Origin: a virus
Lineage: Duplodnaviria > Heunggongvirae > Uroviricota > Caudoviricetes
Length of the DNA: 19,238 nucleotides
Virus record (IMG/VR): IMGVR_UViG_2671181127_000002
Reading direction: 5' to 3' (one strand)
Every line of letters begins with the position of its first letter. The first letter of the stretch is position 1. The position numbers were made by a program, and so were the translations under genes. The notes beneath the pieces were generated by a model. It had not been told where the DNA came from, ran no database searches, and worked only from the letters and a program-made list of their open reading frames with translations. This document shows positions 1 to 19,238 of the stretch, one piece after another.

Positions 1-6
1 TACCAG

Positions 7-213
7 ATGGAAAAAATCACAACAGGTGTGTCATACACCACGTCAGCGGTGGGAACGGGCTACTGGTTCCTGCAGTTGCTGGACAGGGTTTCCCCGTCTC
101 AGTGGGCGGCAATAGGCGTGCTGGGGAGTCTGCTGTTTGGTCTGCTGACATATCTGACGAACCTGTATTTCAAAATTAAAGAAGACCGGCGTAAGGCGGC
201 GCGGGGAGAGTAG
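7..213 (+). CDS. S: Class II holin (pinholin), phage 21 S-like; a longer antiholin start may lie upstream of the window
   Basis: 68-aa ORF with hydrophobic helices (YWFLQLL...[23 protein letters not shown]) and a charged C-terminal tail ([13 protein letters not shown]), closely matching my recollection of phage 21 S. It sits directly upstream of a SAR endolysin. The ATG at 7 is only 6 nt from the window edge, so any dual-start upstream codon cannot be seen. Confidence 0.85.
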
Positions 214-216
214 ACG

Positions 217-852
217 ATGAATAAACAATACGAACTGGTTGTTAAAGGGATAAATAATTACCCGGATAAGATTACTGTTACTGTGGCACTGGAAATTGCC
301 GGGCAGCCGTCGTTGTTGTCGCCATATGTGGCGATTAGTCTTGACCGTACTGAAGGTGCCACGCTGGAATTTTACGAAGCTGAGGCGAAAAAACAGGCGA
401 AGCAGTTTTTCATGGATATTGCTGCCGCTTTATGTGAAGGGGATGAGCAGTCGCCGGAAAAGCGCCCCATAATTTTAGAGGCGCAGGATGTGTTGATAAC
501 CTACAGAGGAAAACTACCGGGAATAATTACTGGTTCTCTGAAGACGCCACCGACGGCATTGCGGTCAAAAAACGATGATATTGAATCACGCATTGAAAAA
601 CTGGAGTGCTATATCGCTGAATTGAAAAAAAGCACCCCAACAAAAAATGAGGTGCTTGCAGCAGATGAAATGAAAGAAACTATTCTTGATCGCGCGGCGC
701 ATCTAAGCTGCGCTTCACGGTTGAAAGAGCATCTTCAGCGGCCTGAAGAAAAACGCCGCGATGAGCAGTTCGCGGCGTTTTACGATTATTGCATTGAAGT
801 TACTCGCAGGAATTTTGTGAAGGCTTTTGAGGAGAGTAAATCTCTTCAGTAA
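217..852 (+). CDS. Hypothetical protein (211 aa), cargo gene inserted between holin and endolysin
   Basis: Intact ORF whose ATG is 3 nt after the holin stop (TAG 211..213), with a GGGGAGAG Shine-Dalgarno-like sequence upstream. It is AT-richer than the flanking phage genes. There is no signal peptide or TM segment; the C-terminal half is charged and helical. I recognise no family. Confidence 0.6.
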   Translation: MNKQYELVVKGINNYPDKITVTVALEIAGQPSLLSPYVAISLDRTEGATLEFYEAEAKKQAKQFFMDIAAALCEGDEQSPEKRPIILEAQDVLITYRGKLPGIITGSLKTPPTALRSKNDDIESRIEKLECYIAELKKSTPTKNEVLAADEMKETILDRAAHLSCASRLKEHLQRPEEKRRDEQFAAFYDYCIEVTRRNFVKAFEESKSLQ

Positions 853-1060
853 GCTTAATGGCGGACGCTGCAATTAATTCAGGAAGGTCCGCAAGGTCAT
901 CTGTCAGTGGGAATGATGAAAAATCGGCGGCAGTTCTGTTAAGAATTGCTTTAACTAATTCCTTTTCCTCATCCGGCAACACGTTGATTAGAGCTACGAC
1001 TGCTTGCCTGAGTGCGATTAAATCAGCAAAAGTTTGTTTTGGTAGATTTGGATAATCCAT
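800..1060 (-). CDS. Hypothetical small acidic protein (86 aa), convergent with and overlapping the 3' end of the 211-aa ORF
   Basis: Taken from the 800..1285 minus-strand ORF, starting at the internal Met (MDYPNLPKQ...) because that ATG (revcomp of 1058..1060) is preceded by GAGGTG at good spacing. Codon usage is AT-rich and the protein is acidic. The longer ORF would run antisense into the endolysin start, so the upstream extension is rejected. Confidence 0.4.
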   Translation of the reverse strand: MDYPNLPKQTFADLIALRQAVVALINVLPDEEKELVKAILNRTAADFSSFPLTDDLADLPELIAASAIKLTEEIYSPQKPSQNSCE

Positions 1061-1171
1061 AGTCACCTCTGTGTTTATCAGATTGACATACCCTGGCCAG
1101 CGCCCACCACTGGCGGGGTGAAGGCTTAACATATCCAGGGATTCGGAACCGATAAATCCTGATAAATATCC

Positions 1172-1705
1172 ATGAACGCAAAAATCAAATACGGCCTGTC
1201 GGCTGCCGTTCTGGCGCTGATTGCCGCAGGGGCTTCTGCGCCTGAAATTCTCGACCAGTTTCTGGATGAAAAGGAAGGTAACCACACCACGGCATACCGT
1301 GATGGTGCAGGTATCTGGACCATCTGCCGTGGTGCCATCATGGTGGATGGCAAACCTGTCGTTCCGGGCATGAAGTTGTCGAAGGAAAAATGCGACCAGG
1401 TTAACGCCATTGAGCGTGATAAAGCGCTGGCGTGGGTGGAGAAAAACATCAGAGTGCCGCTGACCGAACCCCAGAAAGCGGGGATCGCGTCATTCTGTCC
1501 GTATAACATTGGTCCCGGTAAGTGTTTCCCGTCGACGTTTTATAAACGAATTAATGCAGGCGATCGCAGGGGAGCGTGTGAGGCGATTCGCTGGTGGATT
1601 AAGGACGGTGGCAGGGACTGCCGTATCCGCTCAAATAACTGTTACGGTCAGGTATCCCGGCGTGATCAGGAGAGCGCGCTGGCGTGCTGGGGAATCGACA
1701 GATAA
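1172..1705 (+). CDS. R: SAR endolysin (T4-lysozyme-like muramidase, GH24), phage 21 R-like
   Basis: The N-terminus has a weakly hydrophobic Ala/Gly-rich signal-anchor-release segment (YGLSAAVLALIAAGASAP). It is followed by the lysozyme catalytic spacing E-x8-D-x5-T (EGNHTTAYRDGAGIWT). It sits in the lysis cassette with a pinholin, which is the usual partner. Confidence 0.9.
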   Translation: MNAKIKYGLSAAVLALIAAGASAPEILDQFLDEKEGNHTTAYRDGAGIWTICRGAIMVDGKPVVPGMKLSKEKCDQVNAIERDKALAWVEKNIRVPLTEPQKAGIASFCPYNIGPGKCFPSTFYKRINAGDRRGACEAIRWWIKDGGRDCRIRSNNCYGQVSRRDQESALACWGIDR

Positions 1706-1799
1706 GAAGAATATTTTGCTGAAAAATGACGTTGGCCAACGCGGGCGGATAACACGAAATCCTGCGAACTGGCAAAACCTAAGTGAATAAAAGTAAAAA

Positions 1800-1835
1800 C
1801 CCCGTTTGTTGGCAGCAAGCGGGGTTTTGTGTTTC
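1800..1835 (+). terminator. Rho-independent terminator-like hairpin downstream of the endolysin
   Basis: A 9-bp stem (CCCCGTTTG / CAAGCGGGG, one G-U pair) with a 7-nt loop, followed by TTTTGTGTTT and preceded by an A-run. Confidence 0.55.
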
Positions 1836-1861
1836 TGACCTTGGATAAGGCAAGGGAGAAC

Positions 1862-2044
1862 ATGGAAAAGTATAAACGAATTCTGTTGAGGTTGACTATG
1901 AAAAACGGCCTTGAACTGAAAGCGCCTGTAACTGATGACATCAGCAGAGCGCTGGCTTTTGCTATTAAGTGGGTGGCGGTCGGTATTGCTGTGTCTCCGA
2001 TGCTGTATGGACTGGCAAAACTGGTCATTGCGTTGAAATCGTGA
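1862..2044 (+). CDS. Hypothetical small membrane protein (60 aa) between endolysin and Rz
   Basis: ATG at 1862 is preceded by AGGGAGA. The N-terminus is amphipathic and basic; the C-terminus has a hydrophobic segment (FAIKWVAVGIAVSPMLYGLAKLVIAL). The ORF track lists it with a GTG start at 1829 that lies inside the terminator tail, so I prefer 1862. Confidence 0.4.
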   Translation: MEKYKRILLRLTMKNGLELKAPVTDDISRALAFAIKWVAVGIAVSPMLYGLAKLVIALKS

Positions 2045-2056
2045 AGAGGATTAAGC

Positions 2057-2188
2057 ATGTCAGACAAGCTCATAACGCTGGCGAAGATCCTCTGTGTAAT
2101 CGTCGGCATTTCATTTTCACTAATGCTGGTTGCTATTTTTCTTTCCCTGGGCTGGATGATGTTGTCTTCGTCGGGGATGCTGGGGTGA
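2057..2188 (+). CDS. Hypothetical hydrophobic peptide (43 aa), not in the ORF track because it is under 60 aa
   Basis: My own translation from ATG 2057 gives [43 protein letters not shown] with stop TGA at 2186..2188. AAGAGGA sits 5 nt upstream. The start is 12 nt after the previous stop and the stop is 7 nt before the Rz start. It is a single-TM-like peptide. Confidence 0.35.
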
Positions 2189-2195
2189 GGGGGAT

Positions 2196-2663
2196 ATGAA
2201 CCGTGTTCTGTGTGTGGTGATTATTGTCCTGCTGGTGGCCTGTGGTGCGCTTAGTCTGGGGCTGAATCATTACCGCGATAACGCCATCACCTACAAAGCG
2301 CAGCGAGATAAAAAAGCCAGAGAGCTGGAGCTGGCAAACGCAACCATTACTGATATGCAGGTGCGCCAGCGCGATGTTGCTGCGCTCGATGCAAAATACT
2401 CGAGGGAATTAGCTGATGCGAGAGCTGAAAATGAAACTCTGCGTGCTGATGTTGCCGCTGGTCGTAAGCGCCTGCGGATCAACGCCACCTGCCACGGTAC
2501 CGTGCGTGAAGCCACCGGCACCTCCGGCGTGGATAATGCAACCGGCCCCCGACTGGCAGACACCGCTGAACGGGATTATTTCACCCTCAGAGAGCGGTTG
2601 ATGCTGATGCAGAAGCAGCTGGAAGGGGCACAGGACTATATCCGCACTCAGTGCCTGAATTAA
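2196..2663 (+). CDS. Rz: i-spanin Rz
   Basis: N-terminal TM segment followed by a coiled-coil periplasmic domain. Long stretches match lambda Rz as I recall it ([16 protein letters not shown]..., [12 protein letters not shown]..., [15 protein letters not shown]...MQKQLEG). Confidence 0.9.
2416..2601 (+). CDS. Rz1: o-spanin Rz1 (lipoprotein), embedded in the +1 frame of Rz
   Basis: Lies wholly inside Rz in another frame. It has a lipobox (LPLVVSAC) and a proline-rich mature part ([30 protein letters not shown]) that closely matches lambda Rz1. Confidence 0.85.
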
Positions 2664-2666
2664 CAG

Positions 2667-2691
2667 AGCCAGCTTAATCGCTGGCTTTTTC
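2667..2691 (+). terminator. Rho-independent terminator-like hairpin after Rz
   Basis: A 7-bp stem (AGCCAGC / GCTGGCT) with a 6-nt loop, followed by TTTTT, starting 4 nt after the Rz stop. Confidence 0.55.
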
Positions 2692-2738
2692 ATATCTGAA
2701 TTTCACCGCGCATCTCACGCGCATATCACATCCCCGAG

Positions 2739-2830
2739 CCTTTCAGAAAGTTGAGCCTGAGAACTGCCGTATATGGTGGCGACCATCTCGGGGCGGCTTT
2801 TCTGTGAGACAGGCTCAATTTTCTGAAAGG
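2739..2830 (+). promoter_or_regulatory. 21-bp imperfect inverted repeat with a 50-bp spacer directly upstream of the Rha-like gene; right arm overlaps its ribosome-binding region
   Basis: CCTTTCAGAAAGTTGAGCCTG at 2739..2759 against CAGGCTCAATTTTCTGAAAGG at 2810..2830 matches as a reverse complement at 20 of 21 positions. The right arm ends 9 nt before the ATG at 2840. A short direct repeat CGCGCAT(CTCA)CGCGCAT lies just upstream at about 2707..2724. Confidence 0.4.
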
Positions 2831-2839
2831 TAAAACGCG

Positions 2840-3388
2840 ATGAACTATCCGACGATTGTTGACGGTATTGATTTTCGCCAACTGGTAACAGCGGCAGATG
2901 GCGAACCAATAACAGACTCTTTTCAGATCGCTAAGGCGTTTGGTAAGCGTCATGCGGACGTATTGAGGGCGCTGAAAAATTGCCATTGCTCTGAAGATTT
3001 CCGGAGAGCGCATTTTTGCGTTGCCGAAAAAATCAATGAGTTAGGGATTTTCGACAAGAAGCAGATTTACTACCGCATGGACTTTAGCGGCTTCGTTATG
3101 CTGGTTATGGGATTTAACGGGGCAAAAGCTGATGCCGTTAAAGAAGCCTATATTAATGCCTTTAACTGGATGTCCGCTGAACTCCGTAAGTTCAGTGAAA
3201 GTTATGAAGCTGAACGCAACGCTGTAATGCTGGAGTACATGAAAGAGAAAGATGTTGCCAGTATGTCAGGTCGTTTGCTCAATCGCTGGGGCAGGGTGAA
3301 GAAGCCTCAGTTGCTGGCAAGGCTGGACAGGCTGGAGCAGCAGGGGCAGATTGCGTTACCCGGATTTGATAAAGGCATTTCAGCCTGA
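2840..3388 (+). CDS. rha: Rha-family phage regulatory protein (Phage_pRha-like N-terminal domain), often annotated as antirepressor-like
   Basis: The N-terminal region carries the signature I associate with Phage_pRha/Ant N-terminal domains (VTDSFQIAKAFGKRHADVLRALKN). It is AT-richer than the structural genes and sits between Rz and cos, where lambda carries bor. Confidence 0.7.
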   Translation: MNYPTIVDGIDFRQLVTAADGEPITDSFQIAKAFGKRHADVLRALKNCHCSEDFRRAHFCVAEKINELGIFDKKQIYYRMDFSGFVMLVMGFNGAKADAVKEAYINAFNWMSAELRKFSESYEAERNAVMLEYMKEKDVASMSGRLLNRWGRVKKPQLLARLDRLEQQGQIALPGFDKGISA

Positions 3389-3639
3389 CATAGCCATGCG
3401 CCGTATCGTCGCCGTATTCCTGCATTAACAGAGACCGCAGCCCGACAGGGAGACTCCTCTGCGCGAGTGTGCGGGGATAATCAAAAACGATGCACACCGG
3501 GGTTTACCGCGTTAACGGAGCGCGGCGTTGTCCCCTCATAGTCGCTCGTCCGGTGCGATGGTGGAAGAAACTGGATTTTGTTGCAACTGATAACCATTAT
3601 CATTTTCTCGGGTCCTTTCCGGCATATGGACCCGTTACG

Positions 3640-3651
3640 GGGCGGCGACCT
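3640..3651 (+). other. cosN: cosN cohesive-end site (GGGCGGCGACCT), internal to the prophage
   Basis: The 12-nt lambda cohesive-end sequence is present exactly, in lambda-like context (GTTACG before it, CGCGGGTTTTCGCTATTTATGAAAATTTTCCGG after it), about 195 bp upstream of the Nu1 start. Confidence 0.85.
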
Positions 3652-3688
3652 CGCGGGTTTTCGCTATTTATGAAAATTTTCCGGGATC

Positions 3689-3787
3689 CATGTCCGGTTT
3701 ATCTTCAAGTTAACTATATGAAAAATATAAAAACATGCTTTCCATGAACCGGACATGCGCAAAAAATAGACACTAAAACCGGACATG
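3689..3787 (+). promoter_or_regulatory. cosB: cosB-like region: three copies of AACCGGACATG arranged as R3 (inverted), an AT-rich IHF-like spacer, then R2 and R1 (direct)
   Basis: The motif occurs inverted at 3689..3699 and direct at 3747..3757 and 3777..3787. An AT-rich stretch lies between the first and second copies. Offsets from cosN and from the Nu1 start mirror lambda's R3-I1-R2-R1 layout, but the repeat sequence is not lambda's. Confidence 0.55.
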
Positions 3788-3834
3788 ACCGGTTTTGTTG
3801 TGATTGTGAGGTGAGAGTTTTTGCGAGGTGAGGA

Positions 3835-4344
3835 GTGGCTACGCAGACTGAAGTTGCCAGGCATTTAAGTCTGACCGATCGCCAGCTTCGCAGATTGCAG
3901 AAATTGCCGGGTGCCCCGATATCGAATAAGCGAGGGCAACTGGATCTGGATGCCTGGCGCGATTTTTACATATCGTATCTGAGAAGAAGTAAAAACGATG
4001 TGCCTGATGGCGATAGCGAAGACGACTATGAGGAGAAATTGCTTATTGCCAGATGGGAACTGACAGCAGAACAGGCTGTTACACAGCAGTTAAAAAATGA
4101 GGTGTCAAAAGGAAAACTTATTGACACCGGGTTCTGTATTTTTGCCCTCAGCAAGCTGGCAATGGCGTTATCCAGTACGCTTGATTCCATCCCTTTATCC
4201 ATGCAGCGACAGTTTCCTGATTTAACACCGCGCCATCTTGACCATCTGAAAACCCTTATTGCGAAGGGGGCAAATCAGTGTGCGCGGGCGGGGGATAAAT
4301 TACCGGATTTACTCGATGAATATATCAGAGCAACAACTGAATAA
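3835..4344 (+). CDS. nu1: Terminase small subunit (gpNu1-like)
   Basis: GTG start preceded by GAGGTGAGGA. The C-terminal two-thirds matches lambda Nu1 as I recall it (FCIFALSKLA...LSMQRQFPDL..RHLDHLK....LPDLLDEYI). The N-terminal DNA-binding region is divergent, consistent with the altered cosB repeats. Confidence 0.9.
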   Translation: MATQTEVARHLSLTDRQLRRLQKLPGAPISNKRGQLDLDAWRDFYISYLRRSKNDVPDGDSEDDYEEKLLIARWELTAEQAVTQQLKNEVSKGKLIDTGFCIFALSKLAMALSSTLDSIPLSMQRQFPDLTPRHLDHLKTLIAKGANQCARAGDKLPDLLDEYIRATTE

Positions 4345-6244
4345 TATGATGAGTGCTGTCACAACAGCATTACAGCCCCTGATAAGGGCATTGCCGGTGA
4401 CGCCAGTTGAATGGGCTGATCAAAATTATTATCTGCCTAAAGAATCTTCATATGGTGAGGGAGAATGGAAAACGCTGCCGTTCCAGATCGCCATCATGAA
4501 CAGCATGGGGAATGATCAGATCCGCACTGTTAATCTGATTAAATCTGCCCGTGTTGGCTATACAAAGATGTTGCTGGGAGTCGCCGGGTATTTTATTGAG
4601 CATAAATCCCGAAACAGTCTGCTTTTTCAGCCCACGGATTCTGCCGCTGAAGATTTTATGAAGTCTCACGTGGAGGCGACGATTCGCGATGTTCCCTGCC
4701 TGAAAAAACTTTCTCCCTAGCTGGGACGTAAACATCGTGATAATACCATCACGCTGAAACGCTTTTCATCGGGTGTGGGCTTCTGGTGCCTGGGCGGCGC
4801 TGCCGCCAAAAACTACCGTGAAAAATCAGTGGATGTGGTCTGCTATGACGAACTTTCCTCATTCGAGCCGGATGTCGAAAAAGAGGGCTCGCCAACCCTG
4901 CTGGGGGATAAGCGTATTGAGGGCTCGGTATGGCCAAAATCCATTCGCGGCTCGACGCCAAAAATAAAAGGCTCCTGCCAGATCGAAAAAGCGGCCAACG
5001 AGTCGGCACATTTCATGCGTTTTTATGTGCCCTGCCCGCACTGTGGGGAGGAGCAGTATCTGAAATTTGGCGATGAGTCCACGCCTTTTGGCCTTAAATG
5101 GGAGAAGGACAGTCCCGAAAGTGTTTTCTACCTCTGTGAACATCATGGCTGCGTGATCCATCAGTCTGAACTGGACCAGAGCAACGGGCGGTGGATCTGT
5201 GAAAACACGGGGATGTGGACCCGCGACGGTCTGACGTTTTTCAGCGCCGCGGATAATGAAATTCCGCCGCCGCGCTCCATCACATTCCATATCTGGACGG
5301 CGTACAGTCCGTTCACCACCTGGGTACAGATTGTCTATGACTGGCTGGATGCACTGAAAGATCCCAACGGCCTGAAAACCTTTGTGAACACCACGCTGGG
5401 CGAGACCTGGGAAGAGGCCGTGGGCGAAAAACTCGATCACCAGGTGCTGATGGATAAGGTTGTGCGTTACACGGCTGCGGTGCCTTCCCGGGTGGTTTAT
5501 CTGACGGCGGGCATTGACTCGCAGCGAAACCGTTTTGAGATGTATGTCTGGGGATGGGCTCCGGGAGAGGAAGCCTTTCTGGTGGATAAAATCATCATTA
5601 TGGGGCGTCCCGATGAGGAAGAGACGCTGTTACGTGTGGATGTGGCGATCAACAAAAAATACCGCCATGCAGACGGAACCGAAATGACCATTTCCCGTGT
5701 CTGCTGGGACACCGGGGGGATCGATGGCGAAATTGTCTATCAGAGGTCAAAAAAACACGGTGTTTTCCGGGTGCTGCCGGTAAAAGGTGCATCTGTTTAT
5801 GGCAAGCCGGTGATCACCATGCCAAAAACCCGCAATCAGCGGGGCGTGTATCTGTGCGAAGTGGGGACGGACACCGCAAAAGAAATTCTCTATGCCCGTA
5901 TGAAAGCCGATCCCACGCCTGCGGATGAAGCCACGTCGTATGCCATCCGTTTTCCTGATGATCCGGAGATTTTTTCGCAGACAGAGGCGCAGCAACTGGT
6001 GGCGGAAGAGCTTGTGGAGAAGTGGGAAAAAGGAAAGATGCGTCTGCTGTGGGATAACAAAAAGCGGCGTAACGAAGCGCTGGACTGCCTGGTGTATGCC
6101 TACGCGGCATTACGTGTGTCCGTGCAACGCTGGCAACTTGATCTGGCTGTACTGGCAAAATCCCGGGAAGAAGAGACGACCCGGCCAACCCTTAAAGAAC
6201 TGGCAGCGAAGCTGTCCGGAGGAGTGAATGGTTACAGTCGCTGA
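4316..6244 (+). pseudogene. A: Terminase large subunit (gpA-like) interrupted by an in-frame TAG at 4718..4720
   Basis: Lambda-gpA-like sequence starts at ATG 4316 (MNISEQQ...VEWADQNYYLPKES...), 29 nt before the Nu1 stop. It continues in the same frame straight after the TAG (LGRKHRDNTITLKRFSSGVGFWCLGGAAAKNYREKSVD...) to the stop at 6242..6244. The TAG aligns with a Trp in my recollection of lambda gpA, so TGG to TAG. The ORF track splits this into 4259..4720 and 4775..6244, both in the same frame. Confidence 0.8.
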
Positions 6245-6434
6245 ACTGCAGGCGCTGCGTCAGGCGCGCCTTGATTTATTAACCGGTAAACGGGTGGTGT
6301 CTGTCCAGAAAGATGGTCGCAGAATTGAATATACGGCGGCCTCTCTGGATGAGCTTAACCGGGCGATCAATGATGCTGAGTTGGTACTGGGGACAACCCG
6401 CCGTCGCCGTCGTCCGCTGGGAGTGAGGTTATGA
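6228..6434 (+). CDS. W: Head-tail joining protein gpW-like
   Basis: 68 aa with strong similarity to lambda gpW (LLTGKRVVSVQKDGRRIEYTAASL). Its stop overlaps the portal start as ATGA. Confidence 0.9.
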   Translation: MVTVAELQALRQARLDLLTGKRVVSVQKDGRRIEYTAASLDELNRAINDAELVLGTTRRRRRPLGVRL

Positions 6435-8023
6435 AACGAAAGCCTGTCCTGATTGATGTGAACGGCGTTCCGCTTCGGGAGAGTCTCAGCTACAACGGGG
6501 GCGGTGCAGGATTTGGCGGGCAAATGGCAGAGTGGTTGCCACCCTCGCAGAGTGCCGATGCGGCCCTGCTGCCCGCGTTGCGTCTGGGGAATGCCCGTGC
6601 AGATGATCTGGTGCGCAATAACGGAATAGCGGCCAATGCGGTGGCCCTGCATAAGGATCACATTGTCGGGCATATGTTTCTGATTAGCTACCGTCCGAAC
6701 TGGCGCTGGCTGGGGATGCGGGAGACCGCGGCAAAAAGTTTTGTCGATGAGGTGGAGGCGGCCTGGTCAGAATACGCAGAAGGGATGTTTGGTGAGATCG
6801 ACGTGGAAGGGAAACGCACGTTTACGGAATTTATCCGTGAAGGTGTGGGCGTTCATGCGTTTAACGGCGAAATCTTTGTGCAGCCGGTCTGGGATACGGA
6901 GAGCACGCAACTGTTTCGTACGCGTTTTAAAGCCGTGAGTCGGAAACGGGTGGACACGCCAGGACACGGTATCGGGAACCGTTTTCTGCGGGCCGGGGTG
7001 GAGGTTGATCGATATGGCCGTGCCGTTGCGTACCATATCTGTGAGGATGATTTTCCTCGCTCCGGGAGTGGACGATGGGAACGGATCCCGCGTGAACTTC
7101 CCACCGGGCGTCCGGCCATGCTGCATATTTTCGAGCCGGTGGAGGACGGGCAGACCCGTGGGGCCAACCAGTTTTACAGCGTCATGGAACGGCTGAAGAT
7201 GCTCGATTCCCTGCAGGCAACACAGCTTCAGTCGGCCATTGTTAAAGCCATGTATGCAGCGACGATTGAAAGTGAACTTGATACCGAAAAGGCCTTTGAA
7301 TATATCGCCGGTGCGCCGCAGGGGCAGAAGGATAATCCGCTTATTAATATTCTGGATAAGTTCTCCACCTGGTATGACACGAATAGCGTGACGCTGGGCG
7401 GTGTCAAAATTCCGCACCTTTTCCCCGGTGATGATCTGAAACTTCAGACCGCGCAGGATTCAGACAATGGATTTTCGGCGCTTGAACAGGCGCTGCTGCG
7501 GTATATCGCTGCCGGTCTTGGCGTTTCCTACGAACAGTTGTCCCGTGATTACTCGAAGGTCAGTTATTCAAGTGCCCGCGCATCCGCCAATGAGTCGTGG
7601 CGCTATTTTATGGGGCGGCGAAAATTTATTGCGTCCCGGCTGGCCACGCAGATGTTTTCCTGCTGGCTGGAAGAGGCACTTCTTCGGGGGATTATTCGTC
7701 CGCCACGGGCACGTTTTGATTTTTATCAGGCGCGTTCAGCCTGGTCACGGGCTGAGTGGATTGGTGCCGGAAGAATGGCCATTGACGGGCTCAAGGAGGT
7801 TCAGGAATCGGTGATGCGTATTGATTCCGGACTGAGCACGTATGAGAAAGAGCTGGCGCTGATGGGCGAGGATTATCAGGACATTTTCCGCCAGCAGGTC
7901 AGGGAATCTGCAGAGCGGGAAAAAGCCGGACTCTCACGTCCGGTGTGGATAGCGCAGGCGTATCAGCAGCAGATAGCGGAGAGTCGCAGGCCGGAAGAGG
8001 AGACAACACCACGTGAGACGTAA
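6431..8023 (+). CDS. B: Portal protein gpB-like
   Basis: 530 aa at the lambda gpB position, immediately after W. Size and order match. Confidence 0.9.
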   Translation: MKRKPVLIDVNGVPLRESLSYNGGGAGFGGQMAEWLPPSQSADAALLPALRLGNARADDLVRNNGIAANAVALHKDHIVGHMFLISYRPNWRWLGMRETAAKSFVDEVEAAWSEYAEGMFGEIDVEGKRTFTEFIREGVGVHAFNGEIFVQPVWDTESTQLFRTRFKAVSRKRVDTPGHGIGNRFLRAGVEVDRYGRAVAYHICEDDFPRSGSGRWERIPRELPTGRPAMLHIFEPVEDGQTRGANQFYSVMERLKMLDSLQATQLQSAIVKAMYAATIESELDTEKAFEYIAGAPQGQKDNPLINILDKFSTWYDTNSVTLGGVKIPHLFPGDDLKLQTAQDSDNGFSALEQALLRYIAAGLGVSYEQLSRDYSKVSYSSARASANESWRYFMGRRKFIASRLATQMFSCWLEEALLRGIIRPPRARFDFYQARSAWSRAEWIGAGRMAIDGLKEVQESVMRIDSGLSTYEKELALMGEDYQDIFRQQVRESAEREKAGLSRPVWIAQAYQQQIAESRRPEEETTPRET

Positions 8024-9518
8024 TCTTTCACACATTATTGCAGCAGCATTCAATGAACCGCTGCTTCTGGAGCCCGCCTATGCGCGGGTTTTCTTTTGCG
8101 CGCTCGGGCGCGAGATGGGGGCAGCAAGTCTTTCGGTACCACAACAGCAGGTACAGCTTGATGCACCCGGAATGCTGGCTGAAACGGACGAGTACATGGC
8201 CGGAGGTAAACGACCGGCCCGTGTTTACCGGGTGGTGAACGGTATTGCTGTACTGCCGGTGACAGGCACGCTGGTGCACCGGCTGGGGGGTATGCGGCCA
8301 TTTTCCGGAATGACAGGCTATGACGGCATTGTCGCCTGTCTTCAGCAGGCAATGGCGGATAGCCAGGTGCGGGGTGTACTGCTGGACATTGACAGTCCGG
8401 GCGGGCAGGCCGCCGGTGCGTTTGACTGTGCTGACATGATTTACCGCCTCCGTCAGCAGAAGCCGGTCTGGGCACTGTGCAATGACACGGCCTGTTCTGC
8501 AGCCATGCTGCTGGCGTCGGCCTGCTCCCGACGGCTGGTTACCCAGACATCCCGTATCGGCTCCATTGGCGTGATGATGAGCCATGTCAGCTATGCCGGT
8601 CATCTGGCGCAGGCCGGTGTGGATATCACGCTGATTTATGCCGGGGCGCACAAGGTGGATGGCAATCAGTTTGAAGCGTTGCCGGAAGAGGTTCGCCAGG
8701 ACATGCAGCAACGGATTGATGCGGCGCGCCGGATGTTTGCCGAAAAAGTGGCGATGTATACCGGTCTGTCTGTTGATGCAGTCACGGGAACAGAGGCCGC
8801 CGTTTTTGAAGGTCAGTCCGGCATTGAGGCCGGGCTGGCGGATGAATTAATCAATGCGTCGGATGCCATCAGCGTGATGGCTGCGGCGCTGAACACACAT
8901 GATACAGGAGGCACTATGCCGCAATTAACTGCAACGGAAGCTGCCGCGCAGGAGAACCAGCGAGTGATGGGGATCCTGGCGTGTCAGGAAGCGAAAGGAC
9001 GTGAACACCTTGCCACGATGCTGGCAGGACAACAGGGCATGAGCGTTGAACAGGCCCGGGCGATTCTGACCGCGGCAGCACCACAGCAGCCGGTGGCATC
9101 CACGCAGAGTGAAGCCGATCGCATTATGGCGTGTGAAGAGGCTAAAGGTCGTGAACAACTGGCGGCAACGCTGGCGGCGATGCCGGAGATGACGGTGGAA
9201 AAAGCCCGCCCGATCCTGGCGGCTTCACCGCAGGCGGATGCCGGACCCTCACTCCGTGATCAGATTATGGCTCTGGATGAGGCAAAAGGGGCTGAGGCGC
9301 AGGCTGAAAAACTGGCGGCGTTTCCCGGAATGACGGTGGAGGCTGCCCGCGACATTCTGTCCTCATCGCCGGATAAAGCAGAACCGGTCTCTGCATCCAC
9401 AACCGCCCTGTTTGAACATTTCATGGCGAATCATTCACCGGCAGCGGTGCGGGGTGGCGTGTCACAGACGTCGGCAGACGGTGATGCGGACGTGAAAATG
9501 CTCATGGCCATGCCATGA
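8013..9518 (+). CDS. C: Prohead protease / scaffold gpC-like (S49/ClpP-like peptidase domain) with an extended repeat-containing C-terminus
   Basis: GTG start overlapping the portal stop. The N-terminal half matches lambda gpC (AFNEPLLLEPAYARVFFCAL, NGIAVLPVTGTL, DSPGG.AAGAFDCAD, VWALCND, SRRLVTQTSRIGSIGVMMSH). At 501 aa it is longer than lambda C as I recall it, because of C-terminal repeats. Confidence 0.9.
   Translation: MRRNLSHIIAAAFNEPLLLEPAYARVFFCALGREMGAASLSVPQQQVQLDAPGMLAETDEYMAGGKRPARVYRVVNGIAVLPVTGTLVHRLGGMRPFSGMTGYDGIVACLQQAMADSQVRGVLLDIDSPGGQAAGAFDCADMIYRLRQQKPVWALCNDTACSAAMLLASACSRRLVTQTSRIGSIGVMMSHVSYAGHLAQAGVDITLIYAGAHKVDGNQFEALPEEVRQDMQQRIDAARRMFAEKVAMYTGLSVDAVTGTEAAVFEGQSGIEAGLADELINASDAISVMAAALNTHDTGGTMPQLTATEAAAQENQRVMGILACQEAKGREHLATMLAGQQGMSVEQARAILTAAAPQQPVASTQSEADRIMACEEAKGREQLAATLAAMPEMTVEKARPILAASPQADAGPSLRDQIMALDEAKGAEAQAEKLAAFPGMTVEAARDILSSSPDKAEPVSASTTALFEHFMANHSPAAVRGGVSQTSADGDADVKMLMAMP
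8916..9518 (+). CDS. nu3: Possible nested in-frame scaffolding protein (Nu3-like), translated from an internal start within C
   Basis: An in-frame ATG at 8916 is preceded by CAGGAGG at 5-nt spacing. In lambda, Nu3 is made from an internal in-frame start in the 3' part of C. The exact start here is inferred, not demonstrated. Confidence 0.35.
   Translation: MPQLTATEAAAQENQRVMGILACQEAKGREHLATMLAGQQGMSVEQARAILTAAAPQQPVASTQSEADRIMACEEAKGREQLAATLAAMPEMTVEKARPILAASPQADAGPSLRDQIMALDEAKGAEAQAEKLAAFPGMTVEAARDILSSSPDKAEPVSASTTALFEHFMANHSPAAVRGGVSQTSADGDADVKMLMAMP
8961..9377 (+). repeat. Three tandem, diverged copies of a ~47-53-aa motif inside the C/Nu3 coding region
   Basis: Protein-level repeats RVMGILACQEAKGREHLATMLAGQQGMSVEQARAILTAAAPQ, RIMACEEAKGREQLAATLAAMPEMTVEKARPILAASPQ and QIMALDEAKGAEAQAEKLAAFPGMTVEAARDILSSSPD. 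I recall only one such motif in lambda. Confidence 0.7.
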
Positions 9519-9554
9519 AGTCAGTGCTGACCATCAATATGAGGTTTTTACAAT

Positions 9555-9902
9555 ATGGTAACGAAAACCATCACTGAACAACGTGCAGAAGTACGTATTT
9601 TTGCCGGTAATGATCCGGCTCATACCGCCACAGGTAGCAGCGGGATTTCTCAGGCAACACCGGCACTGACGCCCCTGATGCTGGATGAAGCCACCGGGAA
9701 ACTGGTTGTCTGGGACGGACAGAAAGCCGGTAGTGCGGTTGGCATACTGGTACTGCCGCTTGAAGGCACAGAGGCGGTGCTGACCTATTACAAGTCGGGG
9801 ACCTTTGCGACGGAGGCAATCCGCTGGCCTGAAAGTGTGGATGAACACAAAAAGGCCAACGCCTTTACCGGCAGTGCCCTGAGTCACGCGGCGCTGCCGT
9901 AA
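9555..9902 (+). CDS. D: Head decoration protein gpD-like
   Basis: 115 aa with similarity to lambda gpD (DPAHTAT, TPLMLD, KLV.WDG, AVGIL, YKSGTF, WPE). Confidence 0.9.
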   Translation: MVTKTITEQRAEVRIFAGNDPAHTATGSSGISQATPALTPLMLDEATGKLVVWDGQKAGSAVGILVLPLEGTEAVLTYYKSGTFATEAIRWPESVDEHKKANAFTGSALSHAALP

Positions 9903-9959
9903 CACGTTATCAGGCCACCGCGTTGGCCTGACTGATTTCTGAATGAAAGGAACTGATTT

Positions 9960-10988
9960 ATGGGATTGTTTACGACCCGCCAGTTACTCGGTTATACCGA
10001 ACAAAAAGTGAAATTCCGTGCGCTGTTTCTGGAGCTGTTTTTCCGCCGTACGGTGAATTTCCACACCGAAGAGGTGATGCTGGACAAAATTACCGGAAAA
10101 ACGCCGGTGGCAGCCTATGTCTCCCCGGTTGTTGAAGGAAAAGTGCTGCGTCATCGTGGTGGTGAAACCCGCGTGTTACGTCCGGGCTACGTCAAGCCGA
10201 AACACGAATTTAATTACCAGCAGGCGGTGGAGCGCCTTCCCGGTGAAGATCCGGCGCAGCTGAACGACCCGACCTACCGTCGTCTGCGTATCATCACCGA
10301 TAACCTCAAACAGGAAGAGCACGCCATTGTCCAGGTGGAAGAAATGCAGGCGGTGAATGCCGTGCTGTATGGCAAATACACCATGGAAGGGGATCAGTTT
10401 GATACTGTCGAGGTGGATTTCGCGCGCTCTGAAGGAAATAACATTGAGCAGGCTGACGGTAAAAAATGGTCTGAGCAGGACCGTGATACGTTTGATCCGA
10501 CGCATGATATTGACCTCTACTGCGATCAGGCCAGCGGCCTTGTGAATATCGCCATTATGGACGGTACGGTCTGGCGTCTGCTGAATGGCTTTAAGCTGTT
10601 CCGCGAAAAACTGGATACCCGTCGCGGCTCAAATTCACAACTCGAAACGGCAGTGAAAGACCTGGGGGCGGTGGTGTCCTTCAAGGGGTATTACGGCGAT
10701 CTGGCCATTGTGGTGGCGAAAACGTCTTATGTGGCAGAGGACGGTACCGAAAAACGTTATCTGCCGGAGGGCACACTGGTCCTGGGGAATACGGCAGCAG
10801 AGGGCATTCGTTGCTATGGTGCCATTCAGGATGCGCAGGCGTTGTCCGAAGGTGTGGTGGCCTCTTCCCGTTATCCGAAACACTGGCTGACTGTGGGCGA
10901 TCCGGCCCGTGAATTCACCATGACGCAGTCCGCTCCGCTGATGGTGCTGCCGGATCCGGATGAGTTTGTGGTGGTACAGGTGAAATAA
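9960..10988 (+). CDS. E: Major capsid protein gpE-like
   Basis: 342 aa with extensive similarity to lambda gpE (PGYVKPKHE, EEMQAV.AVL.GKYTM, DTRRGSNS.LETAVKDLG, GDPAREFTM.QSAPLM). Confidence 0.95.
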   Translation: MGLFTTRQLLGYTEQKVKFRALFLELFFRRTVNFHTEEVMLDKITGKTPVAAYVSPVVEGKVLRHRGGETRVLRPGYVKPKHEFNYQQAVERLPGEDPAQLNDPTYRRLRIITDNLKQEEHAIVQVEEMQAVNAVLYGKYTMEGDQFDTVEVDFARSEGNNIEQADGKKWSEQDRDTFDPTHDIDLYCDQASGLVNIAIMDGTVWRLLNGFKLFREKLDTRRGSNSQLETAVKDLGAVVSFKGYYGDLAIVVAKTSYVAEDGTEKRYLPEGTLVLGNTAAEGIRCYGAIQDAQALSEGVVASSRYPKHWLTVGDPAREFTMTQSAPLMVLPDPDEFVVVQVK

Positions 10989-10996
10989 TCCGTGAG

Positions 10997-11027
10997 CGGG
11001 GGCGAAATGCCCCCGTGTCTTTTTTCA
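10997..11027 (+). terminator. GC-rich hairpin with T-tract between the capsid gene and FI
   Basis: A 7-bp G/C stem (CGGGGGC / GCCCCCG) with a 5-nt loop, followed by GTGTCTTTTTT, located 9 nt after the E stop and before the FI ribosome-binding site. Confidence 0.45.
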
Positions 11028-11039
11028 CAGGAGGCTGAG

Positions 11040-11423
11040 ATGGCAACAAAAGAAGAAAATCTGAATCGTCTTCGTCAACTGGCTGGCCTGCTGGGGCGCG
11101 AGGCGGATATGTCGGGGAGTGCTGCGGATATTGCTCAACGTGTGTCTGAGTGGGAAGAGGAGCTTGCTGTTTCCCCGGAGGGCATTATGCACTCTGATGA
11201 GAGCGGGGCTGATCAAAATCACACAGACGATGGTGAGCAGTTGAACAACACGGATGCTCCGGATGATGTTAAAGCCGTCCGGGTACGGAAGTGCCTGCAA
11301 GTAATGGGGTATTGCCCGGAGACAGGTCGTCCCGTTGAGCTGGCGTTACGGGGTATGCGTGTTCTGGTGCCATCATCACTGGCAACGGCCATGATACAGC
11401 ACGGAACGGCTGAATATGCGTGA
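11040..11423 (+). CDS. FI: DNA-packaging / head assembly protein gpFI-like
   Basis: Positioned between E and FII as in lambda. ATG at 11040 is preceded by AGGAGG; the track's longer ORF from 10992 begins inside the hairpin. The protein is acidic, as FI is. Sequence similarity to lambda FI is weak, so the call rests mainly on position. Confidence 0.7.
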   Translation: MATKEENLNRLRQLAGLLGREADMSGSAADIAQRVSEWEEELAVSPEGIMHSDESGADQNHTDDGEQLNNTDAPDDVKAVRVRKCLQVMGYCPETGRPVELALRGMRVLVPSSLATAMIQHGTAEYA

Positions 11424-11769
11424 TTTTCAGAATGCCTTTGATGCTGCCCTCGCCGGGGTGGACAGTACGATCGTTGAAGTGATGGGGATCCGTGCGCAGT
11501 TCACCTCCGGAGCACAACGTGGCGGCGAAGTTCAGGGGGTTTTTGACGATCCGGAGTCGCTGGGTTTTGCCGGTGGCGGGGTCCGTATTGAAGGAAGCAG
11601 CCCGTCATTATTTGTGCGGACGGATACGGTGCGTGCCGTGCGGCGTGGTGACACGCTGACCATTAACGGCGAGATGTTCTGGGTGGATCGTGTTTCTCCG
11701 GATGACGGGGGAAGCTGTTATCTCTGGCTCAACCGTGGGCAACCACCCGCTGTTAACCGGCGACGATAA
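11416..11769 (+). CDS. FII: Head-tail connector protein gpFII-like
   Basis: 117 aa with high similarity to lambda FII (GVFDDPE, VRIEGSSPSLFVRTD, RRGDTLTI, FWVDRVSPDDGGSC.LWL, PPAVNRRR). Confidence 0.9.
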   Translation: MRDFQNAFDAALAGVDSTIVEVMGIRAQFTSGAQRGGEVQGVFDDPESLGFAGGGVRIEGSSPSLFVRTDTVRAVRRGDTLTINGEMFWVDRVSPDDGGSCYLWLNRGQPPAVNRRR

Positions 11770-11784
11770 ACGCAGGGTGAAATT

Positions 11785-12360
11785 ATGGCGATAAAAGGGC
11801 TTGATCAGGCGATTGATAATCTGAGCCGGGTTCGTAAAAACGCCATTCCGGCGGCTTCAGCAATGACGATTAACCGCGTGGCCACAACGGCGATTAATCA
11901 GTCTTCATCACAGGTTGCCCGGGAGACAAAGGTACGCCGGAAACTGGTTAAGGAACGGTCCAGACTGAAACGGGCCACGGTCAGAAATCCGAATGCAAAA
12001 ATTATCGTTAACCGCGGTGATCTCCCTGTGATTAAGCTGGGGATCAGAATGCTGGGGCGTCGTCCGGACAGCATACTCAAAGCCGGTCAGCATCGTTATC
12101 AGCGGGCATTTATCCAGCGATTAAATAATGGGCGCTGGCATGTTATGCAACGTCTTCCCCAGGCCAGATATGAGGAGGGCAATGACGACAAGGGAAGGAA
12201 AAAGCGTAATCGCCTTCCCATTCAGGTGGTGAAAATCCCGATGGCGGCCCCACTGAAACAGGCATTTGATGAGAATGTTGACCGTATCCGGCGTGAACGC
12301 CTGCCTAAAGAACTGGCATACGCGCTGAAACAACAACTGAGGATTGCGATAAAACGATGA
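11785..12360 (+). CDS. Z: Tail completion protein gpZ-like
   Basis: Starts MAIKGL as lambda Z does. Shares ARETKVRRKLVKER.RLKRATV, NRGDLPVIKLG and RIRRERLPKEL. Its stop overlaps the U start as ATGA. Confidence 0.9.
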   Translation: MAIKGLDQAIDNLSRVRKNAIPAASAMTINRVATTAINQSSSQVARETKVRRKLVKERSRLKRATVRNPNAKIIVNRGDLPVIKLGIRMLGRRPDSILKAGQHRYQRAFIQRLNNGRWHVMQRLPQARYEEGNDDKGRKKRNRLPIQVVKIPMAAPLKQAFDENVDRIRRERLPKELAYALKQQLRIAIKR

Positions 12361-12752
12361 AACACACTGACATTCGTGCCGCAGTGCTGGATGCACTCGA
12401 GCAGCATGAACACGGGGCGACGCTGTTTGATGGTCGCCCCGTTGTTTTTGACGAAGAGGATTTTCCTGCGATCGCGGTTTATCTGACGGATGCAGAGTAT
12501 ACCGGTGAAGAGCTGGATGCAGATACCTGGCGGGCCACACTGCATATTGAGGTGTTTTTACCGGCACAGGTACCTGATTCGGAGCTCGATCAGTGGATGG
12601 AAAGCCGGATTTATCCGGCGATGACTGCGATCCCTGCACTGGCAGGACTGATTACCACGATGGTTACGCAGGGCTATGAGTATCGTCGTGATGACGATAT
12701 GGCGTTATGGAGTTCTGCGGATCTGACTTATTCCATTACATACGAGATGTGA
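12357..12752 (+). CDS. U: Tail terminator protein gpU-like
   Basis: 131 aa, nearly collinear with lambda gpU ([50 protein letters not shown]). Confidence 0.9.
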
Positions 12753-12759
12753 GGACGAT

Positions 12760-13512
12760 ATGTCAACACCAAATCCCCTTGAGCCGGTAAAAGGTGCCGG
12801 TACCACCCTGTGGGTTTATAACGGTCAGGGTGACGCCTATGCAAACCCGTTGTCAGACGATGACTGGCAGCGACTGGCTAAGGTGAAGGATCTGACGCCG
12901 GGCGAGATGACGGCAGAACCCTACGATGATAACTACCTGGATGATGAAGACGCGGACTGGAGCGCGACCGGGCAGGGGCAGAAGTCTGCAGGAGATACCA
13001 GTTTTACGCTGGCCTGGAAACCGGGAGAAGATGGTCAGAAAGGGCTTATAGGCTGGTTTGAAAGCGGGGATGTGCGGGCCTATAAAATCCGTTTTCCGAA
13101 CGGCACGGTGGATGTGTTTCGTGGCTGGGTCAGCAGTATCGGTAAGGCCGTGACGGCGAAAGAAGTGATCACCCGCACGGTGAAAGTGACCAACGTGGGC
13201 AAACCTTCCGTGGCGGAAGAACGCAGCAAAATTACGCCGGTCACTGCAATTAAGGTGACACCGACATCCGGTACCGTGGAAAAAGGAAAAACAACCACCC
13301 TGACGGTTTCTTTTGAGCCGGAAAGTGCAACCGACAAGACGTTCAGAGCGGTTTCCGCCGATCCGTCAACGGGAACCATTGCTGTGAAAGATATGGTGAT
13401 CACTGTGACGGGGATTAAGGCCGGAAAAGTGAGTATCCCCGTGATTTCCGGTAATGGTCAGTTTGCCACGGTAGCTGAAGTCACCGTTACTGAAGCGGGC
13501 GCTGCAGGGTAA
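12760..13512 (+). CDS. V: Major tail tube protein gpV-like, with C-terminal Ig-like domain
   Basis: 250 aa with strong similarity to lambda gpV ([71 protein letters not shown]). Confidence 0.95.
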
Positions 13513-13525
13513 ACGGAGGTAATAC

Positions 13526-13957
13526 ATGTTTCTGAAAACAGAACAATTTGAATATAACGGTGTATCCGTCATGCTTTCTGAGCTGTCTGCGCTGCAGCGT
13601 ATTGAGCATCTTGCCCTCCTGAAACGGCGGGCAGAAGAGGCTGAAGCCAGCGGCAACCTGCAGGTGAGTGTGGAAGATCTTGTCAGAACCGGCGCGTTTC
13701 TGGTGGCGATGTCCCTGTGGCATAACCATCCACAGAAAACGCAGTCACCGTCAATGAATGAGGCCGTGATGAAGATAGAGCAGGAAGTGCTCACCACCTG
13801 GCCTGCCGATGCCATTGCCCGGGCGGAAGAGGTGGTGTTACGTCTGTCCGGGATGAGCGGGGCTGTTCATGCGGATACTGACAGCACCGAAGTGGCGAAA
13901 AATAACGCGCTTACTGATGATGATTTTTCTGCGGGAAAGTTTTCGACGGCGAGCTGA
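13526..13957 (+). CDS. G: Tail assembly chaperone gpG-like
   Basis: Starts MFLKTE as lambda G does. Shares LSELSALQRIEHLAL.KR and GAFLVAMSLWHNHPQKTQ.PSMNEAV. The slippery heptamer lies near its 3' end. Confidence 0.9.
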   Translation: MFLKTEQFEYNGVSVMLSELSALQRIEHLALLKRRAEEAEASGNLQVSVEDLVRTGAFLVAMSLWHNHPQKTQSPSMNEAVMKIEQEVLTTWPADAIARAEEVVLRLSGMSGAVHADTDSTEVAKNNALTDDDFSAGKFSTAS

Positions 13958-14397
13958 ATTTTGCCCTCAGACTGGCGCGTGAGATGGGGAGGCCTGACTG
14001 GCGCGCCATGCTTGCCGGGATGACATCCACCGAATATGCCGACTGGCGACATTTTTACCGCACGCATTATTTTCAGGATACCCAACTGGATATGCATTTT
14101 TCCGGGCTGATGTACGCCGTACTCAGCCTGTTTTTTTGCGATCCGGATATGCATCCCTCGGATTTCAGTCTGCTGGCTCCCCGGCGAGAGGAAGCGCAGA
14201 CGGAGATGCCGGATGAGGAAGACATGCTGATGCAGAAAGCGGCAGGACTTGCCGGAGGCGTCCGGTTCGGTGGGGAGGGAGGGGGCGATATTTCACCTTC
14301 TGCAGATGTGGTGGATGTCAGCGAGGATGATGTTGCATTAATGATGGCTTCAGCGGGGATTTCCGGAGGTGTGAGATATGTCCCAGCCGGTTGGTGA
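13526..14397 (+). CDS. T: Tail assembly chaperone G-T fusion made by programmed -1 ribosomal frameshift at the G GGA AAG heptamer (13933..13939)
   Basis: GGGAAAG sits in the G frame as G_GGA_AAG. The -1 frame runs open from there to the stop at 14395..14397 and encodes the T-like part (ORF-track entry 13984..14397). This is the conserved lambda G/GT arrangement. Confidence 0.8.
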
Positions 14398-16951
14398 TCT
14401 TGTTATTGACCTGAGTCTGGATGCTGTCCGTTTCGATGAGCAGATGAGCCGGGTAAGGCGTCATTTTTCAGGACTGGATACCGACGCCAGAAAAACCGCC
14501 GGTGCCGTTGAGCAGAGTCTGAACCGTCAGGCGCTGGCCGCACAAAAAGCCGGGATTTCCGTCGGGCAGTATAAAGCAGCCATGCGTACCCTGCCCGCAC
14601 AGTTTACGGATATCGCCACGCAGCTTGCCGGTGGTCAGAATCCCTGGCTCATCCTGCTGCAACAGGGCGGTCAGGTGAAGGACTCCTTCGGCGGGATGAT
14701 CCCCATGTTCAGGGGGCTTGCCGGTGCGATCACCCTGCCGATGGTCGGGGTCACCTCGCTGGCGGTGGCGACAGGTGCGCTGGCGTACGCCTGGTACCAG
14801 GGGGATTCCACGCTTTCAGAATTTAATAAAACGCTGGTCCTTTCCGGCAATCAGGCCGGACTGACTGCCGATCGTATGCTGACGCTCTCAAGAGCCGGGC
14901 AGGCAGCAGGGCTGACGTTTAACCAGGCGAGAGAGTCACTGGCAGCCCTGGTGAATGCCGGTGTGCGTGGTGGTGAACAGTTTGATGCCATTAACCAGAG
15001 TGTCGCGCGTTTTGCGTCTGCATCCGGTGTGGAGGTGGATAAAGTCGCTGAAGCCTTCGGGAAGCTGACCACTGACCCGACGTCGGGACTGATGGCGATG
15101 GCGCGCCAGTTCCGTAACGTGACGGCAGAGCAGATTGCGTATGTTGCACAGCTGCAGCGTTCCGGAGACGAGGCCGGTGCCTTACAGGCGGCGAACGATG
15201 CTGCCACGAAAGGCTTTGATGAGCAGACCCGCCGCCTGAAAGAGAACATGGGGACGCTGGAAACCTGGGCAGATAAAACAGGGAAGGCGTTCAAATCGAT
15301 GTGGGATGCCATTCTGGATATCGGTCGTCCGGAATCCTCAGCGGATATGCTCGCCAGTGCGCAGAAGGCATTTGATGAGGCGGATAAAAAATGGCAGTGG
15401 TACCAGAGCCGGAGCCAGCGCCGCGGTAAAACCTCCTCTTTCCGGGCCAACCTTCAGGGCGCATGGGATGACCGGGAAAATGCCCGTCTGGGTCTGGCAG
15501 CGGCAACGCTGCAGTCGGATATGGAAAAAGCCGGTGAACTGGCGGCAAGGGACAGGGCTGAGCGTGAGTCGTCACAGCTGAAGTATACCGGAGAGGCGCA
15601 GAAGGCGTATGAGCGCCTGCTGACGCCACTGGAGAAATATACCGCCCGGCAGGAAGAGCTGAATAAGGCCCTGAAAGACGGGAAAATCCTGCAGGCGGAT
15701 TACAACACGCTGATGGCGTCGGCAAAAAAGGATTATGAATCGACGCAGAAAAAGCCGTCCGGTGTGAAGGTGTCTGCCGGTGAGCGCCAGGAAGACCGGG
15801 CGCATGCAGCCATGCTGGCGCTTGAAACCGAGCTCAGGACGCTGGAAAAGCATGCCGGTGCGAATGAAAAAATCAGCCAGCAGCGCCGGGATTTATGGAA
15901 AGCGGAAAATCAGTATGTGGTCCTGAAAGAGGCCGCCACGAAACGGCAGTTATCTGAGCAGGAAAAATCCCTGCTGGCCCATGAGAAAGAGACGCTGGAG
16001 TACAAACGCCAGCTGGCTGACCTGGGCGACAAGGTTGAACACCAGAAACGGCTGAATGAGCTGGCACAGCAGGCGGCGCGGTTTGAACAGCAGCAGAGCG
16101 CGAAGCAGGCCGCCATCAGCGCAAAAGCCCGCGGCCTCACCGACCGTCAGGCGCAGCGGGAGTCGGAAGAGCAGCGCCTTCGTGACGTGTACGGTGATAA
16201 TCCGGATGCGCTGGCGAAGGCCACATCTGCACTGAAGAACACCTGGTCTGCGGAGGAGCAGCTTCGTGGAAGCTGGATGGCGGGTCTGAAGTCCGGCTGG
16301 GGCGAGTGGGCGGAAAGTGCGACGGACAGTTTTTCGCAGGTTAAAAGCGCGGCCACGCAGACCTTTGACGGTATTGCACAGAATATGGCAGCGATGCTGA
16401 CCGGCAGCGAACAGAACTGGCGTGGTTTCACCCGTTCCGTGCTCTCCATGCTGACAGAGATTTTTCTGAAGCAGGCGATGGTGGGGATTGTCGGGCGTAT
16501 CGGCAGCGCCATTGGTGGTGCTTTCGGTGGTGGCGCATCCGCTTCCACGGGGACGGCCATTCAGGCTGCGGCGGCGAACTTCCATTTCGCGACCGGGGGA
16601 TTTACGGGAACCGGTGGCAAATATGAGCCAGCGGGGATTGTCCACCGCGGGGAGTTTGTCTTCACGAAGGAGGCAACCAGCCGGATTGGTGTCGGGAACC
16701 TGTACCGCCTGATGCGGGGCTATGCGGAAGGGGGGTATGTGGGTGCTGCCGGAAGTCCGGCGCAGATGCGGCGGGCCGAAGGCATTAATTTTAATCAGAA
16801 CAATCACGTGGTGATTCAGAACGACGGCATCAACGGACAGGCCGGGCCGCAGCTGATGAAAGCGGTGTATGAGATGGCCCGTAAAGGTGCGCAGGATGAG
16901 CTCCGGCTGCAGTTGCGTGATGGCGGTCTGTTATCGGGGAGCGGGCGATGA
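14378..16951 (+). CDS. H: Tail tape measure protein gpH-like
   Basis: 857 aa, close to lambda gpH in size and sequence (PVGDLV.DLSLDA.RFDEQM..VRRHFSG at the N-terminus, HFATGGFTGTGGKYEPAGIVHRGEFVFTKEATSRIGVGNLYRLMRGYA near the C-terminus). Confidence 0.95.
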   Translation: MSQPVGDLVIDLSLDAVRFDEQMSRVRRHFSGLDTDARKTAGAVEQSLNRQALAAQKAGISVGQYKAAMRTLPAQFTDIATQLAGGQNPWLILLQQGGQVKDSFGGMIPMFRGLAGAITLPMVGVTSLAVATGALAYAWYQGDSTLSEFNKTLVLSGNQAGLTADRMLTLSRAGQAAGLTFNQARESLAALVNAGVRGGEQFDAINQSVARFASASGVEVDKVAEAFGKLTTDPTSGLMAMARQFRNVTAEQIAYVAQLQRSGDEAGALQAANDAATKGFDEQTRRLKENMGTLETWADKTGKAFKSMWDAILDIGRPESSADMLASAQKAFDEADKKWQWYQSRSQRRGKTSSFRANLQGAWDDRENARLGLAAATLQSDMEKAGELAARDRAERESSQLKYTGEAQKAYERLLTPLEKYTARQEELNKALKDGKILQADYNTLMASAKKDYESTQKKPSGVKVSAGERQEDRAHAAMLALETELRTLEKHAGANEKISQQRRDLWKAENQYVVLKEAATKRQLSEQEKSLLAHEKETLEYKRQLADLGDKVEHQKRLNELAQQAARFEQQQSAKQAAISAKARGLTDRQAQRESEEQRLRDVYGDNPDALAKATSALKNTWSAEEQLRGSWMAGLKSGWGEWAESATDSFSQVKSAATQTFDGIAQNMAAMLTGSEQNWRGFTRSVLSMLTEIFLKQAMVGIVGRIGSAIGGAFGGGASASTGTAIQAAAANFHFATGGFTGTGGKYEPAGIVHRGEFVFTKEATSRIGVGNLYRLMRGYAEGGYVGAAGSPAQMRRAEGINFNQNNHVVIQNDGINGQAGPQLMKAVYEMARKGAQDELRLQLRDGGLLSGSGR

Positions 16952-17277
16952 AAACCTTTCGCTGGAAAGTGAAACCGGATATGGAGGTGAACTCGCAGCC
17001 ATCGGTGCGTGAAGTGCGTTTTGGTGACGGGTACTCACAGCGTATGGCGGCAGGGCTGAATGCTGACCTGAAAACATACCGGGTGATGCTTTCCGTGACC
17101 CGGGAGGAGGCCCGTCATCTGGAAGCGTTCCTGGCAGAGCACGGTGGCTGGAAGGCATTTTTGTGGAAGCCACCCTATGCATACCGGCAGATAAAGGTGA
17201 CCTGTGCCGGGTGGTCTGCGCGGGTCGGGATGTTGCGCGTTGAGTTCAGCGCGGAGTTTAAGCAGGTGGTGAACTGA
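16948..17277 (+). CDS. M: Minor tail protein gpM-like
   Basis: 109 aa, nearly collinear with lambda gpM (MKTFRWKVKP, VRFGDGYSQR, RQIKVTCA, MLRVEFSAEF.QVVN). Confidence 0.9.
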   Translation: MKTFRWKVKPDMEVNSQPSVREVRFGDGYSQRMAAGLNADLKTYRVMLSVTREEARHLEAFLAEHGGWKAFLWKPPYAYRQIKVTCAGWSARVGMLRVEFSAEFKQVVN

Positions 17278-17975
17278 TGCAGGATATTCACGAAGAAAGT
17301 CTGAACGAGTCGGTTAAATCAGAGCAGTCACCGCGGGTGGTGCTCTGGGAAATCGACCTGACGGTACAGGGCGGTGAGCGGTATTTTTTCTGCAATGAGC
17401 TGAATGAAAAAGGGGAGCCGGTCACCTGGCAGGGGCGGCAATATCAGGCGTACCCGATTGAGGGCAGCGGCTTTGAGATGAACGGAAAGGGCAGCAGTGC
17501 CCGCCCGTCGCTGACGGTGTCCAATCTTTTCGGCCTTGTCACCGGAATGGCGGAGGATTTGCAGAGCCTGGTGGGGGCCACGGTGGTCCGCCGCCGGGTG
17601 TATGCCCGTTTTCTGGATGCGGTGAATTTCGTTGCGGGCAATCCGGAAGCGGACCCGGAGCAGGAGCTGAGTGACCGCTGGGTGGTGGAGCAGATGTCGC
17701 AGCTGACAGCCATGACGGCCTCGTTTGTGCTGGCCACACCGACCGAGACGGACGGGGCGCTGTTTCCCGGTCGCATCATGCTGGCGAACACCTGTATGTG
17801 GACCTACCGCTCTGATGAGTGTGGTTACACGGGCGGGGCTGTGGCGGATGAGTTCGACAACCCCACCACGGATATCCGTAAGGACAGATGCAGCAAGTGC
17901 ATGCGCGGGTGTGAACTGCGCAGGAATGTCGGCAATTTTGGCGGTTTCCTTTCCATTAATAAACTTTCGCAGTAA
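17277..17975 (+). CDS. L: Minor tail protein gpL-like
   Basis: 232 aa with high similarity to lambda gpL (VVLWEIDLT, GGERYFFCNE.NEKGEPVTWQGRQYQ, CSKC, NVGNFGGFLSINKLSQ). Confidence 0.9.
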   Translation: MQDIHEESLNESVKSEQSPRVVLWEIDLTVQGGERYFFCNELNEKGEPVTWQGRQYQAYPIEGSGFEMNGKGSSARPSLTVSNLFGLVTGMAEDLQSLVGATVVRRRVYARFLDAVNFVAGNPEADPEQELSDRWVVEQMSQLTAMTASFVLATPTETDGALFPGRIMLANTCMWTYRSDECGYTGGAVADEFDNPTTDIRKDRCSKCMRGCELRRNVGNFGGFLSINKLSQ

Positions 17976-17985
17976 ATCCCGGTTT

Positions 17986-18729
17986 ATGACACAGACTGAA
18001 TCAGCGATTCTGGCGCATGCCCGGCGGTGTGCGCCTGCGGAGTCGTGCGGCTTCGTGATAAGCACGCCGGAGGGGGAGTGGTATATCCCTTGTGTGAATA
18101 TTTCCGCAGAGCCGGAGACGTATTTTCGTATCGCACCGGAAGACTGGCTGCGGGCAGAGATGCAGGGGGAGATTGTGGCACTGGTCCACAGTCATCCCGG
18201 TGGTCTGCCCTGGCTGAGCGAGGCTGACCGGCGGCTGCAGATAAAAAGCGCACTGCCCTGGTGGCTGGTCAGCCGGGGTGACATTCACAAATTCCGCTGT
18301 GTGCCACATCTGACAGGACGGCGCTTTGAGCACGGGGTGACGGACTGTTACACGCTGTTCCGGGATGCCTACCATCTGGCGGGAATTGATATGCCGGATT
18401 TTCATCGCGAGGATGACTGGTGGCGCAACGGCCAGAACCTGTACCTGGACAATATGGAGGGAACGGGCTTTTACCGGGTGCCCCTGTCCTCTGCACAGGC
18501 GGGCGATATTCTGCTGTGCTGCTTTGGCGCATCGGTGGCCAACCATGCCGCCATTTACTGCGGCAACGGTGAACTGCTTCACCATCTGCCTGAACAACTG
18601 AGTAAACGGGAGAGGTATTCCGAAAAATGGCAACGACGAACGCATTCTGTCTGGCGTCACCGCCACTGGCACGCATCTGCCTTCACGGGGATTTACAACG
18701 ATTTGGCCGCCGCCTCAGCCTGTATGTGA
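17986..18729 (+). CDS. K: Tail assembly protein gpK-like (JAB/MPN plus NlpC/P60-like domains)
   Basis: Starts MTQTESAILAHARRCAPAESCGF as lambda K does. Carries a JAMM-type motif (HSHPGGLPWLSEAD) and a Cys-containing NlpC/P60-like segment (GVTDCYTLF). The ORF-track entry from 17725 is an upstream extension antisense-overlapping L. Confidence 0.9.
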   Translation: MTQTESAILAHARRCAPAESCGFVISTPEGEWYIPCVNISAEPETYFRIAPEDWLRAEMQGEIVALVHSHPGGLPWLSEADRRLQIKSALPWWLVSRGDIHKFRCVPHLTGRRFEHGVTDCYTLFRDAYHLAGIDMPDFHREDDWWRNGQNLYLDNMEGTGFYRVPLSSAQAGDILLCCFGASVANHAAIYCGNGELLHHLPEQLSKRERYSEKWQRRTHSVWRHRHWHASAFTGIYNDLAAASACM

Positions 18730-19238
18730 ACACGGCAGCGGAAGCCATCCGCGCCCTGTCGATGCAGGTGCCGGGCTTTCGCCGTCAGATGAACGAAGGC
18801 TGGTACCAGATACGTATTGCCGGTGAGGACACGGCACCGGAGGCGGTGTATGCCCGCCTTCACGAACAGCTGGGTGAGGGAACGGTCATCCACATTGTGC
18901 CGCGACTGGCCGGTGCCGGAAAGGGTGGACTGCAGATTGTGCTGGGGGCGGCAGCCATCGTGGGCTCTTTCTTCACTGCCGGAGCCACGATGGCGTTATG
19001 GGGTTCAGCCCTGGCAGCCGGTGGTTTTTCTGCCACCACGATGCTGTTTTCACTTGGAGCCAGCATGATTCTGGGTGGTGTGGCCCAGATGCTGGCCCCG
19101 AAGGCAAAAACACCGGATTACCGCGCAACGGATAACGGTAAACAGAACACGTACTTTTCCTCGCTGGATAACATGATTGCCCAGGGTAACCCGATGCCGG
19201 TGCCTTACGGGGAAATGCTGGTTGGCTCCCGCCGTATA
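18627..19238 (+). CDS. I: Tail assembly protein gpI-like, 3' end cut by the window
   Basis: ATG at 18627 overlaps the K 3' end in another frame, as in lambda. My translation (MATTNAFCLASPPLARICLHGDLQRFGRR...GKQNTYFSSLDNMIAQGNPMPVPYGEM) matches lambda gpI. It is absent from the ORF track because no stop occurs before the window ends. Confidence 0.85.
   Translation, partial: MATTNAFCLASPPLARICLHGDLQRFGRRLSLYVNTAAEAIRALSMQVPGFRRQMNEGWYQIRIAGEDTAPEAVYARLHEQLGEGTVIHIVPRLAGAGKGGLQIVLGAAAIVGSFFTAGATMALWGSALAAGGFSATTMLFSLGASMILGGVAQMLAPKAKTPDYRATDNGKQNTYFSSLDNMIAQGNPMPVPYGEMLVGSRRI

What the first reader, a model, noticed from the sequence alone, without database searches (positions are those of the whole stretch)
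217..852. Unknown 211-aa cargo protein translationally coupled to the holin, inside the lysis cassette
The canonical phage-21-type cassette is S-R-Rz/Rz1 with holin and endolysin adjacent. Here an intact 211-aa ORF starts 3 nt after the holin stop with its own Shine-Dalgarno sequence, so it should be co-expressed with the lysis genes. It is AT-richer than the surrounding phage genes, which suggests a horizontally acquired moron. It has no signal peptide, TM segment or catalytic motif I can recognise. A cytoplasmic protein placed here would be made exactly when the cell is about to lyse, which fits a lysis-timing regulator, a lysis-released effector, or a defence/anti-defence function. This is the best candidate in the window for an undescribed function.
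Basis: partly seen in the sequence, partly recalled or inferred. Interest (0 to 1): 0.6.

Follow-up and report, generated by a model that had tools for sequence, protein, structure and literature searches.

The report
YdfR-family gene between holin and endolysin
The 211-codon gene is real, but it is not unknown cargo: it belongs to the YdfR/DUF1327 family, an accessory gene found after the holin in the prophage lysis cassettes of more than half of complete E. coli genomes, and its biochemical role is still unproven.

Summary
An intact 211-aa ORF (217-852, +) starts 3 nt after the stop of a phage-21-type holin. A GGAG lies inside the holin's last codons. The ORF has no TM segment and has 45% GC against 54-55% in its neighbours.

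It is not an undescribed cargo gene. Residues 1-112 match Pfam DUF1327 (E 7e-40). A 99%-identical NCBI cluster is named 'YdfR family protein'. At least 2882 of 5426 complete E. coli genomes carry related DNA, always as holin, then YdfR, then lysozyme. Phage 933W has nearly the same holin, with the same C-terminal tail, directly followed by R, so the gene is accessory.

The family is narrow (62 clusters in 1.84 billion proteins) and mosaic. It has a conserved 76-aa N-domain (three strands and a helix, pLDDT 87), a linker, and interchangeable tails. No significant structural relative was found.

The only experimental lead is Göpel et al. 2026: K-12 YdfR residues 1-72 (45% identical here) bind the catalytic half of RNase E and co-purify with RNA. 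My best guess is a late-made RNase E-docking protein (about 0.25). A cytoplasmic antiholin is the main rival.

Already known, function open, low interest.

The parts
7..213 (+). Class II (phage-21 S-type) pinholin, 68-aa form. The ATG of the longer dual-start form lies just left of the window.
   Evidence: Pfam PF04971 E 6e-33 and PHROG holin families. MYQME start seen in relatives and in STEC2018-607 upstream DNA.
203..210 (+). GGGGAGAG Shine-Dalgarno-like element inside the last holin codons, serving whichever gene follows the holin.
   Evidence: Read directly. The same GGGGAGAG-stop-3/4 nt-ATG junction precedes ydfR in most of the 15 loci (three have GAGAGGAGAG and one GAGAAGAGAG) and precedes R in 933W.
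217..852 (+). YdfR-family (DUF1327) gene, 211 aa, long-tail variant.
   Evidence: Pfam PF07041 E 6.6e-40; PHROGs 2091/1085/406. 99% identical to an NCBI cluster of 644 sequences named 'YdfR family protein'.
217..444 (+). Conserved N-domain (residues 1-76): strands 5-14, 18-27 and 37-43, then helix 50-74. Carries the near-invariant motifs YELVVKG..N and DRxEGAxLEFYEA. Acidic (pI 4.6).
   Evidence: AlphaFold2 on a 48-sequence alignment: pLDDT 87.3, pTM 0.75. Conservation. 45% identical to K-12 YdfR residues 1-74. dN/dS about 0.2.
445..552 (+). Linker and mid-module (residues 77-112, EKRPIILEAQDVLITYRGKLPGIITGSLKTPP). Still inside the Pfam DUF1327 model. Recombination joints lie at LCEGDE and at SLKTPP.
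   Evidence: pLDDT 23-38 in the full-length model. Alternative mid-modules and 114-116-aa forms ending right after SLKTPP. Near-identical DNA here next to a highly diverged N-domain in L007.
553..852 (+). Helical, probably coiled-coil C-terminal tail (residues 113-211). Ends in the shared tail ...RRDEQFAAFYDYCIEVTRRNFVKAFEESKSLQ.
   Evidence: Predicted helices 122-138, 143-173 and 181-209 at low confidence. Weak GCN4-type match. The same ending occurs in 169-, 176-, 183-, 195- and 211-aa forms. One protein joins this tail to an unrelated N-terminus (P0150).
633..716 (+). 84-nt (28-codon) in-frame segment present in 211-aa and 305-330-aa forms and absent from 183-aa forms. Boundaries are approximate.
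   Evidence: MAFFT of ORF DNA from seven loci shows a single 84-nt gap at ORF column 417. The same residues occur in Stx2_95, P0004 and P0009.
800..1060 (-). Convergent 86-aa ORF (ATG at 1060, stop at 802-800). It overlaps the last 17 codons of the YdfR gene and travels with this tail type.
   Evidence: PHROG 2572 E 3.6e-50, unknown function. Annotated in RefSeq as WP_001625288.1. Present in L001 and L005-L009. dN/dS 0.45-0.75 on very few changes, so inconclusive.
630..657 (-). Terminator-like hairpin with a T-run on the minus strand, inside the YdfR tail and downstream of the convergent ORF. Possibly chance.
   Evidence: Scan: 5 terminator-like sites found against 2.2 +/- 1.5 expected. It lies in the 84-nt segment that 183-aa forms lack.
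1172..1705 (+). SAR-type endolysin R, displaced 320 nt from the YdfR stop. It is preceded by a conserved SD-less ATAAATATCC leader.
   Evidence: Pfam Phage_lysozyme E 3e-24; PHROG 7 endolysin. Leader comparison across 13 loci.

Best explanation
Identity (confidence about 0.97): the ORF is a full-length member of the YdfR/DUF1327 family. This is the accessory gene that sits directly after the class II (S21-type) pinholin and before the SAR endolysin in lambdoid prophages of Escherichia, Shigella and Salmonella.

Expression (inferred from the sequence): it is made from the Q-dependent late transcript. It uses the ribosome-binding site embedded in the end of the holin gene, which in YdfR-less cassettes such as 933W serves the endolysin. 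It is therefore produced together with the lysis proteins.

Role in lysis (inferred, about 0.8): it is dispensable for lysis itself, because nearly the same holin and a related lysozyme work without it in 933W.

Mechanism (inferred, about 0.25-0.3):
- The conserved 76-residue N-domain (three strands and a helix) is a docking module for the catalytic N-terminal half of host RNase E, and more weakly RNase G. This was reported for K-12 YdfR residues 1-72.
- The interchangeable tail, here a helical and probably coiled-coil tail, would oligomerise or retarget the protein.
- The protein would then adjust processing or decay of RNA late in infection, for example of the long late transcript that also carries S, R and Rz.

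What is shown: family membership, synteny, coupling signals, the predicted fold, and purifying selection on the N-domain. What is borrowed from a homologue: RNase E binding. What is pure inference: any effect on RNA decay or lysis.
For: - Pfam DUF1327 at 135.7 bits over residues 1-112. 99%-identical 'YdfR family protein' cluster.
- Same holin-YdfR-lysozyme order in every locus inspected.
- A conserved purine-rich stop-ATG junction (GGGGAGAG in most loci) shared with the S-R junction of 933W.
- N-domain model at pLDDT 87, with dN/dS about 0.2.
- 45% identity to K-12 YdfR over residues 1-74, with the near-invariant motifs shared.
- Göpel et al. 2026 (PMC13232886). YdfR(1-72) was isolated three times in a two-hybrid screen with RNase G as bait. 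Full-length YdfR interacts with Rne(1-597). Rne(1-598) co-purifies with Strep-YdfR. The YdfR eluate holds DNase-resistant nucleic acid.
- Phage proteins that target RNase E are a known theme: T4 Srd binds the catalytic half; T7 gp0.7; phiKZ Dip (PMC4980113).
Against: - The RNase E data concern a homologue only 45% identical, with a different tail.
- Those data rest on overproduction. The co-purification had no nuclease control, so it may be bridged by RNA.
- YdfR overproduction changed few transcripts and did not affect growth.
- The N-domain here is acidic (pI 4.6). The basic tail of K-12 YdfR, which might explain its RNA co-purification, is absent.
- Strict linkage to the pinholin could instead point to a lysis-specific role.
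Confidence: 0.3

Rival explanations
1. Cytoplasmic lysis-timing regulator. The protein binds the basic cytoplasmic C-tail of the pinholin, or the nascent SAR endolysin, and delays or sharpens triggering. It would work like the TM-less antiholins LydB of P1 and RIII of T4.
For: - It always lies 3-4 nt after an S21-type holin and is co-translated with it.
- It has no TM segment and an acidic N-domain (pI 4.6), facing an invariant basic holin tail [13 protein letters not shown].
- Precedents. P1 lydB lies directly downstream of holin lydA, has no TM domain, and delays lysis in a SAR-endolysin system (PMC9025707; gene order). T4 RIII is a cytoplasmic antiholin (PMC8385771).
- The Keio ydfR mutant appears in the envelope-leakage hit lists of Paradis-Bleau 2014 (supplements).
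Against: - No sequence or profile similarity to LydB.
- The holin tail is the same (one K/R difference at most) whether YdfR is absent (933W) or present as either N-domain allele, so there is no co-variation.
- The Keio phenotype may be a polar effect of the cassette on the downstream lysozyme rrrQ (my inference).
- No experiment links any YdfR protein to lysis timing.
Confidence: 0.17
2. Lysis-released effector, or a defence, anti-defence or superinfection-exclusion protein. The constant N-domain would carry polymorphic C-terminal modules, as in polymorphic effector families.
For: - Tails are highly variable: total lengths run from 72 to 333 aa, with at least four unrelated C-terminal domains.
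- Lower GC and a presence/absence polymorphism.
- It is made just before lysis.
Against: - No match in PADLOC.
- No Pfam, PDB or annotated PHROG match for any tail.
- N-domain-only forms (72-116 aa) are the commonest, so the conserved function lies in the N-domain, not in the cargo tails.
- K-12 YdfR is not toxic when overproduced.
- The only small neighbouring genes seen, convergent ORFs in the window-type cassettes and in phage Evi, are missing next to the long forms, so nothing behaves like an immunity gene.
Confidence: 0.1
3. The gene, or at least its tail beyond codon 114, is a decaying remnant. RefSeq's PGAP marks it as a pseudogene ('incomplete; missing C-terminus') and annotates only codons 1-114 next to the convergent ORF.
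For: - PGAP pseudogene flags in six genomes.
- Weak constraint on the tail: dN/dS 0.5-0.76.
- Low AlphaFold confidence beyond residue 76.
- 114-116-aa forms are common.
Against: - The 211-codon frame is open in all relatives translated.
- Tail variants differ only by in-frame indels and keep the same last 35 residues across N-domain alleles.
- The same tail modules are part of 305-330-aa proteins and of a protein with a different N-terminus.
- NCBI also holds the 211-aa protein as a named cluster of 644 sequences.
- The N-domain is under clear purifying selection.
Confidence: 0.07

Closest known systems
YdfR of the E. coli K-12 Qin prophage (P76160; Pfam DUF1327, PF07041; NCBI 'YdfR family protein')
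   Same: Same family and the same position between a class II holin (essD/essQ) and the lysozyme rrrQ. 45% identity over residues 1-74, with the conserved motifs shared. That N-terminal part is the one reported to bind RNase E.
   Different: K-12 YdfR is 103 aa with a short basic tail, and its stop overlaps the lysozyme start. The window protein has the mid-module, a roughly 100-aa helical tail and a convergent ORF before the lysozyme.
114-116-aa YdfR proteins of Stx1a, Stx2c and some Stx2a phages (e.g. YP_009909078 of Stx2a_WGPS2) and the 329-aa form of Stx2_95
   Same: 88.8% identical over residues 1-116, with the same junction to the holin. The 329-aa form shares the window's tail up to ...FAAFYDYC.
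   Different: The short forms end right after SLKTPP. The long forms continue into an unrelated 120-aa domain instead of the ...IEVTRRNFVKAFEESKSLQ ending, and lack the convergent ORF.
Phage proteins that target RNase E: T4 Srd (binds the catalytic N-terminal half and stimulates it), T7 gp0.7, phiKZ Dip
   Same: A phage-encoded small protein reported, for the K-12 homologue, to bind the RNase E N-terminal half.
   Different: Those are early or middle genes of virulent phages with shown effects on RNA decay. YdfR is a late gene of temperate phages with no shown effect. Homology to Srd was not tested and none is expected.
TM-less antiholins: P1 LydB and T4 RIII
   Same: A soluble protein encoded next to a holin and co-expressed with it. 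P1 also uses a SAR endolysin.
   Different: No sequence or profile similarity to LydB. No lysis-timing phenotype is known for any YdfR protein.
dsRBD-like and Rad52-like beta-beta-beta-alpha folds
   Different: There is no helix before strand 1 and no Pfam dsrm match. The helix N-terminus is acidic. Foldseek finds nothing significant. This is topology only, not membership.

Membership tests
DUF1327 / YdfR family (PF07041) | Sequence scores above the Pfam gathering threshold for DUF1327. | tested here: met
   135.7 bits against a cut-off of 25, E 6.6e-40, residues 1-112 on model positions 1-92 of 93.
DUF1327 / YdfR family (PF07041) | Family-wide near-invariant residues are present (Y5 E6 L7 V9 K10 G11 N14; D43 R44 E46 G47 A48 L50 E51 F52 Y53 E54 A55). 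| tested here: met
   All are present in the window protein, which is the first row of alignments A1 (50 sequences) and A2 (48 sequences).
DUF1327 / YdfR family (PF07041) | The gene lies directly after a class II (S21-type) holin and before the lysozyme of a lambdoid lysis cassette. | tested here: met
   Window and 14 other loci including K-12 Qin.
DUF1327 / YdfR family (PF07041) | Binds the N-terminal half of RNase E. This is reported only for K-12 YdfR and is not a curated family feature. | not testable with these tools
   Only homology to the binding region is available: 45% identity over residues 1-74 (PMC13232886).
Moron (independently expressed prophage cargo gene) | Deviant base composition and presence/absence between otherwise similar phages. 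| tested here: met
   GC 45.1% against 54-55% in neighbours. Absent in 933W at the same junction.
Moron (independently expressed prophage cargo gene) | Own promoter and terminator that allow expression from the repressed prophage. | tested here: not met
   No promoter-like site on the + strand upstream, and no + strand terminator after the ORF. The start is coupled to the holin stop. The scan covers sigma-70 consensus sites only.
Cytoplasmic antiholin (P1 LydB type) | Sequence or profile similarity to LydB. | tested here: not met
   BLASTP E 1.4; hhalign probability 0.05%.
Cytoplasmic antiholin (P1 LydB type) | TM-less protein encoded next to the holin and co-expressed with it. | tested here: met
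   Maximum hydropathy 1.05. 3-nt gap after the holin stop.
Cytoplasmic antiholin (P1 LydB type) | Delays holin triggering. | not testable with these tools
   Needs induction curves of a non-polar deletion.
Double-stranded RNA-binding domain (dsRBD) | Alpha-beta-beta-beta-alpha topology and a dsrm profile match. | tested here: not met
Known anti-phage defence systems (PADLOC) | Match to a defence-system protein model. | tested here: not met
   Only a chance-level Cmr5 hit, E 0.018 at 13.6 bits.

The most novel reading that the evidence does not exclude
DUF1327/YdfR proteins would be a widespread, so far unrecognised class of temperate-phage modulators of host RNase E. They would be made together with the lysis proteins and fitted with swappable tails. 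They would tune the stability or processing of the late transcript, and so lysis timing, burst size and, in Stx phages, possibly toxin output. The SD-less, A/U-rich leader of the endolysin gene that always follows YdfR could be one of their targets.
Probability: 0.15. Interest if true: 0.6.

Novelty: already known. Interest (0 to 1): 0.2.

Why it matters
As a sequence feature it is ordinary. The protein is already in Pfam, PHROGs and RefSeq under a family name and occurs in thousands of E. coli genomes.

What remains open is its function. A gene occupies the best-coupled slot of the lysis cassette in most E. coli lambdoid prophages, including Stx1a and Stx2c phages, and nobody knows what it does. 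The 2026 report that K-12 YdfR binds the catalytic half of RNase E makes this directly testable.

A practical point: RefSeq's PGAP flags this long-tail variant as a truncated pseudogene, although the 211-codon frame is intact and conserved.

Tried and rejected
Searches that gave nothing useful:
- NCBIfam and PADLOC gave nothing for the ORF.
- PDB sequence search gave only a coiled-coil-type GCN4 hit at E 0.13.
- The full-length AlphaFold model was too poor beyond residue 76 (pLDDT 55.9), so I modelled the N-domain separately.
- The afdb50 library was not available.
- Exhaustive phmmer over 1.84 billion representatives found only 62 clusters, all family fragments or variants, so no remote relatives could suggest a function.
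- The C-terminal domains of long family members had no Pfam, PDB or annotated PHROG match.

Hypotheses tested and dropped:
- P1 LydB shows no similarity.
- Co-variation between the holin C-tail and the YdfR allele: the tail is essentially invariant (one K/R difference), so the test is uninformative.
- A holin-YdfR read-through fusion: the two are in frame here, but the gap is 4 nt in most relatives, and the fusion proteins in the databases are deletions or frameshifts.

Side checks:
- Rfam on 1-4000 gave only chance-level hits.
- An RNA fold of the endolysin leader showed no structure beyond shuffles (z 0.68).
- dN/dS of the convergent ORF rests on too few substitutions to decide.
- The main text of Paradis-Bleau 2014 does not mention ydfR; it appears only in the supplementary hit lists.

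Full report
**1. Observation**

The window starts inside a lambdoid late operon.
- ORF 7-213 is a phage-21-type class II holin (Pfam Phage_holin_2_1, E 6e-33; PHROG holin families).
- Its TAG stop is at 211-213. After three bases the ATG at 217 opens a 211-codon ORF that ends with TAA at 850-852.
- GGGGAGAG at 203-210 places a GGAG 8 nt before that ATG.
- The protein has no hydrophobic stretch (maximum 19-residue Kyte-Doolittle mean 1.05) and a pI of 5.5.
- GC is 45.1% (GC3 44%), against 54% (GC3 65%) for the holin, 54.5% (GC3 60%) for the endolysin at 1172-1705, 55% for Rz, and 54.7% for the window.

One detail to add: the holin's first start codon (MYQME..., the dual-start motif) lies 3 nt to the left of the window.

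**2. Identity**

- Residues 1-112 match Pfam DUF1327 (PF07041) at 135.7 bits, E 6.6e-40, against a cut-off of 25.
- The whole protein matches PHROGs 2091, 1085 and 406, all of unknown function.
- A 211-aa cluster that is 99% identical, with 644 member sequences, is named 'YdfR family protein [Escherichia coli]' by NCBI.
- The window is 99.9% identical over 1-1720 to a prophage in E. coli STEC2018-607. That prophage is lambda-like, running from integrase to gpJ.
- The window is 97.5% identical to phage PhiR5_1, where the gene is annotated 'DUF1327 containing protein'.
- The family namesake, ydfR of the K-12 Qin prophage, sits in the same place between the holin and the lysozyme rrrQ. It is 45% identical over residues 1-74.

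**3. How common it is**

- DNA at least about 80% identical to part of the ORF occurs in 2882 of 5426 complete E. coli genomes, with up to 8 copies per genome. Only 144 genomes carry at least 80% of this long variant. This is a lower bound, because diverged alleles such as the K-12 one escape megablast.
- In an evenly spaced sample of 30 of the 4373 records that match the holin-to-lysozyme stretch, 28 list a YdfR/DUF1327 gene under the match.
- Among deposited phages, tblastn finds it in 101 records, all Escherichia or Stx phages. The cassette DNA matches 457 records.
- Phage 933W has S and R adjacent with a 4-nt gap. The GGGGAGAG-stop-NNNN-ATG junction is the same there.
- So the gene is accessory. 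It occupies the coupled slot that otherwise belongs to the endolysin.
- Outside the enterobacterial prophage world the family barely exists. An exhaustive phmmer over 1.84 billion representatives gives 62 clusters at E of 0.001 or better.

**4. Anatomy and evolution**

The family is mosaic.

*N-domain (residues 1-76).*
- It is always present and can stand alone, as in the 72-aa form of phage Evi.
- It comes in at least two diverged alleles, MNKQYELVVKGINNYPDK... and MTQNYELIVKGIRNFENK....
- AlphaFold2 on a 48-sequence alignment gives pLDDT 87.3 and pTM 0.75. The model has strands 5-14, 18-27 and 37-43 and a helix at 50-74.
- Near-invariant residues cluster in YELVVKG..N and DRxEGAxLEFYEA.
- Against a diverged allele, dN/dS is about 0.2.

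*Mid-module and joints.*
- After the conserved linker LCEGDE comes a mid-module (77-112), which is modelled poorly.
- Many proteins end right after SLKTPP, at 114-116 aa.

*The window's tail.*
- The window protein continues into a helical tail with predicted helices 122-138, 143-173 and 181-209 at low confidence. It gives a weak GCN4-type coiled-coil match.
- It shares an 84-nt in-frame segment with the 305-330-aa forms.
- It shares its last 35 residues with the 169-, 176-, 183- and 195-aa forms.
- The tail is weakly constrained (dN/dS 0.5-0.76). However, the frame is kept through every indel.
- The same modules occur in other protein contexts, including one with an unrelated N-terminus.
- I therefore take the tail as coding.
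- RefSeq's PGAP nevertheless annotates only codons 1-114 and flags the gene 'incomplete; missing C-terminus' in six genomes. I read that as an annotation artefact.

**5. Surroundings**

- A convergent 86-aa ORF (803-1060, minus strand; PHROG 2572; WP_001625288.1) overlaps the last 17 codons and travels with this tail type.
- Phage Evi has a different convergent ORF at the same place.
- A terminator-like hairpin on the minus strand (657-630) lies downstream of the convergent ORF, inside the YdfR tail. Such sites are only about twice as frequent as in shuffles.
- No promoter-like site precedes ydfR on the + strand.
- The endolysin gene that follows YdfR has no Shine-Dalgarno sequence in any locus. 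It has a conserved ATAAATATCC leader instead. The RNA there is not unusually structured.

**6. Function**

No tool gave an activity.
- NCBIfam, PADLOC and the PDB sequence search were negative.
- Foldseek found nothing significant in PDB or BFVD.
- The model lacks the first dsRBD helix, and Pfam gives no dsrm hit.

The one experimental lead is Göpel et al., RNA Biol 2026 (PMC13232886).
- A two-hybrid library screen with RNase G as bait isolated YdfR(1-72) three times.
- Full-length YdfR interacted with Rne(1-597).
- FLAG-Rne(1-598) co-eluted with Strep-YdfR.
- The eluate was rich in DNase-resistant nucleic acid.
- Overproduction changed few transcripts and did not slow growth.
- No nuclease control was done for YdfR.

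Phage proteins that act on RNase E are an established theme: T4 Srd on the catalytic half, T7 gp0.7 and phiKZ Dip (PMC4980113).

On this basis my best-supported mechanism is a late-made protein whose N-domain docks on the RNase E catalytic half. I give it only about 0.25-0.3.

The main rival is a cytoplasmic antiholin.
- P1 LydB is TM-less, is encoded right after holin lydA, and works in a SAR-endolysin system (PMC9025707). T4 RIII is also cytoplasmic (PMC8385771).
- This rival rests on position alone. There is no similarity to LydB.
- The holin tail is the same (one K/R difference at most) with or without YdfR.
- The Keio ydfR mutant appears in the envelope-leakage hit lists of Paradis-Bleau 2014. 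This may reflect polarity on the downstream lysozyme (my inference).

**7. Verdict**

The gene is a routine, named, very common accessory gene of S21-type lysis cassettes, not a newly seen cargo gene. Its function is open, and there is now a testable RNase E lead. Novelty: already known. Interest: low.

Noticed in passing
window 800-1060 (minus strand): A convergent 86-aa ORF (PHROG 2572, unknown function; RefSeq WP_001625288.1) lies inside the late operon. It overlaps the last 17 codons of the YdfR gene and is always linked to this tail type. Phage Evi has an unrelated convergent ORF at the same spot. This slot, rather than ydfR, looks like the moron position. No promoter was found by the consensus scan.
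   Followed up: partly
window 1140-1171, and the same position in 12 related loci: The endolysin allele that follows YdfR has no Shine-Dalgarno sequence. It has a conserved A/T-rich leader, (G)ATAAATATCC-ATGAAC, even where the upstream context differs (K-12 Qin, Stx2_95). In 933W the endolysin uses the GGAG embedded in the holin instead. The RNA fold is not unusual (z 0.68).
   Followed up: partly
window 1706-2195: The R-Rz gap holds a strong hairpin with a T-run (1796-1828, 15 pairs) and two small hydrophobic ORFs: 1862-2044 (60 aa, PHROG 1115) and 2057-2188 (43 aa, PHROG 4906), both of unknown function. Other phages carry ant or other genes here, so this is a second variable slot in the lysis cassette.
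   Followed up: no
   Followed up: yes
window 1-6 and the 3 bases to its left: The holin has the phage-21 dual-start motif (MYQMEK...). The first ATG lies just outside the window, so only the 68-aa form is complete in the window.
   Followed up: yes
window 2840-3388: A 182-aa Rha/antirepressor-like ORF is intact in the window but annotated as frameshifted in the 99.9%-identical STEC2018-607 prophage. The two sequences go out of register near window position 3032.
   Followed up: no
window 568: There is a single substitution in the ORF relative to the STEC2018-607 prophage. It gives K118, where every sequenced relative I compared has E (LRSKNDD against LRSEN/KDD).
   Followed up: no
proteins P0150, P0161, P0004 and P0009 (family members outside the window): The YdfR tail modules also occur behind an unrelated N-terminus (P0150). 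YdfR N-domains carry at least three unrelated 100-130-aa C-terminal domains with no Pfam or PDB match. This is extreme intragenic mosaicism, with joints at LCEGDE, SLKTPP and FAAFYDYC.
   Followed up: partly

What the first reader, a model, noticed from the sequence alone, without database searches (positions are those of the whole stretch)
800..1171. Convergent, overlapping small acidic ORF on the opposite strand, between the cargo gene and the endolysin
This is the only credible minus-strand gene in an otherwise uniformly + strand late operon. The 86-aa ORF has a good GAGGTG ribosome-binding site and its last 53 nt overlap the 3' end of the 211-aa gene, tail to tail. Transcription of it would run antisense to late transcription. 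The pair (larger protein plus small acidic antisense-overlapping partner) resembles the layout of toxin-antitoxin or effector-immunity modules, but that is speculative. The 1061..1171 region upstream of it also holds two GATAAAT repeats 10 bp apart, just before the endolysin start, which could be a regulatory site.
Basis: partly seen in the sequence, partly recalled or inferred. Interest (0 to 1): 0.5.

Follow-up and report, generated by a model that had tools for sequence, protein, structure and literature searches.

The report
Real antisense cargo gene in lysis cassette
The small opposite-strand ORF between the prophage's YdfR gene and its endolysin is a genuine, conserved gene of unknown function, one of at least seven interchangeable small cargo genes that sit behind the same conserved leader in lambdoid prophages; nothing supports it being an antitoxin or immunity protein.

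Summary
ORF86 lies at 800..1060 on the minus strand, with GAGGTG five bases before the ATG. Its last 53 nt overlap the 211-aa YdfR-family gene, and two GATAAAT copies lie upstream.

It is a real gene:
- It is phrog_2572 and is annotated in RefSeq as a hypothetical protein.
- It occurs in 314 of 5426 complete E. coli genomes.
- Relatives 41-58% identical occur in other E. coli and Salmonella prophages.
- Between clades it is the only fully open frame and has the lowest dN/dS (0.27-0.36).
- Start codon, RBS and a terminator hairpin about 20 nt after the stop are kept in all clades.
- AlphaFold predicts an acidic three-helix protein with no known fold relative.

The GATAAAT block is part of a roughly 75-nt leader abutting the endolysin start. 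It holds the only positionally conserved sigma-70-like site (TTTATC, 17 nt, TATGTT). The same leader precedes at least seven unrelated minus-strand cargo genes in other prophages, so this is a cassette hotspot.

The YdfR C-terminus is read antisense through the cassette, including a relic of another cargo. No toxin, antitoxin or defence homology was found, and the layout is convergent, so the TA reading is unsupported. Expression and function are untested.

The parts
800..1060 (-). ORF86: 86-aa acidic (pI 4.3) predicted three-helix cytoplasmic protein, phrog_2572. This is the cargo gene of the cassette.
   Evidence: ORF. phrog_2572 match at E=3.6e-50. PGAP 'hypothetical protein' WP_001625288. 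Homologues. Inter-clade dN/dS 0.27-0.36 and the only fully open frame. AF2 model with helices 8-27, 30-48 and 56-74, mean pLDDT 70.
1064..1069 (-). Ribosome-binding site GAGGTG, 5 nt from GAGG to the ATG.
   Evidence: Other clades keep a functionally equivalent site, TAAGGA followed by 6 nt and ATG/GTG.
750..781 (-). Intrinsic-terminator-like hairpin for ORF86 (AAAACGCCGCGA / TCGCGGCGTTTT), with a T-run continuing to about 745. It begins 18 nt after the stop. It lies inside the + strand codons KRRDEQFAAF.
   Evidence: Fold -22.5 kcal/mol, z -3.0. Conserved in all clades with one compensatory pair. Missed by the consensus scan because the T-run is counted into the stem.
800..852 (.). 53-nt tail-to-tail overlap of ORF86 and the YdfR-family ORF. 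It encodes the low-confidence C-terminal tail of ORF86.
   Evidence: The overlap is 59 nt in the other clades. pS falls in the overlap (0.41 against 0.64). pLDDT is below 50 for residues 78-86.
1128..1156 (-). Candidate sigma-70 promoter for the cargo gene: -35 TTTATC (1156..1151, one GATAAAT copy), 17-nt spacer, -10 TATGTT (1133..1128). The predicted transcription start is near 1121.
   Evidence: It is the only positionally conserved sigma-70-like site in 8 sequences from at least 3 clades. The invariant columns are TTATC and TAT..T. It falls below the threshold of the consensus scan. Inferred, not shown.
1151..1167 (+). Two GATAAAT copies 10 bp apart (ATTTATC on the cargo strand). One is the candidate -35 element and the other lies just upstream of it.
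   Evidence: The 23-nt block is conserved in Salmonella loci that lack an adjacent endolysin.
1097..1171 (-). Conserved leader shared by all cargo types. It abuts the endolysin start codon and includes a 5' UTR hairpin at about 1091..1118.
   Evidence: The same sequence lies upstream of the 210-aa, 104-aa, 122-aa, 90-aa, 87-91-aa and 98-aa cargo genes. Scan with the 24-mer. UTR fold.
217..852 (+). YdfR-family late gene, 211 aa. Residues 1-112 are the DUF1327 domain. Residues 113-211 are encoded on the antisense strand of the cassette DNA.
   Evidence: Pfam DUF1327 at E=6.6e-40. The ORF is kept open to the same stop in length variants of 211, 183, 176, 171, 169 and 67 aa. PGAP calls only the first 114 codons, as a pseudogene.
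680..751 (-). Relic of another cargo gene (phrog_18136 type): its last 23 codons plus stop (FLQAAEDALSTVKRSLDAPRDQE*).
   Evidence: 22 of 23 residues identical.
630..657 (-). Second minus-strand terminator-like hairpin followed by T7. It is the terminator of the relic phrog_18136 cassette.
   Evidence: -15.5 kcal/mol, z -3.8. Identical sequence follows the stop of intact phrog_18136 genes.
557..1103 (.). Approximate extent of the cassette insertion/deletion relative to phage H-19B, which has a 115-aa YdfR and no cargo. The junctions lie in the imperfect repeat CCACCGaCGGC / CCACCaCTGGC.
1172..1705 (+). SAR-type endolysin R (Phage_lysozyme), divergent neighbour of ORF86.
7..213 (+). Phage-21-type class II holin (pinholin). 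The longer start form is cut off by the window edge.

Best explanation
ORF86 is a genuine small protein gene. It forms a self-contained leftward transcription unit of the moron type, planted head-on in the Q-dependent late operon of a lambdoid prophage, between the YdfR gene and the endolysin.

The unit consists of:
- a conserved leader of about 75 nt abutting the endolysin start, which holds the GATAAAT repeats and a weak but positionally conserved TTTATC-17-TATGTT promoter-like site;
- a short structured 5' UTR;
- its own RBS;
- the 86-codon ORF;
- an intrinsic terminator hairpin that lies inside the YdfR coding sequence.

ORF86 is one allele of a cassette hotspot. The same leader drives at least seven unrelated small cargo genes in other prophages. 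Most of those examined are under about 105 aa, hydrophilic, and acidic to near-neutral in pI.

The late-strand YdfR ORF simply reads on, antisense, through whatever cassette DNA is present. That explains its variable C-terminus and the 53-nt overlap.

Inferred mechanism:
- The cargo is transcribed by host RNA polymerase whenever late transcription is off, that is in the lysogen or immediately after infection.
- It is shut off when Q-modified polymerase, which ignores the embedded hairpin, runs head-on through it and produces fully complementary RNA.
- The product is a cytoplasmic acidic three-helix protein. It most likely acts by binding and inhibiting a host or rival-phage factor, as an accessory gene of phage-host or phage-phage conflict.

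Shown here: the gene is real, the RBS and terminator are conserved, the cassettes are exchanged, and the leader is shared.

Inferred only: promoter activity, timing of expression, and protein function.
For: Gene reality:
- ORF, RBS and overlap.
- Full-length match to phrog_2572.
- Called by PGAP and by GenBank submitters.
- Present in 314 of 5426 complete E. coli genomes.
- Relatives at 41-58% identity in E. coli and Salmonella, with a start codon and a different but functional RBS.
- Inter-clade dN/dS is 0.27-0.36 in the ORF frame, against 0.31-0.57 for the shadow frame and 0.46-1.7 for the other four. The ORF frame is the only one without internal stops and has the best substitution scores.
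- All indels among variants are in frame.
- AF2 gives three helices with a core pLDDT of about 80.

Terminator:
- Hairpin at 750..781 plus a T-run.
- Kept at the same place in all clades, with a compensatory G-C to A-U change.

Leader and promoter:
- The only conserved-position sigma-70-like site in all 8 sequences.
- The GATAAAT block is retained in Salmonella, where the neighbour is a terminase gene rather than an endolysin.

Hotspot:
- The identical leader precedes phrog_2411, phrog_1853, phrog_18136, phrog_25324, phrog_10490 and a 210-aa orphan.
- H-19B-type phages have the leader but no cargo.
- A relic of a phrog_18136 cassette with its own terminator lies next to ORF86 in this window.
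- G+C is lower in the cassette (42-46%) than in the endolysin (53-56%).

Late operon context: a Q antiterminator lies upstream.
Against: - There is no expression data of any kind.
- The promoter candidate matches only 7 of 12 consensus positions, and the consensus scan reports nothing there.
- In E. coli the leader always abuts the endolysin, so it could serve endolysin expression instead.
- 7 of 86 loci have ATG changed to ACG and 4 have lost the stop codon, so the gene is dispensable in some lineages.
- Within E. coli, divergence is too low for dN/dS to be decisive (0.49 against 0.44 for the shadow frame).
- The AF2 model is only moderately confident (pLDDT 70, pTM 0.42).
- No fold or sequence relative points to a function.
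- The ORF86 family travels with a late-strand small ORF even in Salmonella and in stand-alone 67-aa forms. This could mean a real two-protein partnership that the read-through model underrates.
Confidence: 0.6

Rival explanations
1. ORF86 and the C-terminal tail of the late-strand gene are a functional two-protein pair. One version of this is antitoxin/immunity plus toxin/effector. Another is a lysogeny/lysis toggle in which the lysogen-expressed acidic ORF86 neutralises the late-expressed tail module or the RNase E-binding YdfR protein.
For: - The ORF86 family is always found overlapping a late-strand ORF by 53-59 nt. This holds when that ORF is fused to DUF1327.
- It also holds when the ORF stands alone as 67 aa in E. 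coli or as 73 aa after Rz in Salmonella.
- Late-strand length variants are all in frame.
- pS is lower in the overlap.
- ORF86 is acidic and the tail carries basic patches (KKRRDE, RRNFVK).
- K-12 YdfR binds the RNase E catalytic domain (PMC13232886).
Against: - The genes are convergent and so cannot be co-transcribed.
- Neither protein matches a toxin, antitoxin or defence family.
- Conservation of the late-strand tail across clades is confined to the hairpin and the overlap, and could be imposed by ORF86 and its terminator.
- The non-overlapping part of the late-strand ORF is weakly constrained (pN/pS 0.20/0.35).
- Other cargo genes behind the same leader have quite different late-strand tails.
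- Part of this window's tail is the antisense of a dead cargo gene.
- Co-inheritance is forced by the physical overlap.
Confidence: 0.17
2. The unit acts mainly at the RNA level. The 3' end of the ORF86 transcript, about 100 nt complementary to the end of the ydfR message, or transcriptional collision itself, tunes late-operon expression across the S-to-R junction. This would resemble lambda OOP RNA acting on cII. The protein would be secondary.
For: - A conserved convergent overlap of 53-59 nt, plus a hairpin embedded in the late-strand codons.
- The unit sits between holin and endolysin, where the dosage ratio matters.
- The leader persists in phages that have lost the cargo.
Against: - The ORF itself is under purifying selection at the protein level across clades.
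- Cargo genes are unrelated in sequence, so any antisense target differs from cassette to cassette.
- In Salmonella the unit lies after the spanin genes, not between holin and endolysin.
Confidence: 0.1
3. The conserved GATAAAT leader serves the endolysin on the + strand, in translation initiation or mRNA structure. It is not a promoter or operator for the minus-strand cargo, which would then be transcribed from elsewhere or not at all.
For: - In E. coli the block always lies immediately 5' of the endolysin ATG, and it is present in phages without cargo.
- The endolysin has no obvious Shine-Dalgarno sequence.
- The promoter match is weak.
Against: - The block, together with the downstream TATNNT at fixed spacing, is kept in Salmonella loci where no endolysin is adjacent.
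- Every cargo gene starts 64-131 nt to its left, with no other room for a promoter.
Confidence: 0.15
4. ORF86 is not a gene. It is either a shadow of the + strand ORF 858..1055 or a chance ORF in noncoding DNA.
For: - Within E. coli the shadow frame has a similar dN/dS (0.44 against 0.49).
- The shadow frame stays partly open in other clades.
- Some annotations omit ORF86.
Against: - The shadow ORF has no RBS, a start codon that varies, and internal stops across the region.
- It has poorer substitution scores and lower identity between clades.
- It has no family match and a basic, Ser/Ala-rich composition.
- ORF86 keeps its start, RBS, length and terminator at 41% protein identity.
Confidence: 0.04

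Closest known systems
Phage morons (Juhala et al. 2000, HK97/HK022), for example lambda bor, which is transcribed opposite to the late genes next to the lysis cassette (from my own knowledge)
   Same: An extra gene is inserted between two genes of a late operon and is absent from close relatives. It carries its own terminator and a putative promoter, has lower G+C than its neighbours, and is oriented against late transcription near the lysis genes.
   Different: Bor is a lipoprotein with a known phenotype. ORF86 is a soluble acidic helical protein of unknown function. Its 3' end and terminator are overprinted by the preceding late gene. It is one of several exchangeable alleles behind one shared leader.
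Hotspots of accessory or antiviral genes in prophages (P2/P4 hotspots, Rousset et al. 2022, PMC9122126, listed)
   Same: A fixed genomic position with conserved flanks holds many unrelated cargo genes in different prophages.
   Different: The P2/P4 cargo are mostly large, recognisable defence systems. Here the cargo are single small proteins of 86-210 aa with no PADLOC match. The slot lies inside the lysis cassette of lambdoid phages, in antisense orientation.
Anti-CRISPR (acr) loci of Mu-like and other phages (from my own knowledge)
   Same: Diverse, unrelated, small and often acidic proteins occupy the same position behind a shared promoter.
   Different: No adjacent aca-type HTH regulator is present. 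No Acr homology was found. The orientation is antisense to the flanking operon. No inhibitory activity has been tested.
Lambda OOP RNA/cII, and type I toxin-antitoxin pairs with 3' overlap such as B. subtilis txpA/RatA (from my own knowledge)
   Same: Convergent transcription units whose 3' ends overlap by tens of nucleotides around a shared hairpin.
   Different: In those systems one partner is a non-coding RNA, and in type I TA the toxin is a small hydrophobic peptide. Here both strands encode soluble proteins, and ORF86 is under protein-level selection.
YdfR / DUF1327 (E. coli K-12 Qin prophage)
   Same: The upstream gene's first 112 residues belong to this family. The position between holin and endolysin is the same.
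   Different: K-12 ydfR is 103 aa and its stop overlaps the rrrQ start. It has no leader and no cargo.

Membership tests
phrog_2572 (PHROGs family, unknown function) | Full-length match to the family profile | tested here: met
   E=3.6e-50, residues 1-86 matched to profile positions 1-86 of 86.
Pfam DUF1823 (PF08853), the label used in GenBank PV340545 | Score at or above the gathering threshold of 25 bits | tested here: not met
   15.3 bits, E=0.023, over 30 residues only. Only 6 of 14 family members match at all, none above the cut-off.
Moron (autonomous accessory transcription unit in a phage operon) | Present or absent between the same two genes in related phages | tested here: met
   H-19B has YdfR followed by R with no cargo. 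The insertion/deletion spans about 557..1103. 23 of 95 leader-bearing loci have no cargo.
Moron (autonomous accessory transcription unit in a phage operon) | Own transcription terminator | tested here: met
   In silico only. GC-rich hairpin plus T-run 18 nt after the stop, -22.5 kcal/mol, conserved with one compensatory pair.
Moron (autonomous accessory transcription unit in a phage operon) | Own promoter | tested here: inconclusive
   The consensus scan finds none. A weak TTTATC-17-TATGTT site is the only positionally conserved candidate in 8 sequences and lies in a leader shared by all cargo types.
Moron (autonomous accessory transcription unit in a phage operon) | Expressed from the repressed prophage | not testable with these tools
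   No transcriptome or proteome data are accessible here. No paper in the held library mentions the protein accessions.
Type II toxin-antitoxin module | Two adjacent genes co-transcribed on one strand | tested here: not met
   The genes are convergent with a 53-nt tail overlap.
Type II toxin-antitoxin module | Homology of either partner to a known toxin or antitoxin family | tested here: not met
   No Pfam, NCBIfam, PHROG-function or PADLOC match. No PDB sequence or fold match.
Type I toxin-antitoxin module | Small hydrophobic membrane toxin, and an antisense RNA that is non-coding | tested here: not met
   ORF86 has GRAVY -0.06, is acidic and has three amphipathic helices. The late-strand tail has GRAVY -0.86. 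Both strands encode proteins.
Polymorphic toxin with cognate immunity gene | Conserved N-terminal domain, a variable C-terminal toxin domain, and an immunity gene immediately downstream on the same strand | tested here: not met
   The N-terminal domain is conserved and the C-terminus is variable. However, the C-terminus is the antisense of cassette DNA, including a dead gene. No toxin domain is present and the small gene is on the opposite strand.
Anti-defence (acr-like) variable locus | Several unrelated small proteins at one position behind a shared upstream region | tested here: met
   At least seven unrelated cargo families lie behind an identical leader. hhalign shows no relation between them.
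Anti-defence (acr-like) variable locus | Adjacent aca-type HTH regulator, and demonstrated inhibition of a defence system | tested here: not met
   No HTH gene lies next to the cassette. Inhibition is not testable with these tools.

The most novel reading that the evidence does not exclude
The holin/YdfR-endolysin junction of lambdoid prophages is an undescribed variable locus. One conserved leftward promoter drives at least seven interchangeable small soluble proteins, ORF86 among them. These proteins act as inhibitors of host defences, of rival phages or of RNase E-linked RNA decay. They are made in the lysogen or immediately after infection, and are automatically switched off by head-on Q-antiterminated late transcription. 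This would amount to an acr-like anti-defence or host-takeover locus with a built-in transcriptional-collision off-switch.
Probability: 0.2. Interest if true: 0.7.

Novelty: new member of a known kind. Interest (0 to 1): 0.4.

Why it matters
As a single gene it is ordinary: an already catalogued hypothetical phage protein arranged like a moron.

What the follow-up adds:
- It shows why YdfR-family proteins have ragged, mosaic C-termini, and why PGAP marks them as pseudogenes. They read antisense through exchangeable cassettes.
- It identifies a compact and easily testable hotspot in the lysis cassette of E. coli and Salmonella lambdoid prophages, including Stx-phage relatives. One short conserved leader precedes many unrelated small cargo genes there.

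If the cargo prove to be conflict proteins, either anti-defence or exclusion factors, the leader would be a convenient handle for mining more of them. The head-on arrangement would then be a simple example of expression control by convergent late transcription.

Tried and rejected
1. dN/dS within E. coli. Only 14 distinct sequences were available and divergence was at most 8%. The ORF frame (0.49) and the third-position-matched shadow frame (0.44) could not be separated. Inter-clade comparisons were needed instead.

2. Function by homology. Pfam, NCBIfam, PHROG and PADLOC, PDB sequence search, and Foldseek against PDB and BFVD gave nothing significant. The third fold-search job (AFDB) was not used, because a three-helix model at pLDDT 70 gives unspecific hits.

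3. TPR/CHAT-repeat proteins of 975 and 1305 aa in the exhaustive search (P0021, P0022). Rejected as repeat or compositional matches.

4. P0023. It looks like a degraded or mis-sequenced copy and was ignored.

5. Relationship of ORF86 to the other cargo proteins. None was significant. The best was the 90-aa phrog_2411 protein, at a pairwise E of 0.02 and probability 2.4%.

6. AlphaFold of a linker fusion of the late-strand tail with ORF86, to test for an interaction.

7. Rfam. Only sub-threshold matches were found.

8. Literature. No paper in the library names the protein accessions or phrog_2572. DUF1327 occurs in a single paper. A Gifsy defence-gene paper concerns the immunity region and is not relevant. 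No description of this hotspot was found.

9. K-12 Qin prophage as a source of TSS data. K-12 lacks both leader and cargo.

10. The genome-contig scan returned only E. coli, because that collection holds one genome per species.
Full report
**Context.** The window begins in the lysis cassette of a lambdoid E. coli prophage.
- A phage-21-type class II holin lies at 7..213.
- A 211-aa ORF lies at 217..852. Its first 112 residues are the DUF1327/YdfR domain.
- A SAR-type lysozyme lies at 1172..1705.
- Rz and Rz1, a Rha-family gene, terminase, head genes and tail genes follow, all on the + strand.

A 99.8% identical prophage in strain STEC2018-607 shows the same order downstream of a Q antiterminator.

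- An ATG-initiated ORF of 86 codons runs 800..1060 on the minus strand.
- GAGGTG lies at 1064..1069, and the stop at 802..800.
- The overlap with the 211-aa ORF is exactly 53 nt.
- The product is acidic, with pI 4.34.
- GATAAAT occurs at 1151 and 1161.
- In the PGAP annotation of the near-identical prophage, it is the only intact minus-strand CDS between Q and J.

**It is a real gene, and an already catalogued one.**
- It matches phrog_2572 over its full length.
- PGAP annotates it as a hypothetical protein.
- GenBank phage records call it a 'DUF1823 containing protein'. That label rests on a sub-threshold hit of 15.3 bits against a cut-off of 25.
- The DNA occurs in 314 of 5426 complete E. 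coli genomes, at 92% identity or more.

Among 86 loci there are only 14 distinct sequences. The ORF is intact in 75 of them, 7 share an ATG-to-ACG change, and 4 have lost the stop. At this divergence dN/dS is 0.49 for the ORF frame. It is 0.44 for the + strand shadow frame 858..1055, whose third codon positions coincide with those of ORF86. The test is therefore not decisive.

An exhaustive HMMER search found true relatives at 58% and 42% identity, and a profile search added Salmonella members. In comparisons between clades, at 58-67% nucleotide identity:
- the ORF86 frame has dN/dS of 0.27-0.36;
- it has the highest identity and the mildest substitutions;
- it is the only frame with no internal stop;
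- the shadow frame scores worse, and the other four frames give ratios of 0.46-1.7.

The relatives keep a start codon preceded by a different but good RBS, TAAGGA followed by 6 nt and ATG/GTG. All indels are in frame. AlphaFold2 predicts three helices (8-27, 30-48, 56-74), with pLDDT of about 80 in the first two and a low-confidence tail. That tail is the part encoded by the overlap.

No sequence or fold relative with a known function was found.

**Terminator.** Eighteen nucleotides after the stop, on the minus strand, lies the hairpin AAAACGCCGCGA/TCGCGGCGTTTT followed by a T-run (750..781; -22.5 kcal/mol). The consensus scan missed it because the T-run is absorbed into the stem. The hairpin sits at the same place in all clades and has one compensatory G-C to A-U change. 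It lies inside the late-strand codons KRRDEQFAAF.

**Upstream region.** An alignment of the region upstream of the start codon across clades shows invariant TTATC and TAT..T at fixed spacing. A simple sigma-70 weight-matrix scan picks TTTATC-17-TATGTT/TATTGT as the only candidate at a conserved position in all eight sequences. In the window this is 1156..1151 and 1133..1128.

The match is weak, at 7 of 12 positions, and falls below the threshold of the consensus scan. Promoter activity is therefore inferred. One GATAAAT copy is the candidate -35 element and the other lies just upstream of it.

The block is retained in Salmonella loci. There the gene lies after the spanin genes and next to a terminase small-subunit gene, with no endolysin adjacent. 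It is therefore tied to the minus-strand gene and not only to the endolysin.

**A cassette hotspot.** H-19B has a 115-aa YdfR followed directly by the leader and R. Relative to it, window positions of about 557..1103 are an insertion/deletion, bounded by the imperfect repeat CCACCGaCGGC / CCACCaCTGGC.

Phage 86 and other loci carry different minus-strand genes in the same place. Their upstream sequence is the same leader, CATGGATATTTATCAGGATTTATCGGTTCCGAATCCCTGGATATGTTAAG...CCAGTGGTGGGCACTGGCG, followed by a cargo-specific RBS.

Of the 95 loci with enough flank:
- 72 have a minus-strand ORF of 50 codons or more starting 64-131 nt away;
- 23 have none.

The cargo fall into unrelated families:

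| Cargo | Size | Loci |
|---|---|---|
| phrog_2411 | 90 aa | 30 |
| ORF86 (phrog_2572) | 86 aa (listed as 88 where the scan picked an upstream GTG) | 16 + 1 of the P0020 type (93 aa) |
| phrog_1853 | 104 or 122 aa | 8 |
| phrog_18136 | 87-91 aa | 4 + 2 truncated |
| phrog_25324 | 98 aa | 1 |
| phrog_10490 | about 105 aa | 1 |
| 210-aa orphan | 210 aa | 3 |

A further 6 loci carry a basic 79-84-aa ORF (MKPVSRHFFKGR) that I could not assign and that may be spurious.

None of the cargo proteins tested (ORF86, the phrog_1853 pair and the 210-aa orphan) matches a defence family; the other four were scanned against PHROGs only. hhalign found no relation of ORF86 to the three other cargo proteins compared.

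This window also contains a fossil of a second cassette. Positions 680..751 on the minus strand encode the last 23 codons of a phrog_18136 gene, with 22 of 23 residues identical. The hairpin at 657..630 is that gene's terminator.

**The late-strand partner.** The YdfR ORF stays open to the same stop in variants of 211, 183, 176, 171 and 169 aa, all in frame. Stand-alone forms of 67 aa in E. coli and 73 aa in Salmonella also overlap the ORF86 family by 53-59 nt. This could indicate a functional pair.

Several points argue against that:
- Across clades, conservation of the tail is confined to the hairpin and the overlap.
- The non-overlapping part is only weakly constrained (pN/pS 0.20/0.35).
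- Other cargo have other tails.
- Part of this window's tail is the antisense of a dead gene.

I therefore favour read-through, or overprinting, of the late gene into the cassette. This also explains why PGAP marks these YdfR genes as truncated pseudogenes. The reduced pS in the overlap (0.41 against 0.64) is consistent with dual coding there.

K-12 YdfR binds the RNase E catalytic domain and may bind RNA (PMC13232886). Whether that bears on ORF86 is unknown.

**Mechanism (inferred).**
- Host RNA polymerase transcribes the cargo leftward from the leader when the late operon is silent.
- The transcript ends at the embedded hairpin.
- On induction, Q-modified polymerase from pR' ignores the hairpin and runs head-on through the unit. 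It makes the YdfR fusion protein and fully complementary RNA, which should silence the cargo.
- The protein is a small acidic helical binder. Its membership in a set of interchangeable small cargo genes points to a role in phage-host or phage-phage conflict.

None of this has been observed directly.

**Verdict on the toxin-antitoxin or effector-immunity idea.** The layout is convergent, there is no family homology, the cargo are exchangeable, and the partner is weakly constrained. These points speak against it. It is not excluded as a protein-protein pair, and I give it about 0.17.

**Novelty and interest.** The gene is a catalogued hypothetical protein arranged like a classical moron, so the finding as stated is a new member of a known kind. 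The shared-leader hotspot and the antisense overprinting of YdfR are useful and apparently undescribed; I found nothing about them in the held library. They remain incremental. Interest: 0.4.

Noticed in passing
window 1097..1171; loci L003, L114, L117, L120-L239: The roughly 75-nt leader abutting the endolysin start is shared by at least seven unrelated minus-strand cargo genes: phrog_2411, 2572, 1853, 18136, 25324, 10490 and a 210-aa orphan. Of 95 evaluable IMG/VR loci, 72 carry a cargo and 23 carry none. The YdfR-endolysin junction is therefore a cassette hotspot.
   Followed up: partly
window 630..751 (minus strand): This is a relic of a second cassette. It holds the last 23 codons of a phrog_18136-type gene (22 of 23 identical, stop at 682..680) and that gene's terminator hairpin with a T-run (657..630). 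The 211-aa YdfR ORF reads antisense through it.
   Followed up: yes
window 217..852; L105 18568..18909: PGAP annotates only the first 114 codons of the YdfR-family gene and flags it as a pseudogene 'missing C-terminus'. In fact a 211-aa ORF is intact, and its in-frame length variants (183, 176, 171 and 169 aa) are kept open to the same stop.
   Followed up: partly
window about 545..560 and 1095..1110; L004 690..720: Phage H-19B lacks the cassette. Its junction falls in an imperfect direct repeat (CCACCGaCGGC / CCACCaCTGGC), which suggests loss or gain by microhomology-mediated recombination. The right-hand repeat lies in the 5' UTR hairpin of the leader.
   Followed up: partly
window 1796..1828 and 1862..2188: A strong + strand terminator-like hairpin (15 pairs) follows the endolysin. 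After it come two small hydrophobic + strand ORFs, of 60 aa (1862..2044) and 43 aa (2057..2188), which PGAP annotates as hypothetical proteins. This may be another accessory insertion, between R and Rz.
   Followed up: no
L016-type loci among L008-L087: Seven loci share an ATG-to-ACG change at the ORF86 start codon and four have lost its stop codon. The gene is therefore dispensable or decaying in some lineages.
   Followed up: no
whole window: GATAAAT occurs 7 times in the window against 1.6 expected; only 1 of 200 shuffles reaches 7. The five copies outside the leader were not examined.
   Followed up: no
L092, L101-L104 (Salmonella): In Salmonella the ORF86-family gene and a 73-aa late-strand ORF lie after the spanin gene (DUF2514) and before the terminase small subunit (DUF1441 or Nu1 type). 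They occur in prophages whose holin and endolysin types differ from those of the window. The unit therefore moves between phage backgrounds.
   Followed up: partly
proteins P0021, P0022: Two long TPR/CHAT-type repeat proteins matched ORF86 in 5-6 stretches each (E of 2e-8 and 5e-5). I judged this a repeat or compositional resemblance (DLxDLxEAISAxQKAV against DLADLPELIAASAIK), not homology.
   Followed up: no
window 1..6: The window starts 2 nt inside the longer (71-aa) start form of the class II holin. Only the 68-aa form (7..213) is complete.
   Followed up: no

Follow-up and report, generated by a model that had tools for sequence, protein, structure and literature searches.

A putative terminator-led cassette of small inner-membrane protein genes between the endolysin and spanin genes of a tailed phage

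Results

The endolysin and spanin genes are separated by a 490-bp insert

The window analyzed here is a 19,238-nucleotide stretch of DNA from a tailed phage, an E. coli prophage (Caudoviricetes; IMG/VR record IMGVR_UViG_2671181127_000002). The true holin of its lysis cassette is encoded at positions 7..213 (Phage_holin_2_1, E 6e-33). The endolysin gene ends at 1705 and the i-spanin gene starts at 2196, and the 490 bp between them (1706..2195) form the insert. The genes and translation signals of this region are the following.

1172..1705, plus strand: endolysin R, SAR type, 177 aa (Pfam Phage_lysozyme, E 3.1e-24), with an N-terminal SAR-like segment
1706..1795, plus strand: conserved leader 3' of R, with an A-rich tract (1791..1799) at its end
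1862..2044, plus strand: ORF1, predicted 60-aa bitopic inner-membrane protein (phrog_1115, E 1.4e-42)
1898, plus strand: alternative in-frame ATG start of ORF1, with GAGG at 1888-1891
2044..2050, plus strand: Shine-Dalgarno sequence of ORF2, AAGAGGA, read from the sequence; it overlaps the ORF1 stop codon (2042-2044)
2057..2188, plus strand: ORF2, predicted 43-aa peptide with a single transmembrane (TM) segment (phrog_4906, E 3.5e-22)
2187-2194, plus strand: Shine-Dalgarno sequence of Rz, GAGGGGGA, read from the sequence; it overlaps the ORF2 stop codon
2196..2663, plus strand: i-spanin Rz (Pfam Phage_lysis, E 1.2e-50)
2416..2601, plus strand: o-spanin Rz1, embedded in Rz (Pfam Rz1, E 1.1e-21)

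The original prediction had described a terminator-like hairpin followed by a 60-aa and a 43-aa ORF, and all three elements were found at the positions it gave. It had also described the insert as extra DNA, which is borne out by comparison with simple lambdoid cassettes: in the K-12 prophages DLP12 and Qin, R overlaps Rz. ORF1, ORF2, and Rz lie on the same strand, with 12 nt between ORF1 and ORF2 and, as predicted, 7 nt between the ORF2 stop codon (2186..2188) and the ATG of Rz (2196). The ribosome-binding sites of ORF2 and Rz each overlap the stop codon of the preceding gene. The insert is 100% identical to that of STEC2018-607, in which PGAP calls both ORF1 and ORF2 (WP_052834940.1 and WP_062850938.1); in this identical record, R is labeled "lysozyme".

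The leader (1706..1795) can be aligned across loci of E. coli and Salmonella and is present behind GH19 endolysins as well as SAR-lysozymes. Many E. coli genomes contain the leader alone (query positions 3-155). Neither an Rfam family match nor a promoter was found in the leader. The best candidate by eye for a plus-strand promoter there, ATGACG-16-GATAAC, failed the -10 rule and was rejected.

ORF1 and ORF2 encode conserved small membrane proteins

The phrog_1115 match covers residues 1-60 of ORF1, and the family is labeled "unknown function". The best 19-residue Kyte-Doolittle window of ORF1 scored 1.90 and covers residues 38-56. Eight lysine and arginine residues precede this window and one follows it, and the N terminus is predicted from these flanking charges to face the cytoplasm. 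The AF2 model (pLDDT 78) contains a helix at residues 2-15, a loop, and a second helix at residues 23-59. The protein would thus consist of a cytoplasmic amphipathic helix, a loop with the conserved motif MK[ND]G-x-E-x-x-AP, and a long TM helix with the motif AFAI[KR], whose conserved basic residue lies within the TM segment. Its C terminus is ALKS, and its charge is N-terminal. Across 27 alleles, the pN/pS of ORF1 was 0.21 in frame versus 0.81 and 2.95 in the other frames, indicating clear purifying selection. Homologues of ORF1 occur in Escherichia and Salmonella, and in the protein alignments across both genera the substitutions are conservative. The proposed C-terminal TM segment of the 60-aa ORF, a conserved gene, is thus predicted by both hydropathy and the modeled helix.

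The phrog_4906 match likewise covers ORF2 from residue 1 to 43, again with the label "unknown function". ORF2 has a Kyte-Doolittle score of 2.93 and an uncharged C terminus (SSSGMLG), and its AAGAGGA sequence ends 6 nt before the ATG. From 172 ungapped matches, 23 alleles were obtained, and ORF2 is intact in all 23, a count taken from these ungapped matches; a few alleles with indels or truncations also occur. The pN/pS was 0.51 in frame versus 0.77 and 1.34 out of frame, the pN/pS values here being pooled over alleles that are related and recombining. In the N-terminal half, the value was 0.36 versus 2.49 and 0.88 in the other frames, while the C-terminal half had no frame-specific constraint (0.58 versus 0.62). 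Frame +1 of ORF2 contains stop codons in every one of the 23 alleles. A divergent allele (L008, about 84% nucleotide identity) retains a hydrophobic peptide through conservative changes. We conclude that ORF2 is under moderate selection. The highly hydrophobic 43-aa peptide that had been proposed is conserved, and its family includes ECs_5707 of the Stx2 phage Sp5 (Sakai). On the basis of hydropathy and charge bias, both ORFs are predicted to encode single-pass proteins.

An overlapping frame (1969..2199), if it were the one translated, would have spoken against the two small ORFs. Its pN/pS of 1.3-5.9 and its lack of a hydrophobic segment indicate that it is noncoding, and it was rejected as a gene. 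The sole PHROG match of this frame, phrog_3246, is a chimera that stems from an ST131-type arrangement in which a fragment of ORF1 follows ORF2. An hhalign result on ORF1 and ORF2 as paralogues was discarded as an artefact of the fusion protein P0266 in the alignment.

No toxin or defense family in Pfam, NCBIfam, or PADLOC matched ORF1 or ORF2, searches of Pfam, PHROGs, and the PDB gave no match to annotated lysis families, and among the solved structures in the PDB no relative of either peptide family was found. Two scans of genome contigs for loci in further species gave nothing that could be confirmed. We found no literature on these peptides, on small ORFs between R and Rz, or on the Sakai loci ECs1094, ECs1966, and ECs57xx. 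The comparative analyses confirm ORF1 and ORF2 as real, conserved, uncharacterized proteins, predicted to reside in the inner membrane and annotated only as "hypothetical".

The terminator hairpin belongs to the small-ORF cassette

The hairpin upstream of ORF1 has the following features.

1800..1836, both strands: predicted bidirectional intrinsic terminator, with the stem CCCCG (1800-1804)...CGGGG (1820-1824), the T-tract TTTTGTGTTTCT (1825-1836), and an A-tract on the 5' side

The terminator scan reported a 15-pair hairpin (1796..1828) followed by GTGTTTCTGA. The hairpin has a dG of -15.6 kcal/mol, and 9 of the 12 nt that follow it are T. In the RNA fold the stem is perfect, and the region has a z of -2.7. 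The GC-rich stem-loop is followed by the U-rich tract GTGTTTCT, as in intrinsic terminators, and 8 of the 10 nt 5' of the stem are A, as in bidirectional ones. By every sequence criterion, the hairpin qualifies as a predicted terminator. Matches to Rfam at gathering thresholds were absent from the whole window; below threshold, the matches in 1600..2300 were driven by the terminator (rimP leader, 25.6 bits versus 47).

The hairpin was then compared among 11 units from different genomic contexts. Each of them has a covarying hairpin 20-60 nt before its peptide genes, flanked by A-rich sequence on the 5' side and T-rich sequence on the 3' side. Of the 12 pairs predicted for the consensus hairpin, 5 show compensatory double changes, and no unit among the 11 has lost the A-U flank pairs. 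In one unit (L007), the scan also listed a minus-strand terminator. The hairpin precedes ORF1-type or ORF3-type genes behind the SAR lysozyme, the GH19 endolysin, Ant, an ORF of the M15 cassette, and tail-fiber genes and at a portal-proximal site. From these comparisons, the terminator is part of the small-ORF cassette, with which it travels, and not a chance companion of the endolysin gene. In the window, it lies 37 nt before the start codon of ORF1.

Small peptide genes before Rz occur in varied, shuffled arrays

Among 5426 complete E. coli genomes, 990 (about 18%) contain the same 490 bp with a coverage of at least 80%, and 2094 (about 39%) contain part of the insert. The interval between R and Rz ranges from 0 to 1424 bp in 73 unique variants. 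Immediately before Rz, arrays of 1-4 such peptides follow three unrelated types of endolysin (SAR-lysozyme, GH19, and M15), and tandem paralogous arrays occur, with as many as 11-12 copies in a genome. The proposed comparison with homologous lysis cassettes thus revealed a presence/absence polymorphism: DLP12 and Qin have the same types of S, R, and Rz but no peptides, and other cassettes carry them in varied arrays. As judged from these sequences, such arrays are reshuffled from at least three peptide families, and the insert represents one of the resulting arrangements. Annotation often misses ORF2, a 31-aa gene of the ORF3 type, and the true start of ORF1b.

Members of the ORF1 family also occur at tail-fiber ends and at a portal-adjacent junction, which indicates that the family is not tied to lysis genes. 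Conversely, genes for Ant and a DNA methyltransferase occupy the same R-Rz junction, which points to a general insertion hot spot. The cassettes are found in plaque-forming phages (PhiR12_3 and others) and in Stx phages. An ORF2 homologue lies directly before Rz in 276 phage records, essentially of Stx phages, and is mostly unannotated; in nearly all Stx phages, the ORF2/ECs_5707 family lies between ant and Rz.

The ORF1 ribosome-binding site is predicted to be occluded and to face an antisense promoter

Three further elements surround the start of ORF1.

1839..1858, plus strand: stem CCTTG (1839-1843)/CAAGG (1851-1855) overlapping the Shine-Dalgarno sequence of ORF1, AAGGGAG (1852-1858)
1869..1898, minus strand: predicted sigma70-like promoter with -35 TAGTCA (1898..1893), an 18-nt spacer, and -10 TATACT (1874..1869)
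1785..1862, minus strand: predicted cis-antisense RNA of about 75 nt, deduced from the promoter and the terminator

In the minimum-free-energy fold, the T-tract of the terminator is also paired with the Shine-Dalgarno sequence and the AUG of ORF1 (1825..1870, dG -12.7 kcal/mol). A stem at the equivalent position, with different loops or arms, was found in seven other units (L008, L091, L092, L004, L005, L186a, and L186b).

The minus-strand promoter-like site falls in codons 3-13 of ORF1 and is the sole promoter-like site near the insert. No plus-strand promoter-like site was detected in positions 1..4000 of the window or, in any of the 11 units, within 180 nt after the hairpin. A minus-strand sigma70-like site aimed at the hairpin was present in 9 of the 11 units, compared with none on the plus strand and an expected number of 1.4; as six of the nine share one homologous site, they amount to about 4 of 6 independent cases. 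The minus-strand matches score 9-10 of 12 consensus positions, and an element closer to the consensus is present in L004 (-35 TGGACA) and L185 (-10 TATAAT). Synonymous sites in codons 3-18 of ORF1 are almost invariant, even between E. coli and Salmonella. Taken from sequence, the cassette probably carries an antisense promoter.

The predicted antisense RNA would span the start codon and Shine-Dalgarno sequence of ORF1 and have its 3' end at the bidirectional terminator. Its predicted fold combines the terminator with a stem-loop at the 5' end (dG -20.2 kcal/mol, z -3.0). Of the Hfq-CRAC orphan peaks of Tree et al. mapped on Sakai, none fell in the R-Rz intervals of Sp4, Sp5, Sp6, Sp9, Sp10, Sp11, and Sp12, a method that detects Hfq-bound RNAs only and was applied to uninduced cells; the unit in Sp4, which has the same terminator, likewise has no orphan peak. 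EcOnc33 maps within nanS-p, and EcOnc10, EcOnc11, and EcOnc12 map downstream of Rz, at a distance of about 75 nt (Sakai). Known prophage small RNAs were rejected as an explanation: the Pas sRNAs and the AsxR/AgvB anti-sRNAs map upstream of the holin gene, outside the insert.

Discussion

We prefer to read the insert, tentatively and at somewhat less than even confidence, as one copy of a mobile "terminator-first" cassette that encodes small inner-membrane proteins and that temperate Escherichia and Salmonella phages carry in their late operons. It would be gated by Q and silent in the lysogen, and its products would act on the inner membrane. Since no plus-strand promoter was found, the peptides would come only from Q-antiterminated transcripts, that is, when Q-modified RNA polymerase passes the terminator, and they would be made late, alongside Rz and Rz1. 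In the lysogen, the terminator would halt stray transcription, and any read-through mRNA would be poorly translated because the Shine-Dalgarno sequence and the AUG are paired. The antisense RNA of about 75 nt, starting from the promoter in codons 3-13 of ORF1 and ended by the same hairpin, would probably serve as a third lock. That such tiny hydrophobic proteins would be silenced in three ways suggests that they may be membrane active and harmful, which is the weakest step of the argument. Most likely, they would act on the inner membrane as the lytic cycle ends, for instance by lowering the membrane potential, which could tune the triggering of the pinholin and SAR endolysin or the action of the spanins. 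Lysis regulation, superinfection exclusion, and type-I-toxin-like action, the three functions that the original prediction had offered, are each candidates on sequence grounds.

It is also conceivable that the insert is a type I toxin-antitoxin system, in which the lysogen contains the mRNA of a membrane toxin, ORF1 and perhaps also ORF2, the minus-strand RNA acts as its antitoxin, and the system as a whole stabilizes the prophage or aborts infections by other phages. The products are small, hydrophobic, and single-TM, within the usual size and hydrophobicity range (less than about 60 aa), and they share with the products of SymE/SymR, Hok/Sok, Ibs/Sib, and Zor/Orz a very small size and heavy post-transcriptional control, here predicted. 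As in SymR/SymE, the putative antisense promoter lies inside the 5' coding region and is aimed across the Shine-Dalgarno sequence and start codon, and the former is sequestered, as is typical of type I toxin mRNAs. The units are also multicopy, tandem, paralogous, and on mobile DNA, as in type I systems, and the loop sequences of the Shine-Dalgarno stems vary between units, which could give cognate specificity. However, no promoter for the toxin gene was found and a strong terminator lies directly upstream, a difference from type I systems by which expression of the cassette should depend on Q antitermination. The peptides are unrelated to described toxins in Pfam, NCBIfam, and PADLOC, no antitoxin RNA was found in Rfam, and the conserved cytoplasmic motif of ORF1 would be unusual for a pore-forming toxin. 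The antisense RNA, moreover, is a prediction from sequence. We consider a type I system unlikely.

On the other hand, the peptides may be morons that are expressed from the prophage and benefit the lysogen, for instance by superinfection exclusion. HK97 gp15, T4 Imm, and the Sie proteins exclude superinfecting phages by blocking DNA entry. Morons were reportedly described in 2000 by Juhala et al. for lambdoid phages, with bor and lom as examples. Like bor, lom, HK97 gp15, and T4 Imm, the cassette is extra, mosaic DNA between late genes that are otherwise adjacent, and its products are predicted to be located in the membrane. Its presence/absence polymorphism at a hot spot that also hosts Ant and the methyltransferase, the ORF1 paralogues at the tail-fiber end of prophages (a classical moron site), the variable C-terminal half of ORF2, which would face the periplasm, and the high prevalence in E. 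coli genomes all fit such a role. But morons have their own promoter and a downstream terminator, whereas this cassette has its terminator upstream, no promoter directed at the genes, a sequestered Shine-Dalgarno sequence, and only an antisense promoter-like element. The lack of a plus-strand promoter together with the recurrent minus-strand one speaks for genes that are tightly silenced in the lysogen and expressed late rather than for a classical moron expressed by the lysogen, and we regard the moron reading as distinctly unlikely.

Equally doubtful, in our view, is a role as dedicated lysis proteins (an antiholin, a holin-like or releasin-like protein, or a spanin partner) that bind S21, the SAR domain of R, or the TM segment of Rz. 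Both peptides are small, with one predicted TM segment each, and belong to a lysis cassette; in this they resemble the S21-71 and S107 antiholins, T4 RI and RIII, P2 LysA, and the Mu releasin gp25, which are small inner-membrane proteins encoded in or near lysis genes and made late. The site directly before Rz is conserved across the SAR-lysozyme, GH19, and M15 cassettes, the predicted N-in/C-out topology is like that of Rz, residues 10-16 of ORF2 (KILCVIV) are similar to residues 3-9 of Rz (RVLCVVI), and a basic residue is conserved within the TM segment of ORF1. Against this, neither Pfam nor PHROGs gave a holin or lysis family match, the PHROG families carry only the label of unknown function, no homology to lysis accessory proteins was detected in Pfam, PHROGs, or PDB searches, and the peptides have neither a dual-start motif nor a charged hydrophilic C-terminal tail. 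Related prophages such as DLP12 and Qin work without them, the ORF1 family occurs away from lysis genes, and the Rz proteins, including their TM segments, are alike whatever peptides precede them. Finally, it is very unlikely that ORF1 or ORF2 is nonfunctional, with ORF2 an untranslated leftover or a spacer that preserves the ribosome-binding site of Rz, or with 1969..2199 as the real gene: that frame is open in 21 of the 23 ORF2 alleles, the C-terminal half of ORF2 is unconstrained, and indels or truncations occur in a few alleles, but the frame has neither coding constraint nor a hydrophobic segment, ORF1 is clearly constrained, and ORF2 has a strong Shine-Dalgarno sequence, a constrained N-terminal half, no broken copy among the 23 alleles, and a hydrophobic peptide even in L008.

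The Q-gated, lysogen-silent arrangement that we prefer has two further relatives among known systems. In the immI region of P22 (sar/ant), the ribosome-binding site of an accessory gene is likewise covered by a short cis-antisense RNA, here predicted, whose promoter lies inside or adjoining the gene, and ant-family genes occupy the same R-Rz junction in Stx phages. Unlike in P22, where ant encodes an antirepressor, the controlled genes here would encode membrane peptides, and the predicted antisense RNA ends at a terminator common to the upstream late transcript. The convergent sRNA pairs AsxR/EcOnc27 and AgvB, at prophage moron sites (Tree et al. 2014, PMC4104026), have a bidirectional terminator in the lambdoid late region and a short minus-strand RNA gene aimed at it, as is predicted here. 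Those pairs, however, lie between PR' and the holin gene, are Hfq bound, and have Rfam models, whereas the window has no Rfam match and the Sakai R-Rz intervals have no Hfq-CRAC peak.

A bolder reading, which we think unlikely, is that such cassettes form a previously unrecognized class of "antitermination-gated" membrane-toxin cassettes, with ORF2/ECs_5707 tuning lysis and toxin release in Stx phages. Each unit would comprise the bidirectional terminator, an occluded ribosome-binding site, a membrane peptide of 30-60 aa, and a cis-antisense RNA ending at this same terminator. Such cassettes would be silent in the lysogen, fire only when Q-modified polymerase reads through, and shuffle among late-operon junctions.

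Lambdoid lysis cassettes are a textbook example, and their inventory of holin, endolysin, and spanins is regarded as complete. Even the ordinary reading corrects their annotation, with ORF2, the ORF3-type gene, and the ORF1b start. If the antisense lock is real, prophage late regions would gain a further family of cis-antisense RNAs, and the cassette would tie a toxic peptide to phage antitermination in a new manner, in place of a promoter of its own. Burst size and the moment of Shiga toxin release would both be affected if the peptides change the timing of lysis or the integrity of the membrane.

The lysis region and the R-Rz interval

The lysis region of a lambdoid E. coli prophage occupies the first 4.5 kb of the window and has these features:

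7..213, phage-21-type class II holin (Phage_holin_2_1, E 6e-33)
217..852, YdfR/DUF1327 gene
about 800..1060, minus strand, 86-aa ORF of phrog_2572 (E 3.6e-50)
1172..1705, SAR-type lysozyme R
1706..2195, 490-bp interval under study, between R and Rz
1796..1828, 15-pair terminator hairpin
1862..2044, ORF1, 60 aa
2057..2188, ORF2, 43 aa
2196..2663, i-spanin gene Rz, with the o-spanin gene Rz1 embedded at 2416..2601
2840..3388, Rha-family gene, followed by the small terminase subunit

The original prediction placed a terminator and two small membrane peptides in this interval; the finding is real, and broader than was supposed. A terminator scan recovered the hairpin with its T-rich tail, and the hairpin folds as a perfect stem. 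Both ORFs are present, with AAGAGGA 6 nt upstream of the ORF2 ATG and, as claimed, 7 nt between the ORF2 stop and the Rz ATG. The interval is extra DNA, since R overlaps Rz without an insert in K-12 DLP12 and Qin. The interval and its flanks are 100% identical to the STEC2018-607 chromosome, where PGAP calls two "hypothetical proteins" at exactly the predicted coordinates.

At 211 aa, the YdfR/DUF1327 ORF of the window is longer than its K-12 and ST131 counterparts (about 103-114 aa), and its Pfam domain is limited to residues 1-112; the identical RefSeq record holds a shorter version, an incomplete pseudogene according to PGAP. The phrog_2572 ORF, between the holin/YdfR genes and R, opposes the late-operon strand and is labelled hypothetical in all related records. 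The 182-aa Rha-family ORF (Phage_pRha and ORF11CD3 domains) reads intact in the window and is flagged as frameshifted by PGAP in the 100%-identical record.

Coding evidence for ORF1 and ORF2

We gathered 176 related loci and extracted 163 endolysin-to-Rz intervals (73 unique). All 27 distinct nucleotide alleles of ORF1 were intact. The pooled Nei-Gojobori pN/pS of ORF1 was 0.21 in the annotated frame, while the two alternative frames gave 0.81 and 2.95; its variable columns fell 4/5/14 at codon positions 1/2/3. ORF2 gave 0.51 versus 0.77 and 1.34, and its residues 2-24 gave 0.36 versus 2.49 and 0.88. These statistics pool related, recombining alleles and are indicative values, not formal tests. 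In the C-terminal half of ORF2, 0.58 was indistinguishable from 0.62 in frame +1, yet frame +1 carried stop codons in 23 of 23 alleles. A rival reading is that ORF2 has no function; the 23 ORF2 alleles, from 172 ungapped tblastn matches, were all intact. The overlapping ORF-track entry 1969..2199, named in the original prediction as the possible translated frame, corresponds to "frame 2" of both genes; it scored 1.3-5.9 and is therefore not coding.

Hydrophobic replacements were conservative in both protein alignments. The invariant core is FAI..A in ORF1, inside the motif AFAI[KR]xVA, and SDKLI...VI...SF in ORF2. Each protein has a segment above the usual Kyte-Doolittle transmembrane threshold (1.90 for ORF1, 2.93 for ORF2), in keeping with the predicted membrane nature. 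Because positive charge is gathered at the N-terminus of both, an N-in/C-out topology is predicted. The AlphaFold2 model of ORF1 (17-sequence alignment) has a helix at 2-15, a loop and a long helix at 23-59, with a mean pLDDT of 78 and about 90 across the long helix.

Families and distribution

ORF1 matched phrog_1115 (E 1e-42) and ORF2 matched phrog_4906 (E 3.5e-22), both of unknown function; neither had a match in Pfam, NCBIfam, PADLOC or PDB. Relatives are named merely "hypothetical" or "transmembrane protein" in the databases; the genes are known solely as hypothetical proteins. Homologues were restricted to Escherichia, Shigella and Salmonella, and an exhaustive profile search found just 23 ORF1 representatives among 1.84 billion. 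Distant ORF1 members retain KY-x-R...MK[ND]G-x-E-x-[DE]AP...A[FWY]A[IL][KR]. Their C-terminus is either long (...YG[LI]AKLI.ALKS) or short, ending RWW, and a natural chimera, protein P0292, bridges the two. The short form (ORF1b) corresponds to ECs_1094 in Sakai Sp4.

The ORF2 family occurs in Sakai prophages Sp5, Sp6, Sp9, Sp10, Sp11 and Sp12 (ECs_5707, ECs_5713, ECs_5722, ECs_5730, ECs_5732 and ECs_1966), always in the ant-Rz gap; the loci are L176 (8383..8529), L177 (1325..1471), L178, L179, L180 and L183. By tblastn it was found in 276 of 50,697 phage records, nearly all from Stx phages and usually with no annotated feature; ORF1 was in only 14 phage records. In the ant-Rz setting, seen in those six prophages of Sakai and in some 276 phage records, the ORF2-family gene begins at an ATG that overlaps the ant stop (MGWLMISDKL...).

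Terminator and Shine-Dalgarno stem

We compared 11 units, each a terminator hairpin plus a small ORF, with differing upstream neighbours. In all 11, a GC hairpin (-13 to -19 kcal/mol) lay 20-60 nt upstream of the small ORF, flanked by 6-9 A per 10 nt on the 5' side and 6-9 T per 12 nt on the 3' side. Across the 11 hairpins RNAalifold predicted 12 pairs, five with compensatory double changes, and every unit retains the three A-U flank pairs. As a sequence pattern, this is the signature of a putative bidirectional intrinsic terminator under selection, and the terminator is part of the small-ORF cassette. A short stem 3' of the terminator (CCTTG/CAAGG in the window) overlaps the Shine-Dalgarno (SD) sequence and is found again in other units with differing loops or arms. 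In the window MFE fold, the T-tract pairs with the SD and AUG (-12.7 kcal/mol).

In loci L091-L093 and L004, a 24-nt insertion that separates the SD stem from the start of ORF1 creates an 8-codon upstream mini-ORF (ATGTGTAGGGAGGTGTGTTCCCTGTGA). Its stop overlaps a GTG start of ORF1, and it may serve as a leader peptide or for coupling.

Immediately 3' of Rz there is a second terminator-like hairpin (window 2664..2839: AGCCAGCTTAATCGCTGGCT + TTTTTCATATCTGAA), with a conserved leader (GCGCATCTCACGCGCAT...CCTTTCAG) between it and the Rha gene. Where Ant occupies the R-Rz junction, in L006 and Sakai Sp5, it too has this terminator and leader in front; a terminator-first design may thus be general for late-operon inserts.

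A candidate antisense RNA

A consensus scan of 1..4000 found no plus-strand promoter-like site. In the vicinity of the insert, the sole promoter-like site is a minus-strand one, within ORF1 codons 3-13. Minus-strand sites were as follows:

Window, 1898..1869: TAGTCA-18-TATACT
L004: TGGACA-18-TATACT
L094: TTGGCC-16-TATACT
L185: TAGTCA-18-TATAAT
L005, L007 and the second unit of L186: unrelated sites

The predicted RNA, about 75 nt, would start at about 1862, cross the start codon and SD and end at the hairpin; it is predicted to fold into a 5' stem-loop and the terminator (z -3.0). When the promoter rule was re-implemented on the 180 nt following each hairpin, 9 of 11 units matched on the minus strand and none on the plus strand (1.4 expected from shuffles). 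After allowing for homology, about 4 of 6 independent cases were positive (rough binomial p about 0.003). ORF1 codons 3-18 were nearly invariant synonymously: window and Salmonella alleles were identical at 48 of 48 nt there and differed at about one in four positions elsewhere in the gene, which fits an overlapping DNA-level element. With matches of 9-10 of 12, the case for the candidate antisense promoter is suggestive and falls short of proof.

The Hfq-CRAC orphan peaks (Tree et al. 2014, PMC4104026, Table S2), an assay that sees only Hfq-bound RNAs, included none in any Sakai R-Rz interval. Three of these peaks, EcOnc11, EcOnc12 and EcOnc10 (NC_002695.2, 1946819..1946867, 1779522..1779569 and 2234239..2234287; L177-L179), map to the strand opposite the late operon, some 75 nt beyond the 3' end of Rz and 3' of a small YlcI/YnfO-like minus-strand gene.

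A shuffling array between R and Rz

The R-Rz interval is a shuffling array, with these architectures:

terminator-ORF1-ORF2-Rz (majority)
terminator-ORF1b-Rz
terminator-ORF3-Rz (ORF3, a third family, W-K-F-[IL]-L-[IV]-W, 31-45 aa, often unannotated)
terminator-ORF3-ORF2-Rz
ORF1-ORF2-ORF1short-ORF1b-Rz (short ORF1 with a GTG start that overlaps the stop of ORF2)
M15 peptidase-Ant-ORF2-Rz
ORF1-ORF2-DNA methyltransferase-Rz

The methyltransferase-like ORF of L012 and L024 (about 310 aa, DPPY motif; interval positions 493..1424) lies between ORF2 and Rz, so the junction takes large cargo too. In L003 and L007, an unannotated third-family ORF precedes ORF2 at about 1690..1790 (...DFSKLIRELRLMISQLPNWKFLLVWSIPFLWVVSQLIVAIKG); its relatives include the 45-aa ORF in L005 and the second small ORF of L186. 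Several third-family members end IRWW, like the short ORF1 form, even if the next gene is not Rz.

A rival account makes the peptides dedicated partners of S (the holin), R or Rz. In Salmonella, ORF1 also stands immediately before Rz, with a GH19 endolysin or Ant as the gene preceding it. Comparison of Rz proteins across peptide contents revealed no difference. Members of the ORF1 family are found outside lysis cassettes as well: as tandem paralogues following a tailspike at a prophage end, following a tail-fibre assembly gene, adjoining a portal-like gene and, in metagenomic contigs, upstream of tail genes. This makes the family an autonomous module for which partnership with Rz is not obligatory.

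Proposed role

Two conserved small membrane proteins are packed tightly with Rz in a cassette whose 5' end holds a conserved putative bidirectional terminator and a stem that occludes the SD; no forward promoter was found. Expression would come only through Q-antiterminated late transcription, and hence the peptides would be made together with the spanins. In the lysogen, termination and poor initiation would keep the cassette silent, probably with the cis-antisense RNA as a further layer. The weakest step is that the peptides are likely membrane-active, because tiny hydrophobic proteins are so heavily silenced. Their most economical role would be at the inner membrane at lysis time, where partial depolarisation, for example, could trigger the pinholin or SAR endolysin earlier. 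We put this full mechanism forward tentatively, at somewhat less than an even chance; that ORF1 and ORF2 are both genuine late-expressed membrane proteins we hold with considerably greater confidence.

An exclusion moron expressed in the lysogen is another explanation; with its terminator on the wrong side, the cassette is no classical moron. The peptides are also unlike holins or antiholins, both by sequence and by tail features. In its control architecture the cassette is similar to type I systems of the SymE/SymR kind and to P22 sar/ant. A true type I toxin-antitoxin is nevertheless disfavoured: an independent toxin promoter, a defining feature of type I systems, was looked for and not found, and the peptides match no such family.

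Our literature search found no paper describing such a cassette, and its architecture and candidate antisense lock appear undescribed so far. We class it as a late-operon, terminator-first small membrane-peptide cassette.

What the first reader, a model, noticed from the sequence alone, without database searches (positions are those of the whole stretch)
4316..6244. In-frame amber codon splits the large terminase gene
gpA-like sequence is continuous in one frame across the TAG at 4718..4720; the residues right after the stop still align with lambda gpA. The stop sits where I recall a Trp in lambda, so a single TGG to TAG change explains it. Without suppression only an N-terminal fragment of about 134 aa would be made, leaving an otherwise intact-looking late region unable to package DNA. 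The alternatives are a sequencing error, or partial expression by amber read-through or a suppressor tRNA.
Basis: seen in the sequence. Interest (0 to 1): 0.65.

Follow-up and report, generated by a model that had tools for sequence, protein, structure and literature searches.

The report
Amber stop in prophage terminase gene
A lambda-like prophage of E. coli carries a real one-base change that turns a tryptophan codon of its DNA-packaging enzyme into a stop codon; this is ordinary prophage decay, though the same change has arisen at least three separate times at a known kind of mutation-prone methylation site.

Summary
ATG 4316 to TGA 6244 is one frame of 642 codons encoding a lambda gpA-type large terminase. 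It is interrupted only by TAG at 4718-4720 (codon 135), which aligns with Trp135 of lambda gpA.

All 170 relatives examined have TGG there. None of 46 further relative contigs, 40 of them covering the whole gene, has an internal stop.

The stop is not an artefact private to one assembly. Three public read-set assemblies carry it inside contigs, on three different gene backgrounds. Two of those alleles differ from an intact E. coli allele by that single G-to-A change; the window's allele is 3 nt from its nearest intact allele. That means at least three independent mutations.

The ancestral sequence CCTGG (4716-4720) is a Dcm methylation site. G4719 pairs with the methylated cytosine, so G-to-A is the classic 5-methylcytosine deamination product. 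This origin is inferred, and my rate tests were only partly supportive.

The stop falls between Walker A and Walker B, so the 134-aa product cannot work. All other late genes and cos are intact.

Verdict: a young, packaging-defective prophage. It could be rescued only in trans, by reversion or by an amber suppressor. Low interest.

The parts
3640..3651 (+). cosN cohesive-end sequence GGGCGGCGACCT, identical to lambda's, about 185 nt upstream of the small-terminase start
   Evidence: Exact match. Sequence read.
3835..4344 (+). Small terminase subunit (Nu1 type, 169 aa), intact. Its end overlaps the start of the large-subunit gene.
   Evidence: 100% identical over 169 aa to WP_000235436.1 of STEC2018-607. 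Pfam Phage_Nu1 on the orthologous contigs.
4316..4720 (+). N-terminal fragment of the large terminase (134 codons plus TAG). This is all that can be translated without suppression.
   Evidence: Pfam GpA_ATPase profile positions 4-89 only.
4541..4564 (+). Walker A / P-loop KSARVGYT (codons 76-83), upstream of the stop
   Evidence: Aligned with lambda gpA KSARVGYS 76-83.
4716..4720 (.). Former Dcm site. It reads CCTAG here and CCTGG in all intact relatives. Position 4719 (A here, G ancestrally) pairs with the cytosine that Dcm methylates on the minus strand.
   Evidence: The motif logic follows from the established Dcm specificity CCWGG, internal C (PMC3527292, PMC13250602).
4718..4720 (+). In-frame amber codon (codon 135), derived from TGG (Trp)
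4721..6244 (+). Remainder of the large-terminase frame (codons 136-642 plus TGA), still uninterrupted. Gene callers report it as a 489-aa ORF from GTG 4775.
   Evidence: Pfam GpA_ATPase profile positions 116-247 and GpA_nuclease.
4835..4852 (+). Walker B VVCYDE (codons 174-179), downstream of the stop
   Evidence: Aligned with lambda gpA VAGYDE 174-179.
5282..6118 (+). Endonuclease domain (codons 323-601), downstream of the stop
   Evidence: Pfam PF20454, 240 bits.
6228..8023 (+). Intact gpW-like head-tail joining gene (6228-6434) and portal gene (6431-8023), showing that the neighbourhood has not decayed
   Evidence: Full-length matches at 100% and 99.6% to the STEC2018-607 proteins, with no stops.

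Best explanation
This is a recent loss-of-function point mutation in the large terminase gene of an otherwise intact lambda-like (phage 21-type head) prophage of E. coli. What is shown: the ancestral codon was TGG inside a CCTGG motif, and a single G-to-A transition at 4719 produced TAG. What is inferred: in the lysogen Dcm methylates the internal cytosine on the opposite strand, that 5-methylcytosine deaminates to thymine, and the T:G mismatch escapes very-short-patch repair, which fixes the change. This would explain why the same change arose independently in at least three prophage lineages. Translation ends after 134 residues, keeping the Nu1-binding end and Walker A but losing Walker B, the rest of the ATPase, the nuclease and the portal-binding tail. 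By inference from lambda A amber mutants, an induced prophage would make proheads and tails and lyse the cell, but could neither cut cos nor package its own DNA. Rescue would need a compatible terminase from a co-resident prophage, reversion or recombination with a TGG copy (which Vsr repair would favour), or an amber-suppressor host.
For: The stop, its frame and the Trp135 alignment are established. TGG is present in the three closest relatives. It is also present in all 124 places with this local sequence in 5426 complete E. coli genomes and in 46 further metagenome and IMG/VR contigs. None of those 46 has an internal stop, and 40 of them cover the whole gene. TAG lies inside contigs from three sequencing runs. 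The L005 allele equals the NCTC9112 allele plus only G404A, and the L006 allele equals the HY220605 allele plus only G404A, while the TAG alleles differ from each other by 11-43 nt. The mutated base is the partner of the Dcm-methylated C of CCTGG; only 4 of the 59 possible GC-to-AT routes to a stop in this gene are such positions. CCWGG is a documented GC-to-AT hotspot in E. coli (PMC13250602, PMC3527292). In exact look-ups of the products expected from stops at comparable non-Dcm codons, 99, 105, 157 and 206 were absent and 222 was only a contig-end 'partial', against three internal TAG alleles at codon 135. All three events are TAG, not TGA, although both would give the same 134-aa product. 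All other late genes are full length and cos is present. The ATPase domain is split.
Against: The Dcm origin is inferred from context; methylation of this site in these hosts was not observed. The other three Dcm sites that would give amber codons (336, 365, 376) showed no verified internal-stop alleles: only two single contigs that look like contig-end partials, though from smaller samples. None of the 8 silent Dcm-transition positions is polymorphic among 37 alleles, against 62 of 375 other silent GC-to-AT positions (P=0.36, low power), so there is no independent sign of raised mutability. My search for TAG alleles was conditioned on the 134-aa product, so the comparison with other sites is crude. 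No experiment shows that the prophage is packaging-defective, and the host's suppressor status and other prophages are unknown.
Confidence: 0.78

Rival explanations
1. Sequencing or assembly error: the true sequence is TGG and the gene is intact.
For: A single-base difference is the commonest kind of error. Dcm motifs are known trouble spots for nanopore base-calling (own knowledge). The reads of the window's source could not be inspected.
Against: The same TAG sits inside contigs of three other runs, on three different backgrounds. The window keeps 44 intact CCWGG sites, and 4716 is the only site showing a deamination-type change relative to its relatives. The window and L004 agree at 9975 of 9976 bases, including the TAG.
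Confidence: 0.03
2. The gene is still expressed at useful levels, because the host carries an amber-suppressor tRNA or because UAG is read through often enough. The prophage would then be conditionally or weakly viable rather than dead.
For: The downstream 507 codons are still open and 99.8% identical to functional alleles. The stop is followed by C and preceded by Pro, a context reported to terminate poorly (own knowledge, not tested). Amber suppressors exist in some natural coliforms (own knowledge).
Against: An open downstream frame is equally expected for a very young mutation, since each TAG allele is 1-3 nt from an intact one. None of 170 relatives conserves the stop. The window holds no tRNA gene. 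Lambda A amber mutants are conditional lethals in non-suppressing hosts (established knowledge). Trp135 is conserved between this protein and lambda gpA at 65% overall identity, so an inserted Gln, Tyr or Ser may not restore function.
Confidence: 0.07
3. There was a single origin. One TAG allele arose once and was moved onto other terminase backgrounds by short-tract recombination between lambdoid prophages, rather than by repeated mutation.
For: Lambdoid phages are highly mosaic, and E. coli genomes carry a median of 2 copies of related terminase genes.
Against: In L006 the transferred tract would have to fit between polymorphisms at codons 106 and 145, which is under about 120 nt. In L005 it would have to fit between codons 70 and 171. 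Both would have to leave no other change in 1929 nt. Nothing selects for spreading a null allele. Vsr repair converts such heteroduplexes towards CCTGG, not away from it (established knowledge).
Confidence: 0.05
4. The recurrence reflects selection rather than mutation bias: lysogens gain from disarming packaging, for example through prophage domestication or a dominant-negative N-terminal fragment that blocks related superinfecting phages.
For: Three independent hits fall at one codon, while comparable control codons show none. The 134-aa fragment keeps the region that binds the small subunit in lambda (own knowledge).
Against: The allele is rare: 0 of 170 relatives. Each instance is very young. 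Late genes are silent in a lysogen, so the fragment would not be made before induction. Killing terminase does not spare the induced cell. The Dcm context explains this exact base without any selection.
Confidence: 0.05

Closest known systems
Lambda gene A amber (sus) mutants such as Aam11 and Aam32 (Campbell's conditional lethals; own knowledge)
   Same: An in-frame UAG in the large terminase gene of a lambdoid phage. The expected phenotype is proheads, tails and uncut concatemers, with no infectious particles unless the host suppresses amber.
   Different: Those are laboratory mutants selected after mutagenesis in lambda itself. This one is a natural allele in a phage 21-type or CP-933O-type terminase only 65% identical to gpA. 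Lambda has no Dcm site at this codon: it reads CCGTGG.
5-methylcytosine amber hotspots at CCAGG in lacI (Coulondre and Miller 1978) and the lambda cI am6 site used by Lieb to define very-short-patch repair (own knowledge; general hotspot statement in PMC13250602 and PMC3527292)
   Same: A transition at the internal cytosine of CCWGG creates an amber codon and recurs independently.
   Different: The classic cases are CAG to TAG on the coding strand. Here the methylated C is on the non-coding strand, so the coding change is TGG to TAG. The rate excess is shown experimentally for lacI, but here it is inferred from context plus three natural recurrences.
Defective lambdoid prophages of E. coli O157 Sakai, especially Sp4, which lacks an intact terminase (PMC2669165)
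   Same: A lambdoid prophage with a single lesion in its packaging enzyme and otherwise usable late genes. Sp4 DNA was nevertheless packaged, most likely by the terminase of Sp14, which has a near-identical cos.
   Different: Sp4 is hit in nu1 by an IS element, whereas here a point nonsense mutation hits the large subunit. Whether this host carries a compatible helper prophage is unknown.
Intact orthologues: the terminase of plaque-forming phages PhiR12_1/2/4/5 (PV340549 and others) and of prophages in E. coli 2015C-3121, NCTC9112 and HY220605
   Same: 99.6-99.9% nucleotide identity over the whole gene, with the same Nu1-A-W-portal order.
   Different: They read TGG at codon 135.

Membership tests
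Lambda gpA-type large terminase (Pfam GpA_ATPase PF05876 + GpA_nuclease PF20454) | N-terminal gpA ATPase domain above the gathering score | tested here: met
   187 bits against a cut-off of 25.6 on the read-through protein. The hit is split 69 + 101 bits across the stop.
Lambda gpA-type large terminase (Pfam GpA_ATPase PF05876 + GpA_nuclease PF20454) | C-terminal gpA endonuclease domain | tested here: met
   PF20454, 240 bits, residues 323-601.
Lambda gpA-type large terminase (Pfam GpA_ATPase PF05876 + GpA_nuclease PF20454) | Walker A and Walker B motifs colinear with lambda gpA | tested here: met
   KSARVGYT at 76-83 and VVCYDE at 174-179, at the same positions as in lambda.
Lambda gpA-type large terminase (Pfam GpA_ATPase PF05876 + GpA_nuclease PF20454) | cos - Nu1 - A - W - portal gene order | tested here: met
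Lambda gpA-type large terminase (Pfam GpA_ATPase PF05876 + GpA_nuclease PF20454) | Uninterrupted reading frame of about 641 codons, that is, a functional gene | tested here: not met
   TAG at codon 135. By descent it is a member, but as a pseudogene.
Dcm (5-methylcytosine) deamination hotspot mutation | Ancestral sequence is CCWGG | tested here: met
   CCTGG at 4716-4720 in every intact relative.
Dcm (5-methylcytosine) deamination hotspot mutation | The change is C to T at the internal cytosine (G to A when read on the other strand) | tested here: met
   G4719A. G4719 pairs with the internal C of the minus-strand CCAGG.
Dcm (5-methylcytosine) deamination hotspot mutation | Independent recurrence of the identical change | tested here: met
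   Three backgrounds. Two are a single step from a different intact allele, and the window's is 3 nt from its nearest.
Dcm (5-methylcytosine) deamination hotspot mutation | Rate excess over comparable non-methylated sites | tested here: inconclusive
   Control codons 99, 105, 157, 206 and 222 gave no internal-stop alleles, against 3 at codon 135. But the other Dcm-amber sites gave no verified alleles, and 0 of 8 silent Dcm positions are polymorphic.
Dcm (5-methylcytosine) deamination hotspot mutation | The host has active Dcm and the site is methylated | not testable with these tools
   Only 19 kb of prophage is available. The close relatives are all E. coli, a species that generally carries dcm-vsr (own knowledge).
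Programmed stop-codon read-through or recoding | The stop codon is conserved among relatives | tested here: not met
   0 of 124 places in complete genomes and 0 of 46 metagenome and viral contigs carry it.
Suppressor-dependent (sus/amber) conditional phage | Growth only in an amber-suppressing host | not testable with these tools
   No tRNA gene in the window; the host genome was not available.

The most novel reading that the evidence does not exclude
Codon 135 of this terminase family acts as a slow, methylation-driven toggle. Dcm-dependent deamination would repeatedly disarm packaging in lysogens, and Vsr-biased repair during recombination with a TGG homologue would preferentially re-arm it. 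A measurable fraction of 'intact-looking' lambdoid prophages in E. coli would then cycle through a packaging-dead state set by the host's own methylation system.
Probability: 0.1. Interest if true: 0.45.

Novelty: new member of a known kind. Interest (0 to 1): 0.2.

Why it matters
For annotation, this prophage should be called packaging-defective with a terminase pseudogene, despite a late region that otherwise looks perfect. Tools that score prophage 'intactness' by gene content would misjudge it.

More generally, it is a clean natural example of how the first disabling hit in a prophage can come from the host's own cytosine methylation. It also shows that the same hit recurs, which matters when shared pseudogene alleles are used as markers of common descent. 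It does not open a new question about terminase or about recoding.

Tried and rejected
**Exact DNA scans.** Scans for the TAG-bearing sequence in genome contigs, viral contigs and metagenome contigs found nothing. The degenerate pattern later found 46 contigs, all with TGG, and none in the species-representative genomes.

**Source of the window.** It is not among complete E. coli genomes or GenBank phages; the best matches are 99.8% for the gene and 98.4% for the window.

**Restricted look-up.** I therefore could not check whether the 56-aa, 335-aa and 364-aa products come from real internal stops or from contig ends.

**Hotspot tests.**
- Exact look-ups of hypothetical truncated products were supportive for codon 135 against control codons.
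- They were uninformative for the other three Dcm-amber sites.
- Silent-site polymorphism at Dcm positions gave no support: 0 of 8, at low power.

**Methylation base-calling artefact.** Rejected, because no other Dcm site in the window carries a deamination-type change.

**Restart or fragment complementation.** Rejected by inference. The first in-frame start after the stop is GTG 4775 (codon 154), without a convincing ribosome-binding site. Its product lacks Walker A, and residues 135-153 of the ATPase core would be missing.

**Other dead ends.**
- Literature searches for the PhiR12 phages and for lambda A amber mutants in the held library found nothing useful.
- No solved structure matches by sequence.

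Full report
**1. The observation**

The window reads ...TCT CCC TAG CTG GGA... with TAG at 4718-4720. Counting from ATG 4316, this is codon 135. The same frame continues without another stop to TGA 6242-6244, 642 codons in all. The mechanical ORF list shows the two pieces as 4259..4720 and 4775..6244.

A Pfam scan of the read-through protein finds GpA_ATPase (residues 48-293, 187 bits) and GpA_nuclease (323-601, 240 bits). The ATPase profile is cut by the stop into positions 4-89 and 116-247.

A global alignment with lambda gpA gives 417 identities in 642 columns. It puts the stop opposite lambda Trp135, between Walker A (KSARVGYT, 76-83) and Walker B (VVCYDE, 174-179).

**2. What relatives have at this position**

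- The gene is 99.6-99.8% identical to terminase genes of prophages in E. coli 2015C-3121 and STEC2018-607, and of the PhiR12 phages deposited with K-12 or E. coli C named as host. All read TGG.
- The window differs from the 2015C-3121 allele at three bases only: one silent change, one Ser/Phe change, and G4719A.
- A 61-mer centred on the stop matches 124 places in 120 of 5426 complete E. coli genomes, none of them perfectly, so none carries TAG.
- A degenerate scan (T-R-R at the codon) recovered 26 metagenome and 20 IMG/VR contigs. All have TGG and none has an internal stop; 40 of them cover the whole gene.

TAG is therefore derived and rare, and the gene is normally kept intact.

**3. Is the stop real?**

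An exact look-up of the 134-aa product found three Logan assemblies of public runs in which TAG lies inside the contig and is followed by the 489-aa remainder:

- L004 (ERR10711874) matches the window at 9975 of 9976 bases, so it is the same prophage.
- L005 (SRR21910832) is 98.7% identical over 8.6 kb.
- L006 (SRR29077526) is 96.2% identical over 7.6 kb.

The window retains 44 CCWGG sites. Compared with six relatives, 4716 is the only site showing a deamination-type change. A methylation-related base-calling artefact would not be confined to one site. I could not inspect reads.

**4. Independent origins**

Within the gene, the TAG alleles differ from one another at 11, 38 and 43 positions, almost all silent and on both sides of the stop. 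Two of them have an intact partner that differs by exactly one base:

- L006 equals the allele of E. coli HY220605 plus G404A.
- L005 equals the allele of NCTC9112 plus G404A.

The window's allele is three bases from 2015C-3121. The simplest reading is three separate G-to-A mutations.

A single origin spread by recombination would need conversion tracts shorter than about 120 nt (L006) and about 300 nt (L005) that left no other trace. No force favours spreading a null allele in that way.

**5. Why this base?**

The ancestral sequence at 4716-4720 is CCTGG, the recognition site of the E. coli Dcm methylase. Dcm methylates the internal cytosine on both strands. The cytosine methylated on the minus strand pairs with G4719. 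Its deamination to thymine, if not corrected by very-short-patch repair, gives A at 4719 on the plus strand, which is exactly the change seen. CCWGG is a documented hotspot for GC-to-AT transitions in E. coli (PMC13250602, PMC3527292). Amber hotspots of this kind are classical for lacI and lambda cI (my own knowledge).

The gene has six CCWGG sites, and four of the twelve possible deamination products create amber codons (135, 336, 365, 376). These are 4 of the 59 GC-to-AT routes to a stop in the gene.

**6. Testing the hotspot idea**

I ran three tests within the limits of the tools.

*Control codons.* I asked whether the exact products expected from stops at comparable non-Dcm codons exist in the 15-billion-protein collection.
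- Codons 99, 105, 157 and 206 are absent.
- Codons 222, 51 and 68 appear only as NCBI 'partial' entries, meaning contig ends.
- Codon 57 is present in NCBI and Logan, but I could not verify it.
- Background lengths of 133 and 135 aa give one partial entry and none.
- Against this stand three independent internal TAG alleles at codon 135. All three are TAG and none is TGA, although either would give the same product.
- I set aside the index case and treated the seven control routes of codons 99-222 plus the TGA route at codon 135 as equally likely. The chance that both further events fall on the Dcm route is then about (1/9)^2, roughly 0.01. This is a crude figure.

*Other Dcm-amber sites.* These gave nothing verifiable. 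A 335-aa product occurs on one 1577-bp ENA contig, a 364-aa product is flagged 'partial' by NCBI, and no 375-aa product was found. The neighbouring controls of 326 and 342 aa were also absent. The usable sample is smaller there, because only 16-18 of 49 alleles share each prefix.

*Silent polymorphism.* None of the eight silent Dcm-transition positions is polymorphic among 37 distinct alleles, against 62 of 375 other silent GC-to-AT positions (P=0.36). This gives no support. Power is low, one position was fixed by my search pattern, and Vsr-biased repair would erase such variants.

On balance the context and the recurrence make the Dcm origin the best explanation. It remains an inference, and I put it at about 0.7.

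**7. Consequence**

Everything else needed for a lambda-type late region is present and full length when compared with the STEC2018-607 prophage. That covers lysozyme, Rz, Nu1, W, portal, protease/scaffold, D, E, FI, FII, Z, U, V, G, T, H, M, L and K. The holin and I genes are cut by the window's two ends. The only in-frame stop is in the terminase. The lambda cohesive-end sequence GGGCGGCGACCT lies at 3640-3651, at the lambda-like distance upstream of Nu1.

The 134-aa product keeps Walker A but lacks Walker B, the nuclease and the C-terminal end. The first in-frame start after the stop is GTG 4775 (codon 154), which would give a protein without Walker A. By analogy with lambda A amber mutants (established knowledge), the prophage should still lyse its host and make proheads and tails, but should not cut cos or fill heads by itself.

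Three escape routes remain open:
- a compatible terminase from another prophage; related terminase genes occur at a median of two places per E. coli genome, and Sp4 of O157 Sakai was packaged that way (PMC2669165);
- restoration by recombination with a TGG copy;
- an amber-suppressor host.

The window holds no tRNA gene.

**8. Comparison with known things, and verdict**

By descent the gene is a member of the gpA terminase family, but it fails the test of an intact frame, so it is a pseudogene. The lesion meets three of the five criteria of a Dcm deamination hotspot mutation (motif, base and direction, recurrence). One criterion was inconclusive (rate excess) and one was untestable (methylation in the host). 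It is not programmed recoding, because no relative conserves the stop.

Nonsense decay of prophage genes and 5-methylcytosine amber hotspots are both textbook phenomena. This is a new natural instance that combines them. I score interest at 0.2.

Noticed in passing
L007 (ends at window 4716), L008 (4717), L009 (4719), plus one similar place not shown: Four contigs from other assemblies, probably metagenome-derived, end within 4 nt of the mutated base and so also yield a 134-aa product. The neighbouring lengths 133 and 135 aa have one and no entries. This may be chance. Alternatively, assemblies may break here because TAG and TGG copies coexist in those samples.
   Followed up: partly
window 2840-3388: A Rha-family regulator ORF (182 aa) between the lysis genes and cos is open in the window, but annotated as frameshifted in the closest whole-window relative, STEC2018-607.
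   Followed up: partly
window 217-852: The YdfR/DUF1327-type ORF after the holin is 211 aa here. The STEC2018-607 copy is annotated as a partial pseudogene, and PhiR12_2_star has a 169-aa version.
   Followed up: no
window 11785-12360: The tail protein Z homologue is 191 aa, with a 14-residue insertion relative to the 177-aa protein of STEC2018-607 and PhiR12. L004 has the same 191-aa form.
   Followed up: no
window 13933-13939: The lambda-type slippery heptamer GGGAAAG lies just before the stop of the G homologue (13955-13957), as expected for the programmed -1 frameshift that makes G-T.
   Followed up: no
window 3490-3747: An 85-aa ORF in the mechanical list spans the cos site (3640-3651). 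It is probably not a gene.
   Followed up: no
protein P0013 (STF39204.1), on a 5.37-Mb E. coli contig: A 215-aa 'terminase large subunit of prophage CP-933O' sits in the same fragment cluster but comes from a complete chromosome. Other truncated alleles of this terminase therefore exist at other positions. Its lesion was not examined.
   Followed up: no
terminase gene, 37 distinct alleles (window 4316-6244 and loci L001-L060): None of the eight silent positions where Dcm-site deamination would be neutral is polymorphic, against 16.5% of other silent GC-to-AT positions. This could fit Vsr-biased repair preserving CCWGG, but the difference is not significant.
   Followed up: partly
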